Source: Candidatus Babelota bacterium (lineage in GTDB: Bacteria > Babelota > Babeliae > Babelales > UBA12411). From it: a stretch of 64,000 nucleotides of DNA. Made by a program: the position numbers and the translations under genes. The notes under the pieces were generated by a model. The model was not told the DNA's origin and did not search any database. It was given only the letters and a program-made list of their open reading frames with translations. The stretch lies in NCBI GenBank assembly GCA_003511165.1, contig DOJW01000004.1:68015-132014 (forward strand), in the 5' to 3' direction. Of this stretch, positions 1 to 64,000 are shown piece after piece (positions within the stretch are counted from its first letter, which is position 1; each line of letters opens with the position of its first letter).

Positions 1-423
1 CACCATTTAAAATATATTCTCTTGTATGTTTTACAAAAAGATCATCTTTTCTAAGATTTAATTGTTTCAACAAATATGTAACAGAACCACGTTCCCACAA
101 TCCGCTAACATCTTCGCCACCTGTTCCAAAAGTAAATTCATCTCTACCGTAAGAAGAGCTAAATCCACCAATCTGATGTGATTGCTCCAAAACTAAAACT
201 TTAAAGCCTTCTTTGGCCAGCAAGGAAGCACTTGTTAAACCACCGATTCCACTTCCAACCACAATCGCATCATATTCATTAATAGCTTTAGTAGATTTTA
301 AATCAAATTTAGCTTTCCATTTTGGTTTATAAGAAATATCATAATCTTGCTTTTGATTACCACAAGCAGATAACACTATAACAAACAAAATCAAAAATAA
401 TTTTCCAAAATCTTTTAAATTCA
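1..423 (-). CDS. FAD/NAD(P)-dependent oxidoreductase (phytoene-desaturase-like) lipoprotein; N-terminal part only, gene runs off the window
   Basis: Own minus-strand translation from ATG at 421-423 gives MNLKDFGKLFLILFVIVLSACGNQ (lipobox LSAC), then the Rossmann dinucleotide motif YDAIVVGSGIGGLTSASLLAKEGFKVLVLEQ. The frame stays open to position 1. It is absent from the ORF track because it is truncated. Confidence 0.7.
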
Positions 424-481
424 TAAAACATCCTTATTGCGATAAAAATCTATATAAAAAATAATTTTTAAAATAACAATT

Positions 482-2596
482 TTAGTAAAAAATAAATACT
501 GAAATTAAAAACATTATTAATAAAAACGCTGGCCAGAAAAACACTTTGACAAGCAAATTATTTTTATATGATATAAAAGCTATTTTATATTTCTGCGCAT
601 AAAAAATCATATCTACCAGTAACAAAACAATTACCAAATAAGGAATAATGTAAAAATATTCTAAATAAAATATGCCAGAGGGGAAAAATGATCTTCGAAG
701 AGCAGAATGCGCAAATATCAAACCAACAAAAATTCCAGATATTAAAGTTATATTCGTTATTATATTTTCTTTTCTTACAGCTAATAAATTTATAAATAAA
801 AGCAATAGAGAAACTAAAAGCGGTAAAAAATACATTATAAGAGGATCAACAATATTTCTTGTTGCCGAAATAGAAAAATCTAAAAGATATCTTCTAACAT
901 TTTGCTTTGGTTGCTCAACCCCAAGATTAGCTTTCAAATCAATAGGTTTAAACGAAAAATAACTTTTTTCTATATTCCATATTTGTGAAAAATCTTCGAC
1001 ATTAATTCCAGGTAATGATTGAGGATTAATAAACTGATATCCTTCTAAATCGGGAATAAACAAAATATTTTTATCTAAGGATGGATGATCAATCGTTAAC
1101 ACAATTTTATATTTATCTAAAGGATAAGCTACCGTCAAAGCCTGATCACTATCAAAAACTCCGTTAAATCTCCAAACTATCAATTCTTCTTTTGAATTTT
1201 TCTCAGTATGAATAATTCTTTTTTCATCGTATCTATCACACTCATTAATAATAAAATCACGTTGTATCTCCCGTCCGCTCAACAAAGGATATTTTTGCCA
1301 AACAAAACCACTAAGTTGAACATCATTTGTAGAAAAAGAAGATTCAATCGATCTTATTAAGATTCCTGTTTTAACTAAATAAAGTGGGGAATTATCTTTA
1401 ATTTCTTCTTTAGAAGATTTGATAACATTATCAATTGTGTTCTTATCCAAAACCACTATATTTTGTAAATTTTTTTCTTGACCGTATTTTCTTTGTATAT
1501 GCCACAGAGAGATAATTCCTACAATTAAAAGAATAGAGGCTAAAATAGAAGCAATAGACAGATTTAATAAACTTCCTAGATAACTTTTAGTTAAAATAAA
1601 AATTAAAAAAAACAAAAACAATATTAAAAATGCTATTAATAAAACCCTGTATTTTCTTAGAAAATCGTTATATTGAGACCATACTTCATCTTGAATAGCG
1701 ACAACACACAGTATCAAATTTGTTTGCGGAATAGGTTTATAATAAATAATCGCTTTTTGGCCTGTCTTTTCATTAACAAAAGAAGTTTTACCCTGCTTAT
1801 TTTTCAAAATCTCATAACCAACTCTTTCAAGATCTTTATTTTTTCGCTCTTTAGCAACATCAAAAATAGATTTATCATTTCTGTAATATTCCTCAATAGG
1901 ATGCGATGCAAACTTCCCATCAATTTCAGAAATGACAAATGCATATCCACGCTTACCAAGCGACAAATTATTTACCATTGAACGCACATTATCAAGTCTA
2001 TGCAAGGCAGAAATAGCACCAATTGGCTTAGCATCTTTTAGCGGATTTGGAGCATAAAGGGGTTCTCCATAAGCTATCACATGTCCCTTTATAGCTGTTC
2101 CCCAGTAAGGTTCTGTTAACGATGGACCAAAATTGATTGGATAATAATACCAACTTGTTATTCCCTTTTTTTTATCTCGAGGAAGAGTGTAATCGTATTG
2201 TATAGGTCGCGGCTCTATAAGATTATCTGATCGTATAATAAAAATTGAAAATCTATCTTTTTTTTCAAAAATACCCGGCTCATAAGCTAGTACAAGACCG
2301 TGCAAATCTTGATTTTTCTTAACAGTATCCTCAATCAAATTGTATAACTCTTTTTCGCTCAAAAGTTTTTTCTTATCGATTATTTGTCTAAAATCTGAAA
2401 CTAATTTTTTAAATTTTTGGAAATGATTACTAATATAATTAGTTGCATAATCCATCTCTTTGGAAATGCTCTTTTGCAAGTTGGTATCAATCTGTTTTTG
2501 CATCTTAAAAAATTGATAAACAAAAAATGTAAAAGCTATCAAACTTACAAATAAACAACCAAGTAAAAATTTAAAAATTAATTTTTTATAATTCAC
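482..2596 (-). CDS. Membrane protein: N-terminal double-Cache-like sensor domain fused to a pentameric ligand-gated ion channel (pLGIC/Cys-loop-like) module
   Basis: TM1 is at aa 6-28. The Cache-like region (aa ~40-305) has SWYYYPINFG, TEPYWG and GYAFVISEIDGKFASHP. A TM hairpin lies at aa 318-365. A beta-rich domain (aa ~403-580) has VKTGILIRSIES..FVWQKY, YPLDKYKIVLTI and IWNIEKSYFSFKP. Then come a pre-M1 Arg plus M1 Pro (ATRNIVDPLIMYFLPLL), M2 (ITNITLISGIFVGLIF), an M2-M3 stretch FPSGIFYLEYFYIIPYL, a very short M3-M4 loop and a C-terminal M4. The start is GTG, preceded by AAGGAAA. Confidence 0.6.
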   Translation of the reverse strand: MNYKKLIFKFLLGCLFVSLIAFTFFVYQFFKMQKQIDTNLQKSISKEMDYATNYISNHFQKFKKLVSDFRQIIDKKKLLSEKELYNLIEDTVKKNQDLHGLVLAYEPGIFEKKDRFSIFIIRSDNLIEPRPIQYDYTLPRDKKKGITSWYYYPINFGPSLTEPYWGTAIKGHVIAYGEPLYAPNPLKDAKPIGAISALHRLDNVRSMVNNLSLGKRGYAFVISEIDGKFASHPIEEYYRNDKSIFDVAKERKNKDLERVGYEILKNKQGKTSFVNEKTGQKAIIYYKPIPQTNLILCVVAIQDEVWSQYNDFLRKYRVLLIAFLILFLFFLIFILTKSYLGSLLNLSIASILASILLIVGIISLWHIQRKYGQEKNLQNIVVLDKNTIDNVIKSSKEEIKDNSPLYLVKTGILIRSIESSFSTNDVQLSGFVWQKYPLLSGREIQRDFIINECDRYDEKRIIHTEKNSKEELIVWRFNGVFDSDQALTVAYPLDKYKIVLTIDHPSLDKNILFIPDLEGYQFINPQSLPGINVEDFSQIWNIEKSYFSFKPIDLKANLGVEQPKQNVRRYLLDFSISATRNIVDPLIMYFLPLLVSLLLLFINLLAVRKENIITNITLISGIFVGLIFAHSALRRSFFPSGIFYLEYFYIIPYLVIVLLLVDMIFYAQKYKIAFISYKNNLLVKVFFWPAFLLIMFLISVFIFY

Positions 2597-2695
2597 TATT
2601 TTCCTTTTTTATTTTGAATTATTATAAAATTTACGTTTATTCTAAAAAACAGAAGTTACTAAAATCTATATTTTTAAAAGAATCTGGAGTTAACA

Positions 2696-3343
2696 ATGAT
2701 AAACCTACAAATAACACCCGCAAATAAACCTCACATAAAATATCGTAATATTATCTTCGATTTAGGTAAGGTATTAATACAATGGAATCCAGAAAAATTT
2801 ATTACGGATATGCTCAAAATAAATAAAATAAATGAAGATGAATCACGTAATATTTTCAAAGCCTTCGGAACAAAAAATTGGTCTGATTATGACCGTGGTA
2901 CCACAACTCAACAAGAACTGGCTAAACTTTATACATCAAAAAAGGAAAAACAATATTTTCTAGATTTTTTAGAAATGTTACCAAGCTATCTTCAACCAAT
3001 AGAACAAGGAGTAAATTGGCTAAATCTAGCACAAACCAAAGGGTATAAAGTTTATTTGCTTTCCAATTATCCTAAAGATCTTTATGAAAAAGCAGCATCA
3101 CAATATGAGTTTTTCAATCGTATTGACGGAGCTGTAATTTCTTATCAAGTAAATAAAATCAAACCCGAGCCTGAAATATATCAAACTTTACTTTCAAAAT
3201 ATGATTTAAAAGCAGAAGAATCGATTTTCATTGATGATCTAGAAGAAAATATTCGTGCTGGAAAATTATTAGGTATTGATGGAATAGTTTGCAACGATCA
3301 CAATATAGTTGAAAAAAAGCTCAAAGAACTTTCTATTTTTTGA
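2696..3343 (+). CDS. HAD-superfamily hydrolase
   Basis: Motif I-like IIFDLGKVLIQW, LLSNYP (motif II Ser/Thr position) and FIDDLEENIRAGKLLGIDGI (motif IV). GGAG RBS lies before the ATG. Confidence 0.7.
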   Translation: MINLQITPANKPHIKYRNIIFDLGKVLIQWNPEKFITDMLKINKINEDESRNIFKAFGTKNWSDYDRGTTTQQELAKLYTSKKEKQYFLDFLEMLPSYLQPIEQGVNWLNLAQTKGYKVYLLSNYPKDLYEKAASQYEFFNRIDGAVISYQVNKIKPEPEIYQTLLSKYDLKAEESIFIDDLEENIRAGKLLGIDGIVCNDHNIVEKKLKELSIF

Positions 3344-3357
3344 TGCAATTCAGTTTT

Positions 3358-5625
3358 TTAGATTTTTTTTGAAAAATCGCAGCCTTGAGTTGCACAACTT
3401 AATGTAACGTTACCTTCTTTATCTTTTTTGACCAAAAGATACAAGGCGCCACATTTTGGACATTTCTCTTCTTCAACTTCGCCAAAGATCGCAAATTTAC
3501 ATTTTGGATAGTTGCCACAACCCCAGAAAGATCCACCCTTCCATTTGCGCTTTAAAATTTTACCTTTGCACAAAGGACATGGGAAACCTAGTGATTCTTG
3601 ATGAATATACTTACATTCTGGATAACCAGGACATGTTAAAAATGGACCGTATTTTCCAAACTTTTGGATAAGATTTCGGCCGCACTGTGGACATTTTATA
3701 TCAGACACAACTTCTTCTTGAGTTTGAACTAATTGCAAACTTCCATCCGTTGCATTTCTAATGAAATTGGAAGTAAAAGAACATTCAGGATATTTACTGC
3801 ATCCCAAAAATTCTCCTGCTTTTCCAAATCGAATAACCAATTTGCTTTTGCATTTAGGACATTCAAGATCTGTTTCCACAGATTTTTTGGTAGCAGCTTC
3901 ACCACCGAAAGTCTTTAAATCTTTGACAAAATTTTCATAGAAAATTTCTAAAACAATATCTCGCTCAATTTCACCTTGAGCTATTTTATCAAGATCTTCT
4001 TCCATTTTTGCTGTGAACTTAACATTCATAATATCTGGCAAATTTTCTACAAGCATTTTACTTACAGTCTTACCAAGCTCTGTAGGAACAAATCTTTTTT
4101 TATCTTTTGTTACATAATCTCTTTTTTGAATCGTAGAGAGAGTAGCCGCATATGTACTTGGTCGACCAATTCCAAGCTTCTCCATCTCTTTAACAAGCGA
4201 AGCTTCAGTATAACGAGCCGGCGGCTGGGTAAAATGTTGTTTTGGATCTATTTTGGAAAGATCTAGTGATTTATTTTTTTCGATTTCTTTTGGAATTTTT
4301 ACAGATGTTTCATCTTTTTCTTCTTCATCATCTGCTTGATATACTTTTAAATAACCATCAAAAAGTAACGTCGAACCTGTAACTCTAAATAAATACTTTC
4401 CACCTTCGATTGAAACCTGGCGCTGCATATATTCTGCAGGAGTCATTTGTGAAGCGACAAAACGTTTCCAAATTAATTCATAAAGTTTTGCTTCAGCTGG
4501 CGGTAAATATTTTTTAACAAATTCAGGGGAAATGTTTATATCAACAGGACGAACAGCTTCGTGCGCATCTTGCGCTGCTTTTTTGGAATAAACATTTGGA
4601 GTTTTTGGTAAATAATCTTTTCCAAATTCTTCTTCAAGATATTCTCTTGCTGCCTTGATCGCAGTATCTGAAATTCGCAAGGAATCGGTACGCATATAAG
4701 TGATCAAAGCCTCTGGTTTGCTTGGATCAGAGAGAGGAATACCTTCATAAAGTTTTTGGGCTAATAACATAGTTTTATCAACAGAAAAACCAAGTAAATT
4801 AAAAGCAGCCTGCTGCAATGTACTAGTCATAAATGGAGGAAGCGGGCTTTTGGAACGCTTCTTTTCCGTAACATCCGTTACAACGTAACTTTGTTTTTTT
4901 AACTCTTCTAATATTTTATCAGCTTCAGCCTTACTGCTTACTTTGATATTTTTGTTACTAATCTTTACAAGTTCAGCCAAAATCGAAGCTTCTTTGGTCT
5001 GGAAAAGACCATGAATAGACCAATATTCTTCAGGCTTAAAACTAACAACTTTTTCTTCGCGATCGCAAATCAGATAAAGAGCAACAGACTGTACTCTTCC
5101 AGCAGATAAACCTTTTTTGATTTTTCTCCACAAAATTGGAGATACTTCATAACCAACAAGTCGGTCTAAAACTCTTCGAGCTTGCTGCGCATTTACCTTT
5201 TTGACATCTACAACTGATTTATTATTTATAGCTTCTAAAATTGCAGGTTTTGTTATTTCGTTGAATGTTATTCGATAAATTTTATCTTTGTCTTTGATAA
5301 TTTTTTCGATTTCTTGCTCAACATGCCAAGATATTATTTCCCCTTCCCGATCAGGATCTGTTGCCAAATAAACCTCTTCTGCATTCTTTGCAAGTCTATT
5401 AATATCATTAATAACTTTTTCTTTATCTTTGATAGTTTCATATTCAATATCAAATACAAAATGATCTTTTTTCTTTTTTATATCTATTCCAAGTGACTTT
5501 GGTGGCAAATCTTTGATATGACCGAAAGTGGATGTAATAGCAAAATCATCTCCCAAAAACTTGGAGATTGTTTTAATTTTGGCGGGAGACTCAACTATTA
5601 ATAATTTTTGACCTTTTCTTGCCAT
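3358..5625 (-). CDS. topA: DNA topoisomerase I
   Basis: Toprim N-terminus LLIVESPAKIKTISKFLG, DPDREGE, and the active-site Tyr region ITYMRTDS. Four C-terminal CxxC..CxxC zinc ribbons are present. The ORF-track start at 5682 is a GTG; the ATG at 5625 (MARKGQKLLIVESP) matches family N-termini. Confidence 0.95.
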   Translation of the reverse strand: MARKGQKLLIVESPAKIKTISKFLGDDFAITSTFGHIKDLPPKSLGIDIKKKKDHFVFDIEYETIKDKEKVINDINRLAKNAEEVYLATDPDREGEIISWHVEQEIEKIIKDKDKIYRITFNEITKPAILEAINNKSVVDVKKVNAQQARRVLDRLVGYEVSPILWRKIKKGLSAGRVQSVALYLICDREEKVVSFKPEEYWSIHGLFQTKEASILAELVKISNKNIKVSSKAEADKILEELKKQSYVVTDVTEKKRSKSPLPPFMTSTLQQAAFNLLGFSVDKTMLLAQKLYEGIPLSDPSKPEALITYMRTDSLRISDTAIKAAREYLEEEFGKDYLPKTPNVYSKKAAQDAHEAVRPVDINISPEFVKKYLPPAEAKLYELIWKRFVASQMTPAEYMQRQVSIEGGKYLFRVTGSTLLFDGYLKVYQADDEEEKDETSVKIPKEIEKNKSLDLSKIDPKQHFTQPPARYTEASLVKEMEKLGIGRPSTYAATLSTIQKRDYVTKDKKRFVPTELGKTVSKMLVENLPDIMNVKFTAKMEEDLDKIAQGEIERDIVLEIFYENFVKDLKTFGGEAATKKSVETDLECPKCKSKLVIRFGKAGEFLGCSKYPECSFTSNFIRNATDGSLQLVQTQEEVVSDIKCPQCGRNLIQKFGKYGPFLTCPGYPECKYIHQESLGFPCPLCKGKILKRKWKGGSFWGCGNYPKCKFAIFGEVEEEKCPKCGALYLLVKKDKEGNVTLSCATQGCDFSKKI

Positions 5626-5960
5626 ATTCTTATCTATTTTTCGTTTTTTAATACCTAAATTTAAACACTTAATATTATTCACTTGTAAAAAATATGTAAG
5701 TTATTACGCAACTTAACTAATTTCAGATTAATAATAATATTTTCTAAATGTCAAACAAAAATAATTAATTGCACTTTTTTACGCTTTTTCAAAATAAATT
5801 TCATAAATTCATCAATCAAAAAAGCAATGTTTTGATTTTTAATAAAAAAAATCCTAAGATGTTTAACAATAAGATTGATTTTCATATGTTATCATCAAAA
5901 AATAAAATTTTAATTATTTGTTTACAAAGTTTTGGTAAACGTTAAGAGATTTTAATAATT

Positions 5961-6758
5961 ATGGATAATTTAAATTCAGTAACCTCTTGTTTTAAAAATT
6001 CTTTTGAATTTTATAAATGGTCAGATTTAAAAATTAGCTTACTAATCACAATAAATTCTTTCGTAAAATCATGGCAAACCTTGCTAAAAAACTTCCAAAG
6101 CCTTTATCTTTTTTTAATTTTTTTGTACTCAATTGAATATATAAAAGATGTTTTCAAAATTAACTTAAATCTATTTTTCAAATTTTTCATACTTTTTATC
6201 CCCAGCATTTTCTTTTTCTTTCTCATTCTTCTTCTGTCAAGACCATCCGTTAACATTAAAGACAATTCTTATTTGGTAAAAAATTTAAAAAAATTTCCAA
6301 GTTTTTGTTTAAATATAATTTTAATCGCATTTATGTTTGTCCCACATTTGATTAGAAATTATTTATGTTGCTCTTTTTTAAGACTGTTTATCTTTGCCCT
6401 TTTTGTTATTTTAGCACCATTAATTATCACAGCATCTCTATTTCAACTTGATTCGGATGGCAACTTTGGAAACATTTTTACCTCAATAATAAATTCTTTT
6501 AAAATGGTCTTTTATTATTATCCTTTATTTTTTTCTATCGGATTAATTGGATTATTTGGATATGGCTTTTTTAAAACAATCCAACTACCAACAATAATTT
6601 TCAAAAAATCTCCTTACATCATTAATATTTTAACCAATTTTGTTTTGGGTAGCTTAGAATTCATTATTCTATCTGCTGCGTCGATAATATTTATTTCCCT
6701 GATAACAACCTTTTATCTCAAAATCAAACACGCTAATCACAAATTATTTTTCAAATGA
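5961..6758 (+). CDS. Hypothetical polytopic membrane protein
   Basis: The 265-aa ORF is strongly hydrophobic with several predicted TM helices. Its stop overlaps the plsC start (ATGA), suggesting co-transcription. No recognisable motif. Confidence 0.5.
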   Translation: MDNLNSVTSCFKNSFEFYKWSDLKISLLITINSFVKSWQTLLKNFQSLYLFLIFLYSIEYIKDVFKINLNLFFKFFILFIPSIFFFFLILLLSRPSVNIKDNSYLVKNLKKFPSFCLNIILIAFMFVPHLIRNYLCCSFLRLFIFALFVILAPLIITASLFQLDSDGNFGNIFTSIINSFKMVFYYYPLFFSIGLIGLFGYGFFKTIQLPTIIFKKSPYIINILTNFVLGSLEFIILSAASIIFISLITTFYLKIKHANHKLFFK

Positions 6759-7486
6759 TAAAAACATACAAAACAATAAGAACATACATTTTCTGGTTCA
6801 TCGTAACTTCATTTTATTTGCCATTATGCTTACTCATCTCCTATCTTCCCGAAAATAAAAGACACAAAAAACTTTATTTTTTCTTCACTAATCAATGGAA
6901 CAGCCTTTTAGTCTTTTTTGCATTTTTAGTAGTAAAAATAAAAAAAGAAAAAGAAGATCTTCCAGATTTTTATAAACACCCTGCCATTTTTGTGATGAAC
7001 CACGCTTCCGCTTTAGATATTCCATTAGCAGAATATGTAGTTGGAAAACATCCACATATTTGGATCAGCAAACAATCTTATGCAAAAATTCCACTTTTTG
7101 GAAAACTTTTACAAAGAATGCACGCTCTTATAAATAAAGAAAATCCAAAACAATCAACACAAGCTCTAATTAGGGCCTACAAGCTCGCTCAAAAATACAA
7201 TTTAAGTGTCTTACTTTTTCCAGAGGGAACAAGATCCACTGATGGCAAATTAGGAGAATTTTTGGGAGGCTTTTACTTGCTTGCAAAAAAATTAAACCGT
7301 CCCGTAATCCCTGTAGCTATTTTGGGTGCAAATGAAATTATGAAAAAAAATAGCCTTCTTTTAGATCCACGAGCAAGCGATATTAAAATAACTATAGGAA
7401 CTCCAATTTTTGTGAAAGAAAATGAAACAGAAGAAGAATTTAGTAACAAAATTCGTAGCTGGTTTAACAAACATATACAAAAGTAA
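6755..7486 (+). CDS. plsC: 1-acyl-sn-glycerol-3-phosphate acyltransferase
   Basis: HX4D acyltransferase motif VMNHASALDIP, plus FPEGTRS and an N-terminal TM helix. Confidence 0.85.
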   Translation: MIKTYKTIRTYIFWFIVTSFYLPLCLLISYLPENKRHKKLYFFFTNQWNSLLVFFAFLVVKIKKEKEDLPDFYKHPAIFVMNHASALDIPLAEYVVGKHPHIWISKQSYAKIPLFGKLLQRMHALINKENPKQSTQALIRAYKLAQKYNLSVLLFPEGTRSTDGKLGEFLGGFYLLAKKLNRPVIPVAILGANEIMKKNSLLLDPRASDIKITIGTPIFVKENETEEEFSNKIRSWFNKHIQK

Positions 7487-7814
7487 AATCGTTAAACTTT
7501 CCCTACTTTTATCCTTTATTATTTCAACACCTTGCACGTGTGAAATATGGTATAAAAAAGCAGGATTATCTTATTTTTTTCACTTTCCAATTTTTTATTT
7601 TCAAATAATTTTATTGGTTTTATGGTTTTTTGCATTTTTCTATTTAAAACATATTTTGAAAAAGAAAAAAAAAGCTTTATTTACAATGCTTTTTCTACTT
7701 ATGACAATTGTTGGAATAATTATCGCTGTAAGACAAGTAAAAATTTTAAAACAACAAAGAGTTTTAGAGCAAAATCAAATTTTGTCATCTTTAATAAATT
7801 GCTCAATTAAATAA
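7422..7814 (+). CDS. Possible small membrane protein (start uncertain)
   Basis: Hydrophobic ORF with two or three TM-like stretches. As drawn it overlaps the plsC 3' end by 65 nt. No homology is recognisable, so it may be shorter or spurious. Confidence 0.25.
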   Translation: MKQKKNLVTKFVAGLTNIYKSKIVKLSLLLSFIISTPCTCEIWYKKAGLSYFFHFPIFYFQIILLVLWFFAFFYLKHILKKKKKALFTMLFLLMTIVGIIIAVRQVKILKQQRVLEQNQILSSLINCSIK

Positions 7815-7993
7815 TTTTATTAAAAATCAAATAAAAATAAGAACTGTTTTAGCACAAATAAGATGAAAAACCTGCAAAATATTTCTTCTATGTGATTCAT
7901 CTAATAAACTTAAAATAGTCAACAAGAATAAACATAGTGACAAAAGATCAATAATTGTATATAACCTTTATAACAAAAAAGCAAAGGAGAGAT

Positions 7994-8227
7994 ATGAAAA
8001 AAAATCTTATCAAAGCAGTTGCTTGTTTAACACTTTTAGGCGCATCTGCAGTTGTTTTTTCTGGATGCACAAAGAAAGAAAAAACAGTCGGTGGAGTACT
8101 TATAGGAGCAGCCGCTGGTGCCGGTATAGGAGCATTAGCCGGTGACGGTGTTGGCGCTGCAGTTGGAGCAGTAGCAGGCGGTACTGTAGGTGGAGTCGTA
8201 GGTAACTCCCTTGGAGATGATAAATAA
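7994..8227 (+). CDS. Glycine-zipper small lipoprotein (17-kDa-antigen/Gly-zipper-Omp-like)
   Basis: MKKNLIKAVACLTLLGASAVVFSGC (lipobox FSGC), followed by GAAAGAGIGALAGDGVGAAVGAVAGGTVGGVVG. An AAGGAGA RBS lies just upstream of the ATG at 7994; the ORF-track start at 7955 is less likely. Confidence 0.75.
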   Translation: MKKNLIKAVACLTLLGASAVVFSGCTKKEKTVGGVLIGAAAGAGIGALAGDGVGAAVGAVAGGTVGGVVGNSLGDDK

Positions 8228-8255
8228 AAATAAAAACCTTTTAAAAAAAGGCTAA

Positions 8256-9044
8256 ATGATGAAAAACTCAGGGAGCTTAATTACCAAATGTTTTTTGATT
8301 TTATGTTGTACTTTGCAGATATCTTATCTAAAAGCATTTCACTCTCATCGATCACATAAAAAACATTCTACTATCACAAAAAAAATTTCAAAAACAACAA
8401 AACATCGAAAACTAAAAGTTCGCTCCCTGAGAAAAAAATATTCAGCGCGGAAAACAAGCCTCAAATCTAAAGCTAATCCTAACGACTTACTTATCTTAAA
8501 TAAACATGCCGTAAGCGATATTTCTTTAAAAACCCCAAATACTTCTTCAAATATTCAACCTCTAGAAAATCAACAAAACCAAGCTTTAAATTCAATTACG
8601 ATAAAAAATCCTGCAAAAATAACTTTTTCACGATTTGCTGAATATCTAAAAAGAAAACAAATATTCAACTGGCCTCTTAAAGGTAGATATTACATTAGTA
8701 GTCCTTTCGGCAGCATGAGGGCTCGCGGCAGGGTGCACGCAGGCATAGATCTCGCAGCACCAAAATGGACTCCTGTTTTTGCATCTGCAAGAGGAGAAGT
8801 TGAAATTGCAGCAAAAGCAAATGCTTATGGAAACATGGTCCTTATCAAACATAATAAAAACTTCAAAAGTCGCTATGCTCATTTGCACAAAATTCTTGTG
8901 AAACCTGGCGCGGTGGTAAAAAAAGGTGATTTAATAGCTTATGTTGGGAATACTGGATTTGTGATGGGCAGAAATGGAGATCACCTTCATTTTGAAGTTC
9001 TTTTTAAAAATCATCCAGTAAATCCAATAAAAATTCTATCTTAA
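8256..9044 (+). CDS. M23 (LytM-type) metallopeptidase with basic N-terminal region
   Basis: HAGIDLAAP, YAHL and GNTGFVMGRNGDHLHFEV (HxxxD / HxH zinc ligand pattern). It has a signal-like N-terminus. Confidence 0.85.
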   Translation: MMKNSGSLITKCFLILCCTLQISYLKAFHSHRSHKKHSTITKKISKTTKHRKLKVRSLRKKYSARKTSLKSKANPNDLLILNKHAVSDISLKTPNTSSNIQPLENQQNQALNSITIKNPAKITFSRFAEYLKRKQIFNWPLKGRYYISSPFGSMRARGRVHAGIDLAAPKWTPVFASARGEVEIAAKANAYGNMVLIKHNKNFKSRYAHLHKILVKPGAVVKKGDLIAYVGNTGFVMGRNGDHLHFEVLFKNHPVNPIKILS

Positions 9045-9079
9045 TTTTTTAGAAAATTTTTGTATTAAAATTGGGGGGA

Positions 9080-9679
9080 ATGATGGATACAAAAAATAAA
9101 AAAATATTAGAAGCAATCAAAATATTTTTAATGTCATTTATTTCTATAATTTTCTACTGCTACATAAGCAATTTTATCGTATCAAAGTTTTTTATCTTGG
9201 AAGCAATTACCAAAAAGAAACACTTCTTTTTTCCACTATTTCTACCAATTCCACCAATTTTTGCACCATTGCCATTATTTTTTTCTGGACAACATACGTT
9301 CAATACAGGATTACCTTTTAATAATTTAAGTATTGTCTTAACTAGTTTAATTTTGGGCTTGTTGATTGTATTAATTTGCAATATTGGAAAATGGCCTTCT
9401 TTAAACGCCAGATATCTAACCAAACCTCTTTTTTTAGTTCTTATTCCATCCATTGCTATAATTTTCAGTTTTGCTTTTTCAGTTAATTATCTTTTAAAAC
9501 ATAAATTAGCTATTTTAGCCTCCAAACTGGCATCTGTTTTACCAGTAACGAGAAAAACCGTAAATGCTACCCTAGGTTCAATACTACATAACAGTGCATA
9601 CATAATTGGAATTTTTGCAATTTTACTGATAATTATTTACATAATTTTAAAAAGACGAAAATTAAACAAAACTAAATAA
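9080..9679 (+). CDS. Hypothetical membrane protein
   Basis: Multiple TM segments and a basic C-terminus (KRRKLNKTK). The ATG at 9080 is preceded by GGGGGGA; the ORF-track start at 9071 is a TTG. Confidence 0.5.
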   Translation: MMDTKNKKILEAIKIFLMSFISIIFYCYISNFIVSKFFILEAITKKKHFFFPLFLPIPPIFAPLPLFFSGQHTFNTGLPFNNLSIVLTSLILGLLIVLICNIGKWPSLNARYLTKPLFLVLIPSIAIIFSFAFSVNYLLKHKLAILASKLASVLPVTRKTVNATLGSILHNSAYIIGIFAILLIIIYIILKRRKLNKTK

Positions 9680-9757
9680 ACAATTACCTACTAATTTTTT
9701 ATAAATTTATATATATTTTCTTCATGCAAAATGTTCTTAAATAAGAGGGAAAACCGG

Positions 9758-10489
9758 ATGAATTTGGGGCTAATTATAAAAGATTTAAATGTCTGCGTTG
9801 AAGATAAAAAAATTTTAAATGGAATTAATTTAGAAATTAAACCAGGCGAAATTCATACCATCATGGGTCCAAATGGAAGTGGCAAAAGTTCACTTGCATT
9901 CACGATCGCGGGAAGTCCTAAATATAAAATTGAAAAAGGATCTATAAAGTTTGCAAATCAAGAAATAAATAATCTATCTGCGGACAAACGTGCAAAACTT
10001 GGAATTTTACTCGCATTTCAAATGCCTTATGAGATAGAAGGCATTACCCTATTCGATTTTCTTTATACAATCTATAACAACATCAATAAAGAAAAAAAAG
10101 TTGATCTAAAAACATTTAAAGAGCTTTTAGATATAAAATGCAAATCCCTCAAAATCAAAGAAGAGTTCTTAAACCGGCCTTTAAATTTTGGATTTTCTGG
10201 CGGAGAAAAAAAAGTCGCGGAAATTTTGCAAATTTCACTGCTCAACCCAAAGTTAATTATTCTAGATGAGATAGACTCTGGACTCGATGTCGATGCACTC
10301 AAAAATGTCTGTGAAAATCTTTTAAAAATCAAAAGTGAAAATCCATCCATTTCTTTTTTAATAATCACACATTATCCAAGAATTTTGCATTACCTTGATT
10401 GTCAATTTGTTCATGTAATGCAAAATGGCAAAATCATAAAAACCGCTGGAAAAGATTTGGCTTTCGAAATTGAAAAAGAAGGTTTTTAA
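9758..10489 (+). CDS. sufC: Fe-S cluster assembly ATPase SufC
   Basis: Walker A GPNGSGKSS, SufC-type signature FSGGEKKVAEILQ, Walker B ILDEIDSGLDVDAL, and ITHYPRILHYL. The likely start is MNLGLIIKDLNV, preceded by GAGGGA. Confidence 0.85.
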   Translation: MNLGLIIKDLNVCVEDKKILNGINLEIKPGEIHTIMGPNGSGKSSLAFTIAGSPKYKIEKGSIKFANQEINNLSADKRAKLGILLAFQMPYEIEGITLFDFLYTIYNNINKEKKVDLKTFKELLDIKCKSLKIKEEFLNRPLNFGFSGGEKKVAEILQISLLNPKLIILDEIDSGLDVDALKNVCENLLKIKSENPSISFLIITHYPRILHYLDCQFVHVMQNGKIIKTAGKDLAFEIEKEGF

Positions 10490-10616
10490 AACTATTCAAT
10501 CAAAAACTAAATTTTTTAAATCGCATACTTTTTCTTTTGCAGTAATTCATTGACTTTTTTGCTCTCCCAAAAATAATCTAAAACATCTTGTATTTTATAA
10601 AATTGGGAGAGATTAG

Positions 10617-13400
10617 ATGAATAAAATAGTTATAAAATTTTTATTGTTATTTTGTTTTATTTCAACAACCATTTCAGGCGAACTATCAGTAACTTATATC
10701 AAAACTTTTCAAAATGTTTTTAAACCTGAAAACTCTGTCTTGCCTGCCGAAAGTAACCATTTATCACCAACATGGGGTGCTATCTTGTGGCACTCTCCTT
10801 TTTTAGAAAATCTTTACCGTTACGGAAACCAAAATCATGGAATGGTTAAACTGGCTCAAGAACTATTCTTTTTACATCACGATAATGTAACTTTCGATGC
10901 AACATATTTACCTACTAAAATTGCAAGTCACTTTGAGCCGCAAGACATTGGCATATTAATTGGAATTATCGAAAATCATAGAAGTAATCCTCAAATTTTA
11001 AAAACTGAATTAGACAGCTTTATTGTAGCTTTCGAATTAAATAACACTCTTAAAATTAAAGAAGGACTTAAACAATACTTTGATAATGCAATAAAAAAAA
11101 CCAAAAAAGAAATGTCTCTTGTTTTGGATAATGTTGAAAGTTTAATAGCTCAAGATGCAAAAATAACTAAGTTAAAAAGTGAATTAAAAGATCCAAATTT
11201 AAAAAAAAGATGGATTCAATCCAAAAAAGATCTCATTGCGAGAGAATCAAAGCTTCTAATAAAAAGTAAAATTGATCCCTTAAAAGTAAAAATCGGATTA
11301 TTAACTAAGTTAAAAAAGGATGAAGTCTCAAAACGTGATATAATTGCAGATCCTGCATATCAAAAATTCAAAACTTCTTTTATAGATTCTTTGATCAAAG
11401 CTATTCAAGAAGAAAATCACATATACCCTACTTACTTAACAACTTATATTTTACTGGCTTTGCATTGGAAAAAATCTAATCATCCTAACGATTTTATCGA
11501 TCTTCTCTGGGGTATTTATTCAACTTTGAATAATAAATCTATTTTATTTAATAACAACATTAATTCTAAATTGGGACAAACCTCTTTAACAAAAGAACAG
11601 TTTATTTCGATAATGCAACAAAATATGAATGCTCAAGGATTTGATCAAACAAAATATTTTAATCTTACAAAATCAATATCTCCTGATATTAACAATCTTG
11701 AAAATTTAGCTATCTCTTATTTGGGTTTTCATGTTTTTGAAAATCTTCTTCCTGATGCAGTTACTATGAGCTTAGCGACTCTTGTCCGAGAAACTGTTTT
11801 CCCTGATTGCGCCGAAACTTCTCTTTTAAACCTTTTTATTGCTCTAATTTTTGATCCTCAAACTAGAAATTTTGATACCTCTATTTTAGAACAAATCGGT
11901 GCAAAACAGCAGTTAATAGATTTTTTTAAAACTCATGACTTAAGTAATATTTATACCCAACAAGCTCATAATAGTCTGGCTCGTGTCGTTTCAAACCTTG
12001 AGGATGTTCAATATGCCTATAAGAAGTGCGAAATTGACGTTGGACTTAAAAATATGCTCCTTGTTATTCAACATTTAGTTGGTAAATTAGATGGAGAAAA
12101 TTCAAAAGCAAAATTAGAAAGTCTTAAAAATAAATTTACTCTAGATAAAGTAAAAATAACTGATATAGAACCTAATCAAGATCCAAATACTAATGACAAA
12201 AATCTTACTTTAAATATTACTATTCAAAAAAAAGCAACAGAATTAATTATTAAATGGATATTTTATCCTGAAGAATTTGTAATGGAATATCCTCCTAAAG
12301 CAGAAAATCTCTTTTCTCTAAAATCTTTTGATTTTTTTAAGTCACAAAAATTTACTACTAATCCTTATCAAGATTTAAAATTAGTCTTTTTCTTAAATTT
12401 ATTTGGAGGGTTAGATGGCCTAAAATTAGATGTACCTTTACTTTATAAATATTTTTCATATTTCATGCAAAATCTAAGAATACCTGAAAATACAATTAAA
12501 TTAGTAAAAATTTTAGTTAAAGACTCGAAAATTTCTGATGAAATTAAAATCAATCTTATTAGAAATATTTACAGTAAAATACCTAATGACGAATATTCTC
12601 AAAACGCCTTTTGGGATAACGTAGAATTTCATATTTTTAAAGTTTTTTATCCTTCTTTAGAGATTTTCAAAAATCTTACAGATACTTCCAAATGCAGTAT
12701 TATTTCCGCTCTATTAAAACAACCATTTAATCATTCTAATCCTGAAGTTTATAAGTGGATCAAAAATACGCTTCCTTCCAGTACACTTAAAGATGCTAAA
12801 GGTTCAATAATCAGAAATATTTTAGTAAAACCAATTCCACAAGATGCTGAGTTTAAATCAACTTTTATAAATTTTTATCAGTGGATCAAAGGTACTCTTC
12901 CTTATATTACAAATGACTATAAATTTGAAATAATCAAAATTATTTTAGCTAAACCAATTCCACAAGATCCTGAGTTTAATCCATTTTTTATAAATTTTTA
13001 TCAGTGGATTAAAGGCGCTCTTCCTACCGTTACAAATGACTATAATAAATTTGAAATAATCGGAAATATTTTAGCTAAACCAATTCCACAAGATCCTGAG
13101 TTTAATCCATTTTTTATAAATTTTTATCAGTGGATTAAAGACACTCTTCCTACTGTTACAGATGGCTATAATAAATTTGAAATAATCAAAATTATTTTAG
13201 CTAAACCAATTCCACAAGATCCTGAGTTTTACCCATTTTTTATAAATTTTTATCAGTGGATTAAAGGCGCTCTTCCTACAGTTACAAATGACTATATTAA
13301 ATTTGAAATACAAAAATTAATTTCGCAAAAACTTACAACCTTAACAAATCTACAATTCCAAGAAATTCAAAAAATTTTAGATGAAGCTTTAGCCCAATAA
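10617..13400 (+). CDS. Large secreted hypothetical protein with C-terminal 41-42-aa tandem repeats
   Basis: Signal-like N-terminus MNKIVIKFLLLFCFISTTISG and a GGGAGAG RBS. The C-terminus carries 4 full units plus 1 degenerate unit of IIKIILAKPIPQDPEFNPFFINFYQWIKGALPTVTNDYNKFE. No family is recognised for the first ~700 aa. Confidence 0.8.
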   Translation: MNKIVIKFLLLFCFISTTISGELSVTYIKTFQNVFKPENSVLPAESNHLSPTWGAILWHSPFLENLYRYGNQNHGMVKLAQELFFLHHDNVTFDATYLPTKIASHFEPQDIGILIGIIENHRSNPQILKTELDSFIVAFELNNTLKIKEGLKQYFDNAIKKTKKEMSLVLDNVESLIAQDAKITKLKSELKDPNLKKRWIQSKKDLIARESKLLIKSKIDPLKVKIGLLTKLKKDEVSKRDIIADPAYQKFKTSFIDSLIKAIQEENHIYPTYLTTYILLALHWKKSNHPNDFIDLLWGIYSTLNNKSILFNNNINSKLGQTSLTKEQFISIMQQNMNAQGFDQTKYFNLTKSISPDINNLENLAISYLGFHVFENLLPDAVTMSLATLVRETVFPDCAETSLLNLFIALIFDPQTRNFDTSILEQIGAKQQLIDFFKTHDLSNIYTQQAHNSLARVVSNLEDVQYAYKKCEIDVGLKNMLLVIQHLVGKLDGENSKAKLESLKNKFTLDKVKITDIEPNQDPNTNDKNLTLNITIQKKATELIIKWIFYPEEFVMEYPPKAENLFSLKSFDFFKSQKFTTNPYQDLKLVFFLNLFGGLDGLKLDVPLLYKYFSYFMQNLRIPENTIKLVKILVKDSKISDEIKINLIRNIYSKIPNDEYSQNAFWDNVEFHIFKVFYPSLEIFKNLTDTSKCSIISALLKQPFNHSNPEVYKWIKNTLPSSTLKDAKGSIIRNILVKPIPQDAEFKSTFINFYQWIKGTLPYITNDYKFEIIKIILAKPIPQDPEFNPFFINFYQWIKGALPTVTNDYNKFEIIGNILAKPIPQDPEFNPFFINFYQWIKDTLPTVTDGYNKFEIIKIILAKPIPQDPEFYPFFINFYQWIKGALPTVTNDYIKFEIQKLISQKLTTLTNLQFQEIQKILDEALAQ
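12700..13310 (+). repeat. In-frame tandem repeat, unit 123-126 bp, about 4.5 copies
   Basis: The core ccaattccacaagat(c/g)ctgagttta recurs at 12831, 12954, 13080 and 13206. Units are near-identical at the DNA level. Confidence 0.9.
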
Positions 13401-13408
13401 AAGTATTT

Positions 13409-13450
13409 AAAAGAGAAGAGACAAAAATAAAATTTTGTCTCTTCTCTTTT
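13409..13450. terminator. Bidirectional rho-independent terminator between convergent genes
   Basis: Perfect 18-bp stem aaaagagaagagacaaaa / ttttgtctcttctctttt with a 6-nt loop, flanked by A/T runs on both sides. Confidence 0.8.
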
Positions 13451-13456
13451 AATCTT

Positions 13457-15379
13457 TTATTTTTTACCGAGCAAAGATGAATCTTCTAGTGTAGAAATAT
13501 CACCAAATTCGGTTTTACCAAGCGACATATTACGCAAAATACGACGCATAATTTTGCCAGAGCGAGTTTTTGGTAAACTTTCTACAAAAAATATTTTATC
13601 CGGCTTTGCATGTGGTCCGATATGCTCTGTCACAGAAATTAAAATACTTTTGCACATTTCATCACTTCCAGAAATCTCTGTCATCAGAATAACATATGCA
13701 TGAATACTCTCACCTTTAATTTCATGAGGACAACCGACAACGGCCGCTTCTGCAACACCGATAGTTTTGCCGATAGCATTTTCGACTTCAGCAGTACCAA
13801 TTCGATGGCCTGAAACATTCAAAACATCATCAACCCTACCAACTATCCAAAAATATCCATCTTCATCCCTATAAGCTTCATCACCACTCAAATAATACCC
13901 TGGAAACTTTTCAAAATATGTCTTTTTAAAGCGCTCATGATCACCATATAATGTTCTTGTAATACCCGGCCATGGATTTTTTATCACAAGATATCCAGAA
14001 CTATTTGGCTCCTTTATTTCTTCTCCATTTTCATTAACCAAAGCAGGCTCAATACCCAAAAACGGAAATGTTGCAGATCCAGGTTTTAGAGGGGTTGCTC
14101 CAGGAAATGGTGAAATCAAAAATCCACCATTTTCAGTCTGCCACCAAGTGTCCATTATCGGACAATTACCTTTGCCTATAACATTGTAATACCAATACCA
14201 CTCTGGTTCTTTAATCGGCTCTCCAACAGATCCCAAAATTTGTAGTGATGATAAATCATATTTTTGTGGAAAACTATCGCCTTCTTTCATCAAAGAACGA
14301 AGCGCTGTTGGCGAAGTATAAAATTTATTTACTTTGAACTTTTCGATAATTGACCAGTAACGTCCAAAGTCAGGATAATTTAATGTTCCTTCAAACATTA
14401 TGGTTGTTGCACGATTAACTAGCGGGCCATACAAAACATATGAATGTCCTGTGATCCAACCGAGATCTGCAGTGCACCAGTAAATCTCGCCAGGATGATA
14501 GTCAAAAACCATTTGATGAGTGTAAGATGCATAAACTAAATATCCACCAGTTGTATGTTGCACACCTTTTGGTTTTCCAGTAGAACCTGATGTGTAAAGA
14601 ATAAACAGAGAATCTTCCGCATCCATAATTTCAGGAGCACAATGCTCTTCTGCTTTCTCCATTTCTTCATGCCACCAAAAATCTCGTCCATTTTCCATGG
14701 CAACATCTTGTCCGTTTCTATTGACAACAATCACTGTTTCTACAGATGGTGTATCATGCAACGCTTTATCGACATTTTCTTTCATAGCAATATTTTGCTT
14801 TGCACCACGAACTGCATAATTTTGCGTTACAACAATTTTGCAAGTCGCATCATTTATCCTATCTTTGAGTGCTTCTGCGCTAAATGCGCCAAAAACTATT
14901 GAGTGCACAGCGCCAATTCGGCTGCACGCAAGTGTTGCTATCGCAAGCTGAGGAATCATCTGCATATAAAGACAAACTCTATCTCCTTTTTGCACTCCAA
15001 ACTTTTTTAAAACATTTGCAAATTTTTCGACTTCAGCAAGCAACTGTTTGTAAGTGTAAATAATTACTTCGTTTTCGCCGTTACCTTGCCAAACAATTGC
15101 AGTTTGATCTCCAAATCCTTTTTCAATATGCCTATCTAAACAGTTATAAGATGCGTTTAATTTGCCGCCTTCATAAAACTTAAAATCTACATCTAAAAAG
15201 CTTCCACTTTTAACCTTGTCCCAATTTTTAAACCATGAAAGCTGATGTGAGATTTTACCCCAAAATTCGTCAGGATTTTTTATAGAATAATTATATAATT
15301 CTTTATATTTTTCGAGCGAATCTATCCAAGCCTTTTTGGATAATTTTTCAGAAGGTTTAAAGACTACATCTTTAGACAT
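13457..15379 (-). CDS. acs: Acetyl-CoA synthetase
   Basis: AMP-binding motif YTSGSTGKPKG. Also WWQTENGG, SGHRIGTAEVE, and C-terminal PKTRSGKIMRRILR. Confidence 0.95.
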   Translation of the reverse strand: MSKDVVFKPSEKLSKKAWIDSLEKYKELYNYSIKNPDEFWGKISHQLSWFKNWDKVKSGSFLDVDFKFYEGGKLNASYNCLDRHIEKGFGDQTAIVWQGNGENEVIIYTYKQLLAEVEKFANVLKKFGVQKGDRVCLYMQMIPQLAIATLACSRIGAVHSIVFGAFSAEALKDRINDATCKIVVTQNYAVRGAKQNIAMKENVDKALHDTPSVETVIVVNRNGQDVAMENGRDFWWHEEMEKAEEHCAPEIMDAEDSLFILYTSGSTGKPKGVQHTTGGYLVYASYTHQMVFDYHPGEIYWCTADLGWITGHSYVLYGPLVNRATTIMFEGTLNYPDFGRYWSIIEKFKVNKFYTSPTALRSLMKEGDSFPQKYDLSSLQILGSVGEPIKEPEWYWYYNVIGKGNCPIMDTWWQTENGGFLISPFPGATPLKPGSATFPFLGIEPALVNENGEEIKEPNSSGYLVIKNPWPGITRTLYGDHERFKKTYFEKFPGYYLSGDEAYRDEDGYFWIVGRVDDVLNVSGHRIGTAEVENAIGKTIGVAEAAVVGCPHEIKGESIHAYVILMTEISGSDEMCKSILISVTEHIGPHAKPDKIFFVESLPKTRSGKIMRRILRNMSLGKTEFGDISTLEDSSLLGKK

Positions 15380-15543
15380 AAAATCCTTTCAGGGGTGAAG
15401 GGAAAAAAGTTTTATAAATTTATGCTCGAAGCATACTAAATTAAAACAGATTTGTAAGCAGGGGGGTAGGCATTTTACTCACGGAACAGTTTTTGATAGT
15501 ATGCAACATGTTATTTATTAAAATAATAAATCAAGGTTTTTAG

Positions 15544-17202
15544 ATGGATTTAATAGTTGTAACGCTGGGCTCGTTTTTTACCGTCATATCTTGCTGCATA
15601 CTTGCATATGTTTCCATGGCAACCGGATCTGGACCTTGGATAGCTCCTACGCTAGTACTCATTTCAAGCTTCATCCTCAAAATAATTAGAAGTAAAATAT
15701 CTCAAGAAAAAATGACTGAAAAAATTATTTTGACGCAAACAACAGGTTCAATTGGAGGAATAGTCGCAACAGGTTTAGGTTTTACACTTCCAATGTTATA
15801 TTTTTTAAATCCAATTGACTTTCACCATTTGCTCAAATCACCTATAAAATTTTGCATCTTCATCGCAATCACCTGTTTAATTGCAGGCGGACTTGGAATA
15901 AACCTCGCACGAATATTTAGCGAGCGATTAATTTACAAAGAAAATCTTCAATTTCCAGTCAGCCATATGATCTACAAAATCATTAATACCAAAGACAAAG
16001 TAAAACAAACAGCAAGTTTATTTTGGGGATTTTTGATTACTTCTATTTTTTGTCTTCTAAGAGATGGATTATTCAAATTTAAAAGCATTTTCCCTGTTAC
16101 CATTTACCCTTTTCAATCTTTTTTGGGAACTGAATTCGCGTTAAATCTATTCCTTGGTCCTACCCTTTGGGCTGTTGGATTCATGAGCGGGACAACCATT
16201 GCTGTTCCATTAATAGTTGGAATATTTTCAAAATATTTTGTTTTAAACCCTTTAAATTTGCATATTCAGTCAATCTCTTTTGGTTTTTTGCAAATTCAAT
16301 CACAAAACTCTTTTAATATGGCTTTTTGCAGCGGATTAATTTTAACTGAAGCTATTATAATTTTGACCAAAGTACCTCAAATACTTTTCAAGTTTTTAAA
16401 TCTTAAAAAACTTTCATCTAACAATTATTTTGCCTTTTCATTAGAAAAATTAAAACAATCCAAGTTGCTCAAACTTGAACCTATCTTAATCTTACTAGCA
16501 ACTTTTATCTTTTTCTCTTATCTAAAATTTTCATTTGGCGCACAAGTTTTCATAATTTTGTTAACAATATTAGCTACGTATCAAATCAGCTGGATGGGCG
16601 GCAAAGTTGGGTTAGTTCCATTTGGAAGATTTGCAACATTCGTCATGCTGCCAACCATAATGTTTTTTGATCTAACCTTTTTCCAAATAACAATACTATG
16701 TGTATTTTTCAATGTCTGTGCAGCCGCAGCTTCTGATTTGCTTTTCGACTATAAAATCGGAGAACTTTGCAATATCAAATTTAGAAAAATCCAAAAGTAT
16801 CAATGGGCAGGCCTTATAATAACATCACTTGTAATTGGCGCATTTTTCTGGGCAATATTCAATAATTTTCAACTTGGCACCCCAGAACTTTTCGCATACA
16901 AAGCGATGGCTCGTGCGCTTTTGATCAAAACTTCATTTTTTAACTTCACTACCGTATTTTTGGGTATCGTTTTTGGATTAATTTTAAAATTTGCAAAAAT
17001 CAACCCTACAATGGTACTTTGCGGAATTTTGATGCCCAATGGTCTTTCGATTGGTTTAATCATAGGCGGTCTTAGCGCCATTGTGACAAAAAATCTGTTT
17101 AAACAAGAATTGGAAAAATTCTACCCATTTTGGTCGGGAGTATTCGCTAGTGAATCAACATGGATCTTAATGCTAATGATTTTAAAATTTCTAAAAATCT
17201 GA
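15544..17202 (+). CDS. OPT-family oligopeptide transporter
   Basis: The 552-aa polytopic protein has ENLQFPVSH and the OPT-like FDYKIGELCNIKFRKIQKYQWAG (D-x-K-x-G..R..Q..Q pattern). Confidence 0.6.
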   Translation: MDLIVVTLGSFFTVISCCILAYVSMATGSGPWIAPTLVLISSFILKIIRSKISQEKMTEKIILTQTTGSIGGIVATGLGFTLPMLYFLNPIDFHHLLKSPIKFCIFIAITCLIAGGLGINLARIFSERLIYKENLQFPVSHMIYKIINTKDKVKQTASLFWGFLITSIFCLLRDGLFKFKSIFPVTIYPFQSFLGTEFALNLFLGPTLWAVGFMSGTTIAVPLIVGIFSKYFVLNPLNLHIQSISFGFLQIQSQNSFNMAFCSGLILTEAIIILTKVPQILFKFLNLKKLSSNNYFAFSLEKLKQSKLLKLEPILILLATFIFFSYLKFSFGAQVFIILLTILATYQISWMGGKVGLVPFGRFATFVMLPTIMFFDLTFFQITILCVFFNVCAAAASDLLFDYKIGELCNIKFRKIQKYQWAGLIITSLVIGAFFWAIFNNFQLGTPELFAYKAMARALLIKTSFFNFTTVFLGIVFGLILKFAKINPTMVLCGILMPNGLSIGLIIGGLSAIVTKNLFKQELEKFYPFWSGVFASESTWILMLMILKFLKI

Positions 17203-17373
17203 TTTTTATCCTATTTCACTCATAAATACTCATTTTTTTGTACAAATTTGTACATTCCAAACCATAAAGTTAATACCAAAATTGGTTAAAAATTTCTTTA
17301 TTTTACGAATCCTAAAATCTTGCTAAGCTAATCCTATTAAAAATTTATTCAAAGTAACTTTTTGGAGACCAAA

Positions 17374-18153
17374 ATGTTTATCAAAAAAAGAAGCATTTTT
17401 CACCTAATTTCGCTAGTAATGGTTTTAGGCTTATTTTCTTGCGTGAAAAAACATAAACATGAAACAACATCATTCGAATCATTAAAAACTCGTGCTGAAA
17501 ACTTAATAAGTAAAAAAAAGCGCTCCGAAGCTATCGAAGTTTTGGAACAAATGATGGAAGAGTACCCAGACGCACCTAACCTAAAAGATTATAAATTAGC
17601 GTTGGCAAACATATATTTTGATAAAAAAGAGTACGAAGCCGCGTATCAATGCTACAAAAAATATTACAAAAATAATCCTTCCGATCAACTTGCAGAGTTT
17701 GCAAACTATCGAGGAATTTTATGTAAATTCCGCCAAACATATGGCGTCAACCATGACCAAACAAATGTGAAAAAAGCTCTCAAAAAAAGTGAAAAATATT
17801 TAGCTCTTTATGAAAAGTCGGAAAAATTTTCAAAAGAAATCCGCGATATCAAATTCACATGCGAAAAAATGCTAATCGACCATGAAATATTTGTTTACAA
17901 CTTTTATGTAAGACGTGGAATGTACAAGTCAGCACAAGCAAGACTCGATTATCTCAAAGAAGTGCACACAAAAAAGCATAAAGATCTAGAACCTCAAATT
18001 TTGTATCTCGAGCTAAAACTTGCTCACCATGAACACAACAAAGAACTCGAGCAAGAAAAGCTTCAACAACTAAACAATCGCTTTGTAAACTCTCAGTATG
18101 TTGCAATGGCTCAAAACTTAGTTGAGAAGAAGAAAGACGAATTTATTTTCTAA
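17374..18153 (+). CDS. bamD: Outer membrane protein assembly factor BamD-like TPR lipoprotein
   Basis: Lipobox LGLFSC. TPR-like repeats are present (ALANIYFDKKEYEAAYQCYKKYYKNNP). Size is ~260 aa. The ATG at 17374 is preferred over the TTG at 17362. Confidence 0.6.
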   Translation: MFIKKRSIFHLISLVMVLGLFSCVKKHKHETTSFESLKTRAENLISKKKRSEAIEVLEQMMEEYPDAPNLKDYKLALANIYFDKKEYEAAYQCYKKYYKNNPSDQLAEFANYRGILCKFRQTYGVNHDQTNVKKALKKSEKYLALYEKSEKFSKEIRDIKFTCEKMLIDHEIFVYNFYVRRGMYKSAQARLDYLKEVHTKKHKDLEPQILYLELKLAHHEHNKELEQEKLQQLNNRFVNSQYVAMAQNLVEKKKDEFIF

Positions 18154-18512
18154 TGAATGATTCCAAAAAACTAGGCTTTTGCGGCGAAAACTATGTCGCC
18201 AAATTTCTTGAAAATAAAGGTTTTAAAATCTTGGAACAGAATTTTAGAACACGATTTGGAGAAATCGATATCATCGCACAAAAAGAAGATGTCGTAGCAT
18301 TCATAGAAGTAAAAACCAGAAAAAATCTATATTTCCAAATCGCATCCGTCGTCACACACAGCAAACAAAAAAAGATTATCGCTACAGCAAAGCGCTACAT
18401 TGTCGAAAATAACATTTATGATAAGATTTGCAGATTTGATGTAGCAACTATCATCTACAATGAAACAAAAATGGAAATAGAATATATTCCAAATGCTTTT
18501 CAAGAATCATAA
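18153..18512 (+). CDS. yraN: YraN-family (UPF0102) endonuclease-like protein
   Basis: GENYVAKFLENKGFKILEQNFRTRFGEIDIIA..VAFIEVKTR is the typical PD-(D/E)xK YraN core. Confidence 0.8.
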   Translation: MNDSKKLGFCGENYVAKFLENKGFKILEQNFRTRFGEIDIIAQKEDVVAFIEVKTRKNLYFQIASVVTHSKQKKIIATAKRYIVENNIYDKICRFDVATIIYNETKMEIEYIPNAFQES

Positions 18513-18517
18513 AAACC

Positions 18518-18985
18518 TCAATAAACTTTTTTGTTCTTCAGCGCGGCCCAATCTTTAAACAACTTCAAATTTTCGTCATACATAAAATGTTTTACAATTT
18601 CAATCTTACTTTTGCCAATTGATTTCATCTGATCGTTTGAAACTGTTAATTCATTAAAACCAATAATTTGTGCATCTTTAATTTCGGTTCCAAAAATTAT
18701 CTTATCAATTTTGGCCCAGTGGCAAGCGCTAAAACACATAGGGCAAGGCTCACATGTGGAATAAATACTGCATCCTGACAAATCTATAGAATTTAATTTT
18801 TTACAAGCAACGCGAATCGCATTTATCTCTGCATGCGCAGTTATATCTGTACTTTGCCAAACAATGTTATGTTCACAACTAATTATATTTTCATCTTTGA
18901 CTATACATGCGCCAAAAGGTGTATTGCCCGACTTGATACCTTCGTAAGCTTTTTCGATTGCCATTTTCATGAATTTTGTATTCAC
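18518..18985 (-). CDS. CDA-fold nucleoside/guanine deaminase (TadA/GuaD-like)
   Basis: Zinc motifs HAEINAI and CEPCPMC, followed by WAKIDKIIFG. The start is ambiguous: GTG at 18985, or ATG at 18970 or 18964. Confidence 0.8.
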   Translation of the reverse strand: MNTKFMKMAIEKAYEGIKSGNTPFGACIVKDENIISCEHNIVWQSTDITAHAEINAIRVACKKLNSIDLSGCSIYSTCEPCPMCFSACHWAKIDKIIFGTEIKDAQIIGFNELTVSNDQMKSIGKSKIEIVKHFMYDENLKLFKDWAALKNKKVY

Positions 18986-19121
18986 ATTTTTCTCTTTTTA
19001 TAAATTTAAATTTTTTTAGTTTTATGAGAACAATTTTAAATTTATTTTTTAAATTATTGCAATAAAACAGTTGAGTTTATAACAATTGTAAAAATCAAAA
19101 TCAAAATAAAAAGGAGATTAA

Positions 19122-20528
19122 ATGAATAAAATTTTCAAAATTCTTATTTGCTGTTCTTTAATAGCTTTTAACTCTAAAAATTTATTATGCGCAATATGCC
19201 AAGTTGAAGCACAATACAACTCAATAAGACAAAATTATATAAAACAAAATCACCCAAATATTCCAATGATAGGTATTGCTTGCAGCGGGGGTGGAAACAG
19301 AGCAGCCATTTCAACCCTAGGATTTATTTTGGGCGCAAAGAGAATAGGCATTCTCGATACAACTAGTTATTTTACAGCGCTATCTGGATCAACATGGTCA
19401 TTGTGTTATCTCCTAGCAAACAAAACGTCATCCGACATGGATTCATTGACCAAAATAAAAAATAATTTAAAACAAAATTTGCAACATTCATTTATAGATG
19501 ATGACATCTTAAATGATATTTTTTCAGAAAAAATTCGCGCAATTGACACTTGGGGTAAACTTATCGCAAACCAAGTATTTCACACGAACAAAGAACTATC
19601 CAATACAAAATATTCACAACTATTACCACAAGACCCAACATCCTTTCCATTTCCTATCTGCACCGCAGCTCTCAATCTATCAAAATATACATCTATCTTT
19701 TGTTTACCTTGGTTTCACAAAAACTTTTATGAAATGGCGGATGTTTCTCCATGCTGCATCTGGAGTGATTTTTTAAACTGCGGATGTTCTATGGATAATT
19801 TAGAAAAATCACTAGAAAAAGAATTTTCGCATCCACACAATATAGACTTTTTTATGGCGCTATTTGGAAGTGCTTACAGTGTAAACCCAACAGATGTCGT
19901 TAAATTTTTAAAAGAAAAAGTTAATAGCAAAATCAAAAAAGAACAAAAAACTTTATCAACCATCTGGAAAGAGGTTGTTAACTCTGTAAACTATGGCAGC
20001 GTTATGCCTCCACTAATTCCAAACTTTGGTAAAGGACAAAATAATTATTTATCCAAAGAAGATTATTTGTTAATCAAGGACGGAGGATTTATATCTAATA
20101 TACCTCTAATACCTCTTATAAGAAGATCTTGCCAAATAATTTTTATCTGCGATTCATCAGATGGTTGCACTGATGGAAAATTTACCGAACTGCAAAAAGT
20201 CGCAAGGTATTTGAAAAAAAATTATATCCAATTCACATCTTTAAAAAAGCCACAATCTTTTACAAAAAAATCTAATAATTTAAATGTTGCAACAACAATG
20301 AAAATCTTTTATGGAGAAAAAGCCTCACAACAGGTTCCATATGGAAAACCAACAATACTGTATTTTTATAACAAAGCAAAAAAAACAAACGGTGATGTAT
20401 TCCAAACAACAAAATTTAAATATAAAGAAGAACAATTTGAAATCGTAGAAAAATACATGGAAGAATCATTAGTTTTATTTTCGGATGAAATTTGGAAAAT
20501 AATTAATAATCCATACAAAAAAATTTAA
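19122..20528 (+). CDS. Secreted cPLA2/lysophospholipase-type (PLA2_B/patatin-superfamily) phospholipase
   Basis: Signal-like N-terminus. Oxyanion motif CSGGGNRAA, nucleophile elbow ALSGSTWSL about 30 aa later, and a downstream catalytic Asp motif LIKDGGFISNIP. The spacing matches the eukaryotic cPLA2 GGGFR / GLSGSTW / D-x-G pattern. Confidence 0.7.
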   Translation: MNKIFKILICCSLIAFNSKNLLCAICQVEAQYNSIRQNYIKQNHPNIPMIGIACSGGGNRAAISTLGFILGAKRIGILDTTSYFTALSGSTWSLCYLLANKTSSDMDSLTKIKNNLKQNLQHSFIDDDILNDIFSEKIRAIDTWGKLIANQVFHTNKELSNTKYSQLLPQDPTSFPFPICTAALNLSKYTSIFCLPWFHKNFYEMADVSPCCIWSDFLNCGCSMDNLEKSLEKEFSHPHNIDFFMALFGSAYSVNPTDVVKFLKEKVNSKIKKEQKTLSTIWKEVVNSVNYGSVMPPLIPNFGKGQNNYLSKEDYLLIKDGGFISNIPLIPLIRRSCQIIFICDSSDGCTDGKFTELQKVARYLKKNYIQFTSLKKPQSFTKKSNNLNVATTMKIFYGEKASQQVPYGKPTILYFYNKAKKTNGDVFQTTKFKYKEEQFEIVEKYMEESLVLFSDEIWKIINNPYKKI

Positions 20529-20668
20529 AAAATATTTTATTTTCATCTTTTAAAACTAGTTAAAAATATTAGCTAAAGAGTATATTTTCTTGCCAATCTA
20601 CAATTGACTGATATTTTTATATATATTCGAAAAAGTATTATTCTAATTTTTAGTAAAAAAGGAATGTA

Positions 20669-22114
20669 ATGAAGACTTCTCTCAAAACTAAAATAAAACT
20701 TATTCCGCTAATTTTATCGTTATTTATTTTTAATAAAGATACTTTTGCAACTGCTCCAGCAGCAATTTATCATGATCCCGCTATCTTCCATGAAATCGCA
20801 GGTCATATACCTTACATCGAGAAATACAGCGATAAAAAAAAGGGACAGTCCCCGCATGTCGATAATAAAAAGGAACAGGTCTGTAGCATCGATATTTTGC
20901 CATATTATCAACACGCATCTGGCGCAAAAAACGGATCCGGCTCCAAAGTGCCTTGCGGCGATCGAAATGGTCGTTGGAATATGATCGGATTACTCCAAGG
21001 TTATCAAGCATCTCCAAATCACTCCTTAAATGATGGATCACATCCAACAATGTACGATGCGTTAACAAACCTTGTTCCTCCAGCAACTTCCAAAAGTTTT
21101 GTAGAACCTACTTTTACAGATACGTCTGGAAACTTGGGTTATTTTTCAATCCCACTGCAACATGAAAAATTTGGAATTCGAGGAAAACTTCAAATAAAAT
21201 TCAGCAAATTCGCCTTCACAATCCGTGGAGGATTAACAAACTATAAACAAACACCAACATTTAATGATATGACCTTTAATGTTTCCGCTGACGGATCCTA
21301 CAGTTCTTATGGCTATACCTATTCAGATATGATGGTAACAGATACTTATTTGATGGTTGATAGCAAGCGAAATCAAATCATGGATGAAATAGGTTTAAAC
21401 ATTAATAAAGTAAACAAAACAACACTAGAAGATACACATATTGAATTAAGTTATTACGACGCGTTTGGAATGGACGATGAAAATGGTCACAGTGCTGTGA
21501 TAGTCAAACCATTTCTTGCTATAGGAATGTGGCTACCTTCAGGATCCAAAAAGGATCAAGACATGGCCTTTTCAATTCCAACAGGAAATGATGGATTTAT
21601 GGGTTACACAGCCGAAGGCGCAATCAACTTTGACTTCCCAGAAACAATTATGGTTAGTGTTGGGGGTGGCGTAACATTCTTCGGACATAAAACTATCGGA
21701 AATTATAGAATGCCATCCGCAGGAGATACGCAAATCTCACCTAACTCTACTCAACTTGGCATTTTCCCTTGGAAAACAACTGTAAGGAAACGGCTCGGAA
21801 CTGCATGGAAATTTAATACTGGTTTTTCCTCACACTATTTCCTAGATAAACTTTCGATGTATTTTAACTACATTTATTCCCGAAAAGAACAAGATACCAT
21901 CCAATTAAATGAATCAGATGCTACAAAAGCTGCGGCATTTAGACCTGTTCAAGCCGAAAAAGAATCCGAATGGACTAGCCAAATGATAAACTTTGGAATG
22001 GACTATGATATAACACCGGAGCTTGCATTCGGAGGCGCAATTCAATTTCCAATTACAGGCAATAGAATATTAAGAACTCTAACCTTAATGGGCGGTTTTA
22101 GATTCTCTTTTTAA
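20669..22114 (+). CDS. Outer-membrane beta-barrel protein (porin/MOMP-like)
   Basis: Signal peptide ending FATA. Alternating amphipathic beta-strand patterns run throughout. The C-terminal OMP signature GGFRFSF ends in Phe. GC content is higher than the surroundings, as expected for a highly expressed gene. Confidence 0.7.
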   Translation: MKTSLKTKIKLIPLILSLFIFNKDTFATAPAAIYHDPAIFHEIAGHIPYIEKYSDKKKGQSPHVDNKKEQVCSIDILPYYQHASGAKNGSGSKVPCGDRNGRWNMIGLLQGYQASPNHSLNDGSHPTMYDALTNLVPPATSKSFVEPTFTDTSGNLGYFSIPLQHEKFGIRGKLQIKFSKFAFTIRGGLTNYKQTPTFNDMTFNVSADGSYSSYGYTYSDMMVTDTYLMVDSKRNQIMDEIGLNINKVNKTTLEDTHIELSYYDAFGMDDENGHSAVIVKPFLAIGMWLPSGSKKDQDMAFSIPTGNDGFMGYTAEGAINFDFPETIMVSVGGGVTFFGHKTIGNYRMPSAGDTQISPNSTQLGIFPWKTTVRKRLGTAWKFNTGFSSHYFLDKLSMYFNYIYSRKEQDTIQLNESDATKAAAFRPVQAEKESEWTSQMINFGMDYDITPELAFGGAIQFPITGNRILRTLTLMGGFRFSF

Positions 22115-22139
22115 AAAAAAGACGGTTTTGGGATATTTT

Positions 22140-22169
22140 TTGACAAAATATAGGTTTTACCCTATAAAT
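22140..22169 (+). promoter_or_regulatory. Sigma70-type promoter of rpsU
   Basis: TTGACA (22140-22145), a 17-nt spacer, then TATAAAT (22163-22169), about 60 nt upstream of the rpsU ATG. Confidence 0.55.
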
Positions 22170-22227
22170 TAAACATTGAATTAATAAATTTTTTATAATC
22201 ACTTTCCTTAGAAAGAGGTAGATTTTA

Positions 22228-22431
22228 ATGTCAAAATCTTTTAACATCGCAATAAAAGTAGACGGAAACATCGAAAGAGCTCTCAAACAATTAAAGAAAA
22301 GAATTGAACGAGAAGGTGTAGTTCGAGATATGAAACGACAAGTTTATTTTGAACCACAAACACAAAAAAGAAGAAAACGTCTCATGAGAGCTATCAAAAA
22401 TAATCTCATTAAGGCTGCGTTAAACGATTAA
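22228..22431 (+). CDS. rpsU: 30S ribosomal protein S21
   Basis: IERALKQLKKRIEREGVVRDMKRQVYFEPQTQKRRKR is typical of S21. Confidence 0.9.
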   Translation: MSKSFNIAIKVDGNIERALKQLKKRIEREGVVRDMKRQVYFEPQTQKRRKRLMRAIKNNLIKAALND

Positions 22432-22436
22432 ATCAA

Positions 22437-22820
22437 ATGCACAATAAAAATTTGAGTGTGATAAAAAAAGAACGACGAAAATCGTTTTTTTTGCGCGAGC
22501 TTTCAAACCTTATCTTTACAATTTCACAAAATGAGCCGCTCCTAATTTCTATTAGACCTTCAAGAGTAGAGTTTTCTGAAGGAGAAGGAATGTGTTTTGT
22601 GTATTTTGAAGCACCGTCAAAAGAAGTCTTTGATAATGCTTTAAAAGTTTTAACATTATATAAACCCTCAGTGCGAAAAGCGTTATCAAAATCTAGACAA
22701 TCTCGCTTCACACCAGATTTACTTTTTAAGTATGACGAGATATTGGAGAAGAGTAGAAAAATTGAAGAACTTTTAGATAAAGCAAAACAAGCAGATAGTA
22801 AATTGCAAAACGACAAATAA
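22437..22820 (+). CDS. rbfA: Ribosome-binding factor A
   Basis: RRKSFFLRELSNLI, VEFSEGEGMCFVYF and RFTPDLLFKYDEILEKSRKIEELL match the RbfA KH-like pattern (..P.L.F.YD...). Confidence 0.65.
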   Translation: MHNKNLSVIKKERRKSFFLRELSNLIFTISQNEPLLISIRPSRVEFSEGEGMCFVYFEAPSKEVFDNALKVLTLYKPSVRKALSKSRQSRFTPDLLFKYDEILEKSRKIEELLDKAKQADSKLQNDK

Positions 22821-22853
22821 AATAAATAGATTTAAAATTCAAAGAAAAATATC

Positions 22854-23882
22854 GTGCAAAACATCTCTTTATCCAAAAAAAATTCTAAAAAAAACGCTTT
22901 AATTTCTCCACTAATACTTGAAGAAATCAAAAACGATATTATTTTCGTACTAAAAGAAGAATCGCTTGCCATCGCAAATGTTGCAAACAATTTTCCACAA
23001 GAAGCGGTAAATTTAACAGAAAAAATATTGTGCTGCAATGGACGAGTAGTTTTCAGCGGAATGGGAAAATCGGGATTGATAGGACGAAAAATAGTCGCTA
23101 CATTTGCAAGTCTTGGCATTCCTTCCACTTTTATTCATCCCGCAGACGCACTGCATGGCGATCTTGGAATGTTACAATCTTCCGACCTTTTCATAGCTTT
23201 ATCCAAAAGCGGTAGCGGTGTCGAACTCGAACAAGTTTTACAAGTGTTATCATCACAAGGAAATGATACAGCCCTAATCTGCTGTTCTAGCGGCTCACTT
23301 TCAAATCATTCCGGTTTAGTTGTTCAACTTCCATTTGCACGAGAAGCTTGTGAGATGAATTTAGCACCTACAAGCAGTTCTACAATTATGCTTGCATTTG
23401 GTGATGCACTTGCAGTGGCAACAAGTAAAATAAAAGGTTTTACAAAAAATGATTTCGCAAAGTTTCATCCTGGCGGATCGCTTGGCAAAAATCTTCTTCT
23501 TAAAGTTAAATCGCTCATGCATCCCGATTCAAATTTACCATTCATCGCAAAAGATGCGCCTTTTCAAAATTTTATTTTAACAATCACCAAAAAAAAGCTT
23601 GGAGTTGGGATCGTCGTTGATGATCACAAAAATCTACTTGGGATAATAACTGATGGAGATTTACGACGCGCATGCGAACTTGGAAATTTAGTTTTTGAAA
23701 AAAAAGCATTTGAAATTATGACGCCATTCCCCAAAACTATTTCTCCGGATGAGCTTGCATACGACGCTTTGATCAAAATGGAAAATATTAATATCACAAG
23801 CTTAGTTGTTGTCGAAAATCAAAAAAAAGTAATCGGATTGATTCATATTCACGATCTTCTAAAAGCTGGAATTAAAAAATAA
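22854..23882 (+). CDS. kdsD: Arabinose-5-phosphate isomerase (KdsD/KpsF; SIS + tandem CBS)
   Basis: GRVVFSGMGKSGLIGRKIVATFASLGIPSTFIHPADALHGDLGM, and a C-terminal CBS pair (GIITDGDLRR, GLIHIHDLL). The start is GTG. Confidence 0.85.
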   Translation: MQNISLSKKNSKKNALISPLILEEIKNDIIFVLKEESLAIANVANNFPQEAVNLTEKILCCNGRVVFSGMGKSGLIGRKIVATFASLGIPSTFIHPADALHGDLGMLQSSDLFIALSKSGSGVELEQVLQVLSSQGNDTALICCSSGSLSNHSGLVVQLPFAREACEMNLAPTSSSTIMLAFGDALAVATSKIKGFTKNDFAKFHPGGSLGKNLLLKVKSLMHPDSNLPFIAKDAPFQNFILTITKKKLGVGIVVDDHKNLLGIITDGDLRRACELGNLVFEKKAFEIMTPFPKTISPDELAYDALIKMENINITSLVVVENQKKVIGLIHIHDLLKAGIKK

Positions 23883-23883
23883 A

Positions 23884-24684
23884 ATGTTTTTTTTCATTTT
23901 TTTAATTTTAATTTTTCTTTGTATTGGCTCTTTTATTAACATGCTCGCATTTCGAATCGCATTTGATAAATCAATCCTCAAAGCACGTTCATTTTGCCCT
24001 AATTGTGAAAATATAATCACTTGGTATGATAATATTCCTCTAATTTCTTGGATCTTTCTTAGAGGCAAGTGTCGTAACTGCAAAAAAAATATTTCTCCGC
24101 TTTACCCTTTCATCGAAGCTTTAACAACCACAGTTTTACTTTTAGTTTTTATAAAATTTTTTGGTATTTCATTATTTTTTGAATCTTCAAATTTTGTATT
24201 TGCAATTCAATCTATAAAATCATTTTTTGCATACTCTATATTTTTTGGAGCGCTAATCGCAGCAACAAGAACAGACCTTGAAGCGCTCATTATTCCACAA
24301 TGCTTCACCCTTTGGCTTGTACCTGTCGGATTTATTTTTTCATTTTTTAACTTTTTAGAAATATCTTTTTTAGAAAGTTTAATTGGAGCAACATCTGGAT
24401 ATTTAATTTTGTTTTTAACCGCAAAAATTTTCAAATTTTTCACAGGCAAAAATGGACTTGGAATAGGCGATGCAGAGATGCTTGCGCTTATAGGTTCATT
24501 TCTAGGAATTTTTGGAGTTTGGACTACTTTGATGATTAGTTCAACAATAGGACTCCTAATTGGCGTTTGTTATCTATTGTTTACAAAGCAAGGAAAAAAT
24601 ACACCAATTCCATTTGGTCCATTTCTTGCACTTGGTGCATTAATTCATTTTTTATTAGGTCAATATTTTAATTTTTTAATTTAA
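23884..24684 (+). CDS. pilD: Type IV prepilin leader peptidase / N-methyltransferase (A24 family)
   Basis: The Zn-finger CPNC..CRNC is followed by WYDNIPLISW. The catalytic Asp regions are GIGDAEMLALIGSFLG and PFGPFLALG. Confidence 0.85.
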   Translation: MFFFIFLILIFLCIGSFINMLAFRIAFDKSILKARSFCPNCENIITWYDNIPLISWIFLRGKCRNCKKNISPLYPFIEALTTTVLLLVFIKFFGISLFFESSNFVFAIQSIKSFFAYSIFFGALIAATRTDLEALIIPQCFTLWLVPVGFIFSFFNFLEISFLESLIGATSGYLILFLTAKIFKFFTGKNGLGIGDAEMLALIGSFLGIFGVWTTLMISSTIGLLIGVCYLLFTKQGKNTPIPFGPFLALGALIHFLLGQYFNFLI

Positions 24685-24703
24685 AAACTAAGGAAATATT
24701 TTT

Positions 24704-25405
24704 ATGAAAAAAATATCATTATTATTTAGCTTATTTACATTAACAATCGCTAGTCAAATTCATTGCGTTGGAGATTTTTATACAATATCAGAGAATGATG
24801 GAAGCCCTACAAATCGCATGTGTTACATAAACCCTGATAATCCAAATACTTTAGTAGAATTTAAAGATTTATGTTTAGAAATATATGAATCTACTTTTTT
24901 TGAACCAACACTAAGGATTTCACGTCTCCCTCACACTAACTATACAACAGCACAAAAAATAAGTATTGATTTAGAACAATTTTTAAGCGTTGAACATGCA
25001 CGCACAAACTATGGAAATTTGAACATATTAGAAGAAATTGCCTTTGTTAACAACCCAGATACCACCCCTAAATCAAGGCCAATAAACGTTACTCACCAAA
25101 TTAACAATGTTGAATTAAGAAATGGTAATTCTATACTGTTAGTTACTCTTTCACCAATCGCGCAAGAAAGGGCCTCAATTTTATTAATATTTGAAAAACA
25201 TCCAGTAGATCAATTTTTTTATTTAGAAAAACAAATAAACATTCTAAATGATGAAGCAACAATTCAAGGTGTAAACTTCTTAACTGATCAAAATATTTTG
25301 AGAATTGCTTGTAAGATCAGGGAACAAAGCTACCATTTTAATATTCCAATGTTTTTTCCTAAAACATTAGATCTTCAAGATATCCCATTATCAGATGATG
25401 TATAA
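24704..25405 (+). CDS. Hypothetical secreted protein
   Basis: Signal-like MKKISLLFSLFTLTIASQIHC and an AAGGAAA RBS. No recognisable motif. Confidence 0.55.
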   Translation: MKKISLLFSLFTLTIASQIHCVGDFYTISENDGSPTNRMCYINPDNPNTLVEFKDLCLEIYESTFFEPTLRISRLPHTNYTTAQKISIDLEQFLSVEHARTNYGNLNILEEIAFVNNPDTTPKSRPINVTHQINNVELRNGNSILLVTLSPIAQERASILLIFEKHPVDQFFYLEKQINILNDEATIQGVNFLTDQNILRIACKIREQSYHFNIPMFFPKTLDLQDIPLSDDV

Positions 25406-25438
25406 AAAATAAAAGAAACAAAATCACAAACTAACAGA

Positions 25439-25469
25439 AGCCTCGGAAATTTAATAAATTTCCGAGGCT
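25439..25469 (+). terminator. Rho-independent terminator hairpin
   Basis: The palindrome agcctcggaaattt-aat-aaatttccgaggct is followed by attttatt. It overlaps the last codons and stop of convergent mnmA. Confidence 0.65.
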
Positions 25470-26520
25470 ATTTTATTACTCCACCACCCAAACAAATTTC
25501 ACCATCATAAAATGTTGCAAACTGACCTGATGCAATTCCTTGATCTTTTTGTGATAAAATAACTTCTGCCAAATTTGCATTAATGAAATTTAAAGAACAC
25601 TGCTTTGGAATCGAGCGGTGACGCACTTTTACAAGCAAATCTTTTTTGCTTGGATTTTTTCCTTCAAACCAATTAAATTTTTCAACTTCGAAAGAAAGTC
25701 GCAAATCATCAATTTGTTCATAATGGTTTGAAACATAAATAATATTTTGAGCAGGCTCTTTTGCAACCACATACCATGGTCCCGCAGAAAGACAAATACC
25801 TTGTCTCTGCCCAATTGTGTAGAACCAATGGCCTTTATGATGACCCAGCAGTTTATTTGTACCAAATTCTAAAATATTACCCTCTTTTTCACCAAGGTGA
25901 TGCGCTAGGAAATCGCGAAAATCGAATTTGCCCAAAAAACATATTCCTTGGCTATCCTTCCTTGCTTTGGTTGGCAAGTTAAATCGCTCTGCAAGAGAAC
26001 GAACTTCACTTTTTTCAAGATGACCTATGGGAAAAATCGCTTTGGATAGTTGAGTTTGAGATAAATTACATAAAAAATATGTTTGATCTTTAATTTGATC
26101 AGGCGATCGCTTTAGAAAATATTTTCCATCAATTTCTTCGATTTGTGCGTAATGCCCAGTTGCGACTTTGTCAAAATCTTTACCGATTTTGTCGTAGAAA
26201 ATACCAAACTTAATATGCTGATTACACAAAACATCAGGATTTGGAGTTCTACCAGCAGCAACTTCTGCTATAGTATAAGCAACGACTTTTTCATGGTATT
26301 CTTTTTGCATAGAAACAACTTGCAATGGAACGTTTAACATTTGGCAAAGATCAGTAACATACTGTAAATCTTCTTCCCAAGGACAACTTCCAAGATATGA
26401 AAGCTCATCCTCAAGCCAAATCTTTAAATAAAATGCGGTTAAGTCATGTCCTTGATCTTTTAAAAGCTTTAAGACAACGGAACTATCGACCCCACCGGAA
26501 ACAAGAACTGCAATTTTCAT
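25468..26520 (-). CDS. mnmA: tRNA 2-thiouridine(34) synthase MnmA
   Basis: PP-loop KIAVLVSGGVDSSV, plus NPDVLCN, ATGHYA and DQTYFL. The ATG at 26520 (MKIAVLV) is preferred over the extended start at 26553. Confidence 0.9.
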   Translation of the reverse strand: MKIAVLVSGGVDSSVVLKLLKDQGHDLTAFYLKIWLEDELSYLGSCPWEEDLQYVTDLCQMLNVPLQVVSMQKEYHEKVVAYTIAEVAAGRTPNPDVLCNQHIKFGIFYDKIGKDFDKVATGHYAQIEEIDGKYFLKRSPDQIKDQTYFLCNLSQTQLSKAIFPIGHLEKSEVRSLAERFNLPTKARKDSQGICFLGKFDFRDFLAHHLGEKEGNILEFGTNKLLGHHKGHWFYTIGQRQGICLSAGPWYVVAKEPAQNIIYVSNHYEQIDDLRLSFEVEKFNWFEGKNPSKKDLLVKVRHRSIPKQCSLNFINANLAEVILSQKDQGIASGQFATFYDGEICLGGGVIK

Positions 26521-26668
26521 TTTTATAACTTTTTTAAATTTGTAGCAAAACATAGAAACAACGATTTTATAGTGTAATCTAAATGAAAATATTTTAAAAA
26601 TGCCGCAAATTAATTTGACACGTATAAAAATTGACTATACTCTGACATTACTTTCGAAATTAATACGT

Positions 26669-26745
<77 letters not shown>

Positions 26746-26875
26746 AATTTCTCTAAAAAAATCCTTCACTTTCTTAAAATCAAACCCCAAAATCAATTAT
26801 TCACCGCGATTCATTTCTCAAAAATTTCGAAAAAATCAAAGAAAATCAGCAAAATCTGTTCTAATAAATTTAAAA

Positions 26876-27140
26876 TAACGCGAACTTGATAATTAAATAT
26901 TTTTTAGTGATGCAGCAAAATGTCCTATTTTGTCATCCTTGCGAAAGCTAGGATCCATCAGCGAATTTCAAAATAAAATAGAGTATATAAAGTGTTAAAA
27001 TAATTTATGAAAGTAAATTAATTCATTATTAGCTTATCAAAATAAGTTGGGAAAGTATGGATCCTAGCTTTCGCAAGGATGACGAAAAAGGGTATAAATT
27101 CACCGCTTTTTAATGTTTTTTAATTATCGAACTCACGTTA
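26876..27140. repeat. Long imperfect palindrome (foldback/MITE-like) with a perfect 27-bp GC-rich inner inverted repeat
   Basis: Inner arms 26932-26958 gtcatccttgcgaaagctaggatccat and 27057-27083 atggatcctagctttcgcaaggatgac are perfect reverse complements, separated by 98 bp of AT-rich spacer. Outer arms 26876-26896 taacgcgaacttgataattaa and 27119-27140 match about 18 of 22. The inter-arm segments are equal in length (35 nt each). Confidence 0.85.
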
Positions 27141-27259
27141 AAATACATCAAAAACACCCAATTTCGGCACCCCCCCTGTTGCAATTATAATTTATTAAGC
27201 TATGATTGTTTATACTATAAATTCAATTAGCGTATAAATATAAAGAAATGGAGTTATTT

Positions 27260-29674
27260 ATGAAAAATATGTCAAAAATCGTTAAATTCGCATTGCTTGG
27301 ATCTGTTTTGATTGCAACTTTTAGTAAGGCAATCACAATTACATTTACAAAAGTTGGTCCTGATAGACATCTTGTAAGGGAACAACATACAATTGATGAT
27401 CGTTATAAACCATTCTTTTATTTTGATGAAGCTCCCTTCTCTTTCGAACAATTTTCAAAAGCTACTTTTATTTTAGATACACTAATTCAAATTGAAGAAG
27501 CAAAAAAAGAATTACACATCTTCGAAAACATGCTGCAACACGCAACTTCTTTGATAGCAATTGATCGCGCGCAAATCAAAAGGAAAAATGACGCAGAAAA
27601 AGGAATTAAAACAAAAAATGAACAAATACAAACCTTACAAAATCAAATAAAAGGAGATATTTCAAGACGATCTCCAGATGATTTAAAAGATCTCAGGTTA
27701 ATTACTCAAGCTTTGAAACTTAAGAACCTCGAGGAATTTACAGCTCAACATTTTATTCAGAACAAATCAATTTCTATAAAAACTTCTGATGATCAGATCA
27801 TTACATTAAAGTTAGAACTTTTAACATGTTCTAAAATGATTAACAGTATGTTAGATGCTTCTAATTTGACAATAAACTCTGACCCTATTCTTCTACCTGA
27901 AATAACATCTGAGCAATGGAGACTAATTGAACTTTTATTACCAAACGTCAAAATAATAAATGATCCTGAATCTACAAAAGAAGAAATAGAAACTGCCCGA
28001 ACAGAACTAACTGCAAAAATTATGAGCTATTCATTACAGCAACAAAGGCAACTTTTACTTGCTGTTAACTTCTTAGATATTCCACAAATACTTAATGAAA
28101 CAATTAAACAAATAAGTAACTCTACAGAATTAATTGAAAGTTTTAGACAAAATCCCGAATCTTTTATTGAATCTGAAGAATTCAATACTGCAACAAATTT
28201 TTTACCACATGATTTATTGAAGCAACTTACAAAAAATTCTAATTTTTGCTGCTTCCTTAACGATTTAGAAATAGCGGGACATACTATCAAATGTGTTAAA
28301 TTTAATAACGGTGTAATTGTTGCTCAATTAGAAGATAATACTTACAGATATTGGACTATTAATCCTGACAATAGCCTACAACCTCTAGAAATAGCGGGAC
28401 ATACTATTATAGAAGCTACATCTTCTAACGGTGTAATTGTTGCTACATTAAACGATAATACTTACAGAATTTTGACTATTAATCCTGACAATAGCCTACA
28501 ACCTTTAGAAATAGCAGGACATACTATTGAATTTGCTTCAGCTTCTAACGGTGTAATTTTTACTAGATTAGAAGATAATACTTACAAAATTTTGACTATT
28601 AATCCTGACAAGAGTTTATCTAGTCCTCAACCTTTAGAAATAGAGGGACATACTATTCAATATGCTTCAGCTTCTAACGGTCTAATTATTGCTAAATTAG
28701 AAGATAATACTTACAAAATTTTGACTATAAATCCTAACAAGAGTTTATCTAGTCCTCAACCTTTAGAAATAGAGGGACATACTATTAGAAAAGCTACATC
28801 TACTAACGGTGTAATTGTTGCTAAATTAGAAGATAATACCTATAGATATTGGACTATAAATACTGACAATAGTTTATCTAGTCCTCAACCTTTAGAAATA
28901 GAGGGACATACTATTCAATATGCTTCAGCTGAAAATGGTGTAATTGTTGCTAAATTAGACGATAATACTGACAGAGTTTGGGTTATAAATCCTGACAATG
29001 ACCTACAACCTTTAGAAATAGCGGGACATACTTTTCTATATGCTAATATTTATGACGGTGTAATGACGGTTCGATTAGAAGATAATGCTAACAGAGTTTG
29101 GGTTATAAATCCTGACAAAAGCCTACAACCTCTAGAAATAGCGGGACATACTATTATAGATGCTTCAGCTTCTAACGGTGTAATTGTTGCTACATTAGAC
29201 GATTTTACTTACAGAATTTTGACTATTAATCCTGACAATAGCCTACAACCTTTAGAAATAGCGGGACATACTATTACAAAAGCTTCAGCTTCTAACGGTG
29301 TAATTACTGCTAAATTAGAAGATAATACTTACAAAATTTTGACTATAAATCCTGACAAGAGTTTATCTAGTCCTCAACCTTTAGAAATAGCAGGACATAC
29401 TATTACAAAAGCTTCAGCTTCTAACGGTGTAATTTTTACTAGATTAGAAGATAATACTTACAGAGTTTTTATACCTAAAAGAATAACCCTCCAACAAGCA
29501 CTATTTATTAATGCTTGCAAAGAACGACCTATAAATTTAGATTCTGAACCAAAATTTAAAAGTATTTTTGACTCTCTTCCGGCAGAGTTAAAACAAAAAC
29601 TTAAAGCAGAAGGCTTTGTTTCTGAATCAATTCCTGGACAAATTTCTAGATCAATCGAAATTTCAGGCGAATAA
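27260..29674 (+). CDS. Secreted protein with Skp1/BTB-POZ-like domain and ten WD40-like tandem repeats
   Basis: Signal-like MKNMSKIVKFALLGSVLIATFSKA; the ATG at 27260 is preceded by GGAG, with an alternative ATG at 27248. Residues ~174-290 (nt ~27767-28117) read ISIKTSDDQIITLKLELLTCSKMINSMLD..DPILLPEITSEQWRLIELLL..LLLAVNFLDIPQILNETIKQI, following the Skp1/BTB pattern. Then come 10 units of LQPLEIAGHTIxxASASNGVIVAKLEDNTYRILTINPDNS (GH...D.T.R.W, WD40-like). Confidence 0.8.
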   Translation: MKNMSKIVKFALLGSVLIATFSKAITITFTKVGPDRHLVREQHTIDDRYKPFFYFDEAPFSFEQFSKATFILDTLIQIEEAKKELHIFENMLQHATSLIAIDRAQIKRKNDAEKGIKTKNEQIQTLQNQIKGDISRRSPDDLKDLRLITQALKLKNLEEFTAQHFIQNKSISIKTSDDQIITLKLELLTCSKMINSMLDASNLTINSDPILLPEITSEQWRLIELLLPNVKIINDPESTKEEIETARTELTAKIMSYSLQQQRQLLLAVNFLDIPQILNETIKQISNSTELIESFRQNPESFIESEEFNTATNFLPHDLLKQLTKNSNFCCFLNDLEIAGHTIKCVKFNNGVIVAQLEDNTYRYWTINPDNSLQPLEIAGHTIIEATSSNGVIVATLNDNTYRILTINPDNSLQPLEIAGHTIEFASASNGVIFTRLEDNTYKILTINPDKSLSSPQPLEIEGHTIQYASASNGLIIAKLEDNTYKILTINPNKSLSSPQPLEIEGHTIRKATSTNGVIVAKLEDNTYRYWTINTDNSLSSPQPLEIEGHTIQYASAENGVIVAKLDDNTDRVWVINPDNDLQPLEIAGHTFLYANIYDGVMTVRLEDNANRVWVINPDKSLQPLEIAGHTIIDASASNGVIVATLDDFTYRILTINPDNSLQPLEIAGHTITKASASNGVITAKLEDNTYKILTINPDKSLSSPQPLEIAGHTITKASASNGVIFTRLEDNTYRVFIPKRITLQQALFINACKERPINLDSEPKFKSIFDSLPAELKQKLKAEGFVSESIPGQISRSIEISGE
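28257..29470 (+). repeat. In-frame tandem repeat, 10 units of 120 or 129 bp
   Basis: The core (t/c)tagaaatag(c/a)gggacatact recurs at 28265, 28385, 28505, 28634, 28763, 28892, 29012, 29132, 29252 and 29381. Spacings are 120, 120, 129, 129, 129, 120, 120, 120 and 129. The 129-bp units carry an extra SLSSP-coding insert. Confidence 0.95.
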
Positions 29675-29734
29675 GCAGTTAGAGATTTAAATAGAACTCG
29701 ATCTTTATTCGCAAGATAAATAGGTCACAAAACT

Positions 29735-29778
29735 AACAGTAAAAAGGGGCGATTTAAACATCGCCCCTTTTTACTGTT
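29735..29778 (+). terminator. Strong rho-independent terminator
   Basis: A 19-bp perfect stem aacagtaaaaaggggcgat / atcgcccctttttactgtt with a 6-nt loop. The T-run lies within and after the 3' arm. Confidence 0.85.
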
Positions 29779-29822
29779 TACATCTACCAAAAATTAATCT
29801 AAAGTTTTCTCTATAAATTTGT

Positions 29823-29897
29823 GCGGGAATAGCTCAGTGGTAGAGCATTGCCTTCCCAAGGCAAGGGCCGCGGGTTCAACCCCCGTTTCCCGCTCCA
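29823..29897 (+). tRNA. tRNA-Gly (CCC)
   Basis: The 75-nt cloverleaf gcgggaa..ttgcc-ttCCCaa-ggcaa..gcggg-ttcaacc-cccgt-ttcccgc-t-cca. Confidence 0.95.
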
Positions 29898-29906
29898 AAA
29901 TTTTGT

Positions 29907-29935
29907 TTGACAACCGGATCTTTTAAAGATAAATT
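29907..29935 (+). promoter_or_regulatory. Sigma70-type promoter for the second tRNA-Gly
   Basis: TTGACA (29907-29912), a 17-nt spacer, then TAAATT (29930-29935), about 25 nt upstream of the tRNA 5' end. Confidence 0.45.
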
Positions 29936-29960
29936 TGGGACATCTTCTTTGAATTTTTAT

Positions 29961-30035
29961 GCGGGAATAGCTCAGTGGTAGAGCATTGCCTTGCCAAGGC
30001 AAGGGTCGCGGGTTCAAATCCCGTTTCCCGCTCCA
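29961..30035 (+). tRNA. tRNA-Gly (GCC)
   Basis: A 75-nt cloverleaf that differs from the CCC copy only at anticodon position 34, one variable-loop base and two T-loop bases. Confidence 0.95.
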
Positions 30036-30268
30036 AAATTTTACTTAATTTTCCCTGTTGTAATCGAAAAGTAATTCTGGTACATTTTTTAGAGAAAAGT
30101 AAATTCATTTTTCTTATTTTTTACCTATTTTTTTATATTTTCATTTACTTTTCGAGCCTGTTTTTGTTTTTTATTAATTTATGATTTTTAAATAACTTAT
30201 TTTTTAACTTTTATTATTTAAAAATATTTTTAACCCTCAAATTTGAATTTGACCAAAGGATTTAACAA

Positions 30269-30904
30269 ATGAAATCGATTCTACAAGAAGATTCTTCAAT
30301 AGCTAAAGCGGTTGCCAAAGCATGGCAAAAAGCTGGAGAGCCAAAAGAATTTAATGTCAAAGTTTTTAGCAAAGAAGAAAAAAATTTCTTCGGATTTGTA
30401 AAAAAAATGGCTGTCGTCTCTCTATCATATGACTTCAACGTATTTTCTAAATCTACAAATAAATCACAACCCAAAGCTTACATCAATACAGATAAGTCAA
30501 GCGTACTGCCAGGTAATGCACAAAAGTTTAAAGATAATAAACCAGTGCCAGCTCAGGCACCTTACAAAAAACAACAATATCAAGGTGAAGAAAAACAAAA
30601 TTCAAACTCATCACAAAATGATTCCGCAGCATTTGCTTATGGCAAATGGAATAACGATTTAGTAAAAGACGTAAATAATTGGATAACCGAGTTGGTCAAT
30701 CTAATGAATCTCAAATCAACATTTACGGTTTCTGTAAATCAACATTTATTAAAAATCATTTTTGACAAACCTGTAATAGAAAATGTAAATAACGAACGTT
30801 TACTTTTTTCCGGATTTGCATTTTTGTTAATGCAATTTTTAAAAAGAAAATACAAACGCAAATTTGGCGGTCACAGACTTGCCATAACATCTATTAGAAG
30901 TTAG
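30269..30904 (+). CDS. jag: Jag/KhpB-like RNA-binding protein
   Basis: Jag_N-like N-terminus SIAKAVAKAWQKAGEPKEFNVKVFSKEEKNFFGFVKK. It sits immediately upstream of mnmE, the conserved jag-mnmE arrangement. The low-complexity middle and basic C-terminus are divergent. Confidence 0.5.
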   Translation: MKSILQEDSSIAKAVAKAWQKAGEPKEFNVKVFSKEEKNFFGFVKKMAVVSLSYDFNVFSKSTNKSQPKAYINTDKSSVLPGNAQKFKDNKPVPAQAPYKKQQYQGEEKQNSNSSQNDSAAFAYGKWNNDLVKDVNNWITELVNLMNLKSTFTVSVNQHLLKIIFDKPVIENVNNERLLFSGFAFLLMQFLKRKYKRKFGGHRLAITSIRS

Positions 30905-30909
30905 GGATA

Positions 30910-32319
30910 ATGAGTTTTTTGACAAAAGATGAAGAACCAATAGTTGCACTTTGCTCCCCAGTCGGAGCAGGCGCATTAGCTATTATCCGTTTAAGCGGAA
31001 ATGGTGTGGTTGAAATCGTAGATAAAATTTCAAAATTGCAAAACAATAAACTTTTATCTAATCAAAAAACTCATACAATCCATTTCGGCAAAATATTCGA
31101 TCACACATCAAACAGTATCATCGATGATGTTCTATTCTTTTTGATGAAAGCCCCAAAAACATTTACTGGACAAGATTGTATAGAAATAAGCTGTCATAAC
31201 AATCCTTTCATCATTAAAAAAATAATTGAACTATGCATTTCAAATGGTGCACGCGCAGCAGAAAATGGCGAATTTTCCAAAAGAGCATTTTTAAATGGTA
31301 AAATAGATTTGATCCAAGCTGAATCTATAAACGAACTTATAGCTGCACAAAATGAAGTCGTTTTAAAAAAATCGCTTGAACAATTAAAAGGCTCCCTTTC
31401 ATCTTTTATCAAAGAAATTGAAGAAGAAATAACAAAATTACTTGCACTTGTAGAAGCTAGTTTTGAATTTCTGGATGAAGAACAACGTGATGTCCAATTT
31501 GATCAAATAATAAAAAATCAATTTGATTTAATTTTTAAAAAATTAGAAAAAATAAAAGAAAATTATTCTCATTCATTGCAAATAAAAGAAGGCTTGCGCA
31601 TATCACTTCTCGGAAGCGTGAATGTAGGTAAGTCTACTTTGTTCAATGCATTGATCAAAAAAGAAAGATCAATCGTTACTGATGTTGCAGGAACAACTCG
31701 TGACAGCGTCGAAGCGGGAGTATGCAAAGATGGAAATTTTTGGACATTTATAGATACAGCGGGTTTGCGCAAAACGGAAAACTTGATTGAGCAACAAGGA
31801 ATAGAACGATCTTTGCAAGAAGCATGCAGTGCAGATATTTTGCTTTTGATTATTTCTGCTGTAGATAAACTTTCGCAAGAGCAGATAGAATCATACAAAG
31901 AAGCTTTAGAAAAATATCGCGAAAAAATAATTTTGGTATTAAATAAAATCGATTTACAACAAAATTCTGCAAAACAAATTATTTCCATACTTAATGTTAA
32001 TATCGACCCTATCAAAGTATCCGCAATCACAAACGCAGGCATAAAAGAACTTGAAAATAAAATACAAGAAAAAATTAACATCATATTTAAACAATTCAAT
32101 TCACCATATCTCCTTAACAAGCGTCATTTTGAAACATTAACAAATATCGAAAACAAACTAAAAGAAACTTTCGTTAATATCTTTGAAAAATACGAAGGAT
32201 ACGAAATAGCAGCCATGAATTTAAAAGATATTTTGGAAACATTATCACAACTAACAGGCAAAAATATAAACGAACAAACATTAGATTCTGTATTCAAAAA
32301 TTTCTGCATCGGTAAATGA
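30910..32319 (+). CDS. mnmE: tRNA modification GTPase MnmE (TrmE)
   Basis: G1 motif GSVNVGKSTLFN, plus DTAGLR and NKIDL. The C-terminal tetrapeptide CIGK is diagnostic. Confidence 0.95.
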   Translation: MSFLTKDEEPIVALCSPVGAGALAIIRLSGNGVVEIVDKISKLQNNKLLSNQKTHTIHFGKIFDHTSNSIIDDVLFFLMKAPKTFTGQDCIEISCHNNPFIIKKIIELCISNGARAAENGEFSKRAFLNGKIDLIQAESINELIAAQNEVVLKKSLEQLKGSLSSFIKEIEEEITKLLALVEASFEFLDEEQRDVQFDQIIKNQFDLIFKKLEKIKENYSHSLQIKEGLRISLLGSVNVGKSTLFNALIKKERSIVTDVAGTTRDSVEAGVCKDGNFWTFIDTAGLRKTENLIEQQGIERSLQEACSADILLLIISAVDKLSQEQIESYKEALEKYREKIILVLNKIDLQQNSAKQIISILNVNIDPIKVSAITNAGIKELENKIQEKINIIFKQFNSPYLLNKRHFETLTNIENKLKETFVNIFEKYEGYEIAAMNLKDILETLSQLTGKNINEQTLDSVFKNFCIGK

Positions 32320-32455
32320 AGCGTGTATCACGCGTAATTCTTCGAAGCCAACCCTACTTCGCTCTCATGGAGCTACGAAGGGTTCTACTCGCCATGCATC
32401 ACCAATCTAAAAGCCTTGAGGTTTTCTGGCGGAGTAGAATAATTCGAATTGAAAA
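32320..32455. other. GC-rich multi-hairpin island directly after the mnmE stop
   Basis: Hairpins are gcgtg-tat-cacgc, cttcgctc/gagctacgaag, and ttctactcgcc/ggcggagtagaa (one bulge). Local GC is clearly above the flanking AT-rich spacer. There is no T-run and no ORF. Confidence 0.5.
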
Positions 32456-32878
32456 AAAGCAAACCACAACGTTGAATAAATTTTCTCTTTGAAAAAACAA
32501 CTTTAAATTTGACCAATCTCATACTTTGAGTACTCTATAAGAGCTCGCCTCTATAAAAGTAAAAAGTTACAAGTTCAAAAAAGAAGTTTTTTTATCCGAG
32601 CAATTCTAAAAAATTATTCTATATAAATCAAAAATTTTATTTTAGTCATATTTACTTATTTAATTTAATACAACTTCAGTTAAATTATCTTATAAGATCG
32701 GACTCAGATATTGAAATTGCGCCCTCTTCTTTTACCTTTATTTTAAATCTTAAAACACCAAAACAAAAATATATTGAATTTTTATATTTTTAACTTATAA
32801 TTTTTCTTGATGAACGGTTATAATATTTTAAGTATTAAACTAAATAAATCTTAAAAATTTTAGAAAGGGGTCTATAAA

Positions 32879-33172
32879 ATGGCAAAAAAAATAAGTCCTT
32901 TATACGACAGAGTTTTGGTTCAAAGAATCGAAGATGAAGAAACAACTTCAAGTGGCATCATAATCCCAGATACAGCAAAAGAAAAAACACAAATCGCAGA
33001 AGTAAAAGCAATCGGAAATGGCAAAATAACAAACGACGGTTCAATTAAGGCTCTGACAGTCAAAGTTGGCGATAAAATCATTTTTGGAAAATATTCTGGC
33101 ACAGAAATCAAATTAGAAGGTCAAGAATATCTAATACTTAAAGAAGAAGAAATTTTAGGTATTGTAAGTTAA
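32879..33172 (+). CDS. groES: Co-chaperonin GroES
   Basis: PLYDRVLVQRIEDEETTSSGIIIPDTAKEK (mobile loop) and YLILKEEEILGIV. Confidence 0.95.
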   Translation: MAKKISPLYDRVLVQRIEDEETTSSGIIIPDTAKEKTQIAEVKAIGNGKITNDGSIKALTVKVGDKIIFGKYSGTEIKLEGQEYLILKEEEILGIVS

Positions 33173-33193
33173 TTTTTTCAAAATAATTTTTAG

Positions 33194-34837
<1,644 letters not shown>

Positions 34838-34863
34838 TTTGATTAATTTAAAATATTAATATA

Positions 34864-34896
34864 AAAAATAGCAGTAGAATTTCTACTGCTATTTTT
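34864..34896. terminator. Bidirectional terminator between groEL and prfA
   Basis: The palindrome aaaaatagcagtagaa-t-ttctactgctattttt has A/T runs on both sides, between convergent genes. Confidence 0.75.
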
Positions 34897-34920
34897 ATTT
34901 AGAGTACAAAAATTTTTTAA

Positions 34921-35994
34921 CTAAACGAGTTTAATTAGTGATCCTTGCTTTTTGCGTTCTTCAAATTCCCAAGCAACTAATGGATTTATCAAATCGTCAA
35001 GATCACCCTCAATTACAACATCTAATTTTTTCAAAGTTAAATCGATTCGATGATCGGTGATTCTATTTTGAGGAAAATTGTAAGTACGAATTTTTTCGCT
35101 TCGCTCACCTGTTCCTATCATAGTTTTACGTTGCACACTAAGTTCTGATTGTTTTTTTTGTTTTTCAAAATCATAAAGTCGCGCTTGTAAAATTTTCATT
35201 CCCTTAGCACGATTTTTGATTTGTGAACGCTCATCCTGACAACTTACAACAACACCAGATGGAATATGAGTAATACGAACAGCTGAATCTGTGGTATTAA
35301 CATGCTGACCTCCAGCACCGCTGGATCTAAAAACATCTATTCTTAAATCTTTTGGATCGATGCTAACATCAACTTCCTCAACTTCAGGTAAAACTGCAAC
35401 AGTAACTGTCGACGTATGGATTCTTCCTGCAGTTTCAGTCCGAGGAACGCGCTGAACACGATGGACACCGGCTTCAAATTTCAAATATTTATAAACATTT
35501 TTGCCCTTGATATAAATAATTATTTCTTTGAAACCACCAAGATCGGTAGTACTGCTATCAGCGATAGAAACGTCCCATCTTTTGGTTAATGCATAATTGG
35601 AGTACATTTTAAAAAGATCTGATGCGAACAATGCAGCTTCTTGACCACCAGCACCCGCGCGAATTTCGATAAATACTGATGCAGAATCTTTTTCATCTGC
35701 TGGATAAAGTAAATCTTCAAGCTCTGACTGTAACAATGAAATAGTTTTTTCTTTTTGAATTATCTCTTCTTTATACATAGTTAGAAGGTCTACATCTGAG
35801 GAGATAGTGTCTAAATCTTTTTTGAGATCATTTAGAGATTGTTCGATATGAACTAATTGACCGTGTTTTTCAATGGCTGTAGAAAATAAACTGGATAACT
35901 TTTGAAGTCTACCTCTCTCTTTATTATCTAAACTTGAAGAAGACAGTTTTTGGAGAATTTCTTCATATTCTTTTTTGATCTGTTCCCAATTCAT
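34921..35994 (-). CDS. prfA: Peptide chain release factor 1
   Basis: RF1-type tripeptide region [17 protein letters not shown] (PxT), plus the GGQ motif [23 protein letters not shown]. Length is 357 aa, with no frameshift. Confidence 0.93.
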
Positions 35995-36004
35995 AATCTC
36001 TCAA

Positions 36005-36059
36005 ATTAAAAAAGCGGAACAAATCAAAAACATTTGAAAATGTTCCGCTAAAACTTATT
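36005..36059 (-). terminator. Hairpin plus T-run downstream of rpmE, immediately upstream of prfA
   Basis: On the minus strand: agcggaaca..(loop with an internal caaat/atttg stem)..tgttccgct, followed by tttttt. It ends about 10 nt before the prfA ATG. Confidence 0.45.
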
Positions 36060-36062
36060 AAT

Positions 36063-36272
36063 TTATTTTTTAGTTTTTTTGTTATAACGATTTTGGAATT
36101 TTTCAATTCTTCCAGCTTCGTCGATAAACTTTTGAGTTCCTGTGCAGAATGGGTGGCAGCTTGAGCAAATATCAACTCTGATAGATTCTTTTGTAGAATA
36201 TGTTTCAAAAGCGTTGCCACAAACACATTGTGCTAAAACTTTATGAGTTGTTGGGTGAATATCTTTTTTCAT
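36063..36272 (-). CDS. rpmE: 50S ribosomal protein L31
   Basis: MKKDIHPTTHKV..CVCGN..CSSCHPFCTG. The ATG at 36272 is preceded by GAGG. Confidence 0.92.
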   Translation of the reverse strand: MKKDIHPTTHKVLAQCVCGNAFETYSTKESIRVDICSSCHPFCTGTQKFIDEAGRIEKFQNRYNKKTKK

Positions 36273-36280
36273 GCAAAACC

Positions 36281-37291
36281 TCACTTAATACCGTTTACTT
36301 TATATTTATTTTTTAATTCTTCGATGATCTTAACTGGATATGCATCAACGTTTCTGTGTAAAGCAAGATAATAAGATGCAAAATCAGCCCACAAAATTAT
36401 GTAAAATAATTGTTCCTCCCAAGTATCCCCCAAAATCTGCGGTTTGTAAAGGGAGATTCCCTTGTCCTTTAGTAGCTCAACTGTTGAAATTAAAGCTATT
36501 TCAAGATTGCCAGGTAAAAATTCAGTGGAAAACATCAAAATTTTAGGTTTTTTCTCAAATTTTGAAAACCCAACAACCAAATTGTGTGTCAACTCTGGAA
36601 AAGATAAAGCAATAGCCTGAACTTTGCTATTTTCATTAAATTGAGTTTGGGCTCTATATGCAGCCGATTCACAGTCCCCTTCTAAACCCCAAATTTGTAA
36701 AAAGTCATCACTTCCAACATAATTTAAAAAATCTTCAAAACATGATTTATTATCAAATTTAGGAGTATAAATCTGTGCTATTTTCTCAAATGCCACAACT
36801 GCTTGTTTGCCACCATCAAGCAAACCCATCAAATCGAATAACCCTAACAAAATACCTAAAAAATTACCTAAAGCTGATCGAGGGGTTTTACTTTGAGGTA
36901 AAAGAATAAACGGTAAATTTTTATTTTCGGCAATTTCTGCCACCTTACCGCCATTAGCAAGAACTATTGTAGGCACAAATTTATTTACTAACGAGTTTAA
37001 AACCCCTACCGTTTCCCAAGTATTTCCAGAATAAGAAATAACTATCGCCAATGTCTCGCTATCAACAAAATTTGGTAAAACTGAAGAATTAATCGCAAAT
37101 GTTGGAATTTTACTTTTTTTATCAAAAAAGGATTTTAAAATTCGACCAGCAATTCCTGACCCGCCCATTCCACAAAAAACTATTTTATTAATTTTCTTGG
37201 GCAATTTTGTAGAATTAGCAAAATGAAAATTATGAGCTATATCAAGCCCTTCTTTTAACTTTTTGGGCCAAAGTTTTATCTCTTCTACCAT
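36281..37291 (-). CDS. Bifunctional phosphoglucose/phosphomannose isomerase family (SIS) protein
   Basis: SIS motif VFCGMGGSGIAGRILKSF, SYSGNTWET, about 336 aa, and a GAGGAGAAG RBS. Confidence 0.7.
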   Translation of the reverse strand: MVEEIKLWPKKLKEGLDIAHNFHFANSTKLPKKINKIVFCGMGGSGIAGRILKSFFDKKSKIPTFAINSSVLPNFVDSETLAIVISYSGNTWETVGVLNSLVNKFVPTIVLANGGKVAEIAENKNLPFILLPQSKTPRSALGNFLGILLGLFDLMGLLDGGKQAVVAFEKIAQIYTPKFDNKSCFEDFLNYVGSDDFLQIWGLEGDCESAAYRAQTQFNENSKVQAIALSFPELTHNLVVGFSKFEKKPKILMFSTEFLPGNLEIALISTVELLKDKGISLYKPQILGDTWEEQLFYIILWADFASYYLALHRNVDAYPVKIIEELKNKYKVNGIK

Positions 37292-37486
37292 GATCTTCTC
37301 CTCTTAAAAAATAGAAATATCAAAGCCAAAATTTTACAAACTTTAACAAAGAATCTTTAAAAAACAAAGTTTTATTTTTTTCATTACTTGTGATAAAAAT
37401 TTATAATTATTTTTAATTAAATTGACTATTGGTAAATTAAAGATATAAAATAATTATATTATGTTTAATCAAATAAAGGGATAAAT

Positions 37487-38878
37487 ATGTTTAATTTTAA
37501 AAGATTATATTTAAAAATTCTTATAACCTTTTTTGCATTTTTTAGTATTAATTCGGTGCAAGTATCAGCACAAACAATTAATCACATTTTTGTAAACGTA
37601 GAAAATGAAATCAAAAGCGAATTTGGACAAGATTATCAATTTCCTCAAACCTATTTAGGGTTAAAAGAAAAAATGGCTTCAGCATCACAAGAAATAATCG
37701 CAAAACTGGTGCAAAATTCCCTTACAAAAAATTTGATTAAAGACATAGCCAGAATAAAAAATTTAAATTGGTGCGACTGCCCAAATGCAACATCTCCAGT
37801 AAGAATATTATTTGTGGAAGAAATTTTAGAACAAATAACAACTCATTTCAGACCAAATGAAAGTTTAGTTTTAACAATATGTTCGCTTGCATCGGGAGAA
37901 TTATTACTCGAATATTTGATAGTCGCAACATTAATAAAAATGGGCTACATAAAATTAAACATCATTGTTATTGATCCAAGCTACAAAATAAACCCTGCTG
38001 TAGAAGCCATACTTGGTCCAGCAACTAATTATGTAACTAATTTCCAGCAACAAATTCAACAATTAACAGTGTCTATACCCAATTATGAACAAAATAATAT
38101 TACAATTTCAAAATTCGCAAATGCAAACGAATATATTTTACACTTGAAAAAAATCTCCCCTAAGCATCCCAATATTTTAATATTGGCAGATGAGCCAGTA
38201 CAACATACAGAATTTGTAACAAGAAAAAAAATTATGAACCATGATTATTTCATTAATTTATCCATTTTTAAAAATCCTGGAATAAATGGTTCCAATGGAG
38301 AAAAATTTAATAATTATGTCACTAAAATAGCTGGAAGAAAATTTAAAGATATACCAGAGTATCCTTCGTATAAATTGATAGACTTTGTAATTGTAACAAC
38401 ACCTGCGGAAATCCATTGTTATACCAAAACCTTTAATCAAAATGTTCCAAATAATCCAATTATTCAAAATCAAATAAAATTAATTGTAAATGACATGCAC
38501 AATTTTTGTAAAAATTTTAGGTTAGATGTAAATCAAATAGATTTAGCGTTAGAAGTAAAAAAATATATGAAACATTTAGATTTTAAATTAGATAAATTAA
38601 AAACAAAAAATTTTGGAATTTTTTATCAAACCGATCGAATTAGATATCCTTTGGTTTATTCCAAGAAGATTACTTCTTACTTCAATATTTATGCTGTTCT
38701 GACCTACTATTTTCCAAAAGTAAATTTCGACTTCCAAGCGTTAGCTAGAACAACAAAGCCCGCTCAAATATTTTACTTAGGGGGAAATAAAATAAAATCT
38801 TTCATAAACCCTTCAGAAGAAACCCTAAGTAAACTAGCCATATTCATAGAGGATGATTTTTTTAAAAATGGAGAATAA
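37487..38878 (+). CDS. Hypothetical secreted protein (possible Rossmann/methyltransferase-like core)
   Basis: Signal-like LKILITFFAFFSINSVQVSAQ. LVLTICSLASGELLLEY..LNIIVIDPSY..NILILADEP loosely resembles SAM-MTase motifs I/II/IV. This reading is weak. Confidence 0.5.
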   Translation: MFNFKRLYLKILITFFAFFSINSVQVSAQTINHIFVNVENEIKSEFGQDYQFPQTYLGLKEKMASASQEIIAKLVQNSLTKNLIKDIARIKNLNWCDCPNATSPVRILFVEEILEQITTHFRPNESLVLTICSLASGELLLEYLIVATLIKMGYIKLNIIVIDPSYKINPAVEAILGPATNYVTNFQQQIQQLTVSIPNYEQNNITISKFANANEYILHLKKISPKHPNILILADEPVQHTEFVTRKKIMNHDYFINLSIFKNPGINGSNGEKFNNYVTKIAGRKFKDIPEYPSYKLIDFVIVTTPAEIHCYTKTFNQNVPNNPIIQNQIKLIVNDMHNFCKNFRLDVNQIDLALEVKKYMKHLDFKLDKLKTKNFGIFYQTDRIRYPLVYSKKITSYFNIYAVLTYYFPKVNFDFQALARTTKPAQIFYLGGNKIKSFINPSEETLSKLAIFIEDDFFKNGE

Positions 38879-38929
38879 AAAAGTTAAAGTAAGAAGCTTC
38901 TAAATGGTTTAAAGAATATTTGAAGCCTC

Positions 38930-39634
38930 TTACTTTAATGCCACAATCGTGGCTTGTCGATAGAAATCCTTTTCTCGTCGAAAAGAACAAAATATTGTGT
39001 CGCAAATTGTACAAAAACAGTTTGAATCATTAATCTGCTTTTCTAAGATTCCAATTTTATACAAATTCTTTTTATTAAAATCAATCAAATCAAAAAATAT
39101 TTTTTTATCTCGATTTATAAGAAACTTTTCAATGCTTAATGTTTTATTTTTTTCTATAAAATCTTGCTGCACTTCATAACAACAATTTTTTGCAGCGGGA
39201 CCAAAATAAATTTGTAAATCGTTTAACTGCGTACCAAATTGTTTCCGCATCTGCTGAATAGCTATTGCATTTGCATTCAAAACAGAACCTTTCCATCCAG
39301 AGTGAACTACCGCCACAACTTTATTTTTTTTATCCAAAATTACAACAGGCAAGCAATCTGCCGTCAAAACACCAATCGCTATATTCCTTTGATTTGTAAT
39401 TATTATATCACCATCAATTTTTCGAAAATTTATCGAAGTTTCAAAAATAAAATTTTCATCAATAATCGTAAAATCTATTCCATGTGTTTGATTTAAAAAC
39501 AAAAGCTTTTTTGCATTAACCTCTGTCATCAATTGTTCAAGAAGAAGGGGCAACTTTTTGTCTGCCCCTTCTATATTTATTTGAAATTCATTATCACCAA
39601 AATATATTTCTGCAAAATCTAAATCTAAAAGCAT
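38930..39634 (-). CDS. pgeF: Peptidoglycan editing factor PgeF (YfiH/DUF152 laccase-domain protein)
   Basis: NQTHG, TADCLPVV, HSGWKG, and C-terminal CTICD..FCSFRRE. It lies downstream of ftsZ, as in many bacteria. The ATG at 39634 is preferred over the TTG at 39646. Confidence 0.85.
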   Translation of the reverse strand: MLLDLDFAEIYFGDNEFQINIEGADKKLPLLLEQLMTEVNAKKLLFLNQTHGIDFTIIDENFIFETSINFRKIDGDIIITNQRNIAIGVLTADCLPVVILDKKNKVVAVVHSGWKGSVLNANAIAIQQMRKQFGTQLNDLQIYFGPAAKNCCYEVQQDFIEKNKTLSIEKFLINRDKKIFFDLIDFNKKNLYKIGILEKQINDSNCFCTICDTIFCSFRREKDFYRQATIVALK

Positions 39635-39642
39635 TTCACCTT

Positions 39643-40863
39643 TCAACCAAGCTCCATTTTATCATTATTTTTCTTACGCAAAAAAGTTGGAGTATCTATA
39701 TCATCCATATCAAGCATGTCAATTTCTTCAACTGCTGATGTCATCTGTATCTCTTTATTTTCAATAACAGCAGGTTGCGAAACTTCCTCTAATTTATCAT
39801 GATGTTTGATAAATTCCATAGCAATATCTGATTTTGGGGCGTGTACTTTTTCTTGCACTGGAGATGCAATTTTTATAGAAGATAAAGTCTCTTTTTCTAC
39901 AAATGTATCTACCCCTGTTGCTATAATTGTAACCAAAACCTCATCGCCCATAGAATCATCAATGACTGAACCTAAAATAATATTTGCATCTTCGCTCGCT
40001 CTGTCATAAATAACATTTGCTGCATCATGGATCTCTTGCAAAGACAAATTAGAACTTCCAGTAATATTTATAAGTACACCTTTAGCTCCGTCTACACTTA
40101 TTCCTTCAAGAAGAGGCGAGCTAATTGCGTCAAGGGCTGCTTTTGTGGCTCTATCTTCGCCACTGCATCTGCCCGTTCCCATGATAGCCATTCCCATTCC
40201 CTTCATGATCGCTTTTATATCTGCAAAATCCACATTTATATGTCCTGATTTTACAATTATATCTGCTACGCATTTTACGGCTTGCGTTAAAACGTCGTTA
40301 ACCATCGCAAAAGCATTTAGCATGGAAATAGATGAATCAACCAAAGAAAGTAATTTTTGATTTGGGATCACAAGCATCGTATCAACTTCTTTTTTCAATT
40401 CTTCAATAGCAGCCTCTGCTTGTTTCATTCTGCGTTTACCCTCGAAAACAAAAGGTTTCGTCACAACGGCTACAGTCAAAACACCAAGTTCTTTTGCAGC
40501 CTTTGCAATCACAGGAGTTGCGCCAGTTCCGGTACCACCACCCATTCCTGCTGTTAAAAATAAAATATCAGAATTTGAAATTTGCTTAACAATATTTTCG
40601 ATATCTTCTTCGGCCGATCTACGACCAATGTCAGGATTTGCACCTGCGCCAAGACCTTTTGTAACTTTGGCTCCTATCTGAATTTTGTTTTCCACCGGCG
40701 AATTGTTCAATGCTTGAGCATCTGTATTTGCAATAATAAAATCCACATTTTCCAAATCACTTTCAACCATATAATTTACAGCATTTCCGCCGCCACCACC
40801 AACTCCAAGAACCTTTATTTTAGCTCTTGGAATATTTTGTTCCTCTACGTGTAGTTCTATCAC
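39643..40863 (-). CDS. ftsZ: Cell division protein FtsZ
   Basis: GVGGGGGNAVN, the tubulin signature GMGGGTGTGATP, and NVDFADI. A GTG start is preceded by AGGAGAGG. Confidence 0.97.
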   Translation of the reverse strand: MIELHVEEQNIPRAKIKVLGVGGGGGNAVNYMVESDLENVDFIIANTDAQALNNSPVENKIQIGAKVTKGLGAGANPDIGRRSAEEDIENIVKQISNSDILFLTAGMGGGTGTGATPVIAKAAKELGVLTVAVVTKPFVFEGKRRMKQAEAAIEELKKEVDTMLVIPNQKLLSLVDSSISMLNAFAMVNDVLTQAVKCVADIIVKSGHINVDFADIKAIMKGMGMAIMGTGRCSGEDRATKAALDAISSPLLEGISVDGAKGVLINITGSSNLSLQEIHDAANVIYDRASEDANIILGSVIDDSMGDEVLVTIIATGVDTFVEKETLSSIKIASPVQEKVHAPKSDIAMEFIKHHDKLEEVSQPAVIENKEIQMTSAVEEIDMLDMDDIDTPTFLRKKNNDKMELG

Positions 40864-40888
40864 AATCCTCTCCTCTTTTTAAAATCGA

Positions 40889-42145
40889 TCAAAAAAGATC
40901 GTAAATCCAAGATTTCATCCGTTTAAAAACTTTAGAAGCCCCTTTTTCATTCATGCTTTTTGCAAGTGTCAAATCTTTATCTTTTGATGCATACAAAAGC
41001 AACCCGTATCCGGTTGAATAAATAGGACTCTTTAATAAATCTGGAACGAATTCTAAACCAGAAGTTTTTATATTATTTTGAGGAAATCCAATTCGAACAG
41101 GCATTCCAAACATATTTTCTGCAAGTTCCTTCATGCCTGAAAGCATACTTCCACCGCCTGTCAAAACTAAACCAAATGGCATAAATCTTTTAAGATTAAA
41201 TTTGATAATTTCATCAAAAATAAATTCCAACATTTCCTCAGCGCGAGGCATCAAAATATCACAAATGTCTGTAGTTTTTATCTGTTTAACAAGATCAGGC
41301 CCTACATCAACTTTTATTGCATTATCTATTAACCCTAAAACATTTTTATAACTTACTGCTCCGTATTTTCTTTTTATAAATTCAGCAGTTTCAAGAGGAA
41401 TTCTAAAAGCTATAGCTAAATCTCGAGTAAAATGATTTCCTGCAACAGGAACAACCTTGGAATGTAAAATTTTACCATCTTTATAAATTGCAAAATCACT
41501 AGTTCCAGCTCCGATATCAACCATTCCAACACCGAGCTCTCGCTCGTCTTCGCTCAAAGTTGCATCTGCCGATGCTATAGTTTCTAAAACAATATCTTCG
41601 ACAGAGATTCCTGCGTCTTCACAACATTTTATCAAGTTGCTTGCAGAAGAAATGGAACCTGTAATTATATGCACCTGCGCTTCGAGTCTAATGCCTTTCA
41701 TGCCCATAGAATCTTTTATAAGTTCTTGTCCATCAATTTTAAAATATTGAGGCAAAATATGAAGAATTTCACGATCTTGCGGAATAGCCACAGCCTTAGC
41801 TGCATCAATCACTCTGTCAATATCATATTGCGACACATCACCATGTTTTATTGCAACAACACCTTGAGAATTTATTGCTTGAATATGTCCACCAGAAATT
41901 CCGACAACCGCAGAATCGACTTTTATTCCCGCCATATTTTCCGCAGATTCAACAGCTTTTTTTATTGATTTAATTGTTGAATTTATATCAACAACAACAC
42001 CCTTTTTTAAACCGACAGATGGATGCTGGCCTATCCCCAATATTTCAATATTTCCATTGTGATCTAAACCTGCAATCAAAACACAAATTTTAGAAGTTCC
42101 AACATCAATACCAACCCAATGTTTATTTAATAATTTTTTTCTCAT
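40889..42145 (-). CDS. ftsA: Cell division protein FtsA
   Basis: Actin-fold motifs VGIDVGTSKICVLIA, VDIGAGTSDFAIY and LTGGGSML. The ATG at 42145 is preceded by GGGGGAGG. Confidence 0.95.
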   Translation of the reverse strand: MRKKLLNKHWVGIDVGTSKICVLIAGLDHNGNIEILGIGQHPSVGLKKGVVVDINSTIKSIKKAVESAENMAGIKVDSAVVGISGGHIQAINSQGVVAIKHGDVSQYDIDRVIDAAKAVAIPQDREILHILPQYFKIDGQELIKDSMGMKGIRLEAQVHIITGSISSASNLIKCCEDAGISVEDIVLETIASADATLSEDERELGVGMVDIGAGTSDFAIYKDGKILHSKVVPVAGNHFTRDLAIAFRIPLETAEFIKRKYGAVSYKNVLGLIDNAIKVDVGPDLVKQIKTTDICDILMPRAEEMLEFIFDEIIKFNLKRFMPFGLVLTGGGSMLSGMKELAENMFGMPVRIGFPQNNIKTSGLEFVPDLLKSPIYSTGYGLLLYASKDKDLTLAKSMNEKGASKVFKRMKSWIYDLF

Positions 42146-42160
42146 CACAACCTCCCCCTA

Positions 42161-42907
42161 CTAAACAGATCTGCTCACCAAAATTCTATTATCAAACCTA
42201 AGATCAAAAGCCAACTTTTTGGTGCCACTTTTTAAGCTTTTTTTTAGCAATTTTCTATTTTCTACATCTTGGTAAATATCTTCAAGTTTGGTCAGCTTTG
42301 TTTTATCAAAAACAGCCTTTTCATCTACAATAATTTCAAACTTTTTTACGATCCCAGATAGCTTAATAAAAGTCGGCTTTTCATAATTAATAGTGTACTC
42401 TTCCCAAATCGGTGATGGAATCTTTTGCAAAAACTGATAAAAACATTCAGGAATTTCACCTTTGCAATATTTTGGAGAAACAGTTAATTCTTTAAGTTTT
42501 GAATTATCAAACTGTTCAAAATATTCTTTTGGAAAAACTTTACAATTTTCTGCAATAATAAAATTTTGATTAACAACGAACTTAGGTAGACAACCGCAAA
42601 TTTCTATTTTTGCAACTTTATGCAAATCCAAATCCCAATTTAGACTTTTAAAAACAGGAATTTTTTCACTCAATAACTTACTAAAAGCATCAGGATTAAA
42701 TTCATCTTTTTTTTGATTATCTAAATATACTGTAAAAAGATCTTCTGCATCCTTTTTAAATTTTGAAGAATAAAAATCTTTGATCTCAAATTGAATCTCC
42801 GCGGGGGTTGCTACTTTAAAATAAACTTTTTTAAATAAACAAAAACATCTATACGAAAGAAGCGTAAGAAGCGATAACAAAATTAACCTTGAAAAAATAT
42901 TTTTCAT
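42161..42907 (-). CDS. ftsQ: Cell division protein FtsQ-like
   Basis: An N-terminal TM anchor is followed by a POTRA-like region. It sits directly upstream of ftsA-ftsZ. Sequence is divergent, so the call rests mainly on position and topology. Confidence 0.6.
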   Translation of the reverse strand: MKNIFSRLILLSLLTLLSYRCFCLFKKVYFKVATPAEIQFEIKDFYSSKFKKDAEDLFTVYLDNQKKDEFNPDAFSKLLSEKIPVFKSLNWDLDLHKVAKIEICGCLPKFVVNQNFIIAENCKVFPKEYFEQFDNSKLKELTVSPKYCKGEIPECFYQFLQKIPSPIWEEYTINYEKPTFIKLSGIVKKFEIIVDEKAVFDKTKLTKLEDIYQDVENRKLLKKSLKSGTKKLAFDLRFDNRILVSRSV

Positions 42908-43031
42908 AATTTCTACCAAATTTTAAAGAAAAATAAATGACATTTTATCAAGGATAAAATAAAAAAATAAATGAATATATTGCAATATATTATGAAAATA
43001 AAAATTTAAAATAGAAAAAAGTTATCTCATA

Positions 43032-43769
43032 TTATTTCATTTTGTTAAAAATATTAAACATCAAAATACCGGCTGCGACTGATGCATTAAATGAAACATC
43101 GGCACGGCTTTGAGGCAAAGTTATCAAAGAACCGCTTTTTTGCGCTTCTTTAGATATTCCAACCTCTTCATTACCAATTACCAAACAAGCTGGCTTTTTA
43201 TATTCAACTTCAAGAGCATTTTTACCATTTTGCAAAACAGCTAAATATAAATTATATCCTGCATTTTTTATCTCATTTACAGCGAAATTGATTGAAGGTG
43301 CAAAATAAATATCAAGATACTCTGCAAGCCCAGCAGATGTTTTATATACAGCAGGAGTTAATTCCGCGCCACCTTTTCTACATAAAACAACACTTGTGAT
43401 TCCAACACAATAAGCAGAACGTAAAATGGCTCCCAAATTTCTAACATCTTGGATAGCATCAAGAAGTAAAATGAAAGGTCTTTCTTTTGGATTGAACATT
43501 TTAGAAGCAAATCGAGCTGGAGTAGTAAGCGCTATGATTCCATTATGATCATCACTTCCAGCCATTCTAGTTAACGCATCTTTAGAAATATATTGAATGT
43601 TTGGAATAGATTGAGGCAAATATTTTTTTATTCGCTCCCAAGATTTTGGAAGAGGTTTTGTTGTGTAAATTGAGATCAGTTTGCGTTTTTTTGCTTTTAA
43701 CATTTCACCAATAGCATGAGGCCCGTAGATTAAATCATATTTTGGTTTTTTAGATTCAGTTTTTGACAT
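43032..43769 (-). CDS. rlmB: SpoU/TrmH-family rRNA 2'-O-methyltransferase (RlmB-like)
   Basis: IYGPHAIGEML, DAIQDVRNLGAILRSAY, LVIGNEEVGIS and SFNASVAAGILMF (SPOUT knot motifs). Confidence 0.85.
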   Translation of the reverse strand: MSKTESKKPKYDLIYGPHAIGEMLKAKKRKLISIYTTKPLPKSWERIKKYLPQSIPNIQYISKDALTRMAGSDDHNGIIALTTPARFASKMFNPKERPFILLLDAIQDVRNLGAILRSAYCVGITSVVLCRKGGAELTPAVYKTSAGLAEYLDIYFAPSINFAVNEIKNAGYNLYLAVLQNGKNALEVEYKKPACLVIGNEEVGISKEAQKSGSLITLPQSRADVSFNASVAAGILMFNIFNKMK

Positions 43770-43790
43770 AAGTCTCCTAAATTAATAATA

Positions 43791-43830
43791 AAAAAGCGGG
43801 CGTACTAAAATAGATAAACCCGCTTTTTTT
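43791..43830 (-). terminator. Terminator downstream of nrdD
   Basis: The stem aaaaagcggg / cccgcttttt has an 18-nt loop. On the minus strand the hairpin is followed by a T-run. Confidence 0.55.
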
Positions 43831-43832
43831 AT

Positions 43833-45770
43833 TTAAAACGTTACTGTATTATTTTTTTCAATTTTAGAAAATAAATCAAAATGACTTATGTTCTCATTTA
43901 CTTCATTTTCAGATTTGAAAACTCTAGTTTGATGTTCCGTTCGTCTACCTTTGTTCCACGAGGAAACGGGTACAAAATAACCAATAATGCGAGTATAATT
44001 ATTTATTATTTCAGCTCCACAAATAGAACAAACTTTGGAGTTTCCACTTACAGTAACATGTTTGTTTGTACATACAGCAAAATTATAATTTACAGCAAAG
44101 TGTTCACATCCAGACTTAACAGCATACAATATTAACTTTTTCATTTGATCAACAGAGGTTAATTTTTCACCAACATTGATGTGAGAAATTCCACCGCCGG
44201 TCAAACTTTTTGACATACAACCATCAATTGCTATTCTGTCGGCAATATCACAATCAACTGATAGTGGAATAAATTGGTTTGAATAAATTTTGTAGTTCAT
44301 TCCATAAAGATAAGCATCTTTGATTGCAAATTTTATAGCCAAACTTTCAGCAGGAACCTGTTCGATGTTGAAAGGAACTTTGAACTGTTTATTTGATTCA
44401 AGCGAAAAATTTCTAATATCTTCAAGCAAAAATTTTGCAAGATCTTTACCCTTTTGTGTCAAAAGAGAATATCCTAAAAGTTCTAAACTTTCATAAACTC
44501 CGTTAATTCCAAATGTACTAAACAACCTTTCTTCGAAAACAATTCCCCTTTTAACAAAATTAATCATACCCTTATCAATTCTGTCTTTAAGTAATCTTCG
44601 ATGTGAAAGAAGTATATCCCGCGCTTCTTCCATTTTTTTTCTAGATAAAAATACAAGTTCATCAAAGGTTTTTGCTATGAAACCAAGACGGGCCAAGTTT
44701 ACAGTAACAACTCTATGAGAACCCAAGGAAAGACCTCCGTTTCCAAAGCTATCGCAACCCGCTAAATCAAAATCATTTACCAAACGACAGCAGCTTGCAA
44801 CTTTATTGCCTGAAGATATGTAAATATTAAAACAACCTTTTTCCAAATTTATCTGAGAAAAATATTCGAAAGATTTTTGATCTAAAATTTGACGATCTTC
44901 ACTAATGCGCAGATTTAAAGTAACAACAGGAAATCTATAAGGTAAACCTGATGTTGGATCTCCTTTTTTGAACCAATCACAGAATATTTTCTGTAATCCT
45001 TCTATCAAATCAAAATCTGGAGCAGAGCCATCTGGAAAACGTGATTCTCCAAAAAGATATTCTAAGTTTGGTCTATCAAATATTGAAATGTTTGAAAATG
45101 GGGACTGAAAAGATGGTCTTAGCTTTTTATTTAATGTGTGAACAAGTGATTGAAAATCATTTTCTATAGATTTTCTTGCAACAGGATCAGATAAATCTAA
45201 ACCTTCTCTTTTTACAAAGTAGGAATAATTAATAAATATATCTCCAATGGCAACAGCTCCTGCAAGTTCTTGTGCAAGTTCTATGGTAACCTCTTTTACC
45301 TGATCAAGAAAAGATTTTCTATTATGTGCAGGTAAAGACTCTAACTGTCCCCAACGGCATCCTTGTGATAACATAAAATATGTCGAATATGCCCAACAAT
45401 AAGGAATTTCTATTGATGTACTATCATGAAAATATAAATCTCCATTTAAAATAGAAGTCAAAAGCTCTTTAGCTCTTTCTTGCGAATAATCTTTTTTTAA
45501 CTGTTCATACAGGCGGTAATAGCCTAATAATTTTAACCACCCCTTAGAAATTTCCATGATATAATTTCCATAAGCTTTACCTTCATGCGCATTAGCATTA
45601 CTGTCGATTGACATATCAACTAGTTGCTCATTTGCATACTTGTCTGCCATAGAAAAAACATCTAAATTTTCAACAGCAATACCTTCTTCTTTTAGCAAAA
45701 ATTTATCTGTACTGTTATAAAGTTCCAAAAAATCTGGTGATACACTTTTCAAAATGTTATGCAACTCCAT
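43833..45770 (-). CDS. nrdD: Anaerobic ribonucleoside-triphosphate reductase (class III)
   Basis: C-terminal Zn ribbon C..C..CSICG and the glycyl-radical motif TRIIGYFVP. Length is 645 aa. It overlaps nrdG. Confidence 0.9.
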   Translation of the reverse strand: MELHNILKSVSPDFLELYNSTDKFLLKEEGIAVENLDVFSMADKYANEQLVDMSIDSNANAHEGKAYGNYIMEISKGWLKLLGYYRLYEQLKKDYSQERAKELLTSILNGDLYFHDSTSIEIPYCWAYSTYFMLSQGCRWGQLESLPAHNRKSFLDQVKEVTIELAQELAGAVAIGDIFINYSYFVKREGLDLSDPVARKSIENDFQSLVHTLNKKLRPSFQSPFSNISIFDRPNLEYLFGESRFPDGSAPDFDLIEGLQKIFCDWFKKGDPTSGLPYRFPVVTLNLRISEDRQILDQKSFEYFSQINLEKGCFNIYISSGNKVASCCRLVNDFDLAGCDSFGNGGLSLGSHRVVTVNLARLGFIAKTFDELVFLSRKKMEEARDILLSHRRLLKDRIDKGMINFVKRGIVFEERLFSTFGINGVYESLELLGYSLLTQKGKDLAKFLLEDIRNFSLESNKQFKVPFNIEQVPAESLAIKFAIKDAYLYGMNYKIYSNQFIPLSVDCDIADRIAIDGCMSKSLTGGGISHINVGEKLTSVDQMKKLILYAVKSGCEHFAVNYNFAVCTNKHVTVSGNSKVCSICGAEIINNYTRIIGYFVPVSSWNKGRRTEHQTRVFKSENEVNENISHFDLFSKIEKNNTVTF

Positions 45771-46204
45771 GATCCATTTTCCTTTCTAAAAACTCTTTGA
45801 TTTTTTGATGCTGGAAACCTACCTTCTACAAACTCTTCAGTTTTAAAAGGCCCACAAACTATAAAATCTAATTCTTTAACCAGCTCCCCTGGTAACACTT
45901 CAAACTCCCTCCCTGTGTAAAGTGCTTTTTTAAAACTCTTCTCTTTTTTACAAAATTCGATCAAAAATCCCATTTGATCAGTTGGCTCCCCTCCTAAAAA
46001 AACAAGATATTCTGCTAGTGGATTTCCTTGAACCTTACTAAGCAAATCCTCAAGCAAAACATCTTCTCCGCTAGATTGCTCCCACAAAACCTTATTTTGG
46101 CATCCTTTGCACCGGATGGAACAACCAGCAAAATAAACGGCTACAGAAATTTTATCTGGAACATCAATGAAAGATGTGCAAACTTTTGCGATCTTAGCTT
46201 TCAT
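45749..46204 (-). CDS. nrdG: Anaerobic RNR activating protein (radical SAM)
   Basis: CX3CX2C motif GCSIRCKGCQN. A small 151-aa protein that overlaps the nrdD start by 22 nt. Confidence 0.85.
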   Translation of the reverse strand: MKAKIAKVCTSFIDVPDKISVAVYFAGCSIRCKGCQNKVLWEQSSGEDVLLEDLLSKVQGNPLAEYLVFLGGEPTDQMGFLIEFCKKEKSFKKALYTGREFEVLPGELVKELDFIVCGPFKTEEFVEGRFPASKNQRVFRKENGSWSCITF

Positions 46205-46487
46205 AAAAAGCTCCCTTTAGTTTAAAGACTTTTTTCATTTTTTTTAGTTTTATTTTTAAAATTTTTTAGCTATGAGGATGCTATTTTAAATGTTTTTTCC
46301 CACATCCTGCAAGATAATATTTTTATTATTTATTGAGCCAAAAGCGACAAAATTTATTAGCAGCTCAATCAGCAAGCATTTAGAAATTTTGTTTTAACTT
46401 GAAATAAATTTTTACACGTTTTTTGGGTTCAAAAAATTTTGAATAAATTTCGCACTAACAAATTTTTTAACCGCTTCAAAAAACATT

Positions 46488-46516
46488 TTGACTTATTCGA
46501 TCTTTTTATTTAAGAT
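46488..46516 (+). promoter_or_regulatory. Sigma70-type promoter of the tRNA Val-Asn-Asp cluster
   Basis: TTGACT (46488-46493), a 17-nt spacer, then TAAGAT (46511-46516), about 50 nt upstream of tRNA-Val. Confidence 0.45.
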
Positions 46517-46568
46517 TCAACTTATCTTGAAATTTTTATTCTCCAAAATTTGGCCCTATAAATGTTTA

Positions 46569-46645
46569 GGGCGAATAGCTCAGCTGGTTAGAGCATCTGC
46601 CTTACAAGCAGGGGGTCACAGGTTCGAATCCTGTTTCGCCCACCA
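46569..46645 (+). tRNA. tRNA-Val (TAC)
   Basis: The 77-nt cloverleaf gggcgaa..tctgc-ctTACaa-gcagg..acagg-ttcgaat-cctgt-ttcgccc-a-cca. Confidence 0.95.
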
Positions 46646-46659
46646 AATTTAAAGTTTAT

Positions 46660-46735
46660 TCCTCGATAGCTCAGTTGGTAGAGCAAACGACTGTTAATCG
46701 TTGGGTCGCAGGTTCGAATCCTGCTCGAGGAGCCA
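46660..46735 (+). tRNA. tRNA-Asn (GTT)
   Basis: The 76-nt cloverleaf tcctcga..aacga-ctGTTaa-tcgtt..gcagg-ttcgaat-cctgc-tcgagga-g-cca. Confidence 0.95.
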
Positions 46736-46742
46736 TTTTTTT

Positions 46743-46820
46743 GGGGCTGTAGCTCAGTTTGGTTAGAGCGTCCGCCTGTCACGCGGAAGGTCGCGAGTTC
46801 GAGTCTCGTCAGCCCCGCCA
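46743..46820 (+). tRNA. tRNA-Asp (GTC)
   Basis: The 78-nt cloverleaf ggggctg..tccgc-ctGTCac-gcgga..gcgag-ttcgagt-ctcgt-cagcccc-g-cca. Confidence 0.95.
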
Positions 46821-46849
46821 TAAAATTAAATGAGAATATTGATATAAAA

Positions 46850-46876
46850 AGAAGCTAAAACATAGCTTCTTTTTTT
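46850..46876 (+). terminator. Terminator of the tRNA cluster
   Basis: agaagcta-aaaca-tagcttct followed by tttttt. Confidence 0.7.
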
Positions 46877-46907
46877 GTTTTATAATTATAAGAAAATAAG
46901 GAAATAT

Positions 46908-47279
46908 ATGTTCAAAAATAAAGTTCTTTTAGTAGCATTTTTTAGTTTTTTAACAGTTTTTAATTTACACGCAGAACATAAATATGTTGTAAAAGGCAAT
47001 AAAGTTATTGTTTATAATTTTTTACCTGAAAATACATTTGATTTTCAAGAAATAGTTTTAATTCCTATAGATTCAGAAAGTGATGATTGGGAAGCTGAAA
47101 CCGAATATGTTTTTGCTAAAATAATAAGAAAAGAAAAAGCAACAACATACCTTGTAAGATTTATCCGAAACTCCGCATCAGATATTGTCGAAGAATTGGA
47201 AATAGCCACATGTAATATTGGTAAATACAAACACACAAAACAATCAATGAAACTTCGTCGAAATCATTTACCAAGGTAA
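46908..47279 (+). CDS. Small hypothetical secreted protein
   Basis: MFKNKVLLVAFFSFLTVFNLHA signal. The ATG at 46908 is preceded by AAGGAAA. The ORF-track TTG start at 46875 lies inside the upstream terminator. Confidence 0.55.
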   Translation: MFKNKVLLVAFFSFLTVFNLHAEHKYVVKGNKVIVYNFLPENTFDFQEIVLIPIDSESDDWEAETEYVFAKIIRKEKATTYLVRFIRNSASDIVEELEIATCNIGKYKHTKQSMKLRRNHLPR

Positions 47280-47309
47280 ATAAATTTAAAAAACAATTAG
47301 TTTATTTAA

Positions 47310-47343
47310 AAAAAAGAGGAGATTTAAATCTCCTCTTTTTTTT
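47310..47343 (+). terminator. Rho-independent terminator
   Basis: The palindrome agaggagattt/aaatctcctct is flanked by an A-run and a T-run. Confidence 0.8.
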
Positions 47344-47538
47344 ATGTTTTCCAGGAATTTTAAATAAAATTTCGTGTTTTTTGCCAAATTTGTATCGCTA
47401 ATCTTCATTTTTTACCAATTTAGGGGCATTTTACGCAGCTTCTTTTTCAAGGTATAATAAATACAATTTGAATAATCATTTAACTAGTTAGAGAAATCTA
47501 ATTTAAAATAATAAATATTAAAAAACGAAAGTTAATTT

Positions 47539-47904
47539 ATGTTACCTAAATTTAAATTGATAGCATTATTGCTGACTTCAATTATAGTCCCCCAAATAAA
47601 AACATCTACAGACAATCCCTTAATGCCTTCATTAAAAAAAGCAGATCACGCTCTGCAAAGACAAAGTTTTTTAAAATCATTAAAAGCAAGAAGGGATATA
47701 AATCGGTCTTTGCAATCGCGACGTTGCGTATCAACACCTCCCTTATCTCAAGGTATTGACGCAAGGCAAACGTATGAATTTTATCCAGTTTCACAACAAG
47801 ATGAGATTGATTCCAGAGAGATCGCAGCAGCAATAGCAGCCAGCGAAATAAAAGCTTCGCAGGAAGTTACTTCTCCATCTAGCGAATCAGCTCCTCAGTC
47901 TTAA
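47539..47904 (+). CDS. Small hypothetical secreted protein
   Basis: Signal-like MLPKFKLIALLLTSIIVPQI. Composition is polar and disordered-looking. No family recognised. Confidence 0.5.
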   Translation: MLPKFKLIALLLTSIIVPQIKTSTDNPLMPSLKKADHALQRQSFLKSLKARRDINRSLQSRRCVSTPPLSQGIDARQTYEFYPVSQQDEIDSREIAAAIAASEIKASQEVTSPSSESAPQS

Positions 47905-47955
47905 AAAAACAAGAATAAATAGAAACGTTTAATTAATTAATTAACAAGGAAATAT

Positions 47956-48294
47956 ATGTTTAAAAAAATAATTTTACTTACAACAGGAATATTAAGTTTA
48001 ATATCAGCAAACAAAAACTTAATGGCAAAAGAATCTCCCTTCAGACATAGACAAGAAATAATAGAACAGGAACAAAACGCAGAAACTATTCAACGCAATG
48101 CTTTAATAAACCTTCTAGCCCATGCAATATTTCTACATGAAAGAGAAATGGGGCATGTAATCGATTCAGCTATGTTAATTCGTATAGCAAATATGAATCA
48201 CATTTCGCCCCTAGATTTAACAGCGGCTATTAATCAATTTAGAACTAGACATCTTGATCCAAGATACTCAGAAGATAGACAAAATAATTCATAA
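47956..48294 (+). CDS. Small hypothetical secreted protein
   Basis: Signal-like MFKKIILLTTGILSLISANKNLMA and an AAGGAAA RBS. Confidence 0.5.
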   Translation: MFKKIILLTTGILSLISANKNLMAKESPFRHRQEIIEQEQNAETIQRNALINLLAHAIFLHEREMGHVIDSAMLIRIANMNHISPLDLTAAINQFRTRHLDPRYSEDRQNNS

Positions 48295-48330
48295 AAATAT
48301 GCTTCATTGATAAAAACACAAAATTAAAAT

Positions 48331-48368
48331 AAATTAAGCCAGTTTTATTCGTAAAACTGGCTTAATTT
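48331..48368 (+). terminator. Strong rho-independent terminator
   Basis: A 17-bp perfect stem aaattaagccagtttta / taaaactggcttaattt with loop ttcg. Confidence 0.8.
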
Positions 48369-48428
48369 ATTACCATCAATTTGTATCTTCAAAACATTAA
48401 TAAACCAAAACCTTTGGAACATTATTTC

Positions 48429-49043
48429 ATGGATAACGATAAAAAATTTTTTGCAGAAATTGTCGCAAGTTCCCTTGCAAATTATACCGCACAATGTTGG
48501 CAATGGGACAATTTACCATCCTTTGGGTCTTTAGTTTTAGTCGAAACAAATGAACAAATAAATTTTGGAGTTGTAACGCAAATTCAAACAGGATCACTAG
48601 ATGCTTCTCGATATCCCTTTGCTTATCAAAAAACAGAAGAAGCGCTCAAAGTAGAGCAACCTCAGATTTTTGAACTTCTAAAAACAACATTTCAAGTACA
48701 ATTAATAGGTTTTTTAGACAGGACAGAATCTCCACAAATTCTTTATTACCAACTTCCAATCAAACCTTGCAAAATTCACTCTTTTGTTGCTTTTGCATCA
48801 GACCGTTTAACTTTAGATTTTTATTCTCGTCCCGATTTTTTGTACATACTTTTTGGGTTTGAACAAGAAATTCCAAACCTCGATGAACTCTTGCTTACAA
48901 TCTTAAAACAATTATCAAAGCATAAAATTTTAACTCCAGAGTACATTGATAAATTTTATGAAACTTTATCTTTGCTTACAGGAAATGATTATAAAAGATT
49001 AAAGCTATTTTTAAGACGCGCTCAATACCTTTTAAATATTTAA
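48429..49043 (+). CDS. Hypothetical cytoplasmic protein
   Basis: No signal peptide. The ATG at 48429 (MDNDKKFFAEIV) is preferred, since the TTG at 48381 abuts the terminator. The N-terminal FGSLVLVE..INFGVVTQI is vaguely barrel-like. No confident family. Confidence 0.5.
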   Translation: MDNDKKFFAEIVASSLANYTAQCWQWDNLPSFGSLVLVETNEQINFGVVTQIQTGSLDASRYPFAYQKTEEALKVEQPQIFELLKTTFQVQLIGFLDRTESPQILYYQLPIKPCKIHSFVAFASDRLTLDFYSRPDFLYILFGFEQEIPNLDELLLTILKQLSKHKILTPEYIDKFYETLSLLTGNDYKRLKLFLRRAQYLLNI

Positions 49044-49138
49044 AAATAAGGAATAATCTATCCCTGCTGAAATTTTAATTTTATCTATGTTATAATTTCC
49101 TTTTGTTATTAAATTTATTAAATAAAAAAGAGATCTTT

Positions 49139-50032
49139 ATGTTTAATTTTATAAAAGAAAAATTCAAAAAAATTTATAGTTCTTTCACAGAAAAAGCCAT
49201 TTCACTTTTTTCACGTGATACAATCGATGAAAGCTTTCTAAAAGAGCTTGAAATCTTATTAATATCCTCTGATGTTGGAGTTGCTACAACTAATAAAATA
49301 ATGGAGCAACTAAAACAAGATCTAAAAAAACAAAAAATTAAAACGGTTGCTGAAATCAAAGTAGAACTCGAAAATCAACTGCTTTTACATCTCAAAGAAC
49401 ATTCCAATTCGCAAGAAACTCCCAAAGTTTTACTTCTTGTCGGTATTAACGGTAGTGGTAAAACTACATTTGCATCTAAATTTGCTCATCAATTAAAAGA
49501 AGAGGGCAAAAAAGTATTGCTTGTAGCAGGGGACACATTTAGAGCTGCAGCAACAGAGCAGCTTACACAGTGGGCAAAAAAAATAAACGTGGATGTTTTT
49601 GCAGGCAAAGAAAACCAAGATCCTGCATCATTGATTTTTGATGCATGTGGCAAATTCGTTGAAGAAAAATATGATCATATCATCATCGATACAGCAGGAA
49701 GACTCCAGACAAAAGTAAACTTGATGAAAGAGTTAGAAAAAATAAAAAAAATAATTAATAAAAAATTACCTAATGAGCAAATAAACTCTTGGCTTGTAAT
49801 CGACGCGATGCTCGGTCAAAATTCATTTCAACAAGCTAAAATTTTTCATGAATCTACAAACATTGATGGAATAATCCTCACAAAACTTGATGGAACAGGA
49901 AAGGGTGGAATAATATTCTCAATAACAAAAGAATTCAAACTTCCCATTTTGTATATTTCTTTTGGCGAAAAGCTTGAAGATGTTAAAAGTTTTAACCCTG
50001 AGGAATATGTAAAAAACCTTTTTGGAGAATAA
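49139..50032 (+). CDS. ftsY: Signal recognition particle receptor FtsY
   Basis: The NG domain has GINGSGKTTF, DTAGRLQ, and TKLDGTGKGG. The start is taken at MFNFIKEKF. Confidence 0.93.
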   Translation: MFNFIKEKFKKIYSSFTEKAISLFSRDTIDESFLKELEILLISSDVGVATTNKIMEQLKQDLKKQKIKTVAEIKVELENQLLLHLKEHSNSQETPKVLLLVGINGSGKTTFASKFAHQLKEEGKKVLLVAGDTFRAAATEQLTQWAKKINVDVFAGKENQDPASLIFDACGKFVEEKYDHIIIDTAGRLQTKVNLMKELEKIKKIINKKLPNEQINSWLVIDAMLGQNSFQQAKIFHESTNIDGIILTKLDGTGKGGIIFSITKEFKLPILYISFGEKLEDVKSFNPEEYVKNLFGE

Positions 50033-50923
50033 ATGGAAATAAAAGTTTTAGATCTTATAAAAAAAATAAGCAGCCAATTAATAATGATTTGTAAAAACGA
50101 AACACTTGCAACTCAAGAAGCATGGTGGCTCCTTGAAAAACTTTTAGAAAAAACTCAAACACAACTTTTAGTGCAAGAAAAAGTAATTCTACACAAATCC
50201 CAAAATGAAATTTTACAAAAATGGGTAGAGCGTCGATTGAAAGATAAAGAACCAATTCAATACATTTTAGGCTCCGTCCCATTTTGTAGTGTGCAAATCC
50301 AAGTTGCTCCTCCAGTTTTAATTCCACGTCCAGAAACCGAAGAATGGACAAGCTGGATAATCGAAAAATTAAAAACTATAAAAGATAAAAATTTAACAAT
50401 TTTAGATTTGTGTTGCGGAAGTGGATGCATTGCTCTTGCTATTGCAAAAGAATTTCCAAATTTCAAAATATTCGGCAGCGATATCAACCCAAAAGCAATA
50501 GAACTTTCAATAAAAAATAAAATTTATAATAAAACTGAAAATGCAGAATTTGTTCAATCTAATCTTTTCGAATATTTCAAAAATAAAAATATAAAATTCG
50601 ATCTCATAGTCAGCAACCCTCCTTATATTTCTCAAACAGAATGGGCCACTTTAAGCGAAGAAGTTAAAACATGGGAAGATATCAATGCGCTAGTTGCTCC
50701 AGAAAATGGCCTAGAAATCTACAAAAAAATAGCAAAAGAAGCTATTTACTATTTGAAAACAGAATCAAAGCTAAAATCTAAATTAATCCCGCAATTGATA
50801 GTTGAAATTGGGCAAAATCAAGGAATAAGTGTAAAAAACATTTTTATTAATACGAAGGCATCTGTTTCGGTTCATAAAGATATCGAAGACAAAGACCGCT
50901 GGATAAGTGTAAGTTTTCCTTAA
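50033..50923 (+). CDS. prmC: Release-factor glutamine N5-methyltransferase PrmC (HemK)
   Basis: EPIQYILG, SAM motif DLCCGSGCIALA, and catalytic SNPPYI. Confidence 0.9.
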   Translation: MEIKVLDLIKKISSQLIMICKNETLATQEAWWLLEKLLEKTQTQLLVQEKVILHKSQNEILQKWVERRLKDKEPIQYILGSVPFCSVQIQVAPPVLIPRPETEEWTSWIIEKLKTIKDKNLTILDLCCGSGCIALAIAKEFPNFKIFGSDINPKAIELSIKNKIYNKTENAEFVQSNLFEYFKNKNIKFDLIVSNPPYISQTEWATLSEEVKTWEDINALVAPENGLEIYKKIAKEAIYYLKTESKLKSKLIPQLIVEIGQNQGISVKNIFINTKASVSVHKDIEDKDRWISVSFP

Positions 50924-51013
50924 ATAAAGGCTTTTTTCAAGTTTAATTGACACAAAAACCTTCTCCTTTAACCTAAAAAAGTAACTTTAATTATTCTTAG
51001 GGTGGGGACTTTT

Positions 51014-51925
51014 ATGAAATTAAATTTTAAATTAGCATTTATTTTTGCAGTATCAGTTGCGCCTATATTAAAAGGTCAACTTTCTTTGGACCATGCAAAT
51101 TTTGTAAATCAAAATAGACTTCCACAAGAAACATTATCAAAAGCAGACAAAATTTTTGCACAAAAAGAATTGCTTATGGAGTTAACAAGCAAAGCTAAAG
51201 AATTTAGCAATTCAAATTTAAATTTTTCGCCCAAAAATTCTTTGCTCAAGGAAGAACTTCTCAAATTAAAAATCATAAAAACAAAAAATGTTCACGATCA
51301 TATTCAGATAATCTGCAGACACTCAGATTTGCCTGGATTTATTTTAAAAATGGCATTATCAACTTCCACAAACGCTTCCGCAAACAATAGAAATATTAGT
51401 CGCGTCGTAGGTGTAAATTTAATTTCTGATTATATAAAAAGAAAAAATTTTAAACATGTTATGGTTCCCAAAAAGTATTTATATCATTTGCCAACCCATA
51501 GCGAAGATCTAAATGATGACAACTATGTGGTATTTGCAGAAGAGCTACAAATATTATCGGATGGTGAAAGCGAAACACTTTTTAGCCAAATAGACAGACA
51601 TGCACTAAAAGAACTAAAAGAAATAATCAAAAAATTCGGATATAAAGATTTTTCATTTGATAATATTCGCATTACATCAAACGGTGGTAAAATAACAATC
51701 ATCGATACAGAACAATTCAAAGGGTTTGATACAAGCGATACAACAAAATGGAATAATTCTCCATTCTTACAAAAAATTGATGGTTTAATGGGCGCAGCTA
51801 AAATGGATATGTATTTAGCAAAAGATACAAAAGAAAATCCAGCTACTCCGTCCGAGCATCCGAGCATTCCCAAACCTAATGTTGCCAAAGTTCTTACAAA
51901 ATTATTTTCGCCTGGTTGGCTATAA
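51014..51925 (+). CDS. Secreted protein with protein-kinase-like (APH/choline-kinase-type) motifs
   Basis: Signal MKLNFKLAFIFAVSVAPILKG. Candidate beta3 Lys in GFILKMA, a hinge-like YVVFAEEL, and a Brenner-type catalytic motif DFSFDNIRI (D-x4-N), followed by ITIIDTEQF (metal-binding D). Confidence 0.55.
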   Translation: MKLNFKLAFIFAVSVAPILKGQLSLDHANFVNQNRLPQETLSKADKIFAQKELLMELTSKAKEFSNSNLNFSPKNSLLKEELLKLKIIKTKNVHDHIQIICRHSDLPGFILKMALSTSTNASANNRNISRVVGVNLISDYIKRKNFKHVMVPKKYLYHLPTHSEDLNDDNYVVFAEELQILSDGESETLFSQIDRHALKELKEIIKKFGYKDFSFDNIRITSNGGKITIIDTEQFKGFDTSDTTKWNNSPFLQKIDGLMGAAKMDMYLAKDTKENPATPSEHPSIPKPNVAKVLTKLFSPGWL

Positions 51926-52010
51926 TTTAAAACAAAATTTATTTTCTAGTTTTTTTTATTGTGTTAAAATCCAAGCATCTAAAAATACCCTAATTTAAAA
52001 GGACTTTAAT

Positions 52011-52472
52011 ATGCACAATAAAAATTTATTAGTTATCTCTTTATCTTGTTTATTAACTTCAAATTTGTTATCAAGCGATAAAAAACAGAATTTTAATTTT
52101 TCTCCTTTTCCAGATCCAGATAATACCTCATCATCCCTTAGCTATGATGTCGGAGACCTCAATGATGACAGACTAAACGATTTTGATTATCAAGATTTTT
52201 TAGGATTTAATTTAACACAAGAAGAATTATTAAACATTCGATGGGAAAATACCCGTAAAAATTTTAAGCTAAATCAAATAATTGCAGCTAGAAGCCGTCA
52301 TCTTGAAGTTAAACCTAACGGAAAGCCTTTTATTGAGGTGCGATTTCGTTTTGGTAAAATTATAAGCCTAATGGAAGAGAATGTTATAGTTACGCTAGAT
52401 AAAAAAAAACAAATTTTATTAGAATTACCCTATTCCGATATAGGTATAATAAAGCAAAATAGGAGAATTTAA
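52011..52472 (+). CDS. Small hypothetical secreted protein
   Basis: Signal-like MHNKNLLVISLSCLLTSNLLSS. The stop overlaps the next gene's ATG (TAATG), suggesting translational coupling. Confidence 0.5.
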   Translation: MHNKNLLVISLSCLLTSNLLSSDKKQNFNFSPFPDPDNTSSSLSYDVGDLNDDRLNDFDYQDFLGFNLTQEELLNIRWENTRKNFKLNQIIAARSRHLEVKPNGKPFIEVRFRFGKIISLMEENVIVTLDKKKQILLELPYSDIGIIKQNRRI

Positions 52473-53134
52473 TGTTAAAAAAATATTTATTTTTAATATC
52501 ATTAACTTTTGGAATATTTAATTTAAACTGTGAAATTGAAAAAATTTCGATCCAATTAAAACATTTAAAATGTCATCATTGCTATAAATTACTCGCAAAC
52601 GAATTATTAAAAATGGAATCTGTCAGAGCAGTAAATATTGACGATCAACATTCTTCTCTTTCTTTAGAATTGAATAAAAAAACTAATTTTAATTTAAGTT
52701 CACTAAAAAATATTATAGAAACCTCTTCTGATTACAAGCTCGTAAAAACAGAAATCATTGCTACAGGATGGATTATTCAAGAAGGTAACTTTTTAGCTTT
52801 TAGCGTGAAAAACAGTTTGCAAAAAATATATCTTGCAGAAGTTTTGCCTCCGCAAAATAAAAAAGAAGAAAATACTAAAGATGTAACACAAAAAGTTAAA
52901 AATGTTGGCAAAAAAGCATGGAGTGCAACTTCATCATACGTTCAAAGTTTTACCGCTGAAGCAAAATTTGAAGAAGCTGTAAAAAAATATTCGCAAAATC
53001 ATGTTCTTTTAGAGTTAACAGGTTTAATAACAGAAGATGCAAAAGGCAAAATTTGGTTAACAAATAAAAAACATGCGCAGTTAAAAGATGTCGCTGCGGA
53101 AAAATCAAAAAAACTAAGTTTAGCTTTTAGATAA
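52472..53134 (+). CDS. Exported protein with HMA-like (CxxC) metal-binding N-domain
   Basis: A signal-like N-terminus is followed by ISIQLKHLKCHHCYKLLANELLKMESVRAVNID..SLSLEL. This is a ferredoxin-like HMA pattern with CHHC in place of the usual MxCxxC. It is convergent with, and 3 nt from, the copper ATPase. Confidence 0.5.
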   Translation: MLKKYLFLISLTFGIFNLNCEIEKISIQLKHLKCHHCYKLLANELLKMESVRAVNIDDQHSSLSLELNKKTNFNLSSLKNIIETSSDYKLVKTEIIATGWIIQEGNFLAFSVKNSLQKIYLAEVLPPQNKKEENTKDVTQKVKNVGKKAWSATSSYVQSFTAEAKFEEAVKKYSQNHVLLELTGLITEDAKGKIWLTNKKHAQLKDVAAEKSKKLSLAFR

Positions 53135-53137
53135 ATT

Positions 53138-55183
53138 TTATTTAAAAATCAATTTTGAGTTCACGGACACTATTATTACGCTTACCGCCATAAATATTGC
53201 GCTCACAGATGGATTTATCATTATTCCAAAATGATACAAAACTCCAGCTGCAATTGGCATAGCAACCATGTTATAACCCAAAGCCCAAAATAAATTTTGT
53301 ATTAATTTCTTCTTTGTCAATTTTGATAATCTAAATATTTCTAAAATTTTAGTTAGATCATTTTTAACCAAAATTAGATCTGCCGATTCTATTGCAATTT
53401 CAGTCCCACTTCCAATAGCAATTCCCAAATCGGCTTGAGCCAATGCGGGAGCATCATTGATACCGTCACCAACCATCGCAACCTTTTTACCCTCTTTTTG
53501 AAGTTGCATAATTATTTCAGACTTTTTATCAGGTAAAATTTCTGCAAAATAGTTTATTCCTAATTTTGTAGCCAAGTTTTTCGTTACATTTTCACTATCA
53601 CCTGAAACCATATAAATTTGATATTTTAAATTTTTAAGTTTTTCACAGACGTCAAAAGACTCTTCTCGCAAAACATCTTCAAATATTATAAGTCCTAGAA
53701 ATTTATCTTCTCGAGCTATAAAAACAGTACTATTACCTTTTTCATTAATTTCTTTTGATAATTGTTTTGCTTTTATAAAATCTTGTTCAAAATTTTTAAA
53801 ACTAAAATCTTCTTCCATTAATTTTGCATTACCAATCGCAAAAAGCTTGTCTTCTATTTTGCCAATAACACCTTTACCTGGTATTTGTTTAAATTCAAAA
53901 ACTTTTGGTAAAACCAAATTTAAATTTTCAGCTTTTTGTAAAATTGCTAAAGCTTTCCCATGTTTTGCATTTTGTTCTAATGCAGCTGCATATTTGATAA
54001 AACTCAAATCCGGATCTCCCCAAATATTTACTGCTTCTACTACCGATAATCTTCCATAAGTTAATGTTCCTGTTTTATCAAAAATAATTGCGTTTACTTT
54101 ATGAGCGCCTTCAAACGCATCTTTATTTTTTATAAAAATACCATTTAAAGCGGCAATCGAAATAATTGAGGATATTACCAAAGGAATAGCTAAACCAAGC
54201 GCATGTGGACATGATACAACCATCACAGAAACTAGACGTTGCAATGCAAATGAAAAATTATTTTGTATAACAAACCAAATTAAAAAAGCTAAAAGTCCAA
54301 AACTTAAAGATAAAATTGTTAAAATAAAAGCAACTTTATCAGCCAAATTTTGAATTTTAGATTTACTTGTAAGTGTTTTATTAACCAAATCTATTATCTG
54401 TGACAAATAAGAGTTTTTACCTTCTTTTTGTACTTCAATTTTTAAAAAACCATTTTCATTTATAGCACCAGCAAGAACTTTATCTCCAATAGATTTTAAT
54501 ACCAGCTTTGACTCCCCCGTCAAAAACGATTCATTTACTTCTGAAGATCCCTCAAAAACTATACCATCTGCGGGAACTTTTTCGCCCGGACGAATTAAAA
54601 TTTTATCTCCGAGTTTAATTTTTTGGATTCCTATATCTTCAATTTTATCTCCGCTGACAATTAAATGCGCAGTCGAAGGTAAAAGTTTAGCAAGGCTTTC
54701 TACAGCCACAAAAGATTTCATTGCTATTTTCATTTCTATGTAATGCCCTAATAGCATAACAACAATCAAAGTAGAAAGTTCCTCGAAAAACATTTGATCT
54801 GTTAATCCAAAAACGGCAAAAAAGCTATAAATGTAGCTTACTGAAATCGCTATTCCGACAAGAGTCATCATCCCAATACTTTTAGACCTTATCTCAGAAA
54901 TGAGTCCTTTCAAAAAAGGATAACCACCATAAAAATAAACTATCGTTGCAAAAAATAATAAAATCCATTCTTCATAAGGTATTTCAAAAGAAACTCCTAT
55001 AGTAAAAATAAGTAACTGTTGGAACCATGGAGAAAAAAGTAAAATTGGAATTGTAAAAATTATTGAAACAATAAACCTTTTAAAAAAATCTGATGTCATA
55101 TTCGAGGTATGCATAGAATGCATTGAGTGTACGTTTGATTTCATAGCAGCGTGACTCATTTCATGGCCACATTTTGTATTCAT
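53138..55183 (-). CDS. copB: Heavy-metal P1B-type ATPase, CopB-like (His-rich N-terminus, CPH motif)
   Basis: His-rich N-terminus GHEMSHAAMKSNVHSMHSMH. Also TGES, the TM6 motif SCPHALGLA, DKTGTLT, and GDGINDAPAL. Confidence 0.88.
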   Translation of the reverse strand: MNTKCGHEMSHAAMKSNVHSMHSMHTSNMTSDFFKRFIVSIIFTIPILLFSPWFQQLLIFTIGVSFEIPYEEWILLFFATIVYFYGGYPFLKGLISEIRSKSIGMMTLVGIAISVSYIYSFFAVFGLTDQMFFEELSTLIVVMLLGHYIEMKIAMKSFVAVESLAKLLPSTAHLIVSGDKIEDIGIQKIKLGDKILIRPGEKVPADGIVFEGSSEVNESFLTGESKLVLKSIGDKVLAGAINENGFLKIEVQKEGKNSYLSQIIDLVNKTLTSKSKIQNLADKVAFILTILSLSFGLLAFLIWFVIQNNFSFALQRLVSVMVVSCPHALGLAIPLVISSIISIAALNGIFIKNKDAFEGAHKVNAIIFDKTGTLTYGRLSVVEAVNIWGDPDLSFIKYAAALEQNAKHGKALAILQKAENLNLVLPKVFEFKQIPGKGVIGKIEDKLFAIGNAKLMEEDFSFKNFEQDFIKAKQLSKEINEKGNSTVFIAREDKFLGLIIFEDVLREESFDVCEKLKNLKYQIYMVSGDSENVTKNLATKLGINYFAEILPDKKSEIIMQLQKEGKKVAMVGDGINDAPALAQADLGIAIGSGTEIAIESADLILVKNDLTKILEIFRLSKLTKKKLIQNLFWALGYNMVAMPIAAGVLYHFGIMINPSVSAIFMAVSVIIVSVNSKLIFK

Positions 55184-55211
55184 AACAACTCTCCATTTTA
55201 AATAAAAATAT

Positions 55212-56054
55212 TTATTTTATTCCCTCAAGCGCGCATCCTTGAGCAACTAGCCATTCTGCTTTTCTTTTTGACAATCCAAGCTTTTGTATTTCTTGTGATT
55301 TATCTTTTAAATCGCTACACAAAACGATCCCATTTTGCAGCAATAGGTTCAGTTCTTTTTGGGTCAATCGATTTAAACAGGTAATAGGATGCAGCTTATT
55401 TCTTTGGATCAATTGTTCCAAACTTCCATCTTTTGGATAACCCCAAGATATTAGATTTAGACCTACACATTCACCATACGCAATAGCATCAGAAGTAAAT
55501 TTTGTGTTAGTTACAAGAAAACATTTTGAAAACATTTTTGATTTATCTACTTTTTCAAAATATTTATTTACGTCATCAAGTCTAGCTTTTACATAAAGTG
55601 GAATTTTTACATTAGAACGATATTCTTGTTTGTTATGAAATTTGCACTCAACCAAAACTTTCTGATGGTCACTTTCTGCAAGAACATCAACTTCATGAGT
55701 TACACAAAAACCATTTACAGTGCTACCAACATTAACTTTGTATCCCTCTTTTTTCAAAATCGAAGCTACAAAATGTTCAAATGGATAGCCGCTCGGGCCT
55801 AATTTTAAAAGCGCCTGTTTTAAATTGTACCTTCCAGCAACAGACCTTTCATCTCTTTCTTTCAAAAATTTCCATGTTTGTTGATAAATTTCTTTGGTCG
55901 AAATTCCTGCCTTAAATGTTGGTAGCAAATCTTCCATAATCATTTCTAACATTTCGTTAGTGCATCCAGCTCGCCTTAGAGATCTTTGATATTTAGCTAT
56001 AGAAAATAACTCTTTTTCACCACTGATCTTTGTAACATAAAATTTTCTTTCCAT
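55212..56054 (-). CDS. ATP-cone domain fused to Mrr-like PD-(D/E)xK nuclease domain
   Basis: The N-terminal ATP-cone pattern is YVTKISGEKELFSIAKYQRSLRRAG..ISTKEIYQQTWKFL. The nuclease core is YPFEHFVASILKKEGYKV..HEVDVLAE..VLVECKF (E..D..ExK). The C-terminal helical region is HhH-like (QKLGLSKRKAEWLV). Confidence 0.7.
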   Translation of the reverse strand: MERKFYVTKISGEKELFSIAKYQRSLRRAGCTNEMLEMIMEDLLPTFKAGISTKEIYQQTWKFLKERDERSVAGRYNLKQALLKLGPSGYPFEHFVASILKKEGYKVNVGSTVNGFCVTHEVDVLAESDHQKVLVECKFHNKQEYRSNVKIPLYVKARLDDVNKYFEKVDKSKMFSKCFLVTNTKFTSDAIAYGECVGLNLISWGYPKDGSLEQLIQRNKLHPITCLNRLTQKELNLLLQNGIVLCSDLKDKSQEIQKLGLSKRKAEWLVAQGCALEGIK

Positions 56055-56250
56055 AATTTCTCCTTTTTTAATTATTCGGAAATTTTTTATATGTTACAAA
56101 AACTCAAAAGACAAAATCGATTAATTTAGAAATTATAAAAAATTAAATAAAACTTTCAAAAAATATATCTAAAATTTTTTAAAGTATAGCCATTAAAACT
56201 CTTCTTAAATACAATGTGGAGAAATATAAAAATTTTAGAAAGGTGTTTTT

Positions 56251-58986
56251 ATGCACAGAATAAAAAAAGATGCGATTTTTCTCATTGATGGATCTTCATT
56301 TTTATACAGAGCATTTTATGCTCTAAAACCTCTTCATACAGCCAAAGGATTAACGGTACAGGCGGTTTTTGGATTTTGCCGAATGATAAAAAAATTAATT
56401 GACGATTATAACCCACAAAAAATAGTTCTAGTTTGGGATACAAAAGGCAAAACGTTCCGCTCCGAAATATTTGAAGAATACAAAGCAACAAGGCAAAAAG
56501 CACCCTCTGATTTGATAGAACAAAAAAAATTAATTGTAGAATTTGCAGATATTATCAAATTGCCTCAGATATTCAAAGAGGGGTATGAAGCCGATGATCT
56601 TATTGCATCAATCGCTGCAGAAAACGAAGATCATGAAACAATTATCGTTTCACCGGATAAAGATTTACAACAACTGATTGATAAAAGAGTTTTGGTTTTT
56701 GATCCATTTAAAAGAATTGTAATCGATAAAGATGATTTTCAAAAAATAAATAATTTCCCCCCAGAAAGAACAATTTTGTACCATTCGATTTTAGGAGATG
56801 CTTCGGATAATATCCCAGGTGTAAGCGGAATCGGCAAAAAAGGCGCACAAGAACTAGCGGAGCAATTTAAAAGCCTAGATGATCTTTACGAAAATTTAGA
56901 AAAAGTAAAAAGCGAAAGCTTAAGAAAAAAACTGCACGAACAAAAAGATTTGGCATTTTTAAGTGAAAAGCTTTTTACACTGAAAATAATAAAAACGCAC
57001 ATTAAAGAAAAAGATCTGCAATTCGATGCCAAAAACTGGAACAATGCATATGATTTTTTTGCCAAATTAAATTTTGAAAGTTTATTAAAAGGTGTTAAAA
57101 ATCCAAATGAAACGCCGAAAAAAAACCAAGAAGGCCAACTTTCAATATTCGGTGGAGAAAAAAAGGAAACAAAAGAGTGGAAATTAATTGTTGTTCAAGA
57201 AGAAGATCAACTTGATTCTTTAATTAAAGATTTAAAAAATTGTGAAACTTTTGCATTCGATACAGAAACGACAGGCCTCAAACCGCTAGAAGATGACCTT
57301 GTTGGTATTTCATTTGCATTCGACAACAAAAAAGCTTTTTATATTCCGCTAAAGCATCAAACCGAAGAAAAACAACTCGATAGAAAAATGGTATTAGAAA
57401 AATTAAAGCCGATACTTGAAAACAAAAAAATAGAAAAAATTTTACATCATGCCAAATTCGATGAATTAGTTTTATGGCAATTTGGAGTTGATACTAAGGG
57501 AGTAGTTTTTGATTCATTAATCGCTGCGGCACTACTCAAAAAAGAAGGCGAAAAAATCAATCTTAAAATTTTATCTCTTAGATATTTAGATGAACCAATG
57601 GCAACATTTGCAGACATAATGGATAAAAAATATAAAACATTTGCAGAAGTTCCGCTATCAATAGGTGCTAAATATGGCGCTTATGATTCACTTCAAACAT
57701 TTAAACTAAAACCGCTTTTGGAAAAAGAATTAAAAGCGGAGCCATCATTAAAAAAAGCTTTTGAAAATATCGAAATGCCAATTTCACAGATTTTATTTAA
57801 AATGGAACGCACTGGAATCAAGCTTGACGTTGAAATAATAAAAGAAATAGCAAAAGAATTAAATAAAGAATTAAACAAACTCGAAGCTAAAATTTTGGCA
57901 AACATTGAGCATCATGGTAAAGAAATAAATCTAAATTCGCCAAAGCAGATTGAAGTTTTGCTTTTTGATTCACTAAAACTTCCAGTAGTTAAAAAAAGTC
58001 GCGAAGGACGTCGCTCAACAGATCAAGAAGTTCTCGAAGAGTTAAGCAAAATTCATCCAATACCAGGTTTAATATTGCGCTATCGTGAACTGTTCAAATT
58101 AAAAAGCGGATATTTAGAACCGCTTCCACTTGTAATAAATCCAAAAACAAACAGAATTCATACAACATTCAACCAAACAGATGTTGCAACTGGAAGACTT
58201 TCTAGCAACAATCCAAATTTACAAAATATTCCCGCAGCGGAAGGATATGGAATGAAAATCCGATCTGCATTTGAAGCGGGAAGAGGTAATATTTTTATAT
58301 CTGCCGATTATTCTCAGATTGATTTGCGAGTACTAGCACATTTAACAAAAGACAACGCGCTGCAAAAAGCATTTTTGGAATACCGCGATATTCACACACA
58401 AACAGCTTCTCAAATTTTTGGAGTAGGGGAGAATGAAGTTACACAAGAGCAAAGACAAATTGGTAAAAGAATAAACTTCAGTATTATTTATGGACTAACA
58501 CCTTTTGGATTATCTAAAGATTTGGGTATCAAACCAAGCGAGGCAAAAATATATATCGCAAAATATTTTGAGCAATATCCCAAAGTAGCTGTTTGGATGG
58601 ATAAAGTTGTCGAAGAAGCAAAAAAAAAAGGATATGTAGAAACAGTTTTTGGCAAAAGAAGATATGTTGCAGATTTGCATGAACAAAATAAACATGTGTA
58701 TGAAGCAGCAAGAAGAGTGACAATTAATACTCCAGTGCAAGGAACATCCGCAGAAATTATTAAACTTGCGATGATAAAAATAGATCAAGAACTAGAAAAG
58801 CATGACCTTAATGCGAATATGTTACTTCAAATCCACGATGAACTTATCATCGAACTCCCAAAAGAAAATGAGGATAAAGTAACAAAAATTGTACAAAAAT
58901 GTATGGAAAATGTAGTCGACTGGGAAATTCCACTTACCGTTGCAATCAGAAGTGGAAAAAATTGGGAGGATGTATCAAAATCATAA
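56251..58986 (+). CDS. polA: DNA polymerase I
   Basis: 5' nuclease LIDGSSFLYRAFYA. 3'-5' exonuclease ExoI FAFDTETTGL. Polymerase motifs are RLSSNNPNLQNIP, ISADYSQIDLRVLAH and QIHDELI. Confidence 0.97.
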   Translation: MHRIKKDAIFLIDGSSFLYRAFYALKPLHTAKGLTVQAVFGFCRMIKKLIDDYNPQKIVLVWDTKGKTFRSEIFEEYKATRQKAPSDLIEQKKLIVEFADIIKLPQIFKEGYEADDLIASIAAENEDHETIIVSPDKDLQQLIDKRVLVFDPFKRIVIDKDDFQKINNFPPERTILYHSILGDASDNIPGVSGIGKKGAQELAEQFKSLDDLYENLEKVKSESLRKKLHEQKDLAFLSEKLFTLKIIKTHIKEKDLQFDAKNWNNAYDFFAKLNFESLLKGVKNPNETPKKNQEGQLSIFGGEKKETKEWKLIVVQEEDQLDSLIKDLKNCETFAFDTETTGLKPLEDDLVGISFAFDNKKAFYIPLKHQTEEKQLDRKMVLEKLKPILENKKIEKILHHAKFDELVLWQFGVDTKGVVFDSLIAAALLKKEGEKINLKILSLRYLDEPMATFADIMDKKYKTFAEVPLSIGAKYGAYDSLQTFKLKPLLEKELKAEPSLKKAFENIEMPISQILFKMERTGIKLDVEIIKEIAKELNKELNKLEAKILANIEHHGKEINLNSPKQIEVLLFDSLKLPVVKKSREGRRSTDQEVLEELSKIHPIPGLILRYRELFKLKSGYLEPLPLVINPKTNRIHTTFNQTDVATGRLSSNNPNLQNIPAAEGYGMKIRSAFEAGRGNIFISADYSQIDLRVLAHLTKDNALQKAFLEYRDIHTQTASQIFGVGENEVTQEQRQIGKRINFSIIYGLTPFGLSKDLGIKPSEAKIYIAKYFEQYPKVAVWMDKVVEEAKKKGYVETVFGKRRYVADLHEQNKHVYEAARRVTINTPVQGTSAEIIKLAMIKIDQELEKHDLNANMLLQIHDELIIELPKENEDKVTKIVQKCMENVVDWEIPLTVAIRSGKNWEDVSKS

Positions 58987-59273
58987 AAAATCGCGTTTTT
59001 TTAACAAAAAAGTTATTTTTATGAATATTTTGAAAAGTTATATTTGATTTTTTTTGATTTTTATTTTAAATCTACTGTTAGCAATTGACTTTTGATGGAT
59101 AAACATGCAGAATGAAAAACATCTAAAAAGAAGGTAAAACAGCTTGAAATCCCTTAATAATTCATTACTCTTCTTAAAGTCATTGTTCTAATGGAAATAA
59201 AAATTCAAAATGTTTTTAGTAGTGTATAAGTTTAATTTAAATCATTTAATACGATTTTATATCGGGAGCTACG

Positions 59274-59537
59274 ATGGCAACGAGTAAATCCGGCGGTTCT
59301 ACGTCAAATGGTCGCGATAGTATAGGCAAACGTTTAGGTTGTAAAAGATTCGATAACCAATTTGTTAATTGCGGCGAAATTTTAGTCAGACAAAGAGGAA
59401 CAAAAGTAAATCCAGGAAATAATGTAAAAAGAGGAAAAGATGATACACTTTTTGCAATAAAACCAGGTTTTGTAAAATACTATTCCGGTTTTAAAGGCAG
59501 AAAATTTGTTAAAATCTTAGAAAAGTTAGAAGCTTAA
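59274..59537 (+). CDS. rpmA: 50S ribosomal protein L27
   Basis: [46 protein letters not shown] is classic L27. Confidence 0.95.
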
Positions 59538-59632
59538 ATTTCCAAAATTCATTAAATCCAAAAACTTCATGTTAAATCAAATTGTAATAGGTAGTTATGA
59601 TAGTCATGTTTATTAAAAATAGAGAGTAGCTC

Positions 59633-60550
59633 ATGATTGATTTCTTAAAATATCGTTATTTTTTCGTTTTTTGGTCTGCTTTGTTATTAGCAGTTGGAAT
59701 AGTTGTAGGCAGTTATAATTACTACAAATCAGGAAATGTGTTTCAATATCACATTGATTTTGTAGGCGGTACTGAATTAAATGTAAATTTTGAAAATCCT
59801 ATCAAAATTTCCGAGTTCAGATCTGCATTAGACAGTAGCCACTGGACAGACTTGTCTATCCAATCTATCGGAACAGCAAATTCTGAAAACAAATACAAAG
59901 AATTCGTAGTTCGAACAAAGGACACATCTGACAATATTGAACACAAATTTTTGGATGATGTTAACGCAAAAATAACATCTAATAAAGTTACAATATCAGG
60001 TGTTTCAAGAGTTGGTGCTGAAGTCGGTAAAGATATTAAAACGAATGCAATCATCGCAGTTATATTAGCTCTTTTGATAATTTTATTTTACATTGCACTT
60101 CGCTCAAAATATCGCTTTGGGGTTGGCGCAGTAGCATCGCTTATACATGATTTACTTGCAGTTATGGTTATCATCATGCTTTTAGGCGAACAAATATCAA
60201 TATCAGTCATGGCTGCCGTTTTATCAGTTCTTGGTTATTCTCTGCATGACACAATTATTATTTTCAGCAGAATCAGAGAGAACTTTAAGAAGATGAAGGG
60301 TAAGTCAGAGTTTGAAATAGCAAATATTAGTATCAATCAAACTCTTAATAGAACATTACTTACAAGTTTTGCAACATTATTAACTATCGTTGCAATTTTA
60401 ATTTTTGGAGGAGAAATTCTTAGAGGTTTTGCAATTGTTATGTTCGTCGGAATTATCGTTGGAACATACTCTTCCATTTACATTGCAAGTCCAGTTATGC
60501 TTGCAATCAAATCAAAATCTTCAGAAATCTCATCTTCATCAATCAAATAA
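59633..60550 (+). CDS. secF: Protein translocase subunit SecF
   Basis: FQYHIDFVGGTELNV. Six TM helices carry YRFGVGAVASLIHDLL and FSRIRENFKK. Confidence 0.88.
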   Translation: MIDFLKYRYFFVFWSALLLAVGIVVGSYNYYKSGNVFQYHIDFVGGTELNVNFENPIKISEFRSALDSSHWTDLSIQSIGTANSENKYKEFVVRTKDTSDNIEHKFLDDVNAKITSNKVTISGVSRVGAEVGKDIKTNAIIAVILALLIILFYIALRSKYRFGVGAVASLIHDLLAVMVIIMLLGEQISISVMAAVLSVLGYSLHDTIIIFSRIRENFKKMKGKSEFEIANISINQTLNRTLLTSFATLLTIVAILIFGGEILRGFAIVMFVGIIVGTYSSIYIASPVMLAIKSKSSEISSSSIK

Positions 60551-60562
60551 AATATATCTACT

Positions 60563-60592
60563 ATCACAAAAGGTGTAACAACCTTTTGTGAT
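60563..60592 (+). terminator. Hairpin downstream of secF
   Basis: atcacaaaaggt-gtaaca-accttttgtgat is a 12-bp perfect stem. Only a weak T-run follows (ggcctttt). Confidence 0.5.
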
Positions 60593-60688
60593 GGCCTTTT
60601 GGGGGTTATTAAAATTTCTGTATTCTTTTAAATCAATTAATTTATGTTGTTTTCAATTGTATAAGTTTAATTCAATTCTAAGGTTATT

Positions 60689-62209
60689 ATGGCAAAAACA
60701 AATTTATCTACGGAGTCTGTAGAAAAACTAAATGACGAAAAAAAAGAAACTACATCTAATGATGTGAACACTCCTAGCGATAAAAAAACACCTAATCATT
60801 CTAAAACCACAAAAGCGGAAAAAATAGAAGTTAAATCTGTCGAAACAAAAGGGATATCAGATTTGGAAAATAAAATAAAAGAAACTCCACAAGAAATTAT
60901 TGGAGCTGATGAAAATAACACAGTGGAATCAGAAAATAATGGGGTAAAAAAATCTATCAATGTCCAAGAGTTAAAAGAGATGGAAATAATGAAGCTAACG
61001 GAATATGCGAAAAGCTTAAATATTCCAAATGTTAGCTCAATGAAAAAACAAGAAATTATTTTCAAAATTCTTGAATCTCAATCCGACCAACGAGTAGAAA
61101 TTTATGGAGAGGGTGTTTTAGAAAGACTTCCTGATGGATTCGGTTTTTTAAGATCACCAAAATTCAATTATATGCCAGGTCCAGATGATATCTACGTTTC
61201 ACCAATTCATATAAAACGTTTTGGACTTAGAACTGGAGATGTTATCAAAGGTATGATTCGCAAACCTAAAGAATCAGAAAAATATTTCGCTATTCAAAGA
61301 ATTGATAGCGTAAATTTTCTTTCACCACTAGCAGCTGCAAACAAAATAATTTTTGAAAATCTAACACCTCTTTTCCCTAAGGAAAGATTCAATTTAGAAT
61401 TTTCGCCTACTGTATACTCAACAAGAATTATGGATATTTTAACTCCAGTCGGTAAAGGACAGAGAGGACTTATCGTTGCTCCTCCTAAAACTGGTAAAAC
61501 CATTCTTCTCAAAGAGATTGCAAACAGCATTGTCAAAAATCATCCAGAAGCAATTTTGATAATATTATTAATTGATGAACGACCAGAAGAAGTAACAGAT
61601 ATGCAACGTTCGGTCAAAGCAGAAGTCATTAGCTCAACTTTCGACGAATCTGCATCAAGACATATTCAAGTTGCTGAAATGGTAATCGAAAAAGCAAAAC
61701 GACTTGTTGAAAGCGGATACGATGTAGTGGTTCTGCTAGATTCTATCACAAGACTTGCAAGAGCTTACAACACAGTTTCCCCTGCGTCTGGCAAAGTTTT
61801 GACCGGTGGTATCGACGCAAATGCGCTTCAAAGACCAAAACGATTTTTCGGAGCTGCTAGAAATTTGGAAGAGGGCGGATCTCTTACTATTTTGGCAACA
61901 GCTTTGGTTGAAACTGGCTCAAAAATGGATGATGTTATTTTCGAAGAGTTTAAAGGTACAGGAAACATGGAAATCCATCTTTCCAGAAAACTTTCTAACA
62001 GACGCGTATACCCTGCATTTGATTTACAAGAATCTGGTACACGTCGTGAAGAGTTACTTCTTGGCGAAGATTTTGTTAACAGAGCATGGGTCCTGCGAAA
62101 GTTCTTGAGCTCAATGAACACAGTCGAAACTATGGAATTTTTGATCGACAAAATTAAGCAAACAAAAACAAATCAAGAGTTCTGGGAATTGATGAACAAA
62201 AAGAAGTAA
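60689..62209 (+). CDS. rho: Transcription termination factor Rho with ~95-aa low-complexity N-terminal extension
   Basis: Rho_[19 protein letters not shown], a CSD-like GFGFLRS, Walker [16 protein letters not shown], and [11 protein letters not shown]. The first ~95 aa are K/E/N/T-rich and lie outside the canonical fold. Confidence 0.95.
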
Positions 62210-62242
62210 ATATTTATTTTCTTTTTAAAAACTACAAAACAA

Positions 62243-62274
62243 AAAAGGCAGGCTTTTATCAGCTTGCCTTTTTT
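62243..62274 (+). terminator. Rho-independent terminator of rho
   Basis: aaaaggcaggct-tttatc-agcttgcctttt (one G:U pair), followed by a T-run. Confidence 0.75.
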
Positions 62275-62410
62275 GTTTGAATTAATTGGGTTATCTCTTA
62301 AAAATTATTCCTATTTTTTTAAAATTTGGATTTTATATTTTTAAATCATTTTATTTAGTTTAATTCTTCTTCCGTTTATTTCATCTATTTTTTTATTTCT
62401 AGCTGCTCCC

Positions 62411-62830
62411 GCAGAGGATGAAAGGAGATTTTGACGCAAAAACCTCCTTTCATCCTCCATGCACCAAAAGAGCACTTTTGGATTTCCTTACCGCGCAATA
62501 CTCCTTGGGATACGGAATTCTATTTAATTAAAATTAAACAGAATTCCGTACTCCAAGACGAACATCTTTGCGCGGGATCAGACTTTTACATTTATATTAA
62601 CGTTCCGATATTTTTCTAAATTTGAATTGTTGAAAAATTTAGAAAAACGTCTTTATGAGAATGTAGGATTCCAAATAAGCGCTATCTGTTTGAACCCGCC
62701 TTCACTAAAGTTATGGCGGGCTGGCTGCTGTCCAGTTTTACGGGATGCAGGAGTTTAGCGCGTAGAGAGATTACAAAGAAACCTCTTTGTTTTGGGGATC
62801 CAAGGGTGCTCAAATTCAGCACCCTTGGCC
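62411..62830. other. GC-rich cluster of perfect and near-perfect hairpins in an 800-bp intergenic region
   Basis: H1 is 62414-62427 gaggatgaaaggag / 62444-62457 ctcctttcatcctc. H2 spans 62491-62575: ccgcgcaa..tacggaattct / agaattccgta..ttgcgcgg. H3 is 62695-62720 cccgcc/ggcggg. H4 is 62773-62790 acaaaga/tctttgt. H5 is 62800-62828 ccaagggtgct/agcacccttgg. There is no credible ORF. Confidence 0.6.
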
Positions 62831-63006
62831 CGTGCGGGCAGCACCTTTGATAAAAGAAAATTTAAAAAACAAACGTTAAAACAGAATTGAAATACTAAAA
62901 CCAAAGATAAAAATAAATTATAAAATTAAATATTAAATTATTGACTTAAAGGAACTTTTACCTCCACTCTTTTAAATAAATTTTTAGAAAAAAAAGGAAG
63001 CTTCTA

Positions 63007-64000
63007 ATGAAAAAATTTAATTTAAAAATCTACATCTCGCTTCTAATCATAACAACGTTATTTATCTACTCACTTTTAAATGCAGGCAACATTGTTTACA
63101 ATCTTGCTGGTGGAGTTTTAGATCTAACATCCACCCAATCTTTTTACATTCCCGCTGGTGACAGTTACACCATAAAAAATGGACAAGTAAATAATATATT
63201 GGCAAACAGCATCATCATGCATGACTCTACGTCTCAATTAATTTTACAAAATGTTACGCTTTGCTTAAATAACGATTACACAATGACTCAAGGCTCGATG
63301 CTTGTAAAAGGCGATTGTGAAATTGCAAGTAATAATTATAAATTCACAACTCAAGGGCATTATATTTTGATCGATGACAATGCAACGCTCAAATTTAACA
63401 ATACTACTTTTGTCATGCAACCAACTCAAAAAAATGTAAATCTTGTAATCTTTAGCAATAATCTTTCGAATTTGTATCTTTTGGATTCGACTTTAAAAGT
63501 AGATTATATCGATGGCGGCTCGACCATCTCTTGCGACAATTGCCCAGTTTTTGCTGGCGGCAAATTAATAATAGATGGTAATTGTACAGTCGATAATGCA
63601 TCAACTTACACTATGAATGCGCTCCAACTTGGAGTCAGCCTCACTGCAGAAGATTGTGTTCTACAAATTAAAGATGGATCAGAACTTACAATTAACAATG
63701 CAGGAATGATCATCAACAATGCTGCAACAAACAGCTTGGACCTTTCCGGTGGAAATGGGGTAATAAATATAAACTCCGGTGCAAATTTCGAAGTATTAAA
63801 TTCAATGGATCTAGATAGTTCTTCTTTAGATTTTAATTTTACAAGTACAAACTTTTTCACAGGTACAAGTTTATCTATGTTTAATAATACTCTCGGTACA
63901 ACTCAAACAGTTACCGCTGGAATAGATTGTCAATATATTTCGATAACAACTTCAAATCAATTTATAGCAACAGCAAGCGAAATATATGGAAGCCCTGTTA
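63007..64000 (+). CDS. Secreted beta-helix-like surface protein (autotransporter/Pmp-like passenger), 5' part; runs off window
   Basis: Own translation from ATG 63007 (AGGAAG RBS) gives MKKFNLKIYISLLIITTLFIYSLLNA, then N/T/G-rich ~20-25-aa pseudo-repeats with GGVL, GGKLIIDG, GGNGVINI and F-x-x-N-like elements. The frame is open to the end of the window. It is absent from the ORF track because no stop codon is reached. Confidence 0.6.
   Translation, partial: MKKFNLKIYISLLIITTLFIYSLLNAGNIVYNLAGGVLDLTSTQSFYIPAGDSYTIKNGQVNNILANSIIMHDSTSQLILQNVTLCLNNDYTMTQGSMLVKGDCEIASNNYKFTTQGHYILIDDNATLKFNNTTFVMQPTQKNVNLVIFSNNLSNLYLLDSTLKVDYIDGGSTISCDNCPVFAGGKLIIDGNCTVDNASTYTMNALQLGVSLTAEDCVLQIKDGSELTINNAGMIINNAATNSLDLSGGNGVININSGANFEVLNSMDLDSSSLDFNFTSTNFFTGTSLSMFNNTLGTTQTVTAGIDCQYISITTSNQFIATASEIYGSPV

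Follow-up and report, generated by a model that had tools for sequence, protein, structure and literature searches.

Does a single gene of Candidatus Babelota bacterium encode an ion channel that carries its own chemical sensor? The gene lies in a window of 64,000 nucleotides (assembly GCA_003511165.1, contig DOJW01000004.1, positions 68,015 to 132,014), which is the whole stretch of DNA that was analyzed. A sequence-only reading of the gene had proposed that its product joins a Cache-type sensor to a pentameric ligand-gated ion channel (pLGIC). Acetylcholine, GABA, glycine, and serotonin act on receptors of the pLGIC superfamily, and knowledge of how these are gated owes much to two or three bacterial homologues. 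Here we ask what each half of the protein is, how widely the arrangement is distributed, and which domain would gate the putative pore.

The Gene and the Topology of Its Product

The open reading frame begins with GTG in the ORF listing and is preceded by a Shine-Dalgarno-like sequence (Table 1). Its exact product is present in NCBI as a "hypothetical protein" from Candidatus Dependentiae/TM6. Because the identical 704-residue protein is called on 12 contigs, and because its architecture recurs in the family described below, the reading frame is not a chance occurrence. The Dependentiae bacterium that carries the gene is an obligate intracellular symbiont. Immediately downstream on the same strand is the start of a gene for an amine-oxidase-family lipoprotein, which on longer contigs is a 531-residue PF01593/PF13450 protein; it is a possible operon partner.

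Hydropathy analysis revealed seven transmembrane (TM) segments (residues 3–32, 311–346, 338–369, 581–609, 610–634, 640–669, and 679–704), and the AF2 model contains helices at residues 2–75, 310–335, 343–371, 583–606, 609–636, 644–668, and 681–703. Together, these results bear out the order that had been read from the sequence, namely TM1, a Cache-like domain, a two-TM hairpin, a β-rich domain, and four TM helices. The β-rich domain is present as claimed but is larger than the approximately 180 residues first assigned to it (approximately 210). The M3–M4 loop is indeed very short (approximately 12 residues), with M4 ending at the C-terminus, and translation of the gene placed every motif that had been quoted where it was said to be (Table 1). 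The confidence of the full-length AF2 model (pLDDT 87.8, pTM 0.82) suggests that the Cache domain, the hairpin, and the channel module would be held in a defined arrangement.

Table 1. Features of the dCache–pLGIC gene, its product, and its surroundings (nucleotide positions are those of the window)
Feature	Nucleotides	Strand	Residues	Remarks and evidence
Whole CDS	482–2596	−	704 aa + stop codon	dCache–pLGIC fusion protein, 7 TM helices; ORF listing
AGGA, Shine-Dalgarno-like	2602–2605	−		5 nt upstream of GTG start; sequence read
Downstream same-strand gene, start only	1–424	−		57-nt gap; lipoprotein-signal flavin amine-oxidase-family protein, cut by window edge; translation
TM1	2501–2590	−	3–32	Runs on into long Cache stalk helix; hydropathy, AF2 helix 2–75
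Periplasmic double-Cache (dCache_1-type) sensor	1670–2500	−	33–309	Pfam, PDB phmmer, Foldseek
TM2–TM3 helical hairpin	1484–1669	−	310–371	Brings chain back to periplasm; hydropathy, AF2, family recurrence
pLGIC-type extracellular (periplasmic) domain	857–1483	−	372–580	N-terminal helix + ~10-strand β-sandwich; AF2, Foldseek, hhalign from β1 on
Pro-loop ("Cys-loop") YPLD	1115–1126	−	491–494	Aligned to GLIC YPFD and family A4 RYPLD; translation
Pre-M1 R580	857–859	−	580	Expected salt-bridge partner of D494; aligned to GLIC R192
Four-helix channel domain	485–856	−	581–704	M1 583–606 (P592 kink), M2 609–636, M3 644–668, M4 681–703; AF2, Foldseek, HMMER/hhalign alignments through M1–M3/M4
M2, putative pore-lining helix	689–772	−	609–636	hhalign register versus A4/GlyR numbering
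SWYYYPINFG			148–157	Translation
TEPYWG			161–166	Translation
GYAFVISEIDGKFASHP			217–233	Translation
VKTGIL...FVWQKY			408–436	Translation
IWNIEK...			539–551	Translation
ATRNIVDPLIMYFLPLL			578–594	Translation
ITNITLISGIFVGLIF			613–628	Translation
FPSGIFYLEYFY			638–649	Translation

The N-Terminal Half Is a Membrane-Anchored Double-Cache Domain

The prediction that the N-terminal domain adopts a Cache fold was confirmed by structure comparison: Foldseek matched it to 3lib (TM score 0.82, rmsd 2.7 Å) and also to 3li8, 3lic, and 9heh, and a phmmer search aligned residues 81–311 with 3li8 (E = 1.6e-9). Among Pfam models, the suggested dCache_1 profile did match the query (32.6 bits, E = 7.5e-8) but fell short of its 45-bit cut-off, MCP-like_PDC_1 scored 27.4 bits (cut-off [GA] 27), and Cache_3-Cache_2 matched with E = 3.5e-6. 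In the Pfam scan dCache_1 was matched in all 51 of the family members scanned, with a best E of 2.7e-21. The modeled stalk helix (residues 2–75), α/β lobes (81–307), and TM2 (310–335) reproduce the layout of a dCache domain set between TM helices. The same succession of TM1, long stalk helix, two PDC lobes, and TM2 is seen in the dCache_1 modules of chemoreceptors and histidine kinases (PctA and PctB; Methanosarcina mazei HK1s-Z2/Z3, PDB 3LI8/3LIB), but in the query the sensor leads into a third TM helix and then a channel module, where those proteins have a cytoplasmic HAMP, kinase, or MCP domain. A histidine-kinase or MCP-type receptor was rejected, as no member scanned has a cytoplasmic domain.

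As to what the domain might bind, the AA_motif of amino-acid-sensing dCache_1AA domains is Y121-x4-R126-x-W128 ... Y144 ... D173 in PctA numbering (Gumerov et al. 2022). Of the AA_motif-type positions, Y136 and W149 are conserved, but the query, unlike PctA, lacks the amino-acid-binding Arg: the R126 equivalent, two residues before the Trp, is T147 in the query and T19/S9/Y9/N9 (percent) in the family, with no Arg. The AA_motif is thus absent from the query. The query's own Cache domain departs from the family in having L160 in place of a near-invariant Trp (94%) and in carrying an eight-residue insertion, and both features count against our principal explanation, a channel gated by its Cache domain.

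The C-Terminal Half Resembles pLGICs in Profile and in Fold

The sequence-only reading had counted a lack of pLGIC profile matches, combined with a different fold, as grounds for refutation, and with the Pfam models for pLGICs the first of these did occur. PF02931 and PF02932 were absent for the query even at E ≤ 10 and were found in none of 51 family members at E ≤ 1; likewise, when the query, its C-terminal half, and two relatives were scanned with Pfam and NCBIfam, no pLGIC model and no NCBIfam family was matched. The missed match is a limit of the sensitivity of the models, not a structural defining feature, and the relationship was recovered with profiles built from the family itself. All five matches of a three-sequence profile to the PDB were pLGICs, and a 36-sequence profile gave 76 matches, of which all 60 that were listed were GLIC or GLIC chimeras (best hmmsearch E = 1.8e-5). 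An hhalign comparison with a bona fide bacterial pLGIC family, A4, gave a probability of 97.3% (E = 2.3e-11, 265 columns), and A4 itself matches GLIC, GlyR, and GABA-A (E down to 3.4e-11). The family HMM also matches a Pfam-positive pLGIC that is encoded next door to one of the members (locus L024).

The AF2 model of the C-terminal module (pLDDT 85.7, pTM 0.79) begins with a single helix and continues with ten strands and four long helices, which is the β-sandwich and four-helix bundle that had been foreseen; both folds on which the sequence-only reading had staked its proposal, this one and the Cache fold, are present. The Foldseek check that it had suggested returned 725 PDB matches at E ≤ 1e-3, and the best 50 were all pLGICs aligned over their full length, with E of about 1e-13 and TM scores of 0.57–0.65. 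A chance resemblance of motifs was rejected because three independent methods agree in register.

Might the resemblance nevertheless be convergent or an artefact of modeling, the C-terminal half being an unrelated β-rich periplasmic domain followed by four TM helices? The low identity to solved pLGICs (just 12–18%), the high rmsd of many Foldseek matches (5–10 Å), and the lack of any match in curated libraries would fit such an explanation, but it would have to account for the agreement in register, over more than 260 residues, among the profile search of the PDB, the profile–profile alignment, and template-free AF2 modeling with Foldseek, as well as for the match of the family HMM to the Pfam-positive neighbor and for the conserved positions described below. 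We consider it very improbable. The evidence instead supports the view that the C-terminal half is a subunit of the pLGIC superfamily, though a very divergent one.

The closest comparison is with GLIC of Gloeobacter, the best sequence-profile match of the family, and ELIC of Erwinia/Dickeya. Shared with both are a β-sandwich extracellular domain (ECD) followed by M1–M4, an [F/Y]PxD Pro-loop without the Cys-loop cysteines, the pre-M1 Arg, the M1 Pro, and the very short M3–M4 loop. Unlike GLIC and ELIC, the query goes undetected by Pfam at its 12–18% identity, has a helix at the N-terminus of the ECD, and adds three TM helices and a dCache domain of approximately 280 residues ahead of the ECD.

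Signature Residues and the Pore Helix

To gauge the conservation of signature residues, we counted their frequencies over 146 homologues and took the superfamily positions from Table 1 of Jaiteh et al. (2016). Of the seven superfamily positions that are most conserved, this family keeps six. The alignments upheld the earlier assignments of the Pro-loop, whose motif lies at the β6–β7 loop tip (in percent, Y83/F16, P100, and D82/E8), the β9 Trp (W540, aligned to GLIC W160; W93), the pre-M1 Arg (R580; R88/K8), and the M1 Pro (P592, aligned to GLIC P204; P94), as well as, more tentatively, the "NITL" register of M2. By analogy in sequence, D494 and R580 would be expected to form a salt bridge. Family-specific conservation is strongest in the Pro-loop, at the upper end of M2, and where M3 begins, sites that correspond to the gating interface of pLGICs, and, unlike GLIC and ELIC, the family has invariants of its own (H630, R634, and YLEYFY).

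Two canonical features are not conserved, which counts against reading the module as a channel. A Pro in the M2–M3 loop is present in 88% of the superfamily and a basic residue at 0' in 79%. In the query P639 lies one position away from the aligned 23' Pro (family column A43/S16/V13), and 0' is N615, in a column that is V43/I17 in the family and is unlike the usual basic residue; in both respects the family differs from GLIC and ELIC.

In the hhalign register, M2 of the query has T617 at 2', G621 at 6', V624 at 9', F628 at 13', S631 at 16', and the invariant R634 at 19'. V624 fits the hydrophobic 9' position, which is F80/L15 in the family, and the overall pattern is like that of known channels: small or polar at 2' and 6', F or L at 9', hydrophobic at 13' and 16', and Arg at 19'. 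The alignment of HMMER to GLIC and that of hhalign to A4 place M2 three residues apart, and since M2 is also very hydrophobic, the lining of the pore and its selectivity are uncertain. We prefer the hhalign register, in which the residues at 2', 6', 9', and 19' have their canonical chemistry and the helix ends where it does in the AF2 model.

These features bear on a further explanation, according to which the protein would be a non-conducting receptor derived from a pLGIC, its pentameric scaffold relaying conformational changes in the Cache domain or ECD to a partner in the membrane or the cytoplasm, or doing no more than anchoring periplasmic binding domains. The unusual hydrophobicity of M2 (F in 80% of the family at 9' and F, L, or I at 13') would suit a scaffold of this kind, as would the unconserved 0' and M2–M3 positions and the failure of the Pfam channel models to find the family; in addition, the short M3–M4 loop carries conserved residues (Y677, N680, and K684) that might contact a partner. 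Yet the 9'–16' rings of ELIC and GLIC are hydrophobic too, conservation at the gating interface and of the M1 Pro kink is like that of functional channels, and neither a cytoplasmic domain in the members scanned nor a partner conserved across loci was found, only PBP and ABC genes in subsets. We judge a non-conducting receptor to be improbable.

A Large Family with Variable Sensors

Exhaustive HMMER searching is what brought the family to light: it is bacterial and unannotated, and it comprises at least 1,685 clusters at 50% identity, from many phyla. Members nearer to the consensus than the query include those of Ca. Electronema and of the Syntrophorhabdaceae chromosome OY762209. Word-indexed searching was weak for so divergent a family (two relatives with the single sequence, seven with a profile), and a scan of genome contigs with a three-sequence alignment was biased toward members carrying IFYLE[YT]FY. 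About 100 of the 150 best representatives have the same architecture, Cache and hairpin included, and others have two or three Cache units or are fused to, or neighbors of, periplasmic binding proteins (PBPs). No cytoplasmic output domain was found in nine architectural variants or in 51 full-length members. The extensions that follow M4 in some variants are periplasmic solute-binding domains, which fits a C-terminus that faces outward, as in pLGICs. Some members lie right next to PBP genes, or to a gene for a canonical pLGIC; over 41 loci, however, clustering of neighbors revealed no universal partner, yielding only the PBP/ABC genes in subsets, and the amine-oxidase neighbor of the query was absent from these loci.

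Some relatives have the same channel module and no Cache domain, such as P0002 (375 residues) and several representatives of 316–490 residues, and hence the channel module may have its gating input in the ECD. This is the chief alternative: a genuine pLGIC that responds to an orthosteric ligand, pH, or a divalent cation at the ECD, with the Cache domain in an accessory role, tuning kinetics, concentrating ligand, or supplying a second input. Strongly conserved ECD residues in β2 (W433–Q434) and β8–β9 (P515–D516...Y520...P529–G530) correspond to loops D and F of the pLGIC binding site, which speaks for such a channel, though the loop C region is variable and is modeled with low confidence at residues 564–566. 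Many of the short forms, moreover, sit on short contigs or follow a separate Cache ORF (loci L009 and L032), so truly Cache-less forms may be rarer than they appear, and the presence of the Cache–hairpin unit in about 100 of 150 representatives, in some cases in two or three copies, argues that it is the main sensory input. Precedent favors an accessory role: the N-terminal domain (NTD) of DeCLIC modulates gating and does not drive it, and the association of our family with PBP genes or domains recalls the view of Tasneem et al. that fused or operonic sensors pre-sense ligands that then bind the LBD. On balance we think a channel driven by its own ECD, with an accessory Cache domain, unlikely, although it is the strongest of the alternatives.

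A Proposed Mechanism of Gating

We conclude that the gene product is probably an inner-membrane channel subunit of the pLGIC superfamily, presumably homopentameric, with its own membrane-anchored double-Cache sensor. A periplasmic small molecule would bind to the Cache domain and would cause the stalk helix and TM2 to move, as in chemoreceptors and kinases, and/or bring about a Cache–ECD contact. The movement would be relayed through the TM2–TM3 hairpin, packed against the TM bundle of the channel, and would bias the conserved interface between the ECD and the TM domain (D494–R580, H630, R634, Y644, and E646) such that the M2-lined pore opens or closes. In this way a chemical signal would directly drive ions across the membrane or shift its potential, without passing through a cytoplasmic signaling domain. 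We infer that the subunits would assemble as pentamers and conduct ions with a given selectivity, and that the Cache domain, rather than the ECD, would receive the ligand, be coupled to the pore, and gate it directly, as the sequence-only reading had suggested. One consideration counts against a pentameric, Cache-gated channel: dCache domains usually signal as dimers, which is no simple fit to five-fold symmetry.

Relation to Known Systems

The fusion of Cache to a pLGIC is not in itself new. Bacterial and archaeal ART-LGICs fused to Cache/MCP-N domains were predicted in Methanosarcina, Cytophaga, and Microbulbifer from searches with animal LBD profiles, the extra domains lying between the signal peptide and the LBD (Tasneem, Iyer, Jakobsson & Aravind 2004; PMC549065). 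Those authors proposed that sensor domains, whether fused or encoded in the same operon, pre-sense ligands and allow allosteric control by multiple ligands (PMC549065). Compared by description, the ART-LGICs resemble our protein in having a Cache-type sensor N-terminal to an LBD and four TM helices in one polypeptide, and in being fused to periplasmic binding proteins or sharing operons with them. They differ in that TM1 and TM2 flank the query's Cache domain and another TM helix leads into the ECD, for seven in total. The layout of a signal peptide and four TM helices is not matched, as TM1 of the query is an anchor continuous with the stalk and helices 310–335 and 343–371 part the Cache domain from the ECD; in addition, standard profiles miss its channel module.

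The only NTD of a pLGIC characterized so far is that of DeCLIC, from Desulfofustis, which consists of two β-rich lobes that bind Ca2+ and join the ECD directly, without TM helices in between. DeCLIC, too, is prokaryotic and carries a large accessory domain in the periplasm, N-terminal to its ECD, but the N-terminal domain of the query is a dCache on its own TM pair and not a pair of DeCLIC-like lobes. A dCache domain is also linked to an ion channel in α2-δ of the voltage-gated Ca2+ channels of animals (PMC549065); there, however, α2-δ is a distinct auxiliary subunit and the channel belongs to an unrelated family, whereas here Cache and channel are one polypeptide. The literature searched yielded nothing relevant on pLGICs with extra TM helices or Cache anchors or on channels of Dependentiae. 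What looks new, then, is the hairpin-anchored topology, with the Cache domain on its own TM pair and seven TM helices per subunit, and the divergent clade that bears it, which the Pfam pLGIC models do not see.

Implications

Somewhat more tentatively, we suggest that these proteins may represent a large and unrecognized clade of pLGICs, spread over more than ten bacterial phyla with no fewer than 1,000 clusters at 50% identity, in which a TM1–dCache–TM2 sensor is wired through a third TM helix straight to a pentameric channel. If so, seven TM helices would be a first for a pLGIC subunit, and these proteins would offer a one-protein path from a periplasmic ligand to the membrane potential, with the movement of TM helices gating the pore instead of, or besides, orthosteric binding at the ECD. 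Such a clade would widen the prokaryotic pLGIC repertoire, and censuses based on PF02931 and PF02932 would miss it. It would also give a new handle on the allosteric coupling of a pore to additional TM helices and an accessory sensor, with parallels in the auxiliary subunits of animal channels.

To our knowledge the Dependentiae bacterium that carries the gene is not motile, so this protein would fall outside the classic "chemotaxis receptor" hypothesis for bacterial pLGICs. dCache is the most abundant extracellular sensor fold in bacteria, and a dCache domain tied directly to an electrical output would constitute a testable case of one-component bioelectric signaling in bacteria.

A Double-Cache Sensor in the N-Terminal Half

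Translation of the query gene recovered, at the claimed positions, all of the motifs on which the sequence-only reading had drawn. The protein has seven transmembrane (TM) segments as judged by hydropathy, and an identical protein, called on 12 contigs, is annotated as a "hypothetical protein" in Candidatus Dependentiae/TM6 MAGs. Its N-terminal half matched the Pfam models MCP-like_PDC_1 (27.4 bits, cut-off 27), dCache_1 (E 7.5e-8), and Cache_3-Cache_2 (E 3.5e-6), and a phmmer search of the PDB aligned residues 45-311 with 3LI8 (E 1.6e-9) and 3LIB (E 1.4e-7), both dCache sensors of Methanosarcina histidine kinases. In a full-length AF2 model (pLDDT 87.8, pTM 0.82) this half is composed of a helix spanning TM1 and the stalk (residues 2-75), a pair of alpha/beta lobes, and TM2, and Foldseek superimposed the model on 3LIB with a TM score of 0.82 (rmsd 2.7 Å). 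Because these four lines of evidence agree, we consider the dCache assignment secure, in keeping with the Cache-like domain proposed earlier.

The AA_motif of amino-acid-sensing dCache domains (Y121, R126, W128, Y144, and D173 in PctA numbering; PMC8915833) is absent from the query, which has T147 at the Arg-equivalent position, and Arg is not conserved there in the family alignment. In the W-x-E-P-Y pocket motif the query has L160, as against Trp in 94% of its relatives, and its Cache domain also carries a Lys-rich eight-residue insertion; from the alignment, these two features suggest that ligand specificity has been altered or relaxed within the lineage of Dependentiae.

A Divergent Module of the pLGIC Superfamily in the C-Terminal Half

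Neither Pfam nor NCBIfam has a model that matched the C-terminal half, even at E<=10. The Pfam matches that the sequence-only reading had called for were obtained for dCache and not for PF02931 or PF02932. A three-sequence profile retrieved five PDB entries, every one a pentameric ligand-gated ion channel (pLGIC); in these alignments YPLD lies opposite FPFD/YPFD, and both the Arg before M1 and the Pro of M1 are in register. A2, a 36-sequence profile of the query family, gave 76 PDB matches (best E 1.8e-5); all 60 of those listed are GLIC or GLIC chimeras, and the alignment to GLIC-type sequences is collinear from beta6 to M3. With hhalign, A2 aligned with A4 (probability 97.3%, E 2.3e-11) in 265 columns that extend from beta1 up to where M4 starts. 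A4 is a profile of bona fide bacterial pLGICs that is independent of A2 and was seeded with the Neur_chan_LBD-positive gene adjoining a family member at locus L024. A4 itself matches a GLIC-GlyR chimera (3.4e-11) and GABA-A beta3 (8e-8). Finally, a template-free AF2 model of residues 368-704 (pLDDT 85.7, pTM 0.79) has a single helix at its N-terminus, ten strands, and four long helices; Foldseek found 725 PDB matches to it at E<=1e-3, of which the best 50 are without exception pLGIC subunits, with alignments that run their full length (E ~1e-13, TM score 0.57-0.65). That the resemblance is spurious, as the silence of the curated models might be taken to mean, is therefore highly improbable: the PDB profile searches, hhalign, and AF2 with Foldseek agree with the earlier pLGIC reading of the distal half, and by profile and predicted structure we place the module in the superfamily as a divergent member.

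Residue frequencies over 146 family modules, at positions that Table 1 of Jaiteh et al. (PMC4795631) lists as most conserved in the superfamily, are given in the table with the family-specific invariants, which concentrate at pLGIC sites coupling binding to gating. In the hhalign register, M2 of the query has T617 (2'), G621 (6'), V624 (9'), F628 (13'), S631 (16'), and R634 (19'), and the family has S/A/G/T, A/G, F80/L15, F/L/I, I/V, and R100, respectively, a pattern that appears channel-like; the HMMER-to-GLIC register is shifted by three residues, and no clear charge-selectivity filter is apparent in M2 in these sequence registers. A non-conducting receptor or scaffold seems improbable to us; no cytoplasmic output domain was present in the variants or full-length members scanned.

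Positions of features in the window, the query protein, and family loci
Feature	Position	Strand	Remarks
Query CDS	482..2596	-	704 aa, GTG start (ORF listing)
AGGA motif	5 nt upstream of GTG		sequence read
Cache insertion and L160	~nt 2117-2179		residues 140-146 and 160
Amine-oxidase-family gene	1-424, cut by window edge	-	starts 57 nt downstream of channel gene
Its complete copy	L044 8173-9768		531 aa on longer contigs
tRNA genes (six)	26669-26742, 29823-30032, 46569-46817		three clustered in last
Pro-loop F/Y	Y491		family Y83/F16
Pro-loop Pro	P492		family P100
Pro-loop Asp	D494		family D82/E8
beta9 Trp	W540		family W93
Pre-M1 Arg	R580		family R88/K8
M1 Pro	P592		family P94
Basic 0'	N615 in query		unconserved in family
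M2-M3 Pro	P639 in query		unconserved in family
Invariants, beta2	W433-Q434		family-specific
Invariants, beta8-beta9 region	P515-D516, Y520, P529-G530		family-specific
Invariants, top of M2	H630, R634		family-specific
Invariants, start of M3	Y644, E646, F648		family-specific
Invariants, M4	K684, W688, P689		family-specific
Type-I periplasmic binding protein homologues	L020 5004-6185, L022 1238-2416, L023 3905-5086, L028 5043-6215		gammaproteobacterial MAGs
Tandem family paralogues	L007 2849-5023 and 5584-7257	one strand	724 and 557 aa, Ca. Anammoxibacter MAG
Cache-hairpin member	L024 2867-4999		Prolixibacteraceae MAG
Canonical pLGIC gene	L024 5009-6112		directly downstream of the Cache-hairpin member

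A Large Family of Cache-Bearing Relatives

When 1.84 billion cluster representatives were searched exhaustively with HMMER, 1,685 relatives were found at E<=1e-3, of which 1,012 reached E<=1e-30. About 100 of the best 150 representatives are 650-760 aa long and are built alike: TM1, a stretch of ~280 aa, a TM hairpin, a second stretch of ~210 aa, and four TM segments. dCache_1 was found in 51 of the 51 full-length members scanned, and PF02931 and PF02932 in none of them. Three proteins, P0005 (1036 aa), P0010 (1112 aa), and P0007 (1364 aa), have two or three tandem dCache and TM-hairpin units ahead of the channel module, with 9-11 predicted TM helices per subunit, and P0143 has N-terminal TPR repeats. 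Periplasmic solute-binding domains are fused behind M4 in P0066 (SBP_bac_5) and P0068 (Bmp plus ABC_sub_bind), which fits an outside-facing C-terminus. Some of the short forms are truncated by contig ends or have a separate Cache ORF ahead. Genome matches occur in Pseudomonadota, Desulfobacterota (including Ca. Electronema and Syntrophorhabdaceae), Acidobacteriota, Planctomycetota, Gemmatimonadota, Bacteroidota, Aminicenantes, Elusimicrobia, Verrucomicrobiota, and Myxococcota, and in a second Dependentiae genome.

Tasneem et al. 2004 (PMC549065) predicted bacterial and archaeal pLGICs fused to Cache and MCP-N domains, as well as fusions and operons of pLGICs with periplasmic binding proteins (PBPs), and so the Cache-pLGIC combination is an already known predicted architecture. 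Their proteins are described as a signal peptide, extra domains, ligand-binding domain, and four TM segments, whereas the query family has a TM hairpin between Cache and the extracellular domain (ECD) and seven TM segments in all. It differs further in a divergence so deep that the clade as a whole escapes curated pLGIC models, and in its size and broad distribution. Our literature searches found no account of Cache-anchored or extra-TM pLGIC forms. The earlier remark that no Cache-bearing pLGIC has been functionally characterized is consistent with a 2025 statement that DeCLIC is the only pLGIC with an N-terminal domain even partly characterized (PMC12664993). The canonical bacterial pLGIC profile also matched the recently solved PDB entry 9ftg (609-aa chain; [quoted passage not shown]), presumably another prokaryotic pLGIC of this N-terminally extended kind.

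Gene Neighborhoods

In the window (G+C ~30%), which holds no second copy, further Cache protein, or canonical pLGIC, the query gene and a gene for a HAD hydrolase are divergently oriented, and topA is nearby. No terminator-like site and no enrichment of promoter-like matches were found; tRNAs are the sole Rfam matches in the window at gathering threshold. The downstream neighbor of the query gene belongs to the flavin amine-oxidase family (PF01593, NAD_binding_8) and has a lipoprotein signal, MNLKDFGKLFLILFVIVLSAC. The two genes may share a transcript, and the presence of an extracytoplasmic amine oxidase next to a Cache sensor might hint at an amine ligand; since neighbor clustering of 41 other family loci lacks this gene, both the operon and its implication are speculative.

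Elsewhere, a Peripla_BP_6 homologue lies directly downstream in four gammaproteobacterial loci (Pfam-confirmed for L020 and L023); such PBP neighbors and fusions recall the association of PBPs with pLGICs predicted by Tasneem et al. 2004. At L024 the adjoining canonical pLGIC (Neur_chan_LBD, 26.9 bits, E 3.8e-6) could form hetero-oligomers or function as a pair with the family member. The ~366-aa family to which this canonical pLGIC belongs counts 305 relatives at E<=1e-5. Among the 120 listed, most have no precomputed Pfam match, and the family may form a second pLGIC group that is under-annotated.

A Proposed Mechanism

The analysis shows the folds, the topology, and the signature residues, and that the scanned members have no other output domain; whatever is dynamic in the following scheme is inferred. 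We think it probable that the protein is an ion channel, presumably homopentameric, in which each subunit joins a chemoreceptor-style TM1-dCache-TM2 sensor via TM3 to a pLGIC module. The module also has an ECD of its own, and a channel gated there, with Cache as a modulator, is possible but rather unlikely. For the Cache-gated channel, we infer that ligand would bind Cache and that the signal would pass through the hairpin, Cache-ECD contacts, or both, to the conserved interface between the ECD and the TM domain and then to the M2 gate, so that the output of the sensor would be ion flux.

Follow-up and report, generated by a model that had tools for sequence, protein, structure and literature searches.

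A Candidatus Dependentiae protein combining a Skp1-type POZ domain and ten WD40-type repeats in one chain with a signal peptide-like N-terminus

Intracellular bacteria and viruses hijack host cullin-RING ligases via mimics of substrate receptors, including F-box proteins, U-box/RING proteins and, in Parachlamydiaceae, BTB-LRR proteins. POZ and WD40 domains occur together in Mimiviridae (the Mimivirus BTB/WD families); to our knowledge, no giant-virus Skp1 is fused to an FBXW-type propeller. Bacterial F-box effectors such as Legionella AnkB/LegU1, Ralstonia GALA and Agrobacterium VirF utilize a foreign substrate receptor presumed to target the host SCF, in which the F-box protein is mimicked and bridged by host Skp1; Babela massiliensis has one F-box protein of the same SCF-directed class. 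In the BTB-BACK-Kelch adaptors of Cul3, a POZ domain, a helical connector and a β-propeller are arranged in one chain. In the case of the Parachlamydiaceae BTB-LRR proteins (PEX1 family, Protochlamydia), which have dozens of members, a Cul3-type BTB is coupled to LRRs, the proteins are T3SS substrates, and a role in feeding the cullin ligases of the host has been proposed (Domman et al. 2014, PMC4209131; Stogios et al. 2005, PMC1257465).

The gene described here lies within the window (the whole 64,000-nt stretch of DNA that was analysed). The architecture of its product very probably comprises a signal peptide, helices, a Skp1-type POZ domain, a linker, a WD40 array and C-terminal helices (Table 1). 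Both building blocks are shared with the Skp1–Fbw7, Skp1–β-TrCP1 and Skp1–Cdc4 modules (2ovp, 1p22, 3mks), but they are situated on one polypeptide here and on two in the SCF. Further features that set the protein apart from the SCF module are its bacterial signal peptide, the coiled-coil-like insertion and the C-terminal helical domain. It is better described as a single-chain Skp1 plus FBXW-like receptor in which no F-box is detectable. The combination of the Skp1-like stretch and the ten repeats is far above chance expectation. Like the BTB-LRR proteins, it joins a POZ-superfamily domain to a repeat domain in an amoeba-associated intracellular bacterium with lineage-specific paralogs, and the proposed role is likewise to feed host cullin ligases (PMC4209131); however, the domains are Skp1-type and WD40, export would proceed via a signal peptide, the phylum is another one, and only about four paralogs were found. 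The F-box effectors share the presumed SCF target, whereas the mimicry here concerns Skp1 itself, and neither host Skp1 nor an F-box would be needed. From the BTB-BACK-Kelch adaptors it differs in having Skp1 instead of BTB, WD40 instead of Kelch, and another expected cullin. A bacterial mimic of the adaptor Skp1, or a Skp1–propeller fusion, is not described in PMC7542358, PMC4209131, PMC1257465 or the three Dependentiae genome papers covered by a limited search.

Table 1. Features of the gene and its immediate flanks, in nucleotide positions of the window
Feature	Position	Strand	Remarks
Sigma-70-like promoter matches (candidates)	27164-27191, 27179-27206	+	consensus scan, 10/12 and 9/12; consensus-only
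Shine-Dalgarno GGAG	27250-27253	+	6 nt upstream of ATG 27260
Complete CDS, Skp1-POZ / WD40-repeat protein	27260..29674	+	804 aa plus stop; intact ORF
Sec-type signal peptide-like N-terminus, MKNMSKIVKFALLGSVLIATFSKA	27260..27331	+	read from sequence by inspection
Insertion, about 144 aa, this paralog only	27332..27763	+	short β-hairpin, then two long predicted helices
Skp1-family POZ domain	27764..28117	+	aa 173-290 (808-aa numbering); Pfam, profile, hhalign, AlphaFold + Foldseek
Family-specific helical linker	28118..28264	+	invariant motifs F-x-Q-N-P-x-x-F and F-L-P
Ten tandem WD40-type repeats	28265..29470	+	aa 340-741; 40 or 43 aa each; TRF, Foldseek, phmmer
C-terminal three-helix domain, …TLQQALFINACKERPINLDSEPKFKSIFDSL…	29471..29671	+	AlphaFold helices 748-759, 768-775, 779-787
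Probable terminator, 19-bp G+C-containing hairpin	29735..29778	.	60 nt past stop codon; scored on the minus strand, palindromic stem, presumed to function on the + strand

An open reading frame on the plus strand (27248..29674) would encode 808 aa, and the true start is the ATG at 27260. The Shine-Dalgarno sequence precedes this codon and all homologs begin with MKNMSKI, matching it, so the gene extent given by the sequence-only reading (27260-29674) stands. NCBI holds the identical 804-aa product (HBS47994.1, HBZ73402.1) on 5 contigs from several sources, the former deposited as a 'hypothetical protein' of a Candidatus Dependentiae bacterium. The neighbours are tRNA-Met and mnmA on one side and two tRNA-Gly genes, jag, mnmE and groESL on the other; these flanks are bacterial and syntenic, and the G+C content of the gene is that of the flanks. 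A prepilin peptidase gene is located at 23884-24684 within the window. The gene is bacterial and derives from Candidatus Dependentiae. An assembly artefact, contaminant eukaryotic DNA or a decaying pseudogene is scarcely credible: repeat arrays are error-prone and other assemblies of the locus give shorter products of 512, 341 and 331 aa, but the intact 804-aa frame is identical on the 5 contigs, its G+C, syntenic flanks, Shine-Dalgarno sequence and signal peptide are bacterial, and the repeat units are only 82% identical in DNA, with a longest exact shared stretch of 52 nt. The same organism contains at least three paralogs of the protein. No relatives were found outside the organism, and a scan of the viral IMG/VR collection was also blank.

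The POZ domain is of the Skp1 type rather than a Cul3-type BTB. A Skp1-like stretch had been placed at nt ~27767-28117 from the letters alone, and HMMER gives the same residue pairing with human Skp1, over its residues 3-125 (to 127). In Pfam, Skp1_POZ (PF03931) scores 19.2 bits with the whole protein and 21.7 bits with the isolated domain, against a gathering cutoff of 21.9; the paralogs P0005, P0015 and P0006 exceed the cutoff (23.6, 35.5 and 38.1 bits) and are 48-62% identical to the protein in this domain; P0003 gives no match. All of the top 23 phmmer matches of the domain in the PDB are Skp1. A four-sequence family profile retrieves 28 Skp1 sequences from the PDB (E 2.7e-7 to 2e-3), those of human, plant and Dictyostelium at E 2.7e-7 to 1e-4, and Elongin C at E 0.14, with no BTB or T1 protein matched. 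The Skp1/BTB-like fold originally proposed also finds a profile–profile counterpart, hhalign giving SKP1 a probability of 92.7% (E 4.3e-7) and Elongin C 18%, and the AlphaFold model of the domain (pLDDT 79.5, pTM 0.75) contains the POZ α/β core. The order of elements in this model is E-E-H-H-E-H-H-H-H-H-H…H; the Skp1-specific additional helix that follows helix 3 is among them, as are helices at the α7/8 position. The best 50 Foldseek matches of the model in the PDB are all Skp1, with a TM (target) of 0.57-0.76; the AnkB–Skp1 structure 5k35 is among the PDB matches.

Against BFVD, Skp1 homologs of giant viruses are on top (E 3.5e-5). The best matches there (Pandoravirus, Solumvirus, Cedratvirus, Bodo saltans virus) are likewise protist parasites with Skp1-fold proteins, although a sequence relationship to them was not detected. 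A Mimivirus WD40 family protein stands at row 32 of the BFVD list; the POZ–WD40 fusions of Mimivirus differ in containing a BTB where a Skp1-type domain is found here. A Cul3-type adaptor analogous to BTB-Kelch or BTB-WD40 proteins, with a POZ domain that dimerizes and binds host Cul3, is highly improbable. It could draw on the shared POZ superfamily fold, on giant-virus BTB/POZ proteins, which rank further down among the BFVD matches, and on the BTB-LRR effectors of Parachlamydiaceae (PMC4209131). However, Pfam BTB (PF00651) has no match at E<=10, no BTB-Kelch, SPOP, KCTD or BTB-ZF chain is present among the PDB sequence matches, the structural matches are to Skp1, and N-terminal dimerization elements of the BTB-ZF/BBK type are not seen in the secondary structure of the AlphaFold model, which instead predicts the additional Skp1 helices. 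Because Cul3-type BTB domains are matched neither by sequence nor through Pfam BTB, the Cul3 half of the initial analogy is unsupported.

The similarity to Skp1 ends at Skp1 residue 125-127. Pfam PF01466, the C-terminal domain of Skp1, has no match, and the F-box-binding helices α7/α8 have no detected counterpart in sequence, their place being filled by predicted helices in the AlphaFold model. The PxPN motif on strand 3 of Skp1 touches Cul1 (PMC1257465). Compared with SCF Skp1, the α7/α8 sequence is not conserved and the motif is kept only in part: P-L-P-N of Skp1 corresponds to LLPE in this protein, to TLPN in P0005 and to SLTN in P0015, and P0003 has lost it. The motif of helix 5 is well preserved, here as LLLAVNFLDI.

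In the fold comparison, the linker spans the place of helices α7/α8, and a profile comparison with the Skp1 C-terminus gave a probability of 0.2%. An F-box motif, about 45 aa long, is not matched by the F-box clan of Pfam N-terminal to the WD40 domain, and the linker profile compared with five F-box sequences reached a probability of 0.6%, with a 5-residue LPxxL match only. Unlike the SCF F-box-WD40 proteins, the protein has neither a detectable F-box nor a detectable helical domain linking F-box to propeller. The linker ends in FCCFLNDLE; this segment resembles the final part of a repeat and may contribute a ring-closing strand to the propeller.

The same domain evidence would serve a decoy or inhibitor of the SCF, with its Skp1-like domain sitting on host Cul1 or titrating host F-box proteins and no productive substrate delivery. 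Such a protein would shut down, and not redirect, SCF-dependent turnover, for example of cell-cycle or defence regulators, and its propeller would provide bulk, localization or a competitive degron sink. The Foldseek alignments cover the region of the F-box-binding helices, up to 178 aligned columns, and phosphodegrons could be trapped on a top face of the FBXW type. However, the α7/α8 sequence is not conserved, and a decoy has no obvious need for ten blades diversifying at the ligand face or for four paralogs; we consider it quite unlikely.

The repeats are WD40 blades, closest to those of F-box/WD40 proteins. The ten units of 40 or 43 aa initially counted are confirmed, six having 40 aa and four 43 aa, the last degenerating after DNTYRVF; TRF reports a period of 120/129 nt, 9.8 copies, 82% matches and a score of 1267. 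As for the proposed unit signature, GH (10/10) and D-N-T (8/10) hold, and the structural Asp at unit position 24 is present in 10/10 units, but the final aromatic does not: only 4/10 units have W at the 'WD' position, against five with L and one with F, and the next residue is T/V/I instead of D. Downstream of GH, the units lack about 2 residues relative to Fbw7 or Tako8. In phmmer searches of the PDB, the designed propellers Tako8 (E 3.6e-21) and Ika8 (2.1e-11) come first, followed only by FBXW1A, FBXW7 and FBXW11 (E 8e-7 to 8e-6); among all WD40 proteins of the PDB the FBXW blades match best. Tako8 is a consensus built from the Fbw7 blades of 2ovp (PMC6327176). The family profile, run against 5.8 billion proteins, retrieves canonical WD40 proteins (E 4.5e-21 and 1.7e-8); P0004 has a WD40 match at E 4.3e-8, and the paralog P0015 likewise gives a WD40/FBXW identity. 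Pfam WD40 (PF00400) has no match in the protein and reaches 13 bits in P0002 against a cutoff of 27, the Beta-prop_THOC3, WDHD1 and WDR5 models score far under their cutoffs, and hhalign of the unit profile with canonical WD40 units gives a probability of only 47% over 21 columns.

AlphaFold predicts four strands in each of the ten units (pLDDT mostly 60-88). Foldseek with the full-length model returns exclusively propellers, WD40 proteins including Fbw7, β-TrCP and Cdc4 among them (E about 1e-13), for a model that is poor (pLDDT 60, pTM 0.42) and superposes loosely on real propellers (TM 0.15-0.35). The earlier reading of the repeats as WD40-type blades agrees with these strands and with both the sequence and the fold matches. 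The ten blades would presumably close as one ring. Compared with the SCF WD40 propellers, which have seven or eight diverged blades, the ten blades here are near-identical, and W-D is mostly replaced by L/W-T.

Entropy is highest at unit positions 9-10, which are hypervariable across the ten units. In the Tako8 alignment, position 9 sits one residue past a conserved Val, and we take it to be the site of Arg465/Arg505 of FBXW7, the degron-binding arginines. Codon-pair differences between blades comprise 499 non-synonymous and 83 synonymous changes; amino-acid-changing differences dominate and peak at the predicted ligand-face positions. By NG86, dN is 0.222 and dS 0.126, with dN>dS in 34/36 pairs and a dN/dS of 1.77, a ratio resting on 36 codons, on non-independent pairs and on repeats prone to gene conversion. 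The number of blades varies between assemblies and between paralogs: at the same loci, nine, ten and even three repeats occur, which is odd for a closed propeller. Since the blades differ mainly at two ligand-face positions and their number varies, the target specificity of the propeller is suggested to be evolving fast. Near-perfect WD40 repeats of variable number with a hypervariable ligand face represent a natural counterpart of the designed symmetric Tako/Ika propellers, and the array is a case study for propeller evolution.

The signal-like N-terminus noted at the outset is confirmed by inspection: in MKNMSKIVKFALLGSVLIATFSKA, a 12-residue hydrophobic core occurs together with three lysines and a cleavage site of small residues, and a lipobox Cys is absent. 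Four paralogs share 11 invariant positions in this segment, which is thus better conserved than the mature protein. The insertion that follows is missing from P0003, P0005 and P0015 in the family alignment and has no match in a Pfam scan. AlphaFold places helices at H66-140 and H143-171 (808-aa numbering) with pLDDT of only 30-44; the stretch earlier described as coiled-coil-looking is thus predicted, at low confidence, as two long helices, but a coiled coil is not proven thereby.

A Sec signal peptide alone delivers a protein only as far as the periplasm, and we know of no route by which Dependentiae proteins enter the host cytosol. In a bacterium, a signal peptide combined with a C-terminal anchor normally marks a periplasmic protein tethered to the inner membrane, and β-propellers with signal peptides, e.g. 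BamB, are common envelope proteins. A role outside the ubiquitin system, in which the POZ domain is a packing or oligomerization module (as in T1/KCTD or non-SCF Skp1 complexes) and the propeller binds a host surface, organelle or envelope ligand, would leave the protein periplasmic, exposed at the cell surface or carried by outer-membrane vesicles. It is favoured by the Sec signal peptide as sole targeting signal, by P0015, which has a signal peptide and ends with a hydrophobic, transmembrane-like anchor, by the frequency of such propellers in bacterial envelopes, by the degraded PxPN motif, and by repeat-number variation of the kind seen in surface proteins. However, the Skp1-type domain co-occurs with a propeller most like those of Skp1's own F-box/WD40 partners, and because of this co-occurrence descent from, or mimicry of, an SCF receptor is hard to avoid; the family also belongs to an obligate parasite lineage with many ubiquitin-system mimics (PMC4378268). 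This non-ubiquitin role is fairly unlikely.

Dependentiae (TM6) are intracellular parasites of protists. Their eukaryote-like repeat proteins with signal peptides count as secreted effectors, as do proteins of the ubiquitin system (F-box, RING, DUBs) (PMC4378268; PMC6561590), and the core genes of the phylum include T2SS components (PMC4776705). The protein probably hijacks or blocks the host SCF ubiquitin ligase, and the chances that it is a host SCF/Cul1-directed effector appear evenly balanced. For such an effector, we infer secretion into the host, Cul1 binding and target ubiquitination. The mature protein would imitate in one chain the Skp1/F-box-WD40 substrate-receptor module that comprises two chains in the SCF (Cul1-RING), with the short family-specific helical linker taking the place of the F-box between the Skp1-family POZ domain and the FBXW-type ring. 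It would be exported via Sec and the type II-like system of Dependentiae; the Skp1-like domain would then dock onto the N-terminal domain of protist host Cul1, and the top face of the propeller would present selected host proteins to be ubiquitinated and degraded, or would simply retain them. If Cul1 is bound, an SCF receptor could be built with no F-box, a compact one-chain Skp1–receptor scaffold would become available to structural biology, and an entry would be provided to host manipulation by the almost unstudied Dependentiae, including the path of Sec-exported proteins to the host cytosol. If no cullin is bound, eukaryotic SCF parts would still have been re-purposed by a bacterium.

A more specific form of this SCF-directed reading is less likely than not: an F-box-free SCF receptor that docks on Cul1 without host Skp1 and diversifies like an immune receptor, via positively selected ligand faces, recombining blade number and paralogs, one of them membrane-anchored. 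If true, no bacterial effector before it would have mimicked Skp1, and it would act as a natural 'programmable degrader' through which varying groups of host proteins reach the proteasome. At the other end of the chain, the C-terminal three-helix domain has no match in a Pfam scan and is kept in the paralogs P0003 and P0015.

The gene lies in an uninterrupted ORF on the plus strand. The ATG chosen in the sequence-only reading is the real start, because a GGAG motif stands six bases upstream, every homolog begins with MKNMSKI, and the 804-aa product is found verbatim in NCBI as HBS47994.1/HBZ73402.1 ('hypothetical protein'). This product is encoded on five contigs, and an artefact is very unlikely. 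Promoter-like hexamers precede the gene, and a 19-bp hairpin is situated 60 nt past the stop codon. In the repeat array, TRF finds a period of 120/129 nt, with 9.8 copies and 82% matches. The GH proposed at the beginning of each unit is present in all ten, and the final Trp of the D-x-T-x-R-x-W element occurs in only four of the ten units; with this small correction, the initial sequence observation is confirmed.

Features of the gene and of its surroundings in the window (residues in the 808-aa frame counted from 27248; numbers in the 804-aa protein are lower by 4)
Feature	Residues	Nucleotides	Strand	Basis
Uninterrupted ORF		27248-29674	+	
GGAG motif		27250-27253	+	
Start codon ATG		27260	+	
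Signal-peptide-like N-terminus	5-28	27260-27331	+	inspection: three Lys, 12-residue hydrophobic core, S-K-A
Predicted hairpin and two long helices	29-172		+	structure prediction, low confidence
Stretch initially compared with Skp1	173-290		+	
Conserved linker	291-339		+	
Ten tandem units (6 × 40 aa, 4 × 43 aa)	340-741		+	
Conserved three-helix tail	742-808		+	structure prediction and paralog alignment
tRNA-Met		26669-26745		
tRNA-Gly CCC and GCC		29823-30035		
35-nt inverted repeat		26924-26958 / 27057-27091		
22-nt inverted repeat		26876-26897 / 27119-27140		
927-aa ORF		10617-13400	+	
233-aa ORF		24704-25405		

Sequence and structure comparisons both indicate that the POZ domain is of the Skp1 type. 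The Pfam Skp1_POZ model scores 21.7 bits on the isolated domain against a gathering score of 21.9, and 23.6, 35.5, and 38.1 bits on the paralogs, one of which already carries this match in precomputed Pfam annotations. In a phmmer search of the domain against PDB sequences, Skp1 fills the top 23 places, and the alignment runs end-to-end over Skp1 residues 3–127. The four-paralog profile matches human, Arabidopsis, and Dictyostelium Skp1 in the PDB at E-values down to 2.7e-7, compared with 0.14 for Elongin C, and no BTB, KCTD, or T1 protein is among its matches. Similarly, the hhalign probabilities are 92.7% for human SKP1 and 18% for Elongin C; through residue 127, the SKP1 reference sequence used is consistent with the PDB alignments. 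An AlphaFold2 model of residues 164–341, built with the family alignment, reaches a pLDDT of 79.5 and a pTM of 0.75, and its elements follow the expected strand-strand-helix-helix-strand-helix… order. The Skp1 fold proposed at the outset is borne out by Foldseek, in which the 50 best PDB matches are all Skp1 chains with TM-scores up to 0.76 (rmsd of 3.3 Å over 132 columns against 1fs1_B). A Cul3-type BTB adaptor, the other option in that reading, is not supported; neither Pfam BTB nor PDB BTB matches were obtained, and a Cul3-type BTB was rejected. Among viral models, the best matches of the predicted domain are giant-virus Skp1 homologs, and, with sequence identities of about 20–28%, the nearest source of the domain may be either a host or a virus.

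Sequence similarity to Skp1 stops at about residue 125. The F-box-binding helices alpha7 and alpha8 have positional counterparts in the predicted fold and none by sequence; their conservation is not supported, the linker aligning with the Skp1 C-terminus at an hhalign probability of 0.2%. The invariant F-L-P-x-(D/E)-L of the linker was also considered as an F-box remnant and rejected, since hhalign gave 0.6% for the linker profile against five F-boxes.

The repeats are WD40 blades of the F-box/WD40 kind, in agreement with the WD40-like array that was suspected initially. AlphaFold predicts four strands in each of the ten units with a pLDDT of mostly 60–88 (full-length model: pLDDT 60, pTM 0.42). 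Foldseek returns only β-propellers for the repeats, with Tako8, Fbw7, Cdc4, and beta-TrCP on top at an E-value of about 1e-13, in globally loose superpositions (TM 0.15–0.35). Against PDB sequences, the repeat region matches the designed symmetric propellers Tako8 (E 3.6e-21, in register across eight units) and Ika8 (2e-11), and the only natural proteins matched are FBXW1A (beta-TrCP1), FBXW11, and FBXW7, at 8e-7 to 8e-6. Tako8 was derived, by consensus or ancestral reconstruction, from the Fbw7 blades in the Skp1–Fbw7 structure 2ovp (PMC6327176). The 605-aa paralog P0015 gives a like picture for its repeats, together with a Skp1 match. Furthermore, when compared with 5.8 billion database sequences, the family profile reaches canonical multi-WD40 proteins at an E-value of 4.5e-21. 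The Pfam WD40 model does not match the protein, so the units are atypical and compact. Taken with the Skp1-type domain, these blades mean that the protein joins Skp1 to the propeller type that is normally bound via an F-box, and hhalign of the linker profile detects no F-box between the two.

Several other Pfam matches are artefacts, because the same weak match of 15–40 residues is summed over ten repeats. The DNA_ligase_OB total of 43.5 bits exceeds the cutoff of 32.9, which no individual stretch reaches, and DUF4469, Integrase_p58_C, Filo_VP24, T2SSS_2, and Baculo_FP_2nd belong to the same class; most of these families have zero self-passing stretches, and none covers its profile. The ten near-identical repeats thus lift unrelated families over or near whole-protein cutoffs, which calls for caution when this gene is annotated automatically.

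Variation among the blades is concentrated at a few positions. Across the ten units, nine codons show no DNA difference at all. Amino-acid entropy is highest at unit position 9 (2.7 bits), followed by position 10 (2.4 bits), and lesser peaks occur at 12–14, 19, and 21. Codon pairs differ non-synonymously in 499 cases and synonymously in 83, and the NG86 method gives a mean dN of 0.222 and a mean dS of 0.126 (ratio 1.77; dN > dS in 34 of 36 pairs), a crude estimate from short, non-independent pairs of repeats open to gene conversion. The corresponding ratio for the array of the P0003-type paralog is 0.71. In the Tako8 alignment, position 9 directly follows the conserved Val of strand A. We take position 9 to be that of the degron-binding Arg465/Arg505 of FBXW7 and position 23 that of Arg479. 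Such variation fits diversification of a ligand-binding face.

An exhaustive HMMER search with the POZ and linker profile against 1.84 billion representatives yielded four true matches; a further one, P0007, is a false positive, a YHS-domain repeat protein similar only at an FKKNPDKF-like motif. Scans of GTDB species representatives, IMG/VR, and JGI metagenome contigs turned up only genes of the same organism. The relatives P0002, P0005 (a fragment ending at a contig edge), and P0006 were rejected as orthologs of separate lineages after a cluster look-up, which shows them to be paralogs within a single organism or population, because the assemblies have identical MnmE and GroEL. All paralogs share a signal peptide, POZ domain, linker, repeats, and C-terminal helical domain, and the 144-aa helical insertion of the present protein has no counterpart in them. 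The signal peptides keep 11 invariant positions, MK(N/K)(M/I)(S/L)KI(V/I)KF(A/T)LLG, compared with 33–43% identity in the mature parts, which could reflect recent 5'-end exchange between paralogs or a specialised export signal. P0015 (DEO28_01300; L005 6001-7818), found on 18 contigs, has a transmembrane-like C-terminus in which a hydrophobic stretch is followed by basic residues (VPILIGGTLGLGLAGYYLWSKSKKR); it looks like a tail anchor in sequence and is absent from the 804-aa protein. The P0015 locus continues with a Y1 transposase of the IS200 type and a protein of 335 aa that weakly matches an RCC1-like propeller.

Repeat number differs between assemblies. The ten units of the gene are reduced to three in a MEGAHIT contig (L002 6001-7539), with the junction inside a 52-nt exact match of units 3 and 10. 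The same units are joined within this match in the 512-aa version P0001, by either a real deletion or assembly collapse. A second paralog (P0002/P0003) has nine units (624 aa; DEO28_01985 for P0003) or, at L004 4001-6001, ten units (666 aa, one unit exactly duplicated); this ten-repeat variant of the P0003 locus adjoins an ATP/ADP translocase and a Fic gene. The 341-aa P0010 and 331-aa P0009 were rejected as true variants and are assembly breaks, because both end in frame-shifted junk exactly at the repeat start. Part of the difference in repeat number may be assembly error.

In the best-supported reading, the protein is a putatively exported host-interaction protein, a would-be single-chain mimic of the Skp1/F-box-WD40 receptor module that SCF contains: the Skp1-like domain would probably dock on host Cul1, and the propeller would present or trap host proteins. 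The Skp1 helix-5 motif is well kept as LLLAVNFLDI. The Skp1 PxPN motif contacts Cul1 (PMC1257465), and its position reads LLPE. This degraded motif, the plain Sec signal, and the C-terminal anchor of P0015 favor a rival reading as an envelope protein or a scaffold outside the ubiquitin system; the receptor mimic has a further rival in an SCF decoy or inhibitor. The domain identity is solid and the architecture unusual; the function is hypothetical. Bacteria are well known to mimic the substrate receptors of cullin-RING ligases, with F-box effectors in Legionella, Ralstonia, and Agrobacterium (PMC7542358), with effectors of the U-box/RING type, and with the BTB-LRR family in Parachlamydiaceae (PMC4209131). 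The members of this last family have been described as the sole POZ-domain proteins of prokaryotes (PMC1257465; PMC4209131; PMC7542358) and Skp1 as an essentially single-domain protein (PMC1257465), and neither a bacterial Skp1 homolog nor a Skp1–propeller fusion turned up in a limited literature search.

The window, with about 31% G+C, is an ordinary bacterial chromosome and shows no compositional break at the gene. Its MnmE, GroEL, and MnmA are identical to proteins of Candidatus Dependentiae bacterium/candidate division TM6 bacterium GW2011_GWE2_31_21. Members of the Dependentiae live as obligate parasites or symbionts of protists. Those of their eukaryote-like proteins that carry a signal peptide are viewed, together with their ubiquitin-system proteins, as secreted effectors (PMC4378268; PMC6561590), and the core genes of the phylum include Sec and a type II-like system (PMC4776705). 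Upstream of the gene are rpsU, rbfA, a SIS/CBS protein, a prepilin peptidase, mnmA, and tRNA-Met; downstream are two tRNA-Gly genes directly adjoining it, a Jag-like protein, mnmE, and groES/groEL. The effector-like gene thus has tRNA genes on both sides and sits between mnmA and jag/mnmE. The surroundings of the other paralogs are unrelated, with the ATP/ADP translocase and Fic genes or rpmH as neighbors. The window also carries polA, topA, acs, nrdD, and a P-type ATPase gene, and the 927-aa ORF, its largest unannotatable gene, has no Pfam match even at an E-value of 0.01, as is likewise the case for the 233-aa ORF. In the intergenic region between tRNA-Met and the gene, the arms of the 35-nt inverted repeat are 94% complementary and 98 nt apart, and the weaker 22-nt repeat encloses them. 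This nested structure (26876-27140), single-copy in the window, may be a MITE-like element, a tRNA-adjacent insertion scar, or a regulatory hairpin upstream of the gene.
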